Shown here in pieces: positions 1 to 64,000 of a stretch of DNA of 64,000 nt. A program made the position numbers and the translations under genes. This stretch comes from Mobula hypostoma. Taxonomy: Eukaryota. Position 1 is the stretch's first letter; the number at the start of each line of letters is the position of its first letter. The stretch is from NCBI RefSeq assembly GCF_963921235.1, contig NC_086097.1, positions 86,182,001-86,246,000 of the forward strand, written 5' to 3'. The notes beneath the pieces are model-generated. The model was given only the letters and a program-made list of their open reading frames with translations, was not told where the DNA came from and searched no databases.

Positions 1-74
1 TAAAGATATGTTCTGCACATATTTGTGGGCCGAAGGGCTTGTATTGTGATGTAGGTTTTCTATGTTTCTATGTT
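1..74 (+). mobile_element. CR1 LINE 3' tail (runs off window start)
   Basis: GTGGGCCGAAGGGCTTGTATTGTG...TAGGTTTTCTATGTTTCTATGTT, the same hairpin plus (TTCTATGT)n tail seen reverse-complemented at 4411-4470 and 27041-27090. Confidence 0.65.
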
Positions 75-954
75 AATATGATTTGCTTTGCTTTTTTGCT
101 CTGAGCATTACACAATTAGGAATCACAATTATTTCCAAAGTGAAAGTTATGCCGAGCAGAATAACGTCTTCCCTTGTCTGGAACAGCCATGATGTAATTT
201 TCTCCAAGCTATTGATGGTAACCACTATATCACAGCATTATCTCTGCCAGAATTCCTCACCCTTAACCAACACATTCTGAAGTCATTGTTGACCTCCCTG
301 TGCCCAACACCTGAACCCTGATTCTCCTAGTCACTTGACCTTCAGATCCACAACTCCGATGATTCTCCTGAACACTCAACCCTGCAATCCTTCTACCCTC
401 TACCTCCTAATTCATCAGCCTTCGTCATCTCTCCCCAATACACAGCCCTGGTCTGTTCTAAAGTCCTCACTTTTCCCTTAATTTGTCCATGGCCATCGTC
501 TCCCAGAATACCTTGCTTCTACCCTCAGTCCTGATTCCTGTCGGTATGTTTCCATTAGCATTTTCATTGAACCTTGGAAGCAATTAAAGTTTGTACTTGC
601 AGTGGTGTTGGTGGGGAGGTGGGTGGAGGTCCATGATTTAGAGTGTCATTGGCTTTCCATTGTAATACTCATCTAGCACATCCATTTAGGTACACTCACC
701 TTTTCAGGTCCAGAACCTTTTGTCAGGAGTTGTAAGGGCTTCCAGCACTTTCTTTAGTTCAGGTTCACAGAGTTACTGCTGTATCAAAAAAAGCACCACA
801 TCAAATGTTTCAACAACTGGATGCAACTACATTTCTGAAACTCACTCAGAAATATGAAATAATAACAGGGGTTTCCTTTATGATCACCTTGAACTAAGGG
901 AATTTTTTAGCTACTGCAACCTGATTAGTTCTTTAGAACCACAAGAGGTTCTGC

Positions 955-1035
955 TGATGAAGATGCTGGAAGAAATCACCAAGGCAGACTGCGTCTATGG
1001 AGGGGAATAAACTGTTGACATTTCAGGCCAAGACA
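955..1035 (-). mobile_element. Decayed Penelope-like pLTR fragment with hammerhead remnant
   Basis: ATGCTGGAAGAAATCACC...TCTATGGAGGGGAATAAACTGTTGACATTTCAGGCCAAGAC resembles the pLTR arms at 17803-17900 and 54781-54880. Confidence 0.5.
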
Positions 1036-1134
1036 GAGAAGAAAACAAAATTTGGGAGCAAGGAGTTTTCACTGACTGAAGAGCCGGAATAAATTACAAA
1101 GATTGAAGGATGAGGCCACAGAATGTTTTGATAG

Positions 1135-1456
1135 GGCAGCACAGTATTATCATGTTGGTATAACACTTGGCAGTACCAGCGATTATGGTTGAATTCCCAC
1201 CTCTGTCTGTAAGGAGTTTGTATCTTAACCCCATGACAGCATTTGTTCTTCCGGGTGCCCAAGTTTCCTCCCACATTCCTGATATCCAGGTTAGAGTTAG
1301 TAAGTTGTGAGCATGCTATGTTGGCATCGGAAGCATAGTGCCACTTGCAAGCTGCCCTCAGCACATCCTTGGACTCTGTAGGCTGTTGACACAGACAATG
1401 TACTTTGCTTTATGTTTCAATGTTCCCATGTACATATGAACAATAAAGCTAATCTT
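1135..1456 (+). mobile_element. tRNA-derived V-SINE/HE1-like SINE
   Basis: B-box-like GGTTGAATTCC, then V-domain-like CTGTAAGGAGTTTGTA...CCGGGTGCCCAAGTTTCCTCCCACATTCC, ending AATAAAGCTAATCTT; related copies at 16128, 44815, 62133 and 63335. Confidence 0.75.
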
Positions 1457-1764
1457 AAAGTAAGAGTGAGGATTTTTAGATGGACCTGTTGCTGATTTAC
1501 ATAAAAAAACACCCGATTACTGATTGAGTAAAAGTTGATGTCAAATGGGATAAAAGACCGAGGATTTGATAAGCTCAGGCTAAAGGAAGCCAGCCAGGAG
1601 AATGTTGAACAGTCAATCTAAAGATAGCAAAGGCCCGATGAAGAATTCATTGGAGAGAATCAAAAAGAGAGGTGTGATTGAGGTGGATTTATTTAGTTTT
1701 GGAGATGGAGTAGATATATTAGAGCTATTCACAGCAGTGTAGATGTGTGCTATGTTTCTATATA

Positions 1765-2540
1765 CACATAATGGCCACTTTATTAGGTACAGCTATGGAA
1801 CCTGGTGTCATCTTCTACTGCTGTAGTTCATCCACTTCAAGCTTTGATATGTTGCACATTCAGAGATACTCTTCTGCACCACTACTGTTGTAACACATGG
1901 TTGTTTAAGTTACTGTCACCTTCCTGTCAACTTGAACCAGTCTGGTCTTTATCCTCTGACCTCTCTTTTTAACAAGGCATTTTTGCCCACAGAACTGCCA
2001 CTCTCTGGATATTTTTGTTTGTTTTTCACACTATTCTCTGTGAACTCCAGAGAACGTTGTGCATGAAAATCCCAGGAAATCAGCAGTTTATGAGATACTC
2101 AAAATATCCCACTGACACCAGCAATCATTCCACAGGGTCAATTATATCACATTTCTTTCCTGTTGTGTATTTGATATTTCAATAATATTTGTATATGTAT
2201 TGATTGATTAAGCATTCTTGTTTGTTTAAATAATTCTTTAAAGTTATATGGATAAATGCATGAATTGCATACATAATCACACAAACATGTTATACATGCA
2301 CGCCTCACTTAAAGTAAAACGAAGTTAGACTCATACTTCAGACTCCTGTGTCTTCCCTTGATTAATGTTTTGAAGTTACAAAATGTAACATTTCTCATTC
2401 CGATGTTTGGTCTGAACAACTGAACCTCTTGCCTATGCTTGCATGCTTTTATGCATTGAGTTGTTGCACCTGATTGGCTGATTAGATATTTACATTAGCA
2501 AGCAGGTATATAGGTGCACTGAAAAACTGGTCACTGAGTG
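1765..2540. mobile_element. Non-autonomous Tc1-like DNA transposon interrupted by a solo LTR
   Basis: Degenerate TIRs: TA|CACATAATGGCCACTTTATTAGGTAC ... GTGCACTGAAAAACTGGTCACTGAGTG. Confidence 0.65.
2161..2390 (+). mobile_element. Solo LTR of the Gypsy family found at 45537-51529
   Basis: TG...CA termini (TGTTGTGTATTTGATATTTC ... GAAGTTACAAAATGTAACA); flanks TTTCC/TTTCT (4/5 TSD); colinear with reverse complements of 45537-45746 and 51307-51529. Confidence 0.8.
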
Positions 2541-2544
2541 TTTG

Positions 2545-2838
2545 ATTTATTTAGTGATACAGAGTGGAGTAGGTCCTCCCAGCCCTTCGAGACAAGCCAT
2601 CCCAGAACCCACTGATAAACCTGATTAACCCTAAACTAAATCACGGGACAAATTTCAATGACCAATTAACCTACCTGGTATGTCTTTGGACTGTAGGAGG
2701 AAACCAGAGGACCTGGAGAAAACCCACACTTTTCACGAGGAAGACGTAAAGAGACTCCTTAAAGAATGATGCTGGAATTGAACTCAGAAACACCTCAAGC
2801 TATAACAGTGTGCGCTAACTTCTACACTGCCATGGCAT
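2545..2838 (-). mobile_element. V-SINE/HE1-like SINE with CR1-type tail
   Basis: GGAGGAAACCAGAGGACCTGGAGAAAACCCAC is the reverse V-domain; GGAATTGAACTC reverse B box; (TTTA) tail at left. Confidence 0.7.
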
Positions 2839-4410
2839 CCATATATAAATTGTATTTAACACACAGAAAATTCTAAATGATATTATGTGATGTCACTTAA
2901 CACACAGAATTCCATAAAAATGAAATAACCATAGCTCCAGCATCTACTGTTTCTTTTCTTTTGATAACTCTTGCTTTCTGGTATTGAACTCCACAACCTT
3001 GGCAGTTATAAATGACACCATCAAATGAAGAGTAAGGTTCTTCAAAAATAGTTTTATTTATTATTTAACATCTGCATGTCATCATTTAGTAACAGGCTCA
3101 AGGTTGTAGCTCCCAGGATTCAGATTACATTTTTCAGTAACTGAATTGAGCAAGATTTCAAATATTCCCTTTGAGTGCTTCACAATCCTGTAACATTCCC
3201 GCAGGCACTATTCATCTTTGACTTTTATACGTAGGCTTAAAACTATTCAAAAACATTTCACATAAAATTGCTTAGAAGAAAACTTCCATCCAGTTGGAAT
3301 TAAGATTAAAGTTTAAGGGAATGAACTGTATGCTGAAAAGTTTTACTTCAGGCCAAATTTTATTTTGGAGAATTTTTTACCTTTCCTTTCTCAAAGGTGC
3401 CAGTTTACATTGGGTACAGATGGACACTGCAGCCGTTAATACCTCAGTGGTCCTTCATCATATGGGACTCTGGCCTTCACATCCCAGTGGTTGGTGAAAG
3501 GTAGTTAACTGCACGCAGATGGATGAGTGCTATGTTCTCTGCAGTCAACAGATGCACGCCTGCAAGCATGCACACACGTCTGCACATAATAGTACCCATT
3601 TATCCAAGAAACACAAATCAACCCACACTCAGACTTACACTTACAGATCCACCCAACCACCGAGCACATACGCAAAAACACCCCCACCCACATACTCACG
3701 TTCATCCCTTCTTGTGAGCTCACACACAGACGGAAAACATGTTTTTGCCTTCATAACCTGGCTGCCAGCAATGCTGCAGCTAACACAAAAACTATAGGTT
3801 AATGTTGTTGATGTGTGTGTTTGCATGCACATGCATACGTGGTGTTTTTACCCATGAAGTAGGAAACTTTTTAATAAAGTATCTCAATTAGTGAAAGAGT
3901 TAAACAATCTGTCAAATGAGTCTTACCATTTCTGTGCTCAAAAACCAGAGTGATCCAAATTCACAAGTGTTCTTAAAATAATCTGCTTCCAATATGCATC
4001 TTAATTAATAGCTTGATTGATGATTTTCTCCTTGGACAGTAATACTAAATGTCTGTGATTAGTTCACTGTGAAAAATGTGACTTGGAGGCACTAATATGC
4101 AAAGTCAATTTCATGCCAAAATATAATTCTGCTGAGCTCTAATAGCGAAAGACCACAAAGGATAGTTCCACCTCAGGATGATTTTACATATGGCATATTA
4201 CATTCTATAAAGCATACAGCGCAGAAACAAAACCATTCAGCCCAACTATTTGGTGATAGCAATTATATTCTTTGCTGATATTCTCCTGTTACATGTACAC
4301 CAATTCAATCTATCAGAAATGTTTCCATCTTAGCATATTTTCATGTCACCAATTTCACTCAACTACTTTCTAAACAGGTCAATTCCACGTTCCAAACACA
4401 AGCTAAGCAA

Positions 4411-7400
4411 AGAAATAGAAACATAGCAAACATACAGCAAAATACAGGCCCTTCGGCCCACAAAGCTGTGCCGAACATGTCCCTACCTTAGAACTACCTA
4501 GGCTTTACCCATAGCCCTCTATTCTTTAAGCTCCATGTAGCCATCCAGAAGACTCTTAAAAGACCCTATCATTTCCACCTCCACCACTGCCACCAGCAGC
4601 CCATTCCACGCACGCACCACTCTCTGCGTAAAAAACATATCCCTGACATCTCCTCTGTACCAACTTCCAAGCACCTTAGCCCCTCTCATGCTAACCATTT
4701 CAGCCCTAGGGAAAAGCCTCTGACTAGCCACACGATCAATGTCTCTCATTATCTTGTATACCTCTGTCAAGTCACCTGTCATCCTCCATCGCTCCAAAGA
4801 GAAAAGGCCAAGTTCAATCAACCTATTCTCATAAGGCATGCTCCCCAATCCAGGCAACATCCCTGTAAATCTCCTCTGCACTCTTTCTATGGTTTCCACG
4901 TACTTCCTATAGTGAGGCGACCAGAACGGAGCACAGTACCCCAAGTGGGGTCTGACCAGGGTCCTAAATAGCTGCAACATTACCTCCCATGACTGATGAA
5001 GGCCAATGCACCGTATGCCTTCTTAACCACAGAGTCACCCTGCGCAGCAGCTTTGAGTGTCCTATGGACTCTGACCCCAAGATCCCTCTGATCCTCCACA
5101 CTGCCAAGAGTCTTACCATTAATACTATATTCTGCCATCATATTTGACCTACCAAAATAAACCACCTCACACTTATCTGGGTTGAACTCCATCTGCCTCT
5201 TCTCAGCCCAGTTTTGCATCCTATCAATGTCCTGCTGTAACCTCTGACAGCCATCCACACTATCCACAGCACACCCAATCTTTGCGTCATCAGTAAATTT
5301 ACTAACCCATTCCTCCACTTCCTCATCCAGGTCATTTATAAAAATCACTAAGAGTAGGGGCGCCAGAACAGATCCCTGAGGCACGCCACTTGTCACCGTC
5401 CTCCATGCAGAATATGACTCATCTACAACCACTCTTTGCCTTCTGTGGGCCAGTTCTGGATTCACGAAGCAATACCCCCTTGGATCCCATGCCTCCTTAC
5501 CTTCTCAATAAGCCTTGCATCGTGTACCTTATCAAATGCCTTGTTAAAATCCATGTACACTACATCTACGGCTCTACCTTCATCAATGTGCTTAGTCACA
5601 TTCTCAAAAAATTCGATCAGGCTCATAAGGCACAACCTGACTGTGACAAAGCCATGCTGACTATTCCTAATCATATTATGCCTCTCCAAATGTTCATAAA
5701 TCCTGCCTCTTGGGATCTTCTCTATCAACTTACCAACCACTGAAGTAAGACTCACTGGCCTATAATTTCCTGGGCTGTCCCTACGCCCATTCTTGAATAA
5801 GAGAACAACATCCACAACTTTCCAATCCTCCGGAACCTCTCCCGTCCTCATTGATGGTGCAAAGATCATTGCCAGAGACTCAGCAACCTCCTCCCTCACC
5901 TCCCACAGTAGCCTGGGGTACATCCCGTCCGGTCCTGGTGACTTATCCAACTTGATGCTTTCCAAAAGCTCCAGCATATCCTCATTCTTAATATCCACAT
6001 TCTCAAGCTTTTCAGTCCACTGCAAGTCATCCCTACAATCACCAAGATCCTTTTCTGTAGTGAATACTGAAGCAAAGTATTCATTAATTACCTCCGCTAT
6101 TTCTTCTATTTCCATACACATTTTTCCATTGTCACACTTGGTTGGTCCTATTCTCTCATGTCTTATCCTCTTGCTCTTCACATACTTCTAGAATGCCTTA
6201 GGGTTTTCCTCAGTCTGGTCCACCAAGGCCTTCTCATAGCCCCTTCTGGCTCTCCTAATTTCATTCTTAAAATCCTTCCTGCTAGCCTTATAATCTTCTA
6301 GATTCATATCATTATCTGGTTTTTTGAACCTTTCGTATGCTCTTCTTTTCTTCTTGACTAGATTTACAACAGCTTTTGTGCACCACAGATCTTGTACCCT
6401 ACCAACTTTTCCATGTCTCATTGGAACGTACCTACTCAGAACCCCACGCAAATATCCCCTGAACATTTGCCACATTTCTTCCGTACGTTTCCCTGAGAAC
6501 ATCTGTTTCCAATTTATGCCTCCAAGTTCCTGCCTGATAGCCTCATATTTCCCCTTACTCCAATTAAACGTTTCCCTAACTTGCCTGTTCCTATCCCTCT
6601 CCAATGCTATGGTAAAGGGGATAGGATTGTGATCACTATCTGCAAATGCTCTCCCACTGAGAGACCTGACACCTGACCAGGTTCATTTCCCAATAACAGA
6701 TCAAGTACAACCTCTCCTCTTGTAGGCTTATCTACATATTGTGTCAAGAAACCTTCCTGAACACACATAATAAACTCCACCCCATCTAATCCCCTCACTC
6801 TAGGGAGATGCCAATATTTGGGAAATTAAAATCTATTAAAATCTCCCACCACAACGACCCTGTTATTGTTAGTCCTTTCCAGAATCTGTCTCCCTATCTG
6901 CTTCTCGATGTCCCTGTTACTATTGGGTGGTCTATAAAAAACACCCAGTAGAGTTATTGACCCCTTCCTATTCCTAACCTCCACCCACAGAGATTCTGTA
7001 GACAACCCCTCCATGACACCCTCCTTTTCTGCAGCCTTGACACTATCTCTGATCAACAGTGCCATGCCCACATCTCTTTTGCCTCCCTCCCTGTCCCTTC
7101 TGAAACACCTAAAGCCTGGCACTTGAAGTAGCCATTCCTGCCCCTGCACCATCCAAGTCTCTGTAATGGCCACAACATCATAGCTCCAAGTGCTGATCCA
7201 CGCTCTAAGTTCATCAGCTTTATTCATGATACTCCTCGCATTAAAATAGACACATCTCAAACCATTGAACTGAGAGCGTCCCTTCTTTATCACCTGCCTA
7301 TCCTTCCTTTCGCGCTGTCTCCAAACTTTCTCTATTTGTGAGTCAACCTCCCTTTCCTCCGTCACTTCAGTTCCGTTCCCACCCCCCAGAGATTCTAGTT

Positions 7401-8058
7401 TAAACTCTTCCCAATAGCCTTAGCAAACATCCCTGTCAGGATATTGGTCCCCTTGGATTTAAGCGCAACCCCCTTTTTGTGCAGGTCACGCCTGCCCCAG
7501 AAGAGGTCCCAATGATCCAGAAAACTGAATCCCTGCCCCCTGCTCCAATCCCTCAGCCACGCATTTATCCTCCACCTCATTCTATTCTTATACTCACCGT
7601 CACATGGTACAGGCAGTAATCCCAACTTCTCAACTTCTTTCCTAACTCCCTGTAGTCTTTTTTCAGGATCTCCTCCCTTTTCTACCTATGCCGTTGATAT
7701 CAATATGTACCATGATCTCTGGCTGTTCTCTTTCCTACTTCAAGATATAGTTGATGCGATCAGAAACATCCCAGACCCTGGCACCTGGAACGCAAACTAC
7801 CATCTGCATTTCTTTCCTGCATCCACAGAATCGCCTATCTGACCCTCTAACTATAGAGTCCCCTATGACTGCTGCCATTCTCTTTGTTTCCCTACCCTTC
7901 TGAGCCACAGGTCCAGTCTCTGTGCCAGAGGCGTGACCACTGTTGCTTCCCCCAGTTAGGCCATTCCCCCCCCAACAGTACTCAAGCAGGAATACTTATT
8001 GTTAAGGGGGGCAGCCACTGGGGTACTCTCTAGTTTCTGCTTCTTGCCCATCCCTCTC
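4411..8058 (-). mobile_element. CR1 LINE, ~3.6 kb, ORF1 (SGNH esterase C-half) plus ORF2 (APE endonuclease, RT), frameshifted
   Basis: ORF1 AVIGDSIVRG (~7875-7845) and [63 protein letters not shown]; 3' tail AGAAACATAG repeats at 4411. Confidence 0.95.
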
Positions 8059-8349
8059 AGTTTCTTACTTAGTACATTCGTGTGTACTTTTTATGCATTG
8101 CTCTTTCAAAATATTTAGGAAATTCTTCGGCTAATTAGTCAGCCAACGTTTTGAGTTGTATACATTGACACATTTTGTATGATTGGAACAATTGATTAAC
8201 TAAATACAAGGCCAGTATCTTACATAGCAGGCACAGTAGTGCTAACAATTGGAATGCACAAACGTTTGGTGCATAGATGTATGTTAAAGATAGCAATATG
8301 CAAAATCTTAAGTCAGCAAAAGAAAAAATAGCCACAAAATTGGGACATT

Positions 8350-8560
8350 AAACACAATGCTAGCAACACTAAGCAGGCCAGGCAACATCTGTAAGAAGAG
8401 AAATAGAGTTAAGGTTGGAGACTCTTCATCAGAACTGTTCTGATAATGAGTTCTTAACTTGAAAGGTTAATTCTTTTTGTCTCATCATAGATACTGTTTG
8501 ATCTGTTGAGTATTTCCAGGACTTCATGTGTTTTTTTTCAGATTTCCAGCATCTGCTGCA
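8350..8560. mobile_element. Old Penelope-derived fold-back element with decayed twin hammerheads
   Basis: Left arm ATGCTAGCAACACTAAGCAGGCCAGGCAACATCTG...CTCTTCATCAGAAC; centre symmetric around CAGAACTGTTCTG; right arm ends GATTTCCAGCATCTGC like other pLTR 3' ends. Confidence 0.55.
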
Positions 8561-9944
8561 TCTTTCATTTTCATTTACTGACGAATTCACTTTCACTTTT
8601 CTTTTAGGAATGCTAGTCTTGAAGACGTTCTCTGCTCTCTAGCGGGACTTCTGTTTGTCTCATTTGCCTTGTTCAACCTCAGCCTTCTCGCTTTCTCTTC
8701 AAGTTCTTTTTCTCTCTTTCCTTTCTAATCTTCAAATGGTATTGGCCAAAACACAGCTACATTTCCTTCCTTTGCAAATGTCTTCAGCTAGCTCCAACTC
8801 ATACACATGGATTTCCAATCAAATTCCAGCCTTCACTATACATGCCCGCCAAGGATCACGGGAATATTTAAACTGTCCAGCAATTGCAAGGCACTGTACA
8901 TATCACATCCTGACATCCACCCCTAATGCCATGCATCAATACGTGCATGCTCTGTCAACAACACCAACACAGTTCATCTCAAAGCTGGCACAGTCTGTGG
9001 AACAATATTACTCCTCACAACATTTGGTGTGCAACAGACACTTTTCTTACATTTCAGATGTTAAAACATAACTAATGGGTTTGAATCTTCATGGTGATTT
9101 CACTCTCCCTTCAAATCACCATCTCTCTCCTAAGTTCCTTCCTGGGCTCCAGCATAAACTGAGCTTGCATTTCTTGCAACTTGAAAGATTATATGTGTTT
9201 AAATCAAAACATTCAAACAGTAATCTATTGCTGTATAGAATGAGTAAAAGAATGCTGTATGGGCCTGGCAATGTAAGACTAGGATCGTGGTATTGGATTT
9301 AATGCTAGATCTTTCAGCATTTTAGTAAAGCAGATGTTTCTACATGCAAAGTAAGGCAAAAGTTGGAAACCTTCTTCTGCAAACATCAATCAGTGTAAAT
9401 TCCATTCATTGTTAAGTTTAATTCTGAAATTATCCAATTTTTGTTGATGAAAGTCACTGAGAAATGCAGGACGATTGCAAATATAAATCAGTTACAATCT
9501 TAATGGTTCGCCTGCATTCAATGTTTAACTCAATGTTATTTTACTATATTTTTCCTATAACACTTGTAATTATAGTGAAAATAAATCTATGTCATACCAT
9601 ATGCTTCAGTCGGTACTCTCCCTTGTTTCTGTCCAGTCCTGAGGTAGTAACGAAAAATACACCTTTTGTATATTGAGAGAGCTCTGGTCGATTTCTCCAC
9701 CAAATTCACTTGCTATCTGTATTATTCTGGACTTCTTCTCATCCAATTGCCATTCTTGTTCCTTATAAAAAATATTTACTTGCTTAATGCATTTTCTTTT
9801 ACAACTTTGTTGTTTTCTTTCAGTGGTGATAATATCTCATTCAATGGCAGAAGATCCATGGGTCAGATCTGTGGAAAAAATAAAGGGCTGGGTCTTTAAT
9901 GTGTATTATTTACACCTCCAGAAAGGATCTCACTGACTATTGAA

Positions 9945-10398
9945 GTTCAATGGCGATAACATCATGAAGTTCCCAACTTCTATATTCGAGTCATCATTGA
10001 TCAAAACCTCATTGGGAAAACTAACATAAAATACTGTGTTTACAAGAGCAGGTCAGATGCTTGGTAGCTGCCAGATCCAAAGCCTTTTCAAAGTACTAGC
10101 TGGGAGTTGTACAGGAATATTCTCCAGCCACCAATTCCAAGTACTCTCATGACATTCAATGTCATTCGTGAAAAACTAGGCAAAGACTGGAGCTTTACCA
10201 TCCATCACCCTAAATATTCCATCCTTTCCACTACCACTGAATCATTTGGTGTAATGTCTACAAAAGGCATTGCAGCTGCTGACAGTTCCAACATCATCTC
10301 CCAAACCTGCCATCTCTACCACCTACTGAAGCCAAGGACAACAGGAACATGACAATGTCACCACCTGCACATGCCCATCCAAGTTATTTGGAAATATA
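9945..10398 (+). mobile_element. Ancient CR1-type LINE 3' fragment
   Basis: Degenerate GTCATCATTGATCAAAACCTC...ACAAGAGCAGGTCAGATGCTTGG and CCTCCAAACC...CTACCACCT...CAAGGACAACAGG; reverse copy at 41885-42170. Confidence 0.5.
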
Positions 10399-10771
10399 TA
10401 CAACGGATTCTAGTTAATTGTGATATATCAGGACTAGTACATTTTGGCCCAATTAGCTGAAGTTTCATGGAACTAGTTAAAAACGTATATAAAAGGACAA
10501 ACTACCATATAACTGAGTAACAAATTATGTATTTAAGTGAAATACAGAACAACTTAGAAGACTACCAAAACTACAGCTGTATATAAAACTGTGTATTAGT
10601 TCCTAATAGTTATTGATGGAGGAATTCACCCAATGTACACAATGAATAAAATTAGCACCTTCATTTCATGCAGGTAATGGACTGCCTTCATACAATGCTA
10701 TCAATGATTGCATCCTCCAAGTCATCATTTTCATTGTAACATTCAAGATGATTGTCAATACCTTCAAATTC

Positions 10772-13396
10772 CTGACAATTCCTGATAAGCTCAAATGCAT
10801 ATGGATGCATCCATGATCTAAGAGCTGGCATCTCATTGACTATGTCATCACCTGACAATGAGACATCGCTGACGTTCGTGTCACCAGAGTTATGCGTGGA
10901 GCTGAGTGCTCAACTGATCATCAAATGATGTGGTCGGATCTATGTCTATCGATCAAACCTCCATGCAGACTGAACACTGCCAAACCACCCAAAAAGCTGA
11001 ACACCACCAAACTGAAACATCGTGAGTGTGCTGATGCCCTGAAATCCTCTATGGAAACTGCTGTAAGCAGACTGGTTGAGAATCCACCAGACGATATTAC
11101 TGACCACTGGAATGTCTTCAAAGAAACGGTCTACAGCGCTGCCCAGGACACCGTGGGGAAAGTCAAGTGCCAACATCAGGACTGCTTTGATGAGAACAAC
11201 CAATCTGTGCAAGAGCTTCTAAGAGCTAAGGCAGCCAGACACCAAGCTCTTCTTCGACACCCAAACTCAAGTTCCAGAAACGTGCCATTTTGAGTGCAAA
11301 ATCAACTTTGCAGAGGCAGCTCAGAGCTATGAAAGACCAGTGGTGGGCGAACAAGGCCAAGGAGTTACAAGCCTTCGCTGACTGTAATGACTCAAGAAGC
11401 TTCTATGAAGCAATCAAGGTTGTGTATGGTCCATCAAAACAAGGCACCTCACAACTCCTGAGCAAGGACAGTATACCCATCTTCACTGAGAAGTCAGAGC
11501 ACATGAAAAGATGGCAAGAACACTTCCGCAAACTGCTGAACAGACCAGGAACCATCACCGATGAAGCACTGGGCAGAGTACACCCTCGACCCATACTGTT
11601 CGAGCTAGATACTCCCCCTACTCTTCATGAGGACATCAAAGCCATCAGACAGCTAAAACCCAACAAAGCACCAGGGCCTGACGGTACCACAACCGAGACC
11701 TACCAGTATGGTGGTCACACACTGACATCATGCCTGCACCAGCTGTTCACAAAGTTGTGGGGAGCTGCAGAACTACCACAAGACTTCAAAGACGCATCAA
11801 TCATGAACATCTACAAGAACAAGGGAGACAAGAGAGACTGCAACAATTACCATGGCATCCCTCTTCTGTCAGTTGCGGGAAAATGCCTCGTGAAGATCAT
11901 CCTTAGACGCTTGGTGTCCAACATCAGCGACAACATCCTTCCAGAAAGCCAGTGTGGTTTTTGAACAGGTCGTAGTACAGTGGGCATGATCTTTTCACTG
12001 AGGCAGCTCCAAGAGAAATGTGTTGAGCAGCAGAGAAGATTCTATGTCACATTTGTTGATCTAACCAAAGTGTTTGACACTGTTGGTAGAGATGGCCTGT
12101 GGAAGCTCCTACCAAAATTCGGTTGTCCCCCAACATCATCTGTCAGTTCCACAAAGGCATGGAAAGCCACATCAACATGTGTGGTGAGTGGTCAGACCCA
12201 TTTTCCATCAGCAATGGCGTAAAACAGGGTTGTGTTCTGGCTCCTACTCTGTTTGGACTATTCTTCGCTGCTGTTCTTCAGGATGCCACATCAGACCTGA
12301 AGTCAGGGGTCTTCCCACAAACGAGGGCTGATGGCGGGCTCCTCAACCTCGCAAGACTGAGAGCAAAAACAGAAGTCAGGGATATCGTGGCGCATGAGCT
12401 GCAGTTTGCTGATGACTGTGCACTGGTTGCCCACTCTCTCGAAGACTTACAGGAGATCACCAGTCGCTTTGCCAGTGCAGCCAAAAGCTTCGGACTGACA
12501 ATCAGCCTGAAAAAGACGGAAGTCTTGTACCAATCGGCTCCTGGCTCAAGCTACGAAGAACCAACTGTCCTCATTGATGACACTCGTCTCAATGCTGTCA
12601 ATAAGTTTTGCTACCTGGGCAGCACAATAACATCCTCAGCTTCTCTGGATGTAGAGATTGAGTCAAGAACCAGAAAAGTCTGCCTTGCCTTTGGTCAGCT
12701 GAAAGATCGAGTTTGATAACAGAACGTCAGGTTGGCCACCAAGTGCAAGGTATACAGGGCCGTTGTCATATCAGCTTTGCTAGACGGATGTGAGACATGG
12801 TGCCCATATCAGAGTCACTTACGCCAGCTTGACCAACTGCAGCAGCATCACCTACGTTCTCTGATGAAGATCACCTGGCGAAACAAGGTCTCCAATACTG
12901 AGGTCCTCTCTCGAGCCGGAATGCCAGCAGTTTCAACCTTGGTGATGTCAGCCCAACTGCGCTGGGCAGGACATGTTGTCAGAATGCCTGACGGAAGACT
13001 GCCCAAGGACAGCTTGTACAGCCAACTGTCCAGTGGTACCCAAAAACGAGGAGGCCAGCGACTACGGTACAAGGATGTTCTGTACAGGAGCCTCAAGAAA
13101 GCTGACATTGCCCCATCAACATGGGAGGATCTGGCTCAAGATCGCTCACGGTGGAGGGACGCCATCAGAAAAGGTGTGGACGCTGCTGAGAACAAGCTCA
13201 ACGAGGCAACAGAGGAAAGGCACAGGAAGTGCCACAACAGAGCTTCTGCCCCTGCTGCCCCTCCAGGCCTCACCTGCCCAGTATGTGGCAAGCAGTCCTG
13301 TACAGCCACTCCAGGACGCACATACCAAACCCCACTAACTGACTGAAAGGAACCATCATCATCCTATGGGATGGATAGCCAGAGAGAGAGAGAGAG
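10772..13396 (+). mobile_element. RTE-clade (BovB-like) LINE, 5'-truncated, frameshifted
   Basis: EN end WHLIDYVI, MRGAECSTDH; RT PESQCGF, FVDLTKVFD, GVKQGCVLAP, LQFADD; C-terminal QLRWAGHVVRM and CPVCGK; (AG)n tail 13381-13396. Confidence 0.95.
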
Positions 13397-13442
13397 TTTC
13401 AATCTTGTTGAAGAAGTGAAATACTTATCTTTACACTTCTCG

Positions 13443-14615
13443 TGTACGGTGATGTAACTGGTGAAACGTACATAATTCACAACCACCTGACATTAGGTTG
13501 GAGTTCACCTTAAGAGGCTGGTCAGAGGTGATAATGTAATTAGGTGAAGTTTAGTTACTGTGCTTTGTGTTCAGGTTTTGGAGTAAAATAAATGAGTTAT
13601 TATGTTTTTTCTTAAAGTTAAGATGTCTCGCATTGTTTTATTTATGAAAACCGATGTTTGTGACCCTGATGCTCTAGGACAATCCCAGAGTTATTGAACA
13701 TGTCGGCCAATGCAGTCGCATTGAAGCTGCTGCAGTTTTGGAAGCAAAACACCATTGTTTGGTTTGTACAAGCCGAGGTCCAATTCATACTGCAAGAAAT
13801 CTCCGCCAACAACATCAAATATTTCTATGTGGTAGCGTCACTCAGCAACTCCATGGCTGTGAAATAAATACCGATTGCTGAAAACTCACCTTTTACAGAC
13901 TTTCGGACTATCGGAGTCTGAGCGCGCCAAACTGAGCTCTCCTCGTCCGGCCTCAGCAGTGCTAATGGACCACACACTGTCTCTCCTGGGAAATCACCAT
14001 CCTTGTTTTATTTTTAAAGAACTCTTCATGCAGCAAATGCCTGATCCAGTTTGCATAGCCCTCGCTAATGCACCCGTGAAGGACTATAAGGAGCTTGCTA
14101 AAATGGCTGATAGTCTACACGCAGCCAGGAGAGGTGCATAAGTCCTCCTCCTTTCCCTGCCTCAATAAGGCCTTCAAATAGACAACGCAGGGTCTGTGTT
14201 TTTACCATGCTCACTTTGGTATGAATGCTAGGAAGTGCTGACTGCCTTGCAGCTTCGAAAGTGCCAGCGCATCTGGACATCAGAGGTCTGTGAACACCAT
14301 GGTTTCCAGCTGCCAGGGAAGTTTACTGTTCATTATGGACACCTTTTCATCTTGTGTGACACAGGTGCTCGAGTGAGTGTGCTGCCAGCATTGCCCAATT
14401 GATTAGAAAGCAAAGAGTGATGAAATCTTGTTGGAAGCCGCCAGCGCCAGCAGGATTTGGACTTACGGGACATGATGGGTGATGCTCTGCTTCAGTGGGC
14501 AACATTATACATGGGACTTCGGCCTTGCTGAAGAGGCTGGGAGTTCTGCTCGGTGCGGATTTCCTGTCTGCCCAAGAACTGTTAGTCGATCTTAAGAATT
14601 GCTGGCCTGTGGATA
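13443..14615 (+). mobile_element. Gypsy LTR retrotransposon 5' fragment (LTR, PBS, gag, protease)
   Basis: LTR with AATAAA ~13588; PBS-like TTGTGACCCTGA ~13658; gag MSANAVALKLLQFW...WFVQAEVQF...KYFYVV from 13700; protease-like CDTGARVSVLP ~14355. Confidence 0.8.
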
Positions 14616-15639
14616 TTACTCATCAGATACCATTCAGCAACAGCCTCCCAAATGTGGGATAGTGTCCCAAATAAATGACTGGAATCCCGACAATTTACTT
14701 GATTAGTTTGTGTCCTTTAAGAGTCTCCTATGTAAGCAGCTGCCTGATGGCCCAATTAACCGGAATCCACGATATAACCTAAATCCTACCTAGGAGGAGC
14801 ACAACAGTTCAAAAAGGTGGCTCAACACACTTTTTCAAGGACAGCTCAGAGGAGGCAGTAAATACTGGCCTTGCTCGTAATGCTCGGATCCAATAAAAAT
14901 GGTCATGTTAAAAAAACACCATCAGTTCACTTGGCCGTTGTCACTATCTCAGCAGATATTCTCTTTGGTTTTTCGGGCCACAAATATAATTTTACACTCT
15001 CTGCCAAGAAAAAATCTGCCATGCTTTGCAGCTAGTGTACAATCCTTGTATAAGGTAGTCAATTAAATGTTCTATTTTTCTGTTCCAATTATAAGTTAGT
15101 CCTTATCTCCAACTGTCAGTTCCTTTCTCTGTATTTAGGACTGACATATGAAGTTATTTGATCAGTCCTATATCTTGAATCCTACTGCTGTGCTCATAAG
15201 AGTTGGGCAACGTTTTTTTCATTTTTCCTCCCATCAGGTTTGTCATTGTCCTTTTACTGCCTATTTATCTGTTACCTATCATAATATATTTATTTCTCAC
15301 TATTCTTATCTCTGTCTTCACTTACTTAAACACTTTTATTTTCTCAGTTCCCTTTTTATTCCCTTTCCCAGTCCCTTTGTTTTCCCAAATAAAAGTATGT
15401 GAAAATGTATAAATGTATAAGCGAAATCAAAATATACAGAGAAAGAAAAATGTCTCATGGAAATCTGGGGAATACCAATAAACTTTTGAAACAAGTCAGT
15501 CGAACCTGGAACACCAATGTCATCCAGTTTCATCCCAATTTACTTTTGTAAAATTCAGTACACTTTGTTTAAAACATGGTCAAAATAAATGGCTCTCATT
15601 TGGGTGAGAAATTTATTTTTTTTCATAAGACCATGAAGC

Positions 15640-15837
15640 AATATCACTCACTTTCCCCCTCACTTGGTCTCACCTTTCACCTCCCAGCCTGTATTCCCCC
15701 CCCCCCAACCTTCTTATGCTAGCTTCTAACAGCTTTACTTTTCTGATGAAGAGTCACAGCCCAAAATGTCAACTGTTTATCCCCCTCCATTGATGCTGCC
15801 TGACTTGCTGAATTCCTCCAACATTTTGTGTGTGTGA
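15640..15837 (+). mobile_element. Penelope-like pLTR 3' end with decayed hammerhead
   Basis: CTGATGAAGAGTCACAGCCCAAAATGTCAACTG (~15743-15775; GAAA mutated), followed by GATGCTGCCTGACTTGCTGAATTCCTCCAACATTTTGTGTGTG. Confidence 0.75.
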
Positions 15838-16127
15838 CACATTTGATGGGCTAGCCGGCCACTTTACAAATGGTAAGTGTTTTTGGACAGGTTCCATTGT
15901 TTGATTTCCCAGATGGGATAATAAATTAAAACTTGTCCAGCACTCTAATATCAACTGCAACTGATTTTAAGCAGCTCATTATTAATGCCTTAGAGATGAA
16001 CAAATCAAAATTTATATTGAGATTGAGCAACATACACATAACACAATTGCAATCATTAGTAAAATAAACCTTACGTAAATGTAAATACTTGTAAATATGT
16101 ACAAATATTTAAATGCAAATACTTGTG

Positions 16128-16422
16128 AGGTGCCATGGTAGCGTGGCGGTTAGTGCGATGCTATTACTGTTCAGGGCATCGATGTTGGAGTTTAATTCCT
16201 GTGTCCTCTGTAAGAAATTTGTACGTCATTCCCACAAGTGCATGGGTTTCTTCCAGGTGCTCCAGTCACCTCCTACATTCTAAAGACATAACGGTTAGTG
16301 GGTTAAATGGACATTGTTAATGGCCCTGTGATTAGGCCAGCATTAAACTGGCAGGTTGCTGGACAGTGCCACTTGTTGGGGGTGTCAGGGCCCGTTCTGC
16401 ACTGTACCTCTGAATAAAAAAT
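16128..16422 (+). mobile_element. V-SINE/HE1-like SINE
   Basis: A box GGTAGCGTGGCGGTTAG, B box GAGTTTAATTCC, V-domain TGGGTTTCTTCCAGGTGCTCCAG, CR1-like tail GGGCCCGTTCTGCACTGTA, A-rich end. Confidence 0.75.
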
Positions 16423-16440
16423 AAACAGATATATACATCA

Positions 16441-16478
16441 AAAGATAGATAGATAGATAGATAAATAAATAAATAAAT
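16441..16478. repeat. (GATA)n(TAAA)n microsatellite
   Basis: Direct inspection. Confidence 0.9.
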
Positions 16479-17802
16479 GCTTTGGACTGAGAAATAGCCA
16501 GCCTTATATTCAACTTTGCTGATAACAATCAATTAGGCAAAATAATATATAGTATAAATGGGAGCAGAAAGTTGCAGAGTGAAACTTATAAATTAAGTAC
16601 ACAGTATTAATTAATTTATTATTTTTTTCATGCATTTGACAGATTGTCTTCTTTTGCTCATTGATTGTCAGCCTTGTTTGTGGACTTTTTCGTTGATTTT
16701 GCTGAGTTTCTATGTTCTATTGTGAATGCCTGCAAGGAAAGACACCTCAGGATATATAGTGGCATGGACGCACTTTGATCATCAATTTACTTTGAACTTT
16801 GCACGAGAACTTAAGCCTGTTCAGATGGATAATATTGTGGGAAGTAATAAGTTGCTACTTTAAAGGAAGATTAATTAGTACATTTTCTAAATGGCATGAA
16901 GCTAGAAACTGCTGAGATTTAGAGGCCCAAGTACAGACATGAAGAAATGCTACTGGATCAATACAAACGGAAAGCAATTACACAACCGCTGGAATGTTTT
17001 TTATCTGAAGAGGTATTTAGACTTGGTTATTAATTTCTGGGCAGTGCCCGTCTGCAGTTTAAAACTTGAGGGTAACAAACAGAATCACACCTAATCTGAA
17101 AAGGTTAAAGCTACAACAACAAATTGCAGAAACTATGTTTCTATTCACTGGAGTAAATGTGGTTAAATGTGTTCAATGCAGAGCTTAAGATAATCAAAGG
17201 AATGCCAAGGTAGATGGAGAGAAACCTTTTCCACCAGCGGGAAAACCCTTAAAGTTTACATCATGCCATTTAGAATTGAGAACTATTTGACACAGAAGTT
17301 GGTGGAAATCTAAAACTCCTCTTGAAAACCTGGAAAACATGTACAGTAGCTACATATATTCCCCGAGAGACAAAATGGAAACAGAGACTGAGGAAGCTGT
17401 TTTACAAGACAAAACTTTAAAGAGTCACAGAGCCAAATGTTTAAACTGCACCAGGATACAGATCATCTATGATTACAAGTAACAGTGAAATTAGTTCAGG
17501 CATCTGAATGGCCTACTCATATTCTTGTGTTTTAGGTTAAGAATTACTCTTTCGCACCTTGACTCCTTTTATAAGGTTGCAAATATATAGGCAGCTCATT
17601 CGGAAAATAAATGACATGCCATTTGAATTCATTATATCCTTGCCTAAACCCATCAGTTAGCATGCTTTCTCAGATTATTACATATTTTATGGCAGCTTCA
17701 CTTCTGAGAATAATGGAAGAGTTTAAAATAGGGATATTGCCTTTCGTAAATAGTAATTACTTAGGAAGTGGTTGTAATAAGGTGCAAAAGATTAACATGG
17801 TT

Positions 17803-19220
17803 ACACACACAAAATGCTGGAGGAACTCAGCAGGCCAGGCATCATCTACGGAAAAAAGTACAGTCAACGTTTCAGGCTGAGACCCTTTGCCAGGACTGGA
17901 GAAAAAAGATGCGGAGTAGATTTAAAAAGGTAGGGAAGGGGAGAGAGAAATACAAGGTAATGGGTAGAACCTGGGGGAGGGGGGATGAAGTAAAGATTTG
18001 GGAAGTTGATTGGGTGAAAGAGATAGAGTGCTGGAGGCGGGGGGACCGATAGGTGAGAGCAGAAGACCGTGGAAGTAAGAAAAGGGGAGGAGCACCCAGA
18101 GGGAGGCAAGAGGCAGGCAAGAAGATAAGGTGAGAGACGGAAAAGGGGGTGGGGAATGGGTGAAGGGGAGGGGCATTACTGGAAGTCAAGAAAACGATCT
18201 TTATGCCATCAGGTTGGAGGCTACCCAGATGGAATATAAGATGTTGTTCCTCCAACCTGAGTGTGGACACATCACAACAGTGGAGGAGGCCATGATTGAC
18301 ATATTGGAATGGGAATGGGAAGTGGAATTAAAATGCGTGGCTACAGGGAGATCCTGCTTCTTCTGGTGGACAGAGTGTAGATGCTCGGCAAAACGGTCTC
18401 CCAATCTACGTCAGGTCTCATTGACATACAGGGGGCCACACCGGGAGCACCGGACACAGTGTATGACCCCAGCAGAATCACAGGTGAAATGTCGCATCAC
18501 CTGGAAGGACTGTTTGGGACCCTGAATGGTAGTGAGGGAGGAGGTGTAGGGACGTGTGTAGCACTTGCTCTGCTTGCAAGGATAAGTGCCAAGAGGGAGA
18601 TCAGTGGCGATTATGTCTAACAGAGAAAGCAGGATCTCCCAGTGGCCACCCATTTTAATTCCACTTCTCATTCCCATTCCAATATATCAATCCCTAGCCT
18701 CCTCTACCTTTGCAATGAGGCCACACTCAGGTTGGAGGAACATCACCTTATATTCCATCTGCGTAGTCTCCAACCTGTTGGCATGAATGTCAATTTCTTG
18801 AATCAGTAATGCTACCCATTCACCATTCCCCAACCCCTTTTCCCTCTCTCACCTTATCTGCTTCCATTGCTTCCCTCCAGTACTCCTCTCCCCTTTTCTT
18901 TCTTCCATGGCCTTCTGTCCTCCCGTATCAGACTCCCCCTTCTCCCTCTTCTCCAGCCCTGTATCTCTTTCACCAATCAACTTCCCAGCTCTATAATTCA
19001 CCCCCCTCCCCGGTTCCACTTATTACCTTGTGTTTCTCTGTCCCCTCCCCCATCTTTTAAATCTACTCCGCATCTTTTTTCATCCAGTCCTGCCAAAGGG
19101 TCTCGGCCCGAAACGTCAACTGAGCTTTTTCTCCATAGGTGCTGCCTGGCCAGCTGAGTTCCTCCAGCATTTTGTGTGTGTTGCTTTGATTTCCAACATC
19201 CGTAGATTTTCTCTTGTTTG
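17803..19220. mobile_element. Penelope-like element, inverted (fold-back) insertion with GIY-YIG endonuclease remnant and terminal hammerheads
   Basis: Minus strand VIHCVRCSRCGPLYVNET...RFAEHL...LPVATHFNSTSH...LEEQHLIFHLGSLQPDG (GIY-YIG); arms ~17803-18365 and ~18620-19180 are inverted copies; flanks AGATTAACATGG (17789) / AGATTATCAAGG (19221), a 10/12 TSD. Confidence 0.9.
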
Positions 19221-19429
19221 AGATTATCAAGGGGCTATTTTACAGTGATTAGGGGTGAAATGATGCCATTGCCGAAATAAGAAATGCCTACTGCATAACG
19301 TAGTCCTCTAGGTAATGAGTATTTCACTTAGTTAGTTCTCAGTGATCTAAATTATCTTTAGTGCCAAGCTTTATAAATTCATTTTCCTTGTGGATTTTAG
19401 CCAAATTGCCAATAGATCCAGTACTATAC

Positions 19430-19600
19430 AGAACACAAAAACATAAGAAATAGGAGCAGGAATAGGCCATCCGGCCCATCAAGCCTGCTCCTCTATTCAA
19501 TAAGATCATGGTTGATCTGGCCGTGGACTCATCTCCACCTACCTGCCTTTTCCCCATAACTTTTAATTCCCCAACTATGCAAAGATCTATCCAATCTTTT
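19430..19600 (-). mobile_element. CR1 3' tail fragment
   Basis: AACATAAGAAATAGGAGCAGGAATAGGCCATCCGGCCC..., closely matching 41398-41600. Confidence 0.8.
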
Positions 19601-20591
19601 CCAACAGGTCTCAGAAATGAGAGCTGAATAAAATGAAGTAATACCAGTCAGCAGCTGTAAGGTATTTTGACACCTTGTTTCTATGCTGTGCATTTAAATT
19701 CATTGCAGGTGCTGTCACAGCTGCAGGTTTCTTTTCTTACCGGAACACCACGAGCTGTGATATAAGTAGAGGACTTAAGCTTGCACATTAAAGGACTGCC
19801 AATGAAACTGCAGGTTTGGAAAATTGCTGTTTGTCACCTGCTTCTTGCAGTGTATATCAGTATATTGTATGTTTTGAAGAAAATCTGAAGTGGTTAGTTA
19901 GATTTCAAGATAATGTTAAACCTGTGGGGATATAAAACCTGAATAGCCATTATGTAACTGTGGTGAAAAACACACCAATTTCCTAGATTCAACAGTGCAC
20001 TTTGATCAGTTCCCACAGAAGGAAACTGACTGTGGTGAAGCTTATTTATGTAATTGGAAGGATGGCAGTGATGCTTCAGTCTCAGCTGAGCTCAATACCT
20101 TTTATGCACACTGTGAAAGTGATAATATAACTACAGGTACGTGGATCCCTACAGCACCTAGTGACCCTGTCTTGGAGGAAGATGTCAGACCGTCTCTCAC
20201 AAGGCGACAGGCCTCAATAAGGTACCTAGTAGGGCTCTGAAAACCTGTGCCAACCAACCAGCGGGTGTGTTCAAAGACATTTTCAATCTCTCATTGCTGC
20301 AGTCCAAATTTCCTGCCTGTATTAAAAGAACAACAATCATACCAGGGCCCAAGAAGAGCAAGGTGAGCTGCCTTAAAGACTATTGTCTAGAAGCACTCAT
20401 ATCTACAGAGATGAAGTGCTCTAAGAGGTTGGTTATGGCTAATAGCAAAGACCTGAACCTACTGAAATTTGCCTATCACCACAGTAGGTCTACAGAAGAT
20501 GCGATCTCATTGGCTCTTCATGTGGCCTTGGATTATCTGGACAATACTAAAACATATCAGGCTACTGTTTATTGACTACACCTCAGTGTTT

Positions 20592-23500
20592 AGACCTTAA
20601 GACCATAAGATGTAGGAGCAGAATTGGGCCATTTGGCCCATTGAGTCTGTTCTGTCATTCAATCATGGCTGATTCCTTTTCCCTCTCCCTGGCCTTCTCC
20701 ACGTAATCTTTGATGCCGTGTTCAATCAAGAATCAACCAAACTCTGCCTTAAATACACCTAACAGCCTGGCCCCCACAGCTGCCTGTGGTAAAGAATTCC
20801 ACAAATTCACCACCCTCTAGATAAAGAAATTCCTCCGCATCTCAGTTTTAAATGGACACCCCTCTACACTGAAGTTGTGTCTCTTGCCCTACGCTCCTCT
20901 ACCATGGGAATGAGACAGGGCAGGTGACGGAGGTATGTGTTGGGGTGCACTTCGGGTCCAGTGATCACAATACCATTAGTTTCAGTGTAATTATGAAGAA
21001 GGATAGGACTGGACCTAGGATTGAGATTTTTGATTGGAGAAAGGCTAACTTTGAGGAGATGCAAAAGGATTTAGAAGGAGTGGATTGTGACAATTTGTTT
21101 TATGGGAAGGATGTAACAGAGAAATGGAGGTCATTTAAAAGTGACATCCTGAGGGTTCAGAATCTTTATGTTTCTGATAGGTTGAAAGGAAAGGTTAAAA
21201 GTTTGAGAGAGCCATGGTTTTCAAGAGATATAGGAAACTTGGTCCGGAAAAAGAGAGGGATCTTCAATAAATATAGGCAGCTTGGAGTTAATGAGGTACT
21301 CGAGGAATATAAAGAATGTAAAAAGAATCTTAAGAAAGAAATTAGAAAAGCTAAAAGAAGATACGAGGTTGCTTTGGCAAGTAAGGTGAAAATAAATCCA
21401 AAGGGTTTCTACAGTTATGTTAGTGGCAAAAGGATAGTGAGGGATAAAATTGGTCCCTTGGGGAGTCAGAGTGGATGGCTATGTGCGGAGCCAAAAGAGA
21501 TGGGGGAGATTTTGAACAATTTCTTTTCTTCGCTATTCACTAAGGAGAAGGATATTGAATTGTGTAAGGTAAAGGAAACAAGAAGGGTAGTTATGGAAAG
21601 TATGACAATTAAAGAAGAGGAAGTACTGGCACTTTTAAGGAATATAAAAGTGGATAAGTCTCCGGGTCCGGACAAGATATTCCCTAGGACCTTAAGGGAA
21701 GTTAGTGTCGAAATAGCAGGGGCTCTGACAGAAATATTTCAGATGTCATTAGAAACGGGGATGGTGCCAGAGGATTGGCGTATTGATCATGTGGTTCCAT
21801 TGTTTAAAGAGGGTTCTAAGAGTAAACCTGGCAATTATCGACCTGTGTGTTTGACATCAGTGGTGAGTAAATTGATGGAAAGTATTCTTAGAGGAGGTAT
21901 ATATAATTATCTGGATAGACAGGGTCTGATTAGGAACAGTCAACATGGATTTGTGCGTGGAAGGTCACGTTTGACAAATCTTATTGAATTTTTTGATGAG
22001 GTTACTAAGAAAGTTGACGAGGGTAAAGCGGTGGATGTTGTCTATATGGTCTTCAGTAAGGCCTTTGACAAGGTTCCACACGGAAGGTTAGTTAGGAAGG
22101 TTCAATCGTTAGGCATTAATATCGAAGTAGTGAAATGGATTCAGCAGTGGCTAGATGGGAGACGCTAGAGAGTAGTGGTGGATAACTGTGTGTCAGATTG
22201 GAGGACGGTGAGTAGCGGTGTGCCTCAGGGATCTGTACTGGGTCCAATGTTGTTTGTCATATATATTAATGATCTGGATGAAGGGGTGGTAAATTGGATT
22301 AGTAAGTATGCAGATGATACTAAGATAAGTGGTGTTGTGGATGTTGAGGTAGGTTTTCAAAGCTAGCAGTGAGATTTAGGACAGTTAGAAGAGTGGGCTG
22401 AAAGATGGCAGATGGAGTTTAATGTTGAAAAATGTGAGGTGCTACATTTTGGTAGGACTAATCAAAACAGGACATACATGGTAAGTGGTAGGGCATTGAA
22501 GAATGCTGTAGAACAGAGGGATCTAGGAATAGTGGTGCATAGTTCCCTGAAGGTGGAATCTCATGTGGATAGGGTGGTGAAGAAAACTTCCGGTATGCTG
22601 GCCTTTATAAGTCAGAGCATTGAGTATAGGAGTTGGGATGTAATGCTGAGATTGTATAAGGCATTGGTAAGGCCAAATTTGGAGTATTGAGTACAGTTCT
22701 GGTCACCGAATTATAGGAAAGATGTCAATAAAATTGAGGGAGTACAGAGGAGGTTTACTAAAATGTTGCCTGGGTTTCATCTCCTAAGTTACAGAGAAAG
22801 GTTGAACAAGTTAGGTCTTTATTCTTTGGAGCGTAGAAGGTTGAGGGGGTCTTGATAGAGGTGTTTAAAATTATGAGGGGGATTGATAGAGTTGACATGG
22901 ATAGGCTTTTTCCATTGAGAGTGCGAAGATTAAAACAAGAGGACATGAGTTGAGAGTTAAAGGACAAAAGTTTAGGGGTAATATGAGGGGGAACTTCTTT
23001 ACTCAGAGAGTGGTAGCTGTGTGGAACGAGCTTCCAGCAGAAGTGGTTGAGGCAGGTTTGATGTTGTCGTTTAAATTTAAATTGGATAGATACATGGACA
23101 GGAAAGGAATGGAGGGTTATGGGCTGAGTGCAGGTCAGTAGGACTAGGAGAGAGTGAGAGTTCAGCATGGACTAGAAGGGCCGAGATGGCCTGTTTCCGT
23201 GCTGTAATTGTTATATGGTTATATGGGAAACATCCTTTCCACATCTACTCTGTCTAGGCCTTTCAACATTTGAAGGGTTTCAGTGAGATCTCCCCTCATC
23301 CTTCTAAATTCCAGCAACAAGGCCATCTATACTATCGTCACAATCATTGATATTCAGCATAAAGAGAAGTGGTCCCAACATTGACCCCTGCGGAGCGCTA
23401 CTAGTCACTGGCATCCAACCAGACAAGGACCCTTTTATTTCCACTCGCTGCCTCCTACTAATCAGCAACACTCTAACCATGCTAGTAACATTCTTGTAAT

Positions 23501-23900
23501 ACCATCGGCCCTTAATTTGGTAAGCAGCCTCATGTGTGGCACCTTGTCAAAGGCCTTCTGAAAATCCAAATATATAACATCCACTGCATTCCCTTTATCT
23601 ATCCTACTTGTAGTCTCTTCAAATAATTCCAACAGGTTTGTTAGGCAAGGTTTTTTCTTAAGGAAACCATGCTCACTTTGTCCTATCCTGTCCGGTGTCA
23701 CCAAGTACTCCATATTCTCATCTTTAACAATGCCTCCAATATCTTCCCAACAACTGAGGTCAGGCTAACTGGTGTATAATTTTCTTTCTGTTGCCTTATT
23801 CCTTTCTAAAAGAGTGGAGTGACTTTTGCCATTTTCCAGTCCTCTGGCACCGTGGCAGAGTCCAATGATTTTTTTGAAAGATCATTACTAACGCCTCCAT
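20592..23900 (-). mobile_element. CR1 LINE 3' part (internally deleted), split by a plus-strand CR1
   Basis: Tail AGACCATAAGATGTAGGAGCAG at 20592; RT NLLELFEE...YLDFQKAFDKVPH at 23462-23713; 3' region resumes at 23225. Confidence 0.85.
20910..23224 (+). mobile_element. CR1 LINE, 5'-truncated ORF2 (414-aa open stretch) with tail
   Basis: [36 protein letters not shown]; tail GTTATATGGTTATATG; ATGGGAA duplicated at ~20903 and ~23223. Confidence 0.95.
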
Positions 23901-25194
23901 AATGTTTAATATAATCATTCCTACATGTTATATCATAGAAATCCACAATCTGGGCCTCTACAACTGGATCCTTGACTTTCTCACCAGAAGATCACAGTTT
24001 GTGCAGATCAAAAATAGCATCTCCACTTCACTGATAATCAACACTGGTGCACCTCAAGGATGCATGCTTAGCCCACTGTTCCACTCTCTCTACACTCATG
24101 ACTGTGTGGCTAGGCATAGATCAAATGCCGTCTATAAATTTGCTGGCGACACAACTATTGTTGACAGAATTTCAGATGGTGACGCAAAGGCACACAGGAG
24201 TGAGATAGAGCAGCTGGCTGAGTGGTGTCACAGCAACAACCTTGCACTCAACGTCAGTAAGACTAAAGAATTGATTGCGGACTTCATACTAGGTAAAATG
24301 AGGGTAAACACACTGGTCCTCATAGAGGGATGAAAAGTGGAAAGAGTGAGCAATTTCAAGTTCTTGGGTGTCAGCATCTCCAAGGATCTATCCTGGGCCC
24401 ATGCAGTTACAAAGTAGGCAGGGCAGTGACTATATTTCATTAGGATTTTGAGGAGATTTAGTATGTCACCAAAGACACCCATAACTTTCTATAGATGTAC
24501 CGTGGAGAGCATTATAACTGGCTGCATCACCATCTGATACGGTTGGGTGGGGGGGCACTGCATAGGATCAAAATTAAGCTGCAGAAAGTTATAAACTCAG
24601 TCAGCTCCATCACGGGCACCACCCTCTGTAGCATCCAGGACATCAAGGAGCAATGCCTTCTTACTGTAATTCACAGTTTTTATTATTATGTATTTCTATG
24701 TACTGCAGCTGCAAAGCAACAAATTTCAGGATGTATGTCAGTGATGCTAAACCTGATTCTGATTCTGAGTACTGAGTGAATTCTCCATCAATCAAGGAGG
24801 ATGTAACCTCAGCTTGCAGACTGTACTTCCCTTCCTTGGAGAAATGACATTTTGTATGTCTGCATTTAGTTGAAAATGTTTCGAATAAACTTTTTACAGA
24901 GATTGTGATGTGAGGCAGGATAACAAAATAGGTTATGAAACAGCACGAAGCCAGTAATGGAATTTCCATTTTTCTCACTATATGGCCTGATCCCTAGGCA
25001 GGACCACAACTTCCTGCTTGATGCATTGCCCATATTAATCCTAATTCGGATCAGATCCAAACAAAAGCAGTTGTGGGATATATCAAATAATCACAGGAAT
25101 TGGGTAGGTATATGTGATGGCATCTGAAATGAGAAAGGTAAGGATAGCAACTGCATGGTAGAACTTAACTTGATTTTAAAACTGAAAGTGGGCA

Positions 25195-25312
25195 AGAAGA
25201 CTTCCGTAGATGCTGGAAATCCAGAGCAACACCCATAAAATGCTGGAGAACCTCAGCATCAATGGAAATGAATAAACAGTTGATGTTTAGGGCTGGAGTC
25301 CTTCACCAGGAT
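25195..25312 (-). mobile_element. Penelope-like pLTR 3' end with decayed hammerhead
   Basis: GTAGATGCTGGAAATCCAGAGCAACAC...ATGCTGGAGAACCTCAGC...CAGTTGATGTTTAGGGCTGGAGTCCTTCACCAGGA. Confidence 0.7.
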
Positions 25313-26284
25313 CCACATGGTTTCTTGGAGACATAAAACCAGCTTTTTAAACCAAAACCAAATCAAAATAGTTACCGCCTGAATTTTGCAAATATTGGAT
25401 AAGAATGAGAATTGAAACTGAGGTGTGTCCTGAAAGGTGCTTGCTGCAGGGTATTTTAATGCAACAGAAACTACACTGATTGGATCGAGGACTGAGGAGT
25501 TAATGAACTGTGGACAAGACAAGGCCAGCAGTCAGGGAGATACACAGAGCCAAGTGGATCATGACACTAAACACAAACTGAGAGATGGGTTAAAGCTACA
25601 TTGGGAGGTAGGAAAACTGGAGTGATCAGTGGCCTGTGCCAATTGGGTTTAGTGGGTCAGAGGCTAAGAAAGAGAGACCAATGGAGAAGAAGTAAATAGT
25701 AGTACTTACATGACTAGTGAGCCAGACAAGGGCTGTGTTATTAAAACCTGGCTGTTCCGGGAATGACCAAAGATGAGTACTTCTCAGAACAACATGGATT
25801 AATTTCACAAATAGCAAAGTAAATGAGCTAAGCAGGGAGATCAGGGAGATGAATGCCATTTGCATTTGAGGAATTGTATCATATAATCTGTTCCATGAAC
25901 TAATAGAAAAATTAATGAGCCACAGGTTAGAGGGTTAAACTTGTAAGATGTAATTATGTATGAAATGTAAGGAGAAATAGAAATGTCCCCATTTATTTTG
26001 TTGGAAATCCTGGAACTAGCATCAGGTATTCACTGTCAATTATATAGTGTAGATTTGATAGACTCTTGTTTTGTCTTTTGTAATAGTGTTTAGTTACAAC
26101 TGCATGTAAGCTTGGCTAATAAAGAAATAATTTGAATTGATGAATCATAGTTAATTGGAACCAAAAATTACTGGACCTTAACAAGATGGTTAAGGAAACA
26201 GAAAGTTAAGTCATTATACTCATCTGCTTTTGGTTACTGTGCCACATCCTACCAGTATCCAAGCTCCATTGAAGTAAAAAAGTT

Positions 26285-26520
26285 ATCATTTATTTAAACA
26301 TTTTTCACAATCCCTGGACGGCCTAAACAGCTTTACACTCAATTTTATTGGAGACATGGTCACTGTAGTAATGTAAGAATTGAGTCAACTGATTGATACA
26401 CACTAAGTTTCTACAAATAGCGCTATGACTATAACCAGGTAATCGATTCATGTGATGTTGATTGGGGGATAAATAATGATCTTAACACCGAGGAGGGCTC
26501 CCCAGTTTGTGAACAAGTAC
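26285..26520 (-). mobile_element. Ancient Deu-domain SINE (SacSINE1/AmnSINE1-like) remnant
   Basis: Degenerate match, from memory, to the reverse consensus: ATTTATTTAAACATTTTTCACAATCCCTGGACG...GTCACTGTAGTAATGTAAG...GTGATGTTGATTGGGGGATAAATA...ACACCGAGGAGGGCTCCCC. Confidence 0.5.
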
Positions 26521-26759
26521 TGTGTAATGGTGATTTTTTTGTGTGGCTTTGTCAGCCCTCATGCAAGAGTTTACGGTGACAAAGTCCCATGTCCATTGTG
26601 TTCCTTTACATCTCTGCAAGATGTAGAATGATCAAGATGTTAAAGATCACGGTATGCAATGTTAACGTGAACTGTATAAAAATGCTGCGAATTGCGACCG
26701 ATTCCATAATTCTGAACCTCGTAAACAAATGCTGATATATGTTGAATGTAAGTCACCAA

Positions 26760-27040
26760 CGTCTTAGACAGTCCATCAAGGTTGGGGTAACTTCAGTTCT
26801 GTAGGCTATGAGATGGCTGATGAGGCCAATACTGAATGTCCAGACAGTTACACAGTTGGGCCAGGGATGTCTGATAGGGAGGTAGGTGGACAGTTTGGGA
26901 AGTAGTGTTCTCCATCTATTTTTTGTGCTAGGTGCCCAAAAAAAATGGGCTTGAGTTTCTCAATGCCGTACTGAATGCTCCTTCCCCATTCCCAGAGGTC
27001 ATGAGTGAGGAATCTGGGATTCTCATGAGTTAGCAGGGAT
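26760..27040 (-). mobile_element. Old RTE LINE 3' fragment
   Basis: ATGGCTGATGAGGCCAAT...CACAGTTGGG and CTGAATGCTCCTTCCCCA motifs shared with 53830-54385. Confidence 0.5.
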
Positions 27041-27333
27041 AGAACATAGAAATCTACAGCACATTACAGGTCCTTCAGCCCACTTGTTGTGCCGACAATG
27101 TAACCTACTCTAGAAACTGCCTAGAATTTCCCTACTGCATAGCCCTCTATTTTTCTAAGCTCAATGTACCTATCTAATAGTCTCTTAAAATACTTTATTG
27201 TATCCACCAGCTACCACCATCGCTGGCAGTACATTCCATGCACCCACCACTCTGTGTGTAAAACTTACCTCAGGCATCCCCTCTGTACCTACTTCCAAGC
27301 ACTTTAAAACTATGTACCCTCGTGTTAGCCATT
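27041..27333 (-). mobile_element. CR1 3' tail, related to 4411-8058
   Basis: AGAACATAGAAATCTACAGCACATTACAGG...CATAGCCCTCTATTTTTCTAAGCTC, colinear with 4415-4700. Confidence 0.85.
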
Positions 27334-28489
27334 TACATGTTACACATTTCTAAGGGAATTTGAGAACACCCTTTAATGATTTCCTCGGTTTGCCTGGTAA
27401 TATTTTCCCATAATGGAGATTAGAATAAATTATTTGTTTCCAGTATCTGGAATTGGACATGCAGATTATCTGGTTGCTTATCGTGAGAAAGAAATTAATG
27501 AGGTTCGTTAGTTTTGTATTGAAATAGATAGAATTGCTTATTAACAATTCACAAAATGTCATTACAATCCTGAAGTCCTAAACAGATTTGACTTATTCAG
27601 CCAATGTAAATCATAGTTGTAACCCTATATCCCAGTCATCTTCACCAATAAAACTCCAGGAATCCCACGAGATAAGCAATGTTTGATTTATTCAGTAGAG
27701 ACCCTAAAATAAATGCATTCATCATCTTTACTTTAGTAGATAGCCTCTGTTCAATGCTGATGTGCTTTATGAATCAATCTGTGACCAACTAAGTTATGCA
27801 GAACTATACACTGTACATAAAACAACAGCTGGAGTATTGCCATACATCAATACATTTCATTGAGCTTTGTATAATTTTCCTATTTTCGTGATAATTGTAT
27901 TGCCATAGCACCCATCAGTTACAATACCATAGTTCACCTAAATAATAAACTGCATTTTCTGTGAAGATGAAGCGTAATGCACAATATAAATAGTCTCTTT
28001 GATAACTTACATTCAAAGACCTAGATATTCTATTGCACGTGTTTTCAAAATTTTTACTGATAAGTTAGTCCTAAATGTGTATCGCAGAATTGTAAGGTGA
28101 TCTTCAATGTCTCTGTTGCTCAAATGCAAGATATAGCCACGTTAATTAGCTTATAATGAATGATTTATGTCACTGTTATGAAATCCAGTCACATGCATAT
28201 AATTTAAGAATGGTGCAGACCATAAATTCAGGAGCAGCCTCTTAATAGGCCTCGGATCTTTGAATTGGCTAGAGCAACAATCCTTTCGATTGAATTATGG
28301 GTCCCCAATGATGACTATCTTTCAAGATTTAGCTTGAGGTGCCTAACAAGCATAACACCTTCCCTAGGAGCCTGGTTGTTATAGCACAATGTTCTGTCAG
28401 TTTTTAGAGGAATGTGGTGGTCACCTCCATAAATACTTCCCTTACTATTCAACCTCAACCATCACTGCAGAGCAGATATATTCCTCTAC

Positions 28490-29035
28490 AGTTGGCTTAT
28501 GTGGGTCTAATGTGGATAAATCCCCCAGAGCTGCAATGGAAGAGAATGCCAGTGTGTATGGCTGTGATTTTGAAACCCTTTTTCTGGACACGTGTGAGGT
28601 ACGACATGACTGGAGGACAACAGATCTTTTTCAAGAAAGGCAGCCAGGAAAAGCCTGGTAACTATAGGCCCAAGTCTCTAGCATCAACTGTGAGGAAATT
28701 ACTGAAGAAACTTCTGAGTAAGAAGATAAATAATCGCTTGTACGGACTAATCAGAGATAGCTAGTTTATTTGACAAGGCCAGATCCTGTCTGAGCAATTG
28801 GATATATTTCTTTTAAGAGAATAATAAAATGGGTTGATGAGGGCAGGGCAGTAAATGTGATTTATTTGGACTTTGGTAAGGCCTTTGACTGGGACAGGCC
28901 TTTGACATGGAAGACTTGTTCAAAACGTAAGGGCAATGGGATCCTGAACAAGATGGTAAACTGGATCCAAAAGTAGCCGAGCAATAGGAGGGTAATAGCA
29001 GAGGATTGTTTTTGCAATCAGATGTCTATAAATAA
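28490..29035 (+). mobile_element. Old CR1 RT fragment
   Basis: VDKSP, KPGNYRP, VDEGRAVNVIYLDFGKAFD remnants. Confidence 0.75.
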
Positions 29036-29261
29036 CAGTGTAATAGTTTATTATCGTCACATGTACAGACTTAGATTAAAAGCTTTTGTTTTGTACATAA
29101 TCTGGATTTATCATGCCATGCACAAAGTAAGTACATCAAGATAACAGAAAGAGAACAAGACTAAGATCAGCAAGACCAAAGAGATGATTGTGAAATTCAG
29201 GAAGGGTAAGACGACGGAACACAAACCAATTCTCTTTAGAGGTATCAGAGGAGGAGAGAGG

Positions 29262-29280
29262 ACTTCCGGTTAAGATGGCG
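29262..29280 (+). promoter_or_regulatory. L1 internal promoter motifs: ETS-type ACTTCCGG plus YY1-type AAGATGGCG
   Basis: Both consensus motifs lie adjacent at the exact 5' end of the L1. Confidence 0.6.
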
Positions 29281-29398
29281 ATCGTTTAGCCACTTAAAGC
29301 TGTCACTCAGTTTTATTTCTTATCTCCACACTTCTTTGCTTTTTTCACTCCAGATTAAAAAAAAATTTCCCCCTGCCTGCGAATACGCCTGTCTTACA

Positions 29399-30203
29399 AT
29401 GGCTTCAAAGACCACCAAATCAGAGAAAAAGGAAGTTCCTGCGGCTGGTTCCTCTGCTGAGATAGTTTCCATTTTGGAACAGCACCGACAAGATACAGTA
29501 TCCGAGCTTAAGTCTGAATTTAAGACTTCTTTTGGTTCGTTGGAATCCAAATTAGATCAAATTAATTCCAAAGTGGAAGCTCATGCTAAAAGTCTTCTCG
29601 AGTCTGCGACCAATGACTTAAAATGTCGCTTTCACGATTTGGAAACCATTTGCTCCAGCTTGAGGGATTATAACAGCAAGTTAATATCCAAAGTTACGGA
29701 TCTGGAAGGTCGGAGCAGAAGTCAAAATTTACGAATCTTCGGTTTGCCGGAGGCTATCGAAAGTGGACCTCCAGTTGAATTTTTCTCTACTTTACTTTGA
29801 GAGATTTTTGGGAATGATATTCTTCCGACCCACCTGAGTTAGACAGAGCTCACTGTACTTTTACGTCTAAGCTGGAATCGGGCCATAGGCTACGCCCAGT
29901 AATTCTGTTTTCATCGCTATAAGGTGAAAAAACTTTTGATTATGGAAGCACATCGGAGAGGAAACTTGGAGTACAAAGGTCAATCTATCTGTATTATCGA
30001 GAATTATGCTCCCCAAGTTCTGAGTCTACATGCCGAATATAAAGAAGTCATGAAAGAGTTCTACAATCGTGGACTCAGGCCCTCTCTGTGTTTTCCAGCT
30101 CATCTTGCTACTGGAGAATAAAGGTGTTTTAACACGGTTACAGAAGCTCAGAAATTTATCAAAAGTTACCCTGCTACTTCTATTTCCTCAGATTTCGGTT
30201 TGA
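29399..30203 (+). pseudogene. L1 ORF1p (coiled coil plus RRM/CTD), broken
   Basis: MASKTTKSEK..., heptad coiled coil, DLEGRSRSQNLRIFGLPE, later RPSLCFPAHL; stops and frameshifts. Confidence 0.9.
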
Positions 30204-30730
30204 TTAGTTAAAATGATAGACAAGTACTTTTTTTTCTTCATTTTTTTTCTGATCATTCTTTTTCAGTGAATTTTTTTCATAGCTTCTCGTGGGTAGGTTA
30301 CTGGGTAAAGTTTGTTTATGTGTTTCTTAGTTCATATCTTTTCTTTTGGACTATTACTTTGAGTTAAGCTTAATACATTTTGGTGGAATTGTTTTTCTTT
30401 TCTATAAGTATAATTCTAATTTTTAGTGTGTAATTTTTCTGGTTTTTGAATTGTTAACAAATGGAGCTTATGTTGTTGTTAAGAACCTGGAAGTTGAGTT
30501 TTGGGTGGGTTTTTTTTTGAAGAGGTTGCTGCTGATCTTAGGTAGTTTTCTTGCTGTGGGATTTTTTGGGGGGGATCTCTATTGTCAATAGCATTTATAG
30601 AATCTTTAGTTATTCTTTGTTATTCAGGACATATTTCTGTCCTGATTCTCCTGTTTTATTTTTTTTGCCCCAGAGCTGTTGTTTGTTTGTTTGATTTTGC
30701 TCATACCTACTACTCCCCATGTTTTTTTAA

Positions 30731-33700
30731 ATGACAATGGTTAGTCTATTGAATTTTATAAGCTGGAATGTTAAAGGATTGAATCATCCTATTAAAAGAA
30801 GGAGGGTATTTTCACATCTTAAGCAGCTTAATGCTGCAATTGCTTTTTTGCAAGAAATGAACATTCGTAGTTCTGATAATTCCCATCTCATGTTGAGATG
30901 GGTGGGGCAGCACTTCCATTCTACTTTTCTGGCTAAAGCCAGGGGTGTCTCTATTCTTATAAATCAAAATGTTTCTTTTGAGCTTCACAACAAAGTATCT
31001 GATACAAATGGTTATTTTATTATTGTTTCTGGGAAATTGTATAATACTAGGGTAGTCTTGGCTAACCTGTATGCTCCCAATTCGGATGATGTGGAGTTTT
31101 TTGATTTTTTTTCTCTTTATTGCCTGACCTGAGCTTATATTCTCTTATGCTGGGCAGTGATTTTAACTGTTAGTTAGATCCAGTTATGGATCGATCGTCC
31201 TCTGTTCCTAGACTACCAAGTAAATCTGGTTTATCAATTCAGTCTTTCCTTTCTAATTATGGTATCTCTGATGTTTGGTGTTTTTTTCATCCAAGTGAAA
31301 GAGATTACTCTTTTTTTTTCACATGTCCACCATACTTTTACTAGAATTGATTATCTTTTAATCTGTAATCTGCTGATTCCATTCGTTCGCTCTTGTGATT
31401 ATCAGAGTATATTGATTTCAGATCATGCCCCAGTTACCCTGTCCATATTTCTTCCTGGTCTCCCTCAAATGAATAAACATTGGCGTTTTAATCCAACCTT
31501 GTTGTCGGATAATGATTTTGTAAAATTTATGAAGGATCATATATCTTTTTTAAAGATATTAACGTGTCATCTGAAACCTCAACTCAGGTTGTCTGGGATG
31601 CTATTAAAGCATATCTAAGGGGTCAAATAATTTATATACTGTGAATTTGAAAAGAAAGACCTATACAGAGTGATTAGATCTGGTCAATCAAATTAAAGTA
31701 ACAGATCAACTATATGCTCAGACCAAAAGTCCGGAACTGTACAAGAAGCCAGTGGAACTTCAAACTAAGTTTGACCTTATTTCCACTCATCCAATTGAAC
31801 GCCAGCTTCTCGAAAGTAAGAGCTGGTTTTATATTCACGGTGATAAATCCGGTAAATTTTTAGTCAATCAACTAAGACTCTCTAAAGCTGAACAACAAAT
31901 TACTAAAATTCAAATGGGAAATGGAAACATTACCTTGAATCATTCTGAAATCAATGATATATTCAAGAATTATTATTCTTGACTCTACTCCTCTGACTCT
32001 TTAAATGGTAATTTTCTGTCAAGCATTTCTTAAGTAGTTTAAATATTCCTTCACTTTCTCCTGATCTCAAAGCAAAACTTAATGAGCCATTATTAGAGGA
32101 AATATCTTTATTCATTTCTGCACTGCAGTCTGGTAAATCTCCTGGACCTGATGGGTTCTCTGTAGAATTCTATAAATCATTTTCCTCACTGCTTTTGCCT
32201 CAATTAACCTTAGTTTTACCCGATTAGTTTTAAAAAACATGGTCAGTTGCCAGCATCATTTAATGAGGCAAGTATCATTCTTTTAGCAAAAAAAGGCAAA
32301 GATCCAACAGAGTGTTCCTCATATAGGCCGATTTCTTTGTTAAATGTTGATGTTAAGATTTTGGCTAAAGTTTTGGCTCGTAGATTGGAGAACATTGTAC
32401 CCTCAATTATTTCTGAGGATCAAACTGGTTTTATTAAAAATTGCCTCCCCTTTTTCAATATGCGGTGTCTATTTGATATCTCGTATTCACCTTCAGTTGG
32501 AACTCCTGAGTGTGTCATCTCTTTTGACGCGGAAAAAGCGTTTGATCGTGTGGAGTGGAATTATCTTTTTACGGTTTTAGAAAAATTTGACTTTGGACAA
32601 AGTTTTATTACATGGATTAAATTGCTATATGCATGTCCCACTGCCTCTCTTTTGACTAATTCTCAGCAATCCCAACCTTTTAACTTTAAACGTAGCACCC
32701 GACAAGGGTGCCCTTTAAGCCTCCTACTTTTTAATCTGGCCATAGAGCCATTGGCGATTGTGTTTTGTAGCTGCATTGAATTGATGGGGATTTGGAGGGG
32801 GGATGTTGAGCATAAAGTTTTTCTTTATGCTGATGATCTTTTACTTTTTATATCAAATCTGACTATCTCCTTACCCCCAGTGTTTTCACTACTTAATAAA
32901 TTTAGTCAGTTTTCTGGATACAAACTTAATTTACACAAGACCGAACTTTTCCCAATTAACAGAGAAGCATAAATATTAGAACTTCATAACCTCCCTTTTA
33001 AAGTAGTATATAATCAATTCACTTACCTTGGTATTACAGTAACAAGGAACTTTAAGCATCTTCTTCGTGAAAATTTTACTAATCTTTTAAATCATACAAA
33101 ACAGAGTTTGGCACACTGGTCACCTCTGTCCATGTTTCTGGTAGGTCAAATTAATGTTGTTAAAATGTATATCCTTCCTAAATTTTTATACTTATTCCAA
33201 TCTTTACCAATTTTTATTTCTAAAGCTTTTTTTGATTCGTTAGATTCTATTATTCCGTCCTATCTATGGAAGGGCAAATGTCTCAGACTTAATAATGTTC
33301 ACCTTCAAAAACCTAAAAGGGAAGGTGGTATGGCCATGCCCAATTTTTGTTTTTATTGCTGGGCAGCCAATATTCGCTGCCTTACTTTTTGGTCTTTCTT
33401 TCATAATCAGTCTGACTGCCCAAAATAGGTGGCAATGGAGTTGAACTCCTACAAGGATTTCTCCATTTCCGCACTTCTTGGATCTGCACTTGCATATCAT
33501 TTGCCTAAACTAATTATTAATCCTCTCATTAGATGTACTCTGAGAATATGGGCTCAGTTCAGAAAACATTATGGTCTCTATGGTTTTTCCCTCACTAGTC
33601 CTATCTTTCATAATCATATTTTCTGACCTTCCATGCAAGACTTAACATTTCATGATGGGTACAGAAAGGGCATCAGGCATTTTGAAGATCTTTTCATGGA

Positions 33701-34508
33701 CAATTGTTTTGCAACTTTTGAACAACTGTCTGCAAAGTTTAACCTACCTAATACTCACTTCTTTAGATATCTTCAAATTAGACATGTTGTTATCCCTTTA
33801 ATACCAAATTTTCCTGAGATGCCTGGAAAAAATGTTGTGGACTTGTTTCTTTGTATAAACCCATTGGGTAAAGGTCTAATATCTACTATTCGTGATAAGT
33901 TAGCGACCTTGAGTCGTGCCTCCTTTGATAAAATTAGAACTGCTTGGGAGCGTGATTTAAATATTTCTTTGTCTGACGAGGTTTGGGATTCAATACTTAA
34001 GTCAGTTAACTCAACCTCTTTATGTGCTCACCACTGCCTGTTGCAGTTCAAAGTTGTACACAGGACTCACATATCTAAAGGCAAATTATTGTGGTTCTAT
34101 TCTGATATTAGTCCCTTTTGAGACAAATGTATAGTGAGCGAGGCTTCTCTTATCCACATGTATTGGGCTTGTCCCAGTTTGGAGAAATTTTGGAGAGATG
34201 TCTTTTTAACTTTATCCCATATCCTTAATTTCCATTTAGAACCCAACCCATTGATTGCCCTTTTTAGCATTTTGGGTGAAGTTGACACGCATTTGAGTCC
34301 GACTAAATGGCGAACATTGTCTTTTGCCTCTCTTTTGGCTAGACGTTTAGTTCTTCCTAGGTGGAGAGATGTTGCCCCCTCCCACTCATGCTCAACGGTG
34401 TAGAAACATTATGTCCCGCTTAGACCTTGAAAGGATTCATTATTCACTTCTTAATTCGGACATAAAGTTTCATAAGGTGTGGGGACCGTTACTTGAGTAT
34501 TTTTAGAA
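30731..34508 (+). pseudogene. L1 ORF2p (APE endonuclease, RT, CCHC), broken
   Basis: SWNVKGLN, AFLQE, RIDY, SDHAP; YRPISLLN, DAEKAFDRVEW, RQGCPLS, LYADD; SLIHMYWACP. Confidence 0.92.
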
Positions 34509-36049
34509 CTCCTCTTCAGATGCAAGGTTTATCTTCCTTTTTCTTTCAGTGATTTAGTCCCTTACATCCAGCTTTCTTTTCTGATTAATTTTTATGGTTT
34601 TTTTTATGATGTGAAACATATTACAGTTTTGGTAGTAGGCAATACACTTTTTTTTATATTCACAGCTCTGTGGCAACAAAAGCTGTGATTAACTTTTCTT
34701 TACATTGTAATGGTTGGCTTGGAGTATGTAGTGTGAGGGTGGGGTGGAAACTAACATAATATAATTTTATTTTGGGTGCTTTTTCTTTACTGTTATCAAT
34801 TGTACATCAGACATGTTGGTTTTGCGCTGTATATTCTCCTTTTTGTTGGTGGGTTTTTTTGTTCCAATGTAGAAATTCATAAAGAAATTAAAAATTAATT
34901 TAAAAAAAAGAATTGGAGAGAGAGAGCAGTTTCAAGTTCCTGGGTGTCAATATCTCTGAGGATCTAACTTGGACACAACATACTGATGCAGCTATAAAGA
35001 AGGCAAGGCAGCGGCTATATTTCATTAGGAGTTTGAGAAGATTTAGTTTGTCAACTGAAACACTCGAAAACTTCTACAAATGTACCATGGAGAGCAATCT
35101 GACGGGCTGCATCACCATCTGGATGAGGGGAGGGGGTGTGCTACTGCACAAGATCGAATTAAGTTGCAGAAACTTGTAAAATTAGTCAGCTCTATCATGG
35201 GTACTAGTCTTCATAGTATCCTGGACATCTTCACGGAGCGGTGCCTGAAGAAGACAGTGTCCATCACTAAGGATCTCTACCATCCAGGACATGCCCTCGG
35301 GAAGGAGGTACAGAAACCTGAAGGCACACACTCAGCGATTCAGGAACAGCTTCTTCCCCTCTGCCATCCAACTTCTAAATGGACATTGAACCCATGAACA
35401 CGATCTCACAACTATTTTATTTCTGTCCTTCTGTACTATTTATTTTAACCTTAACTATTTAATAGATATATAAATATAATGTAATTCAGTTTTTGTTCTC
35501 TATATTTATTTATCATGTATTTCATTGTACTAAGATTACAATTCATGACATAAGCCAGTGGTATTGAATCTGATTCTGAAAACGAGATGTAGAATATTGT
35601 GCTGCAGTGGCACAGAAAGTGCACTGCAGGTCGACACATAAAGAGCTGAGCCATGATGAGGTAGATTAGAATATCAATTTATCTTTTGGTCGGTGAGAGA
35701 TCTATTCAAGAGTCTGAAAACAGTAAGATAGAAGCTCTCCTAGAGTCTGAAGAACTCATACTCTCAGACTTTTATATCTTCTGCAGAGGAGAGGAGAGAA
35801 TAGAACATGGCCAGGATGGAGGCTGGTACTTGATCAGTTGGCAGCTTTCCTGAGGCAGCAGGAATTGAGGTTGGAGTCAGTGGAGAGAAGGCTTGGTTTG
35901 TGAGATGGGCCGGGTTCTAACCACAGCTCTCAGCAATTTCTTATGGTCTTGGGCAGAACAGTTACCGTATCCAGCTGTGATACTTCCTGATAGGATTCTT
36001 TCCAAGGTGCATCTGTAAAATTTGGTAACAAATTAGAGACAGGCTGAAG

Positions 36050-36435
36050 TTCCTTCCACTTCTGTGGAATCCAATGATTATGTGTCCCAGAAGATTCAGT
36101 GCTTGGAACTTGGTGGTTTGTAATACATGAAAAAAATGTGCGAGGCATGATTTGCAGATTATTGGCAGAGCTGTTGATAGTGTGCAAGGTAGTCTTAGTG
36201 TGCAGAGATAGGAATATGTTGGTAAAATTGGCTAAAATATGGCAGATGGAGCTTAATCCATATAAGTGAGAGGAAATGCATTTTAGGAGTATAAATGAAG
36301 TTAGAACAGGTATCATGAATGCAGGGGCTCAGGGGATAATCAGGAACAGAGGATCCTTGCAGTACAAATCTATAGGTCATTCAAAGTGGCAATAGATTGA
36401 TAGATTGTGTGGTTGGAAAGCATATGGGATGCTGC
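36050..36435 (+). mobile_element. Old CR1 RT/3' fragment
   Basis: VPEDSVLG, FADY, WQMELNP remnants. Confidence 0.6.
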
Positions 36436-36439
36436 ATAC

Positions 36440-37745
36440 AGCAGATGTAGCATTTCTCTTACTTCCAGGTATATGTGCCAGGAGGGAGATTACTGGGGAG
36501 GGATGAATAGATAAGGGAATCAACAAGGTAGCAATCTGTTCAGAAAGCGGAGAGTGAGAGGGAAAATAAAGATGTATGTGGTGGTAGGATCCCATTGAAG
36601 ATGGCAGAGGTTGTGGAGGATGACGTGTTAGAATCGAAGGTTCATGGGGTGGTAGGTGAGGATAAGGGGAAATCCATCTCTGTTGTGGTAGTGGGAAGAT
36701 GGGTTGAGCATGGATGTCCAGGAAATGTAGGAGATTTGGGTGAGAGCAGCATCAATGGTGGAGGAAGGGAAACCCCATTCTTTGAAGGAAGAGAACATCT
36801 CTGTTGTCCTGGAAAGCAAAGCTTCATCCTGGGAACAGATGTGGCAGAGATAAAGAAACCGAGGAAAGGGAATAGCACTCTTACAGGAGATAGGGTGGGA
36901 AGAGATATAGTCATGATTCCTGTGGGAATCAATGGCTCATAAAAGATAAAACATAGACTGGGCAGTCTATGAATTGTCTGTGTTCCAAGCCTTCCATGGA
37001 AACGCTCCCCAACTCTTTCTGCGTTATGGTGACAACTGTGTTGGTGCTGCTGCATGCACCCAGGTGGAGTTCATCATTTTCATCAACTTTTCCTCCAACT
37101 TCCACATTGCCCTTAAATTCATTCAGTCTATTTCTGATACTGCTCTCCCCTTTCTCAATCTCTGTTCTCAACTCTGGAGACAAACTATCTTTGAGACGGA
37201 GACAGAGAGATTGAGAAAGGGGAAAGCAGTATCAGAAATAGACTGAATGAATTTAAAGGCAGTGTGGAAGTTGCAGGCAAACCTGATAATGAAAATGATG
37301 AGTTCCACATGGGTGCATGAAACAACGTCAATACAGTTGTCACTGTAATGCAGAAAGAGTTGGGGAGCGTTTCCAGGGAAGGCTTGGAACACAGACAATT
37401 CATAGACTGTTCAGTCTATGTTTTACCTTTTATGAGCCATGGATTCCCACTGGAATCATGACTATATCTCTTCCCACCCTATCTCCTGTATAAGTGCTAT
37501 TCCCTTTCCTCAGTTCCTTCGTCTCTGCTACATCCATTCCCAGGATAAAACTTACCTATCCATGACAACAGAGATGTTCTCTACCTTCAAAGAATGGGGT
37601 TTCCCTTCCTTCAGAAAACACTGACTGTTCCACATAGCCAATGAAAAGGCAGGCATAGGTGGGGCCCTTGTGGGTGCCCATGGGTACCCCTTGAGTCTGG
37701 AGAAAGTGAGAGGAAGCAAAGAAGAAATTGTTGAGGCTAAGGGCC
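36440..37745. mobile_element. Penelope-like RT region scrambled by multiple inversions (~400-bp inverted repeat 36762-37164 / 37203-37610)
   Basis: Minus LNNF..SSHFLQTQGVPMGT..GPTYACLFIGYVEQS (37745-37622); PQLFLRYGDNC (YIDD motif) on both strands; DSHWNHDYISSHP...IPFPQF; RDGFPLILTYHP. Confidence 0.9.
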
Positions 37746-37746
37746 A

Positions 37747-37808
37747 GTACACGTACACGTACATGTACACGCGCACACACGCACACACACACACATGCAA
37801 GCACACGC
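37747..37808. repeat. (CA)n/(ACGTAC)n microsatellite
   Basis: Direct inspection. Confidence 0.8.
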
Positions 37809-37954
37809 TCTTGGTTCTTTTTTATGATCTTACAAAGTGGATACTCCAAAAGATAGTAGCCAAATTCATAAAATCTTTGACCACACAGCATGCTACATAC
37901 AGCCTTTGTCCACAGGTAGTACCTGAACTTAGGCCTAAAAAGGTTCCAAGTTCA

Positions 37955-40100
37955 ATGTTCAAAAGTTCAAAGTTCAATAACCGTAATAGAATCAATGAAG
38001 TGTCACACCACCTTGGTGTAAAACTAGTGTGCAAAAGACAATAAACTGTACAAATTCAAACAAGAAATAATAATAAAAAATAATAATAATTTCAGAAAGC
38101 ATTATTGTACACTTGAATGTGCTTAGATTAACCCTACCTAGGACAGAAGTGGGAAGAGGAATAACAGACATTAAAAATCTACGCAACAGTCAGATAAAAT
38201 TTCAGAGGATATATTTTCACCAGCCAAACAGGATTCAGCACTTCACAGGAGCATATGCAATTTTGATAAGAAGTATATACCACCATACTTAACTAAGAGC
38301 ACAATTCAGAAAAATGAAGAAATCATCATTATTGAAGAAAAAGTTAACCAATGGAAGAGAACGACCCTCCATGGAAGACATCTTCAAGATCTGAGCAAAC
38401 TAGATGTTGACAAGGAAGTGTCGAATATCTGGCTCAGAGTTGGTGACCTCTTCCCAATACTGGACCAGGTGGTTAACACAAAAAAAATATCAAAAATACA
38501 TAATAAAAGACCAGAAAATTCATGATGATAAATGTAGAAAATGTCAAGGAAAACCAGAAACAATCTAACACATTACAGGATCCTATATCAGTTTAACACA
38601 ATCTGATTACTTACAGAGATCCAATCAAGTGGCAAACATCAGTCACTAAAATCTTGCTTTAGAATACAAACTCAAAAAAGAAATCATGCCTTACTATAAA
38701 TACAAACCTGATCCAGTTTTAGAGTTCCACAAATTGTACGACAACTGATCCATTATTGCAGATAGGGCAATCTGTAATAATCATCCAGATATAATATTAC
38801 AGGATAAATAAGCAAGAACATCTTACTTAATAGATATAGCCACTCCAAATACACATAGCTTACAGAAATCAGTAAGTGATGAACACCAGAAATACGCTGA
38901 ATTGAAAGAGGAAATTGAAAGACTTTGGAACATGAACAGGGTATACATTATCTGGATAATAATATCTACAACAAACATCACACCAAAGTCAGTGTTCAAT
39001 GGCATTAAACAATAGGGCAACACAAAATATCTACACAAATCTCCAGAAAGCCGCAATACTGAACACCACTAGAATAGGTTGAAAGTTCCTACTAATTGAG
39101 AAATGAGCATGCTTGGCTACGCCCATGCCTCAGGTTTCATCAGCTTGAGCAGAGAAAAATTGAATAATAATAACAAATAAGCAATAAATATCAAGAATAT
39201 GAGAGAAGTCCTTGAGAACATTTCAGTAATAGGGTAAGAAGTTGAGTGACGTTATCCCCTTTGGTTCAAGAGCCTGATAGTTGAGAGGTAATAACTGTTC
39301 CTGTACCTGGTGGTGTGAATCCTGAGGGTCCTCTACCTTCATCCTGATGGCAGCAGCAAGAAGAGAGCTTGACCTAGGTGATGGGGGTCCCCGATGATGG
39401 GCGTTGCTTTCCTGCAATAATTATCTGTGTAGCTGTACTCAGTGGTGAGGAGGTCTTTACATATGTTAGACTGGGCTGTATACACTACTTTTTGTAGGAT
39501 TTTCATTCAAGAGCATTGGTGTTTCCATACGAGTCTGCGATGCAGCCTGTCAATATACTCTCTACTACACATCTATGGAAGGTAGTCTAAGTTTTAGGTG
39601 TCATACTGAATCTTCACAAATTTCTAAGGAAGTAGAGGCACTATTGTGTTTTCTTTGTAATTGTACTAATGTGCTGGGCTCAGAACAGGTGCTCTGAAAT
39701 GATAACAATGAGAAATTTAAAGTTGCTGAGCCTTTCCACCTCCGAACCCCCACCCCCCAAACCCCCGATGAGGACTGGCTCATGGACTTCCAATTTTCTC
39801 CTCCTCAAGTCTATAATCAGCTCCTTGGGTCTTGCTGACATTAAGTAAGAGGTTGTTGTTGTGGTACCATCAGCTAGATTTTCAATCTCCCTCCTATATG
39901 CAGATTCATCACCATCTTAGATTCAGGCTGTGACAGTGGTGTCATCAACAAACCTGAATATGGTATTGGAGCTGTGCTTAGCCACACAGTCACAAGTGTA
40001 AAGCAAGCAGAACAGGGGACTTGTGGTGCACCTAGGCTGATGCTGATTGGGGAGGAGATGTTGTTTGCAATCTGAACTGACTGGGGTCTGCAAATGAGAA
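37955..40100 (-). mobile_element. Rex1/Babar LINE 3' part split by a Dong-like element
   Basis: Tail (AAAGTTC)n at 37955-37977; body FLICRPQSVQI...GAPQ and FKFL remnants at 39220-40100. Confidence 0.75.
38091..39162 (+). mobile_element. R4/Dong-clade non-LTR retrotransposon 3' part (CCHC plus restriction-like endonuclease) in a (TAA)n tract
   Basis: CRKCQGKPETI*HITGS (38533); NNHPDIILQDK*ARTSYLIDIATPN...KYAELKEEIERLW (PD..D RLE motif, ~38775-38930); TAA repeats on both flanks. Confidence 0.85.
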
Positions 40101-41239
40101 AATTGTTGCTGCCATCAGGAAGAAGATACAGAAGCCTCAAGAATCACACCACCAGGGAATATACGTGGTGGAACTTGGTCTAAGCAGATTGTGTATAGCA
40201 GATTTTTTCAGGCTACTTCTAGTGGGAAATGGAGAACAGCAAGTAATACATTAATGGTATTACTGAGGTGAACAGATTTTTTGGTGAAAGGTATTTAACT
40301 CATTATTATCCATTATCCTCTGAGCACACCAGCCAGCAAGGATGATCAGAGTTGGCTTGTGAACACAGACAGAACTTTGGTTCAAAATGCTAGTCAGATT
40401 GCAGCGATGCAGACCTGAATAGAAATTATCCTCTAACTTGTGTTATCAAGTGGATAAAGCCTAGACTAAGAATAATGAGAACTTAAACCTGTCATACTTT
40501 TACATATTTTTGAAGATAAAATCTCCAGCATTTTGATATTGACTAGCTGGTTATTTCATAATTGATCAAAATGATTGGATCAGCAACCATTTGTTATTAA
40601 GCTTCGGATGAAAGTGAAGATAGGGAAGCGTAATATGAATTATAATGGAATGATGTGAGGAATGGTTAGACAAAGGAAAGCTGTGTTTTCATGGACATAT
40701 AAGCCATCAGTCATTTGAAATCAACCAGATCTAGATCATATTCTTCTTTCACGAGGCAGTAATGTGAGAATGACAACAAAGGGGCACCTTCCACATTTAG
40801 CGACTGTTGAAAGCAGAAAGCATCAAGGACAGACACAAGCTCAACGAAAGGTCACCAGCAGACAATTTAGCACAGGTTGTTGCATGGAGACAGGAATCAG
40901 AAGCACTTGCTGATTCTTTGTTTCCTGGCCCAAAAGCAGTGTTCATTCTACTACAACCCATTTAGCCTAGCTGGCTCAGCATATGATGGACACAGAGAGT
41001 GAAGCTTTCATGTATCTGTGACTCACCCAGCTACTTATTCAATTAACTCAGACAGCAAGGACTCTTCTGTCAGCAGTTTTGTACCAGGATTAAGAAATTA
41101 GAAGACAGAAAAATAACTTTATAAAATGCCATTGAATTTTAAATAAAGTTGTTTTGACTCTCTTCTTTGAGATGATCATTTCCTGTCAGTTTTATGGCAC
41201 CAATGTCACCTGACATTGTCACAGTTGTCAAGCACGGAG

Positions 41240-41880
41240 TGTTTTCACAGGAAAGCAGCATCCATCATCAGGGACACCTACCACCTAGGTCATGCTCTCT
41301 TTCACTGCTGCCGTCAGGAGGAAGGTACAGGAGCCTTAGGACTCATTATCAGGTTCGAGAACAGTTATTATCTTCCAACCATCAGGCTCTTGAGCTAACA
41401 TAAGAGCATAAGAAATAGGAGCAGGAGTAGGCCATCTGGCCCGTCGAGCTTGCTCCACCATTCAATAAGATCAAGGCTGATCTGACTATGGACTCATCTC
41501 CACCTACTTGCCTTTTCCCCATAACCCTTAATTCCCCTTTTATGCAAAAATCTATCCAACCTTGTCTTAAATATATTTACTGAGGTAGCCTCCACTGCTA
41601 AAGGAGATAACTTCATTCAACTTCACTTGCCCCATCATTCCTACCACCTATGGACTCACTTTTAAGGAGTTTTCATCTTATGTTCTTGATATTTATTGCT
41701 TATTTATTTATTATTATTGTTTTTTTCTCTTTTTGTATTTGCACACTGGCTGAACGGCCGGTTGGTGCCGTCTTTCATTGATTCTATTACGGTTATTATT
41801 CTAATATGGATTTATTGAGTATTCCAGCGAGAACATGAATCTCAGGGTTGTATATAGTGACATGTATGTACCTTGATACT
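41240..41880 (+). mobile_element. Rex1/Babar 3' end with CR1 tail inserted at 41398-41600 (minus)
   Basis: KAASIIRD..HLGHALFSLLPSGGRYRSL; 3' UTR ATGAATCTCAGGGTTGTATATAGTGAC. Confidence 0.75.
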
Positions 41881-41884
41881 TATC

Positions 41885-42500
41885 AGACCAAGCCAGATGT
41901 TGTCTGGATGTATAATATGCAGTCATGGGCTGGTCCATTTGTCACTGCCAACCAAGCGAGTTTGATGAGTTCTGGCAATGAGACATTCTGGGCAGTTTAC
42001 TCAGGGTTCAAACCCACCATAGCCCTCGAGTCCCTGTCCTACAGTGTCTGCAGGACATTCCATGCTGACAGCTTCTTGATGCACAGATGTTTGCTTGGAA
42101 GAACTCTTCCACAAAGGGCAGGTAGTGTGGTTACCTTCAGGAATTGGGATGTTGTATAGCTTTAGTGTGCAAACATCAGCAAATATCTCTGTTTCTGACT
42201 TCATGATAGGAGGAAGTACCATCGATGGTGCAGCAAATATCTCTGTCACTGACCTTATGATGGGAGGAAGGTCGTTGACAGTGCCTATGACAGGTCCTAT
42301 GGAATTCCTGCAGTGATGTCCTGTGGCTCGGATGCTTGATTCTCAGCAATTGCAATAATCTTCCTTTATATGAGGTATGACTCCAACCAGTAAAGTGCTT
42401 TCCCTTTGATAACATTGACTTCAATTAGATCAGGGTTCCTTGATACTGCACTCAGTAAAATGCTTTGGTTTGGACCAAAGCTTTGATGAGAGCAATATTC
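41885..42500 (-). mobile_element. Ancient CR1-type RT fragment
   Basis: IFADVCT (FADD remnant); same family as 9945-10398; short direct repeat CAGCAAATATCTCTGT..CTGAC..ATGAT.GGAGGAAG at ~42177 and ~42230. Confidence 0.55.
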
Positions 42501-42592
42501 TCAATATAGTAATAGAATAATTATGTTGGCTTGAAATCTAGGTCCTGAAAATCCCCGTGCATGTCACGTTATACAAATTAGACTGTAGCTGA

Positions 42593-43444
42593 CGCATCAC
42601 GGTGAAGGTCCAGAACCTCCAGGCAGTCAACAACTTCACCTACCTGGGCAGCATACTCTCTCGCGCAGTGAAGATAGACGCTGAGGTCAACAACAGGATT
42701 GCCAAAGCCAGTGCCGCCTTTGGGAGACTCTGTGAGAACGTCTGGGAGCGGAGAGGACTCAGCCTTACCACCAAGCTGAAGGTCTACTGTGCAGTGGTCC
42801 TTACCACCCTCCTTTACGCCAGCGAGACCTGGACTGTCTACAGCAGACACGCCAAACAGCTCAACCACTTTCACCTGAGCTGTCTCCGCAGACTCCTCCA
42901 CATCAGGTGGCAGGACAAAGTCCCCGACACGGAAATCCTGGAACGAGCTGGGCTCTGCAGCATCTACACCCTCCTGCTGAAAGCCCAAGCCAGGTGGGCT
43001 GGACATGTGGTCAGAATGCCAGACAGCCGATTGCCTAAGCAGCTGCTGTATTGAGAACTGTATCAGGTCAAGCGCTCAGTCGGGGGGAAGAAGAAACGTT
43101 ACAAAGACTGCCTGAAAGCATCCCTCAAAGGCCTGGGTGTCGACATCAACACGTGGGAGACGCTTGCCCTCGACCGTCCAGCTTGGCGCAGCAAGATCAC
43201 CACAGGAGCCCGTGCAGCTGAAGTCAGGTGCATCATCGAGGCGCAACGAAAGCGTGCTGTGCGCAAAACCCGAGCAGCATCCACTGCCACGACAGCACCC
43301 ACCCACTTGTGTCCCACATGTGGGCGAGCCTCCAGGGCCCGGATTGGCCTCATCAGTCACCTCGGGACCCACAGCCACCAATCTCCCATTTGACTTTGAA
43401 GCCATGGTCATCTTCGACTACGAAGGACGAACAACAACAACAAG
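42593..43444 (+). mobile_element. Young RTE-clade LINE, 5'-truncated
   Basis: FTYLGSILS, RIAKASAAFGRL, KLKVYCAVV, LLYASETW, RWAGHVVRM, CPTCGR..GLISHL; tail GACGAACAACAACAACAA; possible TSD AGCTGA (42587 / 43443). Confidence 0.93.
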
Positions 43445-44699
43445 CTGATAAATAATTGAAATACAGTATATTGGAGACTAAATTGGATAGCCTTGAAAGC
43501 AGACATGGACATCAGAATGAATCATTATTTCCTGATTCTTCAATGTAGGGCAGGCAGGCTGTAACTTAATTCAATTCAATTCAAGTTTAATTGTGATTTA
43601 ACCATGCATAAATACAGATGAATACAGCCAACTGAGACAGCATTACGATGGGGTCAAGGTGCAAAGACACATTACCAACAGTCACACACAAGATCACAAT
43701 CACGTAATAAGAGTCCCAAGACCCACCTCCCCCCTCTCCATGCTACACCTCATCTTGATGCATACATGTCAACAAACCCACACAGAATATCAGTGAAAAA
43801 TACAATGATGCAGAATATGAATATATAGAGTCCAGGCCCCCCCAGTCCACCGATATCATCTATCCACTGGATCCTGATACCTGACTCCAGCTAGATGAAT
43901 CCTTCGCTTTGAGGCCCAGTCCTCGCATATACAAGCACATATAGAATATTAGTAAAAACACAACCAGACAAATATATATGGATATAGTCCAGACCCCTCA
44001 GCCCATTTTAAATCTTCAGTCGCCACGAATGGGCAACGCTGCCTTCCGGTAGATCGCGATGGTTCAAACGCCTCATCTCCAGCGATGAAAGCAAGAGATC
44101 CTGCAGCTTGAGAGCTGAGTCAACTGAGTACTCCTACGATGCTTCCCGTCCTTACAATTCTTTCTGTTTACAGAGAACTACGTTTAATGAATGCATGCGG
44201 CAGCATTACCTGCACTATTTAAATCTAGAATGCATCTCTGATAAAGAAAATGTTCACTGTGGCTCAACTAGGTTCTACAAGTAATTGCGGCCTGGAAAGA
44301 GCTAAGTATGAATGACCAAGGGAAAATATAGGAGAGGTTCTCTGGAATTGCTCATGAGATCTAGGTGGAGGAGGTGGAAAGAAGACTGCTACTGCCTGTC
44401 ATCCCACTTTCTGTAGACTTCATAGACACCAATGGAAAACATGAGAAACATGTATAATTGCAGCAGCAGACAGAATAAACAAACTAACTTGAAAGTATTT
44501 GATGACCTCTTGCAGACTAACTTCTAAGACCGAGAGATGATCGCAATGCAGCATACAAGTTTCTTATGGAGAGTGTAGATGCTCAAAAGTTCTTTCCTCT
44601 GGCTGGATATGAGCTAAGGGTCCGAGACCCACCTCTCCCTCTCCTTCCTTACTTTGTGTGGAATGCCCTACTCCAAAGGACAGTGGATGCTCAGTCATT

Positions 44700-44830
44700 G
44701 AGTATATATTATGTATGTACTGTACGTATGCATATATGTGTGTACTGTATGTATGCATGTATGCGTGTTCTGTATGTATGCATATATGCATGTATTGGAT
44801 GCATGTATGTATTCATTTATTAATTCATTC
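44700..44830. repeat. Degenerate (TATG)n/(TTCA)n low-complexity tract
   Basis: Direct inspection. Confidence 0.8.
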
Positions 44831-45060
44831 AGAGATACAGCACAGTACATACCCTTCCAGCCCATCAAGCCTGCACCTCTGAATTATACCCATGTAACCA
44901 ATTAACCTACTAACCAGTCTTTGGAATGTAGGAGGAAACCGGAGCACCCGGGGGAAACCCAAGTAGTCACGGGAAGAATGTACATGCTCCTTACAGATAC
45001 TGGTGGAATTGAACCAGGGTCATGTTGCAGTGTTGTAACATTATGCTAACTGCCCCACGA
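44815..45060 (-). mobile_element. V-SINE/HE1-like SINE
   Basis: GGAGGAAACCGGAGCACCCGGGGGAAACCCA...CTCCTTACAG...GGAATTGAACC. Confidence 0.8.
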
Positions 45061-48000
45061 TTGTTCAAGACTGAGATCTAAAGGCTGTTCAATGCCAAGA
45101 GGTTCAAGGGATATGGAGATTTGAAAGATAATGGATTTGAGATAATAGGATTAGCTGCGAGTTTATCAAATAATTTAGCAGGCTTAAGTGGCATTAAAGC
45201 CTTCACCTATTCTTACTTCTTAGGTCTAATGATGTGCTGACATCTTTTTTTATCTGAGATGTGCACATTCACACCATTTAGAAATGGCAAGACACCAGAA
45301 AATAGGAATAGTGGAGCAATTTGACCCATCAAGCCTGGCCTGCCATTCGATATGCTTGCTGCTGATCAGAAGAGGAGATGATTCTCCGGTCTCATTGCCT
45401 CTTCCGCATTGGTTCCCCAAAGCTCGTGATGCCCTGATCTTTCAAAGATTTTCTACTTCCTCTTTAAATACCATGGATGATCTGGACTTCGTAATCAACC
45501 ATGGCAGAAAAATCTAGAGATTCACCACTCTGTTTGTGTTATTTGAAAGCAAAAAGATGGAGCCAGGAATATTGTATCTAACTTTATTTTTACATTAAGC
45601 GAGGCACACACATATGATGTGATAGTGTGATGACGTATGACATTCCCATACTTTTACATATAACCCATAATGCACTATGTAAGCAGCAAAGAATGTTTAT
45701 TCAAACAAAATGTGTACAATATTAGTCAAATATTAAATACATAACACTCCTACCTGTTTAACTATGAACTCCCAACTCAACATAGAATGCATCTCAACTT
45801 GTATACATGCGTATACACCCTAACCCTAACCTTCATATAAAATGCAACTACTGTATAGACATCCACAGCATAATAATTTTTAAATTGTCCCATCAGGCCT
45901 AAAGATTTAATCACTGTTGACAATTTCTTACTCTTGTGGAATAATGTCTTTCCTGACAGTGGGGAGTGTGAGCATGGTAGATCGCTCTGCTTGACAGGAG
46001 AGACTTGAGGCTGTGAAATAATCTCAGGTTCTGGGGCCTCCTCTATGGTGGCTGTAAGAGTTAACTCTGGGACTGCAGGAAATGGTTCTGACAGCTCTGG
46101 ATACGATTCGTTTGGACATGTTGGTATCCCGAACAGTTCATAGCAGCTTCATGGATGAGGTGTGATTCATAATTTGTGAATACAGTGTCTAACATCACCG
46201 TTTCTTTACCTTTTTGAAAATCTACCTCACACTGCTTTGTCCATTGCCATTTCTTCCTGATCTGTAGGAATGAGTTCAAGGGGTGGAGCATGGAAGCCAA
46301 GTTTGGCAAGAACCTGTTATAGTAAATGACAAATCCTAAAAAAGGACTACAACTCTGACATGTCCTTTGGCTTTGTGGCATCCACAACTGCTTGAATTTT
46401 CTCAGCATACTTGTGTAATCCTTGTGCATCAATGGTGTGACTACAGTAAGTGATGCTTCGTTTAAAAAAATTCACACCTGTTGTATTGTGCTCTGAGCTT
46501 AGAATCTTCTAATCTTTTCACTGGTTTGACATTTTTGAGATGCTCTTTGTCATCCTTAGTGGTAACAATGTTGTCATCCTGATAACTCTGAGTGCCTGGG
46601 CCGCCTTGTAGCACCTGGTCTATAGCTTTCTGCCCAAGAGCAGGTGCAGATGCTACCCCAATAATCAGTCTATTATAATGATAAAGCCCTTTGTGAGTGT
46701 TTATCTCCATCAATAAGTAGGCTTCAGCTAAGTCCACTTTGCTGAGGTGTTTTCCCCTAGAAAGCTTTGCAAAGATATCCTCTATCTTGGGCAGAGGGTA
46801 TTAATCTATTTTCATACGTGGTTGTTGGCGACCTTAAGATCACCACAGATCCTGACAGACCCATTCTTCTCGGCTATTTTCACCACTGGTGTTGCCATAG
46901 GCTCCATTCAACCTTGGAAAGTATCCCTTTGGTTTCTGTGCAATCTTGCTCACTAGTTACTTTGCACAGATGGCATAAGGAACAGGATGGGTTTTGTAAA
47001 ACTTGGGTTTGACACTCTTATTTAGTAATCTTTTACCCTTGATATGTTTGAGTTTTCCAGTGCTATACTTGAAGACTGCTGTGGCATAATCCAGTACTGT
47101 ACAGTTCTTAATTCACTTTCAGTTGACTCTATTGCAGGGGATGTGGCATACAAATGGTGGATGGATCTCCAATCAAGTTTAGTGGTCTCAGCCAGTCATG
47201 TCCCCACAATGCTGGCCTTCTTGTTTTTACCACATACAAGCCCTATGTAGCTTGTTGGTTGTTGTATTTCATAGCTACAAATGTCATTACCACTGGAGTT
47301 ATCTTTTTTCCAGTGTAAGTTCTTAGTTTGATAACTGCAGGCTTCAGTTCAGAAATGCTGCTCAAATTCATTTTGCAGAATGACTAAAACAGCCGAGCCA
47401 GTGCCCAGTTCCATTTTAATTAATTTGCTGTCTACTTCTGGCGTAAGCTATTTGGTTGCCTGTTGTTAATTTTCACATCTTACATCTCAAGGCTACTCAG
47501 TACTGTGTCAGTCTCATCATTATCAGAATTTTCATCAACAATATGCAGATTAATGCTCTTCTTGAAAATGCAACTTGATTTATTATCTTTTGCTTTGATC
47601 TGTGCAGTTCACATTTTTTGTCTGCCCAGCATGCTCTTTGTATATGTCTTACTATGTTGCATTATTGGAAATGTTCACATTTAAACCTGGTGTATTTGTG
47701 CCCCTGCCACAATGGTAACACAACTTTTTCAACCAGGCAGGTGTACATTTCAACATTGATATTTTGTTGACTTTCATTCCTGACTGTAACTCAATTGTGT
47801 CTCTGTCTGCTCTTTCCATTGATACAGCTATTTCAACTGCGGTCTTAAATATAAGTTGTGTTTTAGTTAGGAGCCACTTCTTAATGCTTTCCTGGAAGAT
47901 TCCACACACTAAACAACCTCTCAGTGTCTCATTAAGCCCATTGCTGAACTTACAATGCTCAGACAACTCTTCAATTCAGCTACGTACACTGAAATGGACT

Positions 48001-48342
48001 CCCTTCCTTCTGATTCCACTTATGAAACCTAAAGTATTCTGCAATCAACAATAGTTTCAGTTCTAAGTGTACCTGTGTTACTTTCACAATATCAGCAAAG
48101 CTCATTTCAACTGGTTTGCTTGGAGCAATCAAACTTTAAGCAAATTTATGCCTTTAAACTCAACGTACTCAGCGAAACTGGCACTTGTTTCTTATTGGCT
48201 ATTTCATCTGCTTTAAAATGCTGCCTAATTCACTCAGTATGCAGAATCCAGCTATCTCTTCTGCAATTGAACATATTAATCTTTCTGATGTAGCCAGCCA
48301 TTTCTATTCTTTCTATTATTTTAGATTTATGATTATTATCAT

Positions 48343-51127
48343 AAAAGCTGCAAGTTTTTTGACAGGAGTTGTTGATTGGAGTACTGTGCAGATGCAACAG
48401 AAGCATTCCCACACAGGACTGAAAAAGATTTTCGACGGGAAGCCCACTCTCTATAGAAGAGAGGTACCACCTACCGGGGCAGTCATCATGGGAAGGGTTG
48501 CCATCGGAGTAGTCTGAGACAGAGTAGGAAGGATTTGGCTCAAACAGGGCTTCAGTGAGAACAGGTGGAGTCCAGGTAAGTTCATTCCTTATTTCTTATT
48601 CAACTCTAGAGAAAACAGGGGGCATGTCTACAGAGCTGGTGTTCTGTTCTGGCTGTCCGATGTGGGATTTCCAGGAGACTCCCAGCCTCCCCAATGGCCC
48701 CACCTGCACCAGGTGAATCGAGATGCAGCTCCTTAGAGTCTGAGTTAGGGAACTGGAACTTCAACTCGATGAACTTCAGCTTCTTGGGGAAAGTGAGGCA
48801 GAGATAGATAAATGCTAGAAGGCCACAGGAGACAGATAAATGGGTGACTGTCGAGAGAGGGAAGGGGAAACATCAGATTATGGAGAGCACCCCTGTGGCC
48901 ATCCCTCAATAATAAGTACTCCATTTTGTGTACTGTTGGGGGGATGACCTACCTGTGGGAAGCAACAGCGGCTGTGACTCTGGCACTGAGTCTGGCCCCG
49001 TGGCTCAGAAGGGTAGGGAACTGAAGAGTTACAGCAGTTATAGGGCACTCTACAATCAGAGGGACAGATAGGCGATTCTGTGGATACAAAAAGGAAACAT
49101 GGATGGTAGTTAGATAGAAGGGTTCTTGACGTTTCTGGACGCGTCCACAATATCCTGAGAAGAGAGGGTGAGCAACCAGAAGTTGTGGGTACCAACGACA
49201 TGAGAAGAAAAAAGGAGGAGGTCCTGAAAACAGAATACAGGGGATTAGAAAGGAAGCTGAGAAGCAGGACCTCAAGGGAAGTAATCTCTGGATTACTGCC
49301 TGTGTCACGCGACATTGAGGATAGCAATAGAATGAGGTGGCAGATAAATGCATGGCTGAAGAATTGGGGCGGGGGGTAGGGATGCAGATTTCTGGATAAC
49401 TCGGACTTCTTCTGGGGCAGGTGGGACATGTACAAAAGGGACAGGTTGCACTTGAATCCGAGGGGGAGCATTATTCTTGCGGGCAGATTTACTCGAGCTG
49501 TTGGGAGCAGTTTAAACTACTATGGCAGAGGATGGGAACCAGAATGACAGAGCTGAGGATGAGCCAGCAGGTTTACTAGTAGATTATGGGTGCAACATGA
49601 AAGGACAAGCCAATGATTGGGTACAAATATGGACAGAAAAAAAGAGTTAAATTTAAAAGTGTGAAGAACATAGGACTGAAGGTGCTGTATTTAAAAGTAC
49701 GTAGCATTTAGAATAAGGTGGATGAACTCGAGGCACAATTAAAGATTGGTCGGTATGACGTTGTGGGCATCACTGTGTCGTGGCTGAACAAATTAGACTT
49801 AGACAAATTGGAAGACTGGGCAGAAAAGTGGCAGATGGAATACAGTGTTGGCAAATGTATTATAATACATTTTGGTAAAAGGAACAATAGTGTAGACTAT
49901 TATTTAAATGGGGAGAAGGTTTAAGCAAGAGAGGTGCAGAGGGATTTAGGAGTCCTCATGCAAGACTCTCAGAAGGTTAATTTACAGCTTGAGTTTGTAG
50001 TAAAGAAGACAAATGTAATATTGGCATTTATAGAATATACGAGGGGTGATTGATAAGTTTGTGGCCTAAGGTAGACGGAGTCAATTTTAGAAAACCTGGT
50101 ATATTTATTTCCCTACATTTACACTCTTAGTCCAGCGGTCATGGAGCATACGGATCTCTTCTTTGTAGAAGTTGGTGTCTTGGGCCTCCAGGAGTGGTCC
50201 ACAGCAGGGTGAATGATAAGTTTGTGGCCGAAGGTAGAAGGAGATGAGTTATTAACTTCAAGTTTTCTGCATTTTCACTCAAAGAGTTGAACTGCACGTG
50301 AATGTAATGAGAGCTGTATAACTCATCTCCTTCTACCTTAGGCCACAAACTTATCAATCACCCCTGCTGTGAACCACTTCTACAAAGAAGGGATCCATAT
50401 GCTCCACGACCGCTGGAGTAAGAGTGGACATGTAGGAGAGGACTATGTTGAAAAATAAGTGTGCTAGGTTTTCTATTTTGACTCCTTCCACCTTCGGCCA
50501 TGAACTTATCAATCACCCCTTGTAAAAGCAAGGAGATAATACTGAGGCTTTATAAGACACTGGTCAGGCCACACTTGGAGTATTGTCAACAGTTTTGAGC
50601 CCCATGTCTCAGAAAGGCTGTGTTGTCATTGGAGAGAGTCCAGAGGAGGTTCACAAGGATGATTCCAGGAATGAAGGGTTACCATATGAAGAGTGTTTGA
50701 CAGCTCTGGGCCTGTACTCACTGGTTCTTAGAAGAATGAAGGGGGGATCTTTTTGAAAACTACTGAATGTTGAAAGGACTAGATAGGGTGGATGTGGAGG
50801 GGATGTTTCCTATGGTGGGGGTATCCAGAACTAGAGGGCATAGCCTCAAAATTGATGGCAACCTTTTAGAACAGAAGTAAGGAGACATTTTTGAAAACCA
50901 GAGAGTAGCTAATCTGTGGAATGCTCTGCCACAGTCTTTGGTGGAGGCCAAGTCTGTGCGTATATTTAAGGTGGAAATTGATTGTTTCCTGATTGGTCGG
51001 GGCATCAAAGGATATGGGGAGAAGGCAGATTATGGGGTTGAGTGGGATCAGCCATGATGGAATGGCAGAGCAGACTCAATGGGTTAAATGGCCTAATTCT
51101 GCTCCTATCTCTTATGGCCTTATGGTC
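48343..51127 (+). mobile_element. CR1 LINE with 5' UTR/ORF1 and large internal ORF2 deletion, inserted in the Gypsy leader
   Basis: ORF1 AVIGHS, GTND, DRLHLN; EN start YDVVGITVSWL fused at ~49790 to post-RT LDKLEDWAEKWQM; tail (TCTTATGG)n; TTATCAT on both flanks. Confidence 0.88.
50040..50522. mobile_element. Mariner-derived palindromic MITE with four TIR copies
   Basis: TA|CGAGGGGTGATTGATAAGTTTGTGGCCTAAGGTAG ... CTTATCAATCACCCCTTG|TA; inner TIR pair 50205-50366; transposase C-terminus FYKEGIHMLHDRWSKSGHVGEDYVEK* at 50378-50458 and its inverted copy on the left. Confidence 0.9.
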
Positions 51128-51973
51128 TTATCATTGTTTATGAACCAGTAAAATCATCCATTTTTTGCCTTTTTATAAAACTGAATGTTTTGTTCTCCCC
51201 CTTTGAAGAAAAAATACATGTTTTTTTTTTAAAAACTCAAACATCTCATTATGCCTCAACAGTTAGGTAATCATCTCAGATTTGTTTAAAACCTCCTCAT
51301 TGTCACTATTATGTTGTGTAACTCCAAAACATAAAACTAATTGAAGGCAAAATGATGGAGACAGGAATAACATGTCTAATTTCATTTTTCTTGAAGCAAA
51401 GCTCTTGCATATAGCATGGTGGCATAAGATAAATGCCATACAACCCACAACTTAACAACAAAGAATGCTTAATCAAAAAATATATTTCCAATATTACTTA
51501 AATATTACTGAAATATTAAATACACAAGAGTTTGCTAAGAAATTTCTATCACAGCTTTAAATGACTATTCTCCAGTCTTGTAACTATGCCCTCTTGTCAA
51601 AGACTTTCCTACTTCAGCATCTACCCAGCCATATCCCCTTTAGCATTTTAGATATTTCAATAAAACTAACCCTCATTTTTCCCAAACTCCAAAAGTACAG
51701 ATATAACTCCTTTAGCCACGATGGTGGGACAAACTTTTTCGTCCTAGGAATTAACCTCAAGAATTCCCTTTGGGCTACCTTCAATGCTAGCATATTTATG
51801 CTTAAGGAGGAAGCTAAAACTGAATGTACTACTCAGTGAGTTTCAATAAGTGCATTTAATGTCAGAGAAATGTATACAATATACATCCTGAAATTCTTTT
51901 TCTTTGCAGACCTCCACGAAAACAAAGGAAAGCCCCAAAGAATAAATGACAGTTAAAACATTAGAACCCCCAA

Positions 51974-52225
51974 CCGTAAACACAAAATAACCTGCAGATG
52001 CTGGGGTCAAAGCAACACTCACAACACGCTGGAGGAACTCTGCAGGTCGGGCAGCATCCGTGGAAAAGATCAGTCGACGTTTCGGGTCGGAACCCTTCGT
52101 CAGGACGTTTTGGGCCGGAACACTTCGTTAGGTCCTGACGAAGGGTTCTTGCCCGAAATGTCGACTGATCTTTTCCACGGATGCTGCCCGACCTGCTGAG
52201 TTCCTCCAGCATGTTGTGAGTGTTG
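51974..52225. mobile_element. Penelope-derived 252-bp fold-back mini-element with three hammerhead cores
   Basis: Perfect 14-bp TSD ATTAGAACCCCCAA (51960-73 / 52226-39); 94-bp inverted arms 52013-52106 / 52132-52225. Confidence 0.92.
52071..52106 (-). ncRNA. Minimal type I hammerhead ribozyme, intact core
   Basis: Minus strand GUC-CUGACGA-A-GGGU-UCCG-ACCC-GAAA-CGUC^GACUG: CUGANGA and GAAA boxes, stem II, palindromic ACGU stem III, GUC cleavage triplet, stem I GUC/GAC. Confidence 0.85.
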
Positions 52226-53177
52226 ATTAGAACCCCCAATGTCCCTCCCACATACAAGCAGCAGCAGGGCAACAACCCTCCACCCCCACCAGCAACAAAG
52301 CATCAGCACCCTCCAGGTGGGACTAACAAGACTTCCCTATTTCTGAGCTACAGCATCCCTGCCAAAGAAGTCAATATTCTGCTTGCCTCCCCAACTACCT
52401 GCTGCAACTGCCCGCTAACCTTTCGTGATTCATCCATATGAAAGGTCTAATGCCTCTGCGCTCCATTCATCTACATAAATAGCAACAAAACAACATAGAA
52501 ATTGTCTCTTTAAACCACAGATGCAAAAGCAGATACTGACCTAAGCATAATGTTTGTCTTCTGGTACTTTTAAATGACAGTTTGAATCATATTGTACAGT
52601 CACCGTGAACTTGAACTTTTGCAAATAGTATCAGCAGACCTCAAAGACCGACTGCTATCTTCCGAATGTTTGGAAAGATTTGGGTTAATGCTGCAAGGGA
52701 TTTTATATTTGAAAGAATGAATATCCCTGAAAATCTCATGAGGAAAAGCATTCTAAGACATCGTTATATACAATGATCTGACAAACTGTCAGAAATTGGG
52801 TTACCTTGGAAGATATCAAATAGTTCACACATTTCCCCTACACGAGGATTTTCAATGTCGTTACATGAAGCAACAATATTCTAAAATCTAGCTGATTTTA
52901 TGCAATGTGGATCACCATTTGAAACTTCCCTGGCATATAAATAGAGCATCATTTTCTTTCCATTTTCAGCTAAAGTTTTTCTTCCGATCAGTCACGTGGA
53001 ACTATGGTTACCATCCTGAGTGATTTTTGTGATTTTCCAACTTATGGGCAATGTCAATAATGGACAAGATGTACTGATTGACTTCTGTGGAAACAGAACA
53101 TGTCCATAACTTGGGGACTGTAATTCATTACCAGAAAAGTCCTTCAGAGCATCTGAACATTTGAATGCTGCTGTGTA

Positions 53178-53580
53178 TTTTCTTTCTTTCTGGTTGGAAT
53201 CCGTCTGTCTCGAAGGACAACGGGTGATTATCATCATCATCACAAGCCTGGGCAGGAGGTATGGAGATCCTGAGATGTCCGCTCATCAAGATCCCCTTCT
53301 CTGCCTCACCATTGTAGTCCAAAGAAAAGCTTATGAAGCTATACGTTCGGCACCAGCTTGGCTGCAGGAGCTGCCGGAAGGATGTTCGATAACTTCCAGC
53401 CGCCTTAGGGGCTCCCCTCCGGATTTGCTGTCTGGGTTTACTCCGGTAGCCTTCGTCCCTCCTGAGGCTGCACGCAAGGCAGTGGGGCTATTTATCCACA
53501 GCTGGGGATCTGCTTCATCAGCACCAGGGCATGTACACAAGCTGAAACTGAGAGGACAAGCGCTAACTACTACACTACCA
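53178..53580 (-). mobile_element. Bipartite RTE-derived SINE-like element (tRNA-like head, RTE 5' UTR, RTE 3' tail)
   Basis: Minus: TGGTAGTGTAGTAGTTAGC (A-box-like), then GTAAACCCAGACAGCAAATCCGGAGGGGAGCCCCTAAGGCGG...CCTGCCCAGGCTTG, then ATCACCCGTTGTCCTTCGAGACAGACGGATTCCAACCAGAAAGAAAG tail; no ORF. Confidence 0.6.
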
Positions 53581-53829
53581 CACCAGACGTGTCACAACAA
53601 CCATTCCAATATCAGCTCAGGGCACCAGTGACAATGCAATGGGAATTCAGTGTTGGAACTGCATAACCCAGAGCCACTCTGAGAGGTTCCACAATGTAAT
53701 AGAAAGACCACAATTACAAAAGTACTCAAAATGTATTTGGAATTGATTTAATACTGGCTCCATTATAAGAACATGTCATACATACATAATTCTATTCCTC
53801 ATATCTAATATATGGTAGAATGTTTTATA

Positions 53830-54385
53830 TCTTCTTAGCCATTTCCTTGGGATCATGGATGGCTTGCTTTTGCTCCTATTTTATGGATTCTGGTATGGCT
53901 GATGAGGCCAATGTGAAATTACAGACTCTTCCGCAGATGGGACCTGACCAGGAGGACAAGTGCATAGTTTGTGGCATTATGCACATCATCCCACCAGATA
54001 TGCAAGCTTCCTTTGTGCATCTGATGCATGGACTTGAGATTCTTAGTACCATTCTGAATGCACCTTCTCCACCTTAAGCAGGTGTGGGGCAGATTTACCC
54101 AGGCGACAGGGGGTTGTTGCATGCATTTATTCTAGGATGCTTTAAGCATATCCTTGAATCTATTCTTCTGTCGGCCTTTTCACCTTCTCCCAAGACAGAG
54201 CTTGGAATAGAATAACTCTTTCGGAAGTCTGGTGTCAAGCATGCAAATGACATGTTCTGTTCAGCTGACTGACTAAATGTAACTAGGGCTTCAGTGCTGT
54301 AGATGTTATCCTGAGAGTGGATTCGTTTTGCCTTTCAGAATTTTAAGGATTTGATGGTATTTTTCCAGTTCCTTAAGGTATCTCT
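53830..54385 (-). mobile_element. Old RTE LINE 3' fragment
   Basis: Reverse strand encodes decayed HVICMLDTRLPKELFYS; shares motifs with 26760-27040. Confidence 0.6.
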
Positions 54386-54744
54386 ACATAAAGCACTCTA
54401 TTTATCTGACATTCCAAAATCCAAAAACCTCCGAAATCCAATTTTTTTTTTTTGGAGCGCTGACATGACATCACAAATGGAAAATTCCATAAGGAGTTGG
54501 GAAGGTTCCCAGGTAATGCGCAGGTCTCTGTGCATACAGACAGTTCTGAGGAGTGACCTCACATATGTACTGAACAGAAGATAATGACAAATGGAAAAAC
54601 ACACATAAAGTGAAAAAAGATCTTGATCATGTATTGAAAAAGCGACAGAGTGAACATATTCCTCTTAACAGTATGCTGCTCATGAAGCAAGTGAAGATCT
54701 ACCACAAGGACCTGAAAATTGAAGGTAATTGTGAATATTCAGCA

Positions 54745-55003
54745 AGCAACAGGAATTCTGCAGATGCTGGAAATTCGAGCAACACACATCAAAGTTGCTG
54801 GTGAACGCAGCAGGCCAGGCAGCATCTCTAGGAAGAGGTACAGTTGACGTTTCGGGCCGAGACCCTTCATCAGGACTAACTGAAGGAAGAGTTAGTAAGA
54901 GATTTAGGGACCTCTTACTAACTCTTCCTTCAGTTAGTCCTGACAAAGGGTCTCGGCCTGAAATGTCGACTGTACCTCTTCCTAGAGATGCTGCCTGGCC
55001 TGC
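54745..55003. mobile_element. Penelope-derived 259-bp fold-back mini-element with twin hammerheads
   Basis: Perfect 15-bp TSD TGTGAATATTCAGCA (54730-44 / 55004-18); 94-bp inverted arms 54808-54901 / 54912-55005 with a 10-nt loop. Confidence 0.93.
54841..54882 (-). ncRNA. Minimal type I hammerhead ribozyme (core intact, one CpG transition in stem I); mirror copy on + at 54931-54972 is CpG-decayed
   Basis: Minus strand AGUC-CUGAUGA-A-GGG-UCUCGG-CCC-GAAA-CGUC^AACUG. Confidence 0.8.
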
Positions 55004-57303
55004 TGTGAATATTCAGCAGGCTGGTTGCAGGAATTAAAGTAAAGGTATGGCATTACATTTTTGAAGATTTGTGGTGATAAAGCTTCTGCTGATCATGAAG
55101 CAACAGAGAAATTCATAGATGAGTTTGCTGAGATCATCGCTGATGGAGATCTAACATGCTGAACAGTTGCATCAATATATATGTGTGATGGAGAAGTGTA
55201 CGACAAAGACTGGTTATTGGTAGCACATAAATTCAGAGTCAAGAATGATATCAAACAGCCACTGACTGTCCACCTGGGCGGCTGAGGTAGTGATAGCTTA
55301 CCTTTCTGATGATTTAGTGTACAAATGATTAAAAATATTATACCTTCCGAGTATATGTACTGTATAATTTATGCAATATAAATGGATTTTGTCTTTAGGC
55401 TTGGGTCCCACCCCAAAGCTATCGCATTATATGGATGCAAATATTCCAAATTCCGAAAAAAGCTGAAATCCGAATCCCTTCCAGCCCCAAGCATTTTGGA
55501 CAAATGAACCTGTAGTTCATTCCAACTTCTTAGTAAGTTTAATGTTGCGATCCTGCATTCCAATACAACTTACATTGCAAAGTAAAGGAGTGACAGCCTG
55601 TCTACCTCATTCCATTAGGATTAACTTGCATATTTCTGGACGCCACAAATCCTTGTCGCCACAACAGCTCTCGATACACTCACATCTTTTTGTTGATTTC
55701 TTTCTAAAATCTGCTCAAACTTTTGAATAATATCCCGTTATCACCAACCTCTTTATAGAAACTCTTGGCCAAGTCAGCCATGGATACAGCTCAGTGAAGG
55801 GTAACTTGAAAATAGCTGAGCAACCATGGAAAGAGATTTTCTTATCATTCTTTGGCTGTATTATCATTTATTGTGCACCACCAGTGATCCTGGGGAGATG
55901 ATGGTCACTCCTCTACTTAATCCCTGTAATTACAGTTGCAGCAATCTCCCCAGCCCATGGAAGTGTTAGGTAGTGGGTTCTGGATTTTGATCAAATGACA
56001 ATGAAGTGGGCAATATTTACACTATGCAAGAACAATGGATAAACTTGGGAGGTGTTGCCAAACACTGGAGACTAAATTTACAATAACCATTTGTACCACT
56101 ATGGTCACAAAGCCTTCTTTCTCCACTGTATCTCCAAAGTGAAACTTTATTTTGCATCGGCATCCTTCAGTTAGGTAAAGAAAGACGAGATAAATCAATC
56201 ATTTCCATTGCAGTGATCTAATGACAGTCTCATTCACTATTGGGGCAGCCACTTGGACAGTATTCTTTGGGAGTGCAACATTCACACATAAGGAACCATG
56301 ACCAACTATCAGAGATGCTGGTAAGCTGGGGAACAAAATGCCTCACTCACACATTTTAATTGCCATAACCAATCAGGAACAAAAATAACTCAAGGGATGC
56401 ATTCAAGCTTGCCACAGTGTAAAAGCTATTGACATTGGTATACCTAATTAGAATTAGCATACTAAATTGGGTTCACCTGGAGACAATCTAACTAAGTATT
56501 CATTGCAGCAAATTTTGTGACGTAATAAGACGAATCTTGGGAAATGTTCAAATTGACATCTGTTCTTGTTTCCTCTCTGACCTTGAGTGAGGGCAGAGAT
56601 CGAATAGTAATTCACTTACGCAGTTAGACAGAATTCACCTTCTACTGTTGGGACTGGCCAATCAGAAGTTCGGACATAAGTTCAGAATAAGATCAAAATA
56701 GAGATATCTTGTAGTGGGAAATGGAGCCGAGCAGGCATATTACAGAATGGAAGAATCGATGACATTCCTGATATATTTTTAAACATGCAACACTTTCCAT
56801 AAAAGATGCAGGGTGATTAAATGTTTGCTGTGAAGCACTACTGACAGCTGCTCCTGGTTCATCCATGTCTGATAGTTTCACTGGTATTTATAAAGACGCA
56901 GAAGAAATCTCAACACATACCAAGGGCTGTTTTCTTAAATAAGTGAAGATTTTTTGCAATTTTCTTCAGAACTGCATCAGCATGAGGATGGGAACCGAAA
57001 TGGGGATATACAGCATCAGTTTTAAGTCATTAATTGGATCCAAATTCAGTTTAGACTAAGAGTTGGAAAGATCTAGTGCAATGTACATCTGGGTTACATT
57101 TGATGTATTTTGGCTAGCACTCAATAGCCAGACCTTTTTAGGATGCAAGAGCAGATGGTCTGAAACCTGACATTAAGCCACAAGTAGCAGGAACCAGCAT
57201 CTGGGTCTATATTAACACCATCACAGCTGAGTCAAAAGGCCTTAGGTTTAAAGTCCATCTCCAGAAACTTCAGAACACCATCTGTACTAACACAGAAGTT
57301 CTC

Positions 57304-57690
57304 AGAATCAAATTTATTATCATTGATATATGACATGAAAACTGTTGTTTTGAAGTACATGACCTGATAATTACTTCAAATTACAAATTAAAATAAAGCG
57401 TACAATGAAAAAGGAAATAATGATATGGTGTTCATGGGTTCATATACCACAGAGGAACCTGATTGCGGATGGGAGAAGCTGTTCCTAAAATATTCCAGGA
57501 AGTGTAGGATTTCAGCCTCCTGCACCCCCTTTCCAATGGTAATAACGAGTAGAAGGTATGATTCAGACTGTGAAGGTTCTTCGTGATGGATGCCAGCTTT
57601 TTGAGACAACGCTTCTCAAAAATATCCTTGATGGCGGGGAGGGTTATGTCTGTGATGGAGTTGGCTGAGTCTACAAGTGCTGCTCTTGCA
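57304..57690 (-). mobile_element. Rex1/Babar 3' fragment
   Basis: Tail AGAATCAAATTTATTATCATTGA; SANSITDITLPAIKDIFEKRCLKKLASI. Confidence 0.75.
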
Positions 57691-57748
57691 CACATCTCAT
57701 CACAAACAAGAGAAAATCTGCAGATGCTGGAAATCCAAGTAACACACA

Positions 57749-60634
57749 GGTAGGTTTGCTAGAGAGGCTCCAGTGGATTTAAACTAGATACAAGGGGGGA
57801 GGGGAAGAAAAAGAAAATAGTAAAGTTGTTTGCACCATTGGTGATAAACAGAGAGTAAGAGGTAGAAAATTTCTTAAATGCATTTATTTTAATGCGAGGA
57901 GCATTATAAGAAAGGTGGATGAGCTTAGGGCATAGATTGATACCTGGAAGCATGATGTTGTAACTATGAGTGAAACATGGTTGCAGGAGGGGTGTGATTG
58001 GCAACTAAATATTCCTGGATTTCATTGCTTCAGGTGTAATAGAATGGGAGGGACAAGAGGGGGAGGTGTTGCATTGCTTGTCAGAAAATATTACAGCAGT
58101 GCTCTGGCAGGATAGATTAGAGGGCTCATCTAGGGAGGCTATTTGGGTGGAATTGAGGAATGGGAAAGGTGTAGTAACACTTATAGGGGTGTATTATAGA
58201 CCACCTAATGGGGAGCAAGAAGTGGAGGAGCAAATTTGTAAGGAGATAGCGGATATTTGTAGTAAGCACAAGGCTGTGATTGCAGGAGATTTTAATTTTC
58301 CACACATAGACTGGGAAGCACAAACTGTAAAAGGGCTGGATAGTTTGGAGTTTGTAAAATGTGTGCAGGATAGTTTTTTGCAGCAATGCATAGAGGTACC
58401 AACTAGAGAAGGGGCAGTGTTGGATCTCCTGTTAGAGAATGAGATAGGTCAGGTGATGGAGGTATGTGTTGGGGAGCTCTTTGGATCCAGTGATCACAAT
58501 GCCATTAGTTTCAATATAATTAAGGAGAAGGATAGGTCTGGACCCAGGGTTGAGATTTTTGATTGGAGAAAGGCTAACTCTGAGGAGATGCGAAAGGATT
58601 TAGAAGGAGTGAATTGGGACAAATTGTTTTATGGGAAGGATGTAATAGAGAAATGGAGGTCATTTAAAGGTGAAATTTTGAGGGTACAGAATCTTAGGTT
58701 GAAAGGAAAGGTTAAAAGTTTGAGAGAGCCATGGTTTTCAAGGGACATTGGAAACTTGGTTCAGAAAAAAGAGAGGTATCTACAATATATATAGACAGCA
58801 TGGAGTCAATGAGGTGTTCGAGGAATATAAAGAATGTAAAAAGAATCTTAAGAAAGAAATTAGAAAAGCTAAAAGAAGATATGAGGTTGCTTTGGCAAGT
58901 AAGGTGAAAATAAATCCAAAGGGTTTCTATAGTCATATTAATAGCAAAAGGAGAGTGAGGGATAAAATTGGTCCCTTAGAGAATCAGCGTGGATGGCTAT
59001 GTGCGGAGCCAAAAGAGATGGGGGAGATTTTGAACAATTTCTTTTCTTCGATATTCACTAAGGAGAAGGATACTGAATTGTGTAAGGTAAGGGAAACAGG
59101 TAGGGAAGTTATGGAAACTATGATGATTAAAGAAGAGGAAGTACTGGCGCTTTTAAGGAATGCAAAAGTAGGTAAGTCTCCGGGTCCTGACAGGATAGTC
59201 CCTAGGACCTTGAGGGAAATTAATGCAGAAATAGCAGGGTCTCTGACAGAAATATTTCAAATGTCATTAGAAATGGGGATGGTGCCTGAGGATTGTGTAT
59301 TGCTCATGTTGTTTCATTGTTTAAAAAGGGTTCTAAGAGTAAACCCTAGAAATTATCAGCCTGTGAGTTTAACGTCAGTGGTGGGTAATTTGATGGAAAG
59401 TATTCTTAGAGATGGTATATATAATCATCTGGATAGACAGGGTCTGATTAGGAACAGTCAACATGGATTTGTGTGTGGAAAGTCATGTTTGACAAATCTT
59501 ATTGAATTTTTTGAGGGTAAAGCGGTGGATGTTGTCTATATGGACTTCTGTAAGGCCTTTGTTTAAGTTCCACACAGAAGGTTAGTTAGGAAGGTTCAAT
59601 CGTTAGGTAATAATATTGAAGTAGTAAAATGGATTCAGCAATGGCTGGATGGGAGATTCCAGAGAGTAGTGGTGGATAACTGTGTGTCAGATTGGAGGAT
59701 GGTGTGTAGCGGTGTGCCTCAGGGATCTGTACTGCGTCCAATGTTGTTTGTCATATACATTAATAATCTGGATGAGAGGTGGTAAATTGGATTAGTAAGT
59801 ATGCAGATGATACTAAGATAGGTGGTGTTGTGGATAATGAAGTAGGTTTTCAAAACTTGCAGAGAGATTTAGGCCGGTTAGAAAAGTGGACTGAAAGATG
59901 GCAGATGGAGTTTAATGCTGATAAATGTAAGGTGTTACATTTTGGTAGGACTAATCAAAATAGGACATACTTGGTAAATGCTAGGGCATTGAAGAATGCA
60001 GTAGAACAGAGGGATCTAGGAATAATGGTGCATAGTTCCCTGAAGGTGGAATCTCATGTGGATAGGGTGGTGAAGGAAGCTTTAGGTATGCTGGCCTTTA
60101 TAAATCAGAGCATTGAGTATAGGAGTTGGGATGTAATGTTAAAATTGTACAAGGCATTGGTAAGACTAAATTTGGAGTATTGTGTACAGCTCTGGTCACC
60201 GCATTATAGGAAAGAAGTCAACAAAATGGAGAGAGTACAGAGAATATTTACTAGAATGTTACCTGGATTACAGAGAAGGGTTGAGCAAATTGGGTCTTTA
60301 TTCTTTGGAGCGTAGAAGGTTGAGCGGGGACTAAATAGAGGTATTTAAAATTATGAGGGGGATAGATAGAGTTGACTTGGATAGGCTTTTTCCATTGAGG
60401 GTAGGGGAGATTCAAACAAGAGGACATGAGTTGAGAGTTAGGGGGAAAAAGTTTAGGGGTAACATGAGGGGAACTTCTTTACTCAGAGAATGGTAGCTGT
60501 GTGGAACGAGCTTCCAGCAGAAGTGCTAGAGGCAGGTTCGATATTGTCATTTAAAGTAAAATTGGATAGCTATATGGACAGGAAAGGAATGGAGTGTTAT
60601 GGGCTGAGTGCAGGTTGGTGGGACTAGGTGAGAG
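57749..60634 (+). mobile_element. CR1 LINE ORF2 (EN plus RT), same subfamily as 20910-23224
   Basis: YFNARSI, GVYYRPP, GDFNFP, GSSDHN, KSPGPD, KYADD; peptides nearly identical to the 20924 ORF. Confidence 0.95.
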
Positions 60635-60639
60635 CTGAC

Positions 60640-61620
60640 AATGTTTCATATACAGCACATCATTCTCCATCACTTCTGCCATCTTCAAAGGGATCTTCAA
60701 TAGGACCTTGCCACTAAGCACGTGTTTAACTCCGTCTCCACTTTCCGGAGGGATCACTCTACTTGACTTCCCTGTCCACTCATCCATCCCTACTGATCTC
60801 CCTCCTGGCACTTATCACTATAAGTGTGACAAGTGCTAAATCTATCCCTAAACCTCCTCCCTCAAGACCATTCAGGGCTCCAACCAGTCCTTCTGGCTAG
60901 GGCAGCTCTTCAGCTACAAGTCTGTTGAGGTTATGTACTGAATCCAGTGCTCCCGGGCAGGGTGCTGGACATCAATGAGACCCGGCGCAGTTTGGGGGAC
61001 TACTTTGTTATGCATCTCCACCAAAGGCAGGATCTCCCAGTGGCTACTCATTTCAATTCAACTTCCCATCCCCATTCTCTCATGTCTGTCCATGGTCTCC
61101 TCTACTTCAACGATGAGGCCAAACTTAGGTTAGAGGATGAACATTTCATATTCCGTCAGGGTCACCTCCAACCTGACGGCATGAACATCAATTTCTCTAC
61201 CTTCCAGTAATTTCTCTCCCTCCCTCCTTCTCTCTTTTTCAAGTGCTCATTCTAATTATCTACCCACTCCCTCTCCTCTCACCTGCCCATCACCTGCTTC
61301 TGCATCTCCTTTTTCCCATTATTCTATGATACTCTCCTATTTGGTTCCTTCTTCTTCAGCTCTTTACCTCTTCTACCTACCCTCTCGCAGCTTCTCCTTC
61401 ATTCCCCTCCCTCACCATCCAACTTCCCCCCTCACTTGGTCTCACCAATCACTTGCCAGCTTGTACTCCTTGCCCTACCTCAACTTCTTATTTTGGCTTC
61501 TTCCCTCTTCCTTATCACCTCTGATGAAGGATCTTGACCCAAAATGTTGACTGTTTATTCTCCTCCATAGATGCTGCCTGACTTGCTGAGTTCCTCCAGC
61601 GTATTGTGGACGTTGCACAA
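60640..61620 (+). mobile_element. Penelope-like element 3' part (GIY-YIG remnant plus pLTR with decayed hammerhead ~61520-61552)
   Basis: DINETRRSLGD..QDLPVATHFNSTSH...LEDEHFIFRQGHLQPDGMNINF; CTGATGAAGGATCTTGACCCAAAATGTTGACTG; an isolated inverted pLTR tip lies at 57702-57748. Confidence 0.88.
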
Positions 61621-62132
61621 AATAGAGACTAAATGGTTATTTCATTACCGTTCACCAGATCATACTGTGTACCAAATGACCTCTGGTTTCTTAAATTACA
61701 ACAGTGGATATACCTCAAAAGTACAAGGAGCAAGTGTAGACGTGAATAATGATTTTTCAGTGGCTTGATGTCACATTGAATAGATAAATGGGTGATAATT
61801 ACAACAGCACTGCATTACGAAAGAACAGCAGCTCACTAGAGAAGTGTAAACTAAAACCATGCTTCAAGAATATAGCACAGTTTATAACTCAGAGTAGCCC
61901 AGGGGTTAACTCACTTGCGGCTAAGAGAAGCTCATTACCATGACAGTGAAGTTCAACCACTTTATCAATGTCATTTCACTCTGGAAGTGACTTGTCACTT
62001 AATGCACACTCCAGACTACACTAAACTTTAAAGCGAAATGTTTTGATCGTAAATTTACCTAACTTGTAATGTTTTAGTTGGGGAAGCAGGAATAGACAGT
62101 TGCCAGACTGGCATGGTACAGAAGCACAACAT

Positions 62133-62402
62133 GGGGCGGCATGGGAGTGTAGTGGTTAGCACAACACCACAGTAATAGGCGACAGGGGTTCAATTCCTGA
62201 CGCTGCCTGTAAGGAGTTTGTATGTTCTCCCTGTGGCCACATGGGTTTCCTCCTGGTTTCCTCCCAAAGACCAAAGAGGTACTGGTTGGTGGATTAATTG
62301 GTCATTGGAAGATATCCCATGATTAGGCTAGGGTTAAATCATGGCTTGAAGGGCCCAAAAGGGCCTACTCCATGCTATATCTCAATCAATAAGTAAATAA
62401 AG
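62133..62402 (+). mobile_element. V-SINE/HE1-like SINE
   Basis: GGGAGTGTAGTGGTTAGC A box, GGTTCAATTCC B box, V-domain, (TAAA) tail. Confidence 0.85.
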
Positions 62403-62949
62403 TTATACCCAGCACTGAAGGTTGATTCAGATTCAGATTCATTTACTTATCACATGTACATCAAAGCATATAGAGAAATATATCGTTTGCATTAACATCC
62501 AACACGACCTAATGACGTGCTTTGGGCAACCCACAAGTGTCATCACACATTCTGGTGCTGACAAAGCATGCTCACAATGTTCAGCAGAACAACAGGTGCA
62601 ACAGTAACAATAGAACAACAACAACAAAACAACACAGCAAGCCAAACTCCTTTTCTCCCTCCCACCTTCCCACTCACACATGCAGACAGGCCTCCAGCTT
62701 TAGGCTCCAGGCCTCCAGCCTCCAGTGGCCTCACAGACTCAAGGCTTCAGCCATTGGGCCTTGACATCTGGACTTCCAATCAACCTACACACTTTGATCT
62801 TTGGTATCAAACCCAGGACTCACCCTGAACTCCAGGCCTCAAACTCCAGACTCATCAACTCGAATACTTGGGGAGTCATCAGCTCTCATGCCTCCTGCCT
62901 GCATGGAAGCATGAGGGCCGATCTTGCATCCTGAAACCTGCTGACAAAA

Positions 62950-63220
62950 TCAGGAGATACGAGTTCAATCCCACCTAATTAAAATTTAGTTAATTAAATA
63001 AACCAGAAACAAAAAGCTGGTCTGAGGAGGTAACTTAAAAACAGTGGTGACGACATAGTTATCAGGCCGTTTGGCTTGCCTTTGTAAAGTCAGGCCTTAA
63101 TATGGTTGCCAGATATTTGCCCCAGTAATTTGATAGACCTATCTGATCTCAGAAATAGTCCAGCTAGCCACTGAGTCTGAGGACAATTGGGAAGGAACAA
63201 AGAGCATATGCATTACTTAT
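62950..63220 (+). mobile_element. Ancient LF-SINE-like element remnant
   Basis: GAGTTCAATCCCACC, A-rich linker, ...CTAGCCACTGAGTCTGAGGACAATTGGGAAGG; degenerate match from memory. Confidence 0.4.
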
Positions 63221-63334
63221 GAGGCTTACAATCTGCAAAAAAGGTGAAAAACAAAAAAAGTTGCATTAATTTAGAGAATCTGCACTGAACTAATACCATA
63301 TTATAGGCTTGGAGCTGAAGTAATCTCTACTGAT

Positions 63335-63575
63335 TGTTTGTTTGTTTGTTTATTTATTTATTTATTGAGATACAGCACGAGTAGGCCGTTCCGGCCCTTT
63401 GAGCTGCGTCGCCCTACAACCCTGATTTATCTCTTGCCTAATTACAGGACAGTTTACAATGACCAATTAACCTACCAACCGGTATGTTGTTGGACTATGA
63501 GAGGAACCCGGAGTACCCAGAGGAAACCCACCGGGTCAAGGGGAGAACGTACGAACTCCTTACAGACAGCGGCAA
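63335..63575 (-). mobile_element. V-SINE/HE1-like SINE with (TTTG/TTTA)n tail
   Basis: GAGGAACCCGGAGTACCCAGAGGAAACCCAC...GAGAACGTACGAACTCCTTACAGACAGCGG. Confidence 0.8.
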
Positions 63576-64000
63576 GATTAGGATGTTGCTTGGTGATCTT
63601 TTAGGCAAGAAGTATAAATGTAATCCATACTCTGTCCAAAGACTACAGCTGTTAAGGCAATCACAAAATGCCTTCCACCATAAGAGTGTGCCTGCATGAT
63701 GAAATTGGCAATACACGCTTTCTGTTAGCTCCCAGTTTTAATCACTTAGTGAAGGACATTAAACTGGAAAACTGCAATCCAAAATTCACATTTGGGCAGA
63801 GCCATACAGCTTGAATGAGTCTTTAATGGACAAACACTGAGAATCAAAGATAATAAGAACGGATATACCTAGTGGCCCTATATCTTAATGTTTGCTTCAG
63901 CTGGAAGATAGATATTCCTCTGCAGAACACATTCAGAGATAAATCTCCATTGTTACAAACTTATATTCAGTGAAGCTCTAATTCCTCCTGACTTCAGCAG

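Follow-up and report, generated by a model that had tools for sequence, protein, structure and literature searches.

The question raised by this locus is whether a short palindrome that carries a hammerhead motif on each strand, inserted in a Tigger-type transposon of Mobula hypostoma, is a mobile element in its own right or the debris of a larger one. All positions are those of the window, the 64,000-nucleotide stretch of DNA that was analysed (contig NC_086097.1 of assembly GCF_963921235.1, positions 86,182,001 to 86,246,000, forward strand). The initial annotation left two alternatives, an extremely truncated inverted integrant of a Penelope-like element (PLE), arising by fold-back, and a self-propagating, retrozyme-like short element, and the data presented herein show the truncated PLE integrant to be right. 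We put the probability at about 0.7 that the locus is a single heavily 5'-truncated head-to-head PLE stub, likely primed twice on one RNA after a staggered cut of the target. The stub encodes nothing and has not multiplied.

The two inverted arms in the window lie at 54808-54901 and 54912-55005; each is 94 nt long, they are 95% complementary and they are 10 nt apart. A 15-bp target site duplication (TSD) surrounds them, the left copy at 54730-54744 (plus strand) being an exact match to the right copy at 55004-55018 (plus strand), and the sequence thus confirms both the 259-bp palindromic insert and the perfect TSD that had been described around it. The insert is nevertheless asymmetric, as the left arm alone has 63 further element bases (54745-54807). 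In element coordinates, where position 0 is C3 of the hammerhead core, BLAST to long copies of the parent family places the left arm at -32 to +128 of the PLE 3' end (54745-54905, minus strand) and the right, tail-less arm at -28 to +65 (54912-55005, plus strand), the final 2 bases of the latter being common to the TSD as microhomology. The 10-nt spacing of the arms stands as first reported, but the apparent loop is really 4 further element bases of the left arm followed by a 6-base filler at the head-to-head joint (54906-54911). The left arm carries a one-sided tail at 54745-54778 (minus strand), which from 3' end histograms corresponds to about +95 to +128, between the two usual 3' end points of the family; one-sided tails between two such end points are described in PMC8557442 and PMC11167929. 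The longer arm ends at +128 in 92 of 137 pairs of the family. The arms differ in 5 of 94 columns, and all 5 differences fall in the 10 CpG-class columns with none in the other 84, which bears out the earlier view that they are CpG transitions. After insertion each arm decayed on its own at its CpGs.

The host of the insertion is a decayed, older Tigger/pogo-type DNA transposon, which from paralogue matches extends over 54402-55503 (plus strand) and is about 80% identical to its paralogues on the left side and 67-85% on the right. Of 11 paralogues fetched, all 7 in plus orientation have the 15-mer as a single copy in uninterrupted sequence, and these empty sites confirm the duplication. When the insert is removed the Tigger frame reads CEYSA|GWLQ through the junction, as had been claimed, but a stop follows 7 codons past it. 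A Pfam scan of the 55-residue Tigger piece in the window gave no match, and a paralogue was therefore scanned instead; one paralogue ORF contains Pfam HTH_Tnp_Tc5 and CENP-B_N. The locus is a dead stub within a dead transposon and on its own is ordinary.

The arms are, as read from the sequence, the 3' end (hammerhead and tail) of a Neptune-type PLE. A 31-base hammerhead probe has 37,098 exact matches in the 3.48-Gb genome and a 26-base probe further 3' has 105,038, with 0 for the reversed control in each case, and the family density is one arm per 33 kb. Arm lengths range from tens of bases up to 2.7 kb. Long copies extend upstream into an ORF with reverse transcriptase (RT) and GIY-YIG domains, and it is onto the 3' end of these copies that the arms map; the Pfam score of GIY-YIG in them is above the cut-off while that of RVT_1 is below its own (E 3.8e-5). 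The translation of a 2.8-kb copy contains DKG, YIDD, a CX4CX2C linker and a CC inside GIY-YIG. Neptune is defined in PMC8557442 by a CX2-5CxxC linker before GIY-YIG, a CC inside GIY-YIG and a DKG motif, and the same source gives the linker as common to Neptune and Nematis. The copy has all of the Neptune motifs, and the clade is assigned by motif rather than by tree. The family also has the traits of endonuclease-bearing PLEs, namely 5' truncation, an inverted copy at the 5' end, a one-sided tail and a TSD.

Could such a palindrome multiply as a unit? We regard a self-propagating palindromic retrozyme-like element as very improbable here, and likewise the copying of an older palindrome by way of its transcript. 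The central junction has 1 match in 3.48 Gb when up to 2 mismatches are allowed, and a junction that is unique genome-wide means that there is no self-amplifying family. Head-to-head pairs as such are abundant, with 2,311 in which both hammerhead probes lie within 120 bases of each other and 2,426 whose joint falls inside the hammerhead or next to it, and among the 50 matches listed per search their junctions vary widely and continuously, with a few simple ones recurring. These are the unique junctions that the initial annotation had itself said would leave independent truncated insertions in place of a self-propagating element. The published retrozymes (PMC7229834; bioRxiv 10.64898/2026.07.22.740005) are, like this locus, short, non-coding, hammerhead-bearing and PLE-derived, but they are described there as head-to-tail tandems with at least two hammerheads on the same strand, whereas the locus is one inverted pair with a private junction, each strand holds only one sense hammerhead, and we found neither head-to-tail repeats of that kind nor many copies of one fixed unit. 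Some recurrence does speak for copying of palindromes. One simple junction recurs about 11 times among 100 matches listed (counted by eye), and one non-trivial junction is common to two loci with different TSDs. However, two copies with the recurrent junction differ in their flanks and in the side that bears the tail, which is what a microhomology hot spot would produce, and the shared complex junction has only 2 matches genome-wide, so that a family built on it was rejected. The two loci in question (L268 and L270, contig C1, near 8.875 and 9.716 Mb) have this junction in flipped orientation and also share a rare hammerhead variant; only these 2 exist, and they may represent a rare palindrome copy or an ectopic conversion. 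Partial head-to-tail tandems of the family were seen at two other loci (L142 and L221), an arrangement that could put two same-strand hammerheads in one RNA.

The hammerheads themselves are of the PLE type, as was first thought. The family motif fits the minimal type I descriptor of PMC4209133, with a 5-pair helix I, an extra A after A9, a 4-pair helix II and a palindromic ACGU that lacks a loop, and one copy (L062) has every part of it, namely the C3-A9 core, helices I and II, GAA, ACGU and NUH. Column counts of the motif were taken over 204 arms, and in young copies position 11.1 is mostly U (140 of 187 arms). The covariance-model check that had been suggested gave no support, since the Rfam scan returned no hammerhead family among 13 matches at E<=10, all of them generic microRNA hairpins under their gathering scores, and the ribozyme call therefore rests on the published minimal-hammerhead descriptor. 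At the locus, the left hammerhead (54841-54878, minus strand) has an intact core and a G1.1>A change at 54845 that breaks the first helix I pair, beside the cut site. The right hammerhead (54935-54972, plus strand) has G8>A at 54945 and C15.2>T at 54964. The CTGA(Y)GA core that had been noted in each arm therefore holds for the left arm but reads CTGACAA in the right, and neither copy combines an intact core with a closed helix I. The anole PLE ribozyme depends on G8, as tested there with G8C (PMC11167929), and the right-arm ribozyme is predicted to be inactive; with both copies mutated, the locus as a whole would probably have no ribozyme activity. Both motifs are intact in 22 of 79 sister pairs that span both, and the ancestral insert most likely had two intact hammerheads, in agreement with what had been deduced from the CpG differences.

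It had also been suggested that a transcript of either strand would be a switch between a long hairpin and a ribozyme fold, which we now consider unlikely. The insert folds as a hairpin at -194.7 kcal/mol (z = -24.6), a value equalled by 0 of 200 shuffles. The head-to-head order of the arms means that on both strands the antisense copy is transcribed ahead of the sense hammerhead. Constraining the full insert to form the hammerhead helices has a computed cost of 65 and 60 kcal/mol, compared with 8 for a single-arm copy. Folding thus predicts that a read-through transcript would form the 94-bp hairpin instead of the ribozyme. The thousands of near-perfect hairpins of this family are a potential source of double-stranded RNA.

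The manner in which two arms come together is best seen in the family as a whole. Arms ending at or beyond +110 were classed as tailed and those ending at +80 to +109 as mid. Among 154 unique head-to-head joints there were 121 tail+mid pairs, 14 tail+short pairs, 1 tail+tail pair and 1 three-part case; in 17 the second piece was internal, mid+mid pairs were absent (0), and no joint was tail to tail. Where both arms end at the usual 3' sites of the family, one is tailed and the other tail-less in 121 of 122 pairs. The first scoring covered 84 pairs, 26 of which had been ranked by BLAST against this element, and the unbiased samples are from the start of one contig. An earlier count that left out the BLAST-ranked loci gave 88 mixed pairs versus 1. 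The sole tail+tail pair (L235, contig C1:394000-403999) has arms of 2.76 kb and 0.93 kb and a blunt joint. A sample of 105 arms was drawn from the start of contig C1 with the 3' probe only; 54 of them directly adjoin an inverted arm from the tail region, 8 have an inverted internal piece and 43 are alone. Tail-less ends lie at 84-103 both in paired arms (n=28) and in solo copies (n=31), and since the two are alike the inner end point exists without a partner. An exact TSD of at least 8 bp is present in 105 of 137 pairs, and in 73 of those 105 it is 13-15 bp long. The joints of the 137 pairs are divided among overlap (65), blunt (9) and filler (63). At five loci (L035, L124, L153, L213 and L223) the inverted piece is from further upstream, in the ORF or its untranslated end, and stops short of the tail region.

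Paired arms are also related to each other in sequence and in length. They agree at 672 of 733 non-CpG subfamily sites versus 461 expected, and their 5' reach correlates (rho 0.66, n=52; 29 short/short, 17 long/long and 6 mixed). However, a single RNA template is not universal, as 12 of 104 pairs have at least two subfamily sites at which the arms differ. Shared CpG decay is also in excess (14 vs 5.8 expected), and therefore conversion between arms, or age structure, may inflate the allele sharing, which could in part also reflect the dominance of one subfamily at a time. The locus itself is one of the less common short-class joints (14 of 154) and has almost symmetric arms, and for these reasons the rule seen in the population does not settle how this one copy arose.

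At their 5' ends, 39 of 105 arms stop between -20 and +19 (3 of the 39 being clipped by the edge of the fetched stretch), compared with about 0.03 per base upstream of -80. The median stop is -3.5 for tailed arms (n=26) and -2 for tail-less arms (n=33), and because both kinds of arm stop at the same position we rejected stops determined by length. The sharpest peak, at -3/-4, is made up of 10 of 66 short arms, with solo copies that directly adjoin their TSDs among them; among non-inverted copies ending at -8 to -2 the TSD abuts directly in 4 of 8. The ribozyme cut was rejected as the cause of truncation, although it may make a small contribution, since ends do not pile up where the ribozyme would cut: of 30 arms chosen because they end at +14 to +37, none ends at +28/+29 and 2 end at +27, ends at +28 make up about 2 of some 85 informative lines among 100 matches listed (by eye), and in less selective lists 2 of 105 arms, and by eye about 4 of some 62 lines, end at +28/+29. 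The lack of a peak at +28 suggests that the RNA copied in this family is mostly uncleaved. In vitro, the RNA copied by the anole element is likewise mostly uncleaved (PMC11167929).

The upstream edge of the stop zone is gradual (judged partly by eye), and the ends at the locus lie in its upstream shoulder. A self-complementary GATC accounts in part for a local cluster of ends at -30 to -32 (10 of 30 arms); further upstream than -28 the ends become gradually fewer, and a sharp RNA start at -32 was not established. A start of the RNA near -8 to -4, a stretch that we take to be initiator-like, or stalling at RNA structure would fit the stop zone. There is also a branch-point-like and acceptor-like stretch at -24 to -7; a spliced template as the cause was rejected, as no common exon precedes the arms that end at -3 to -8 and as the TSD directly adjoins half of the non-inverted cases noted above. 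At the locus the branch-point-/acceptor-like stretch, here taken as -24 to -2 (54916-54938), can form a 7-bp hairpin that overlaps the 5' strand of helix I and that the parent RNA might adopt as an alternative fold. In D. virilis an intron ends at helix I (PMC4209133). A pile of ends at -57 was an artefact of the reference copy and was disregarded, and four runs that we guessed to be RNA, searched as assembled contigs only, contained no start, end or informative joint.

Based on the end points of the arms and the TSDs, we infer that these insertions begin with a staggered cut whose two ends both prime, using two start sites and mostly one RNA. Specifically, the enzyme of the element would cut the target with a stagger of roughly 15 bases, and reverse transcription would likely be primed from both cut ends on one RNA. 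One target end would start at the far (tail) site, +128, and the other further in, usually at +84 to +103 and at the locus at +65, where it has a 2-base match to the target. Both cDNAs would run through the hammerhead and stop a short way upstream of it, where a stop zone that is tied to element coordinates has its shoulder. They would then be joined head to head by host end-joining, at the locus with the 6-base filler. We further hypothesize, a little less firmly than for the locus itself, that the inverted pLTR and the one-sided tail of PLEs are a single phenomenon that results from a dimeric enzyme with a 13-15-bp stagger and two fixed start sites about 33 bases apart, since two such sites on the same RNA would give a two-armed product with one tailed and one tail-less arm.

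The most serious competitor is fold-back, in which the tail-primed cDNA stopped at -32, gained the filler, copied 94 bases of itself and was joined to the other target end. Self-priming was proposed for the inverted junctions of PLEs (PMC3846280), and for the locus it is a possible, if unlikely, route. It fits the tailed arm reaching further 5' than its partner (-32 vs -28), the nearly symmetric joint, the absence of any non-CpG difference between the arms and the non-standard +65 end of the second arm, and it fits the 8 of 14 short-class pairs that are symmetric within 4 nt. However, without the BLAST-ranked copies the excess of symmetry is not significant (3/8 vs 15/65, p=0.40), and 3 of the 14 short-class pairs have a geometry that fold-back forbids. 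In the family, the tail-less arm reaches more than 10 nt further 5' than the tailed arm in 46 of 121 tail+mid pairs, and for these fold-back fails, since a cDNA with a tail offers no template past its own end and one without a tail offers none for the tail; the fold-back origin put forward by the initial annotation therefore survives as a route open to this locus but cannot account for those 46 sister insertions. It also leaves unexplained why the end points of second arms coincide with those of solo copies. The least probable of the explanations are two independent insertions into the same site and a rearrangement of the DNA at a later time. With arms so densely spaced neighbours are common, but a single TSD encloses both arms, and the frequency of abutting inverted partners, which are never tail to tail and follow a strict one-tail rule, argues against chance neighbours.

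Much of this architecture has precedent. Inverted truncated copies, one-sided tails and TSDs are standard for PLEs, and the architecture of the locus is already published: an inverted 5'-truncated pLTR with a 30-40-bp one-sided tail and a short TSD is described for Adineta Pen2a/Pen2 (PMC3846280), and inverted PLE insertions are described in an overview (PMC8557442) and for Drosophila virilis Penelope (PMC2377424). As in these elements, the locus has a 5' head-to-head inverted copy, a tail on one arm, a TSD round the whole unit, and microhomology or filler at the junctions. It differs from them in that its arms are only 94-161 bp and without an ORF, and in that the family is large enough to count end points; the TSD is 13-15 bp in the Mobula family compared with 8-10 bp given for Adineta (PMC3846280). 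Minimal type I hammerheads of metazoan PLEs, and opposite-strand pairs of them 100-700 bp apart, were already reported in 2014 (Cervera and de la Pena 2014, PMC4209133). The Mobula motif shares with the hammerheads described there the 4-5-bp helix I, the extra base between A9 and G10.1 and the loopless palindromic 15.2-16.2, and differs in its 4-bp helix II (7-8 bp is reported for Schistosoma), in the mostly U at 11.1 in young copies and, at this locus, in the mutation of both copies.

The closest biochemical parallel is anole Poseidon PAc in vitro (Frangieh et al. 2024, PMC11167929), where both strands are cut and extended by the PLE protein and copying begins at two internal RNA sites, one on either side of the tail. 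The Mobula family likewise has two 3' end points bracketing the tail and a hammerhead that is probably read through uncleaved, but it is Neptune-type by motif, and the biochemistry of two start sites is from Poseidon only. The accessible text of PMC11167929 draws no link between the two start sites and the arms of inverted insertions. Our search, which covered literature outside subscription journals, Repbase and supplements, found no published assignment of the two start sites to the two arms, and those three sources may describe the Mobula family or the two-site model. In L1 twin priming, which was reportedly described by Ostertag and Kazazian in 2001, both target ends are said to prime on one RNA and to give an inverted 5' piece within one TSD. 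Several sister copies resemble this in having a non-overlapping upstream inverted piece; in PLEs the primers usually start about 33 bases apart, and hence the cDNAs overlap and the product is a palindrome, unlike in L1.

The value of the locus is that of one record of PLE integration among many thousands. The integration step is called undefined in PMC8557442 and is left unvalidated in PMC11167929. If the two-site hypothesis is true, tens of thousands of stubs would record two-site priming, and also that copying tends to stop where the uncleaved hammerhead has its 5' edge, which may be the start of the RNA. Predictions that are directly testable in the anole in vitro system follow from the rule of one tail per pair, from the narrow range of TSD lengths and from the alleles that the arms share.

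Other repeats are present in the window. A second head-to-head stub at 51960-52239 derives from a related but older subfamily; its TSD is about 15 bp long and its joint contains an additional hammerhead piece. The inverted insertion at 17803-19220, which also belongs to an older subfamily, is larger and has arms of about 570 bp that are 82% alike, with a tail on the right arm only. The 855-bp palindrome at 36759-37613 is 87% self-complementary and by eye its ends resemble a PLE ORF; no hammerhead end was seen in it. The 487-bp element at 50038-50524 has terminal inverted repeats and an internal repeat of its own end, and is presumably a mariner-type MITE. A 2.2-kb direct repeat at 20908-23154 and 58437-60634 has 89% identity between its copies.
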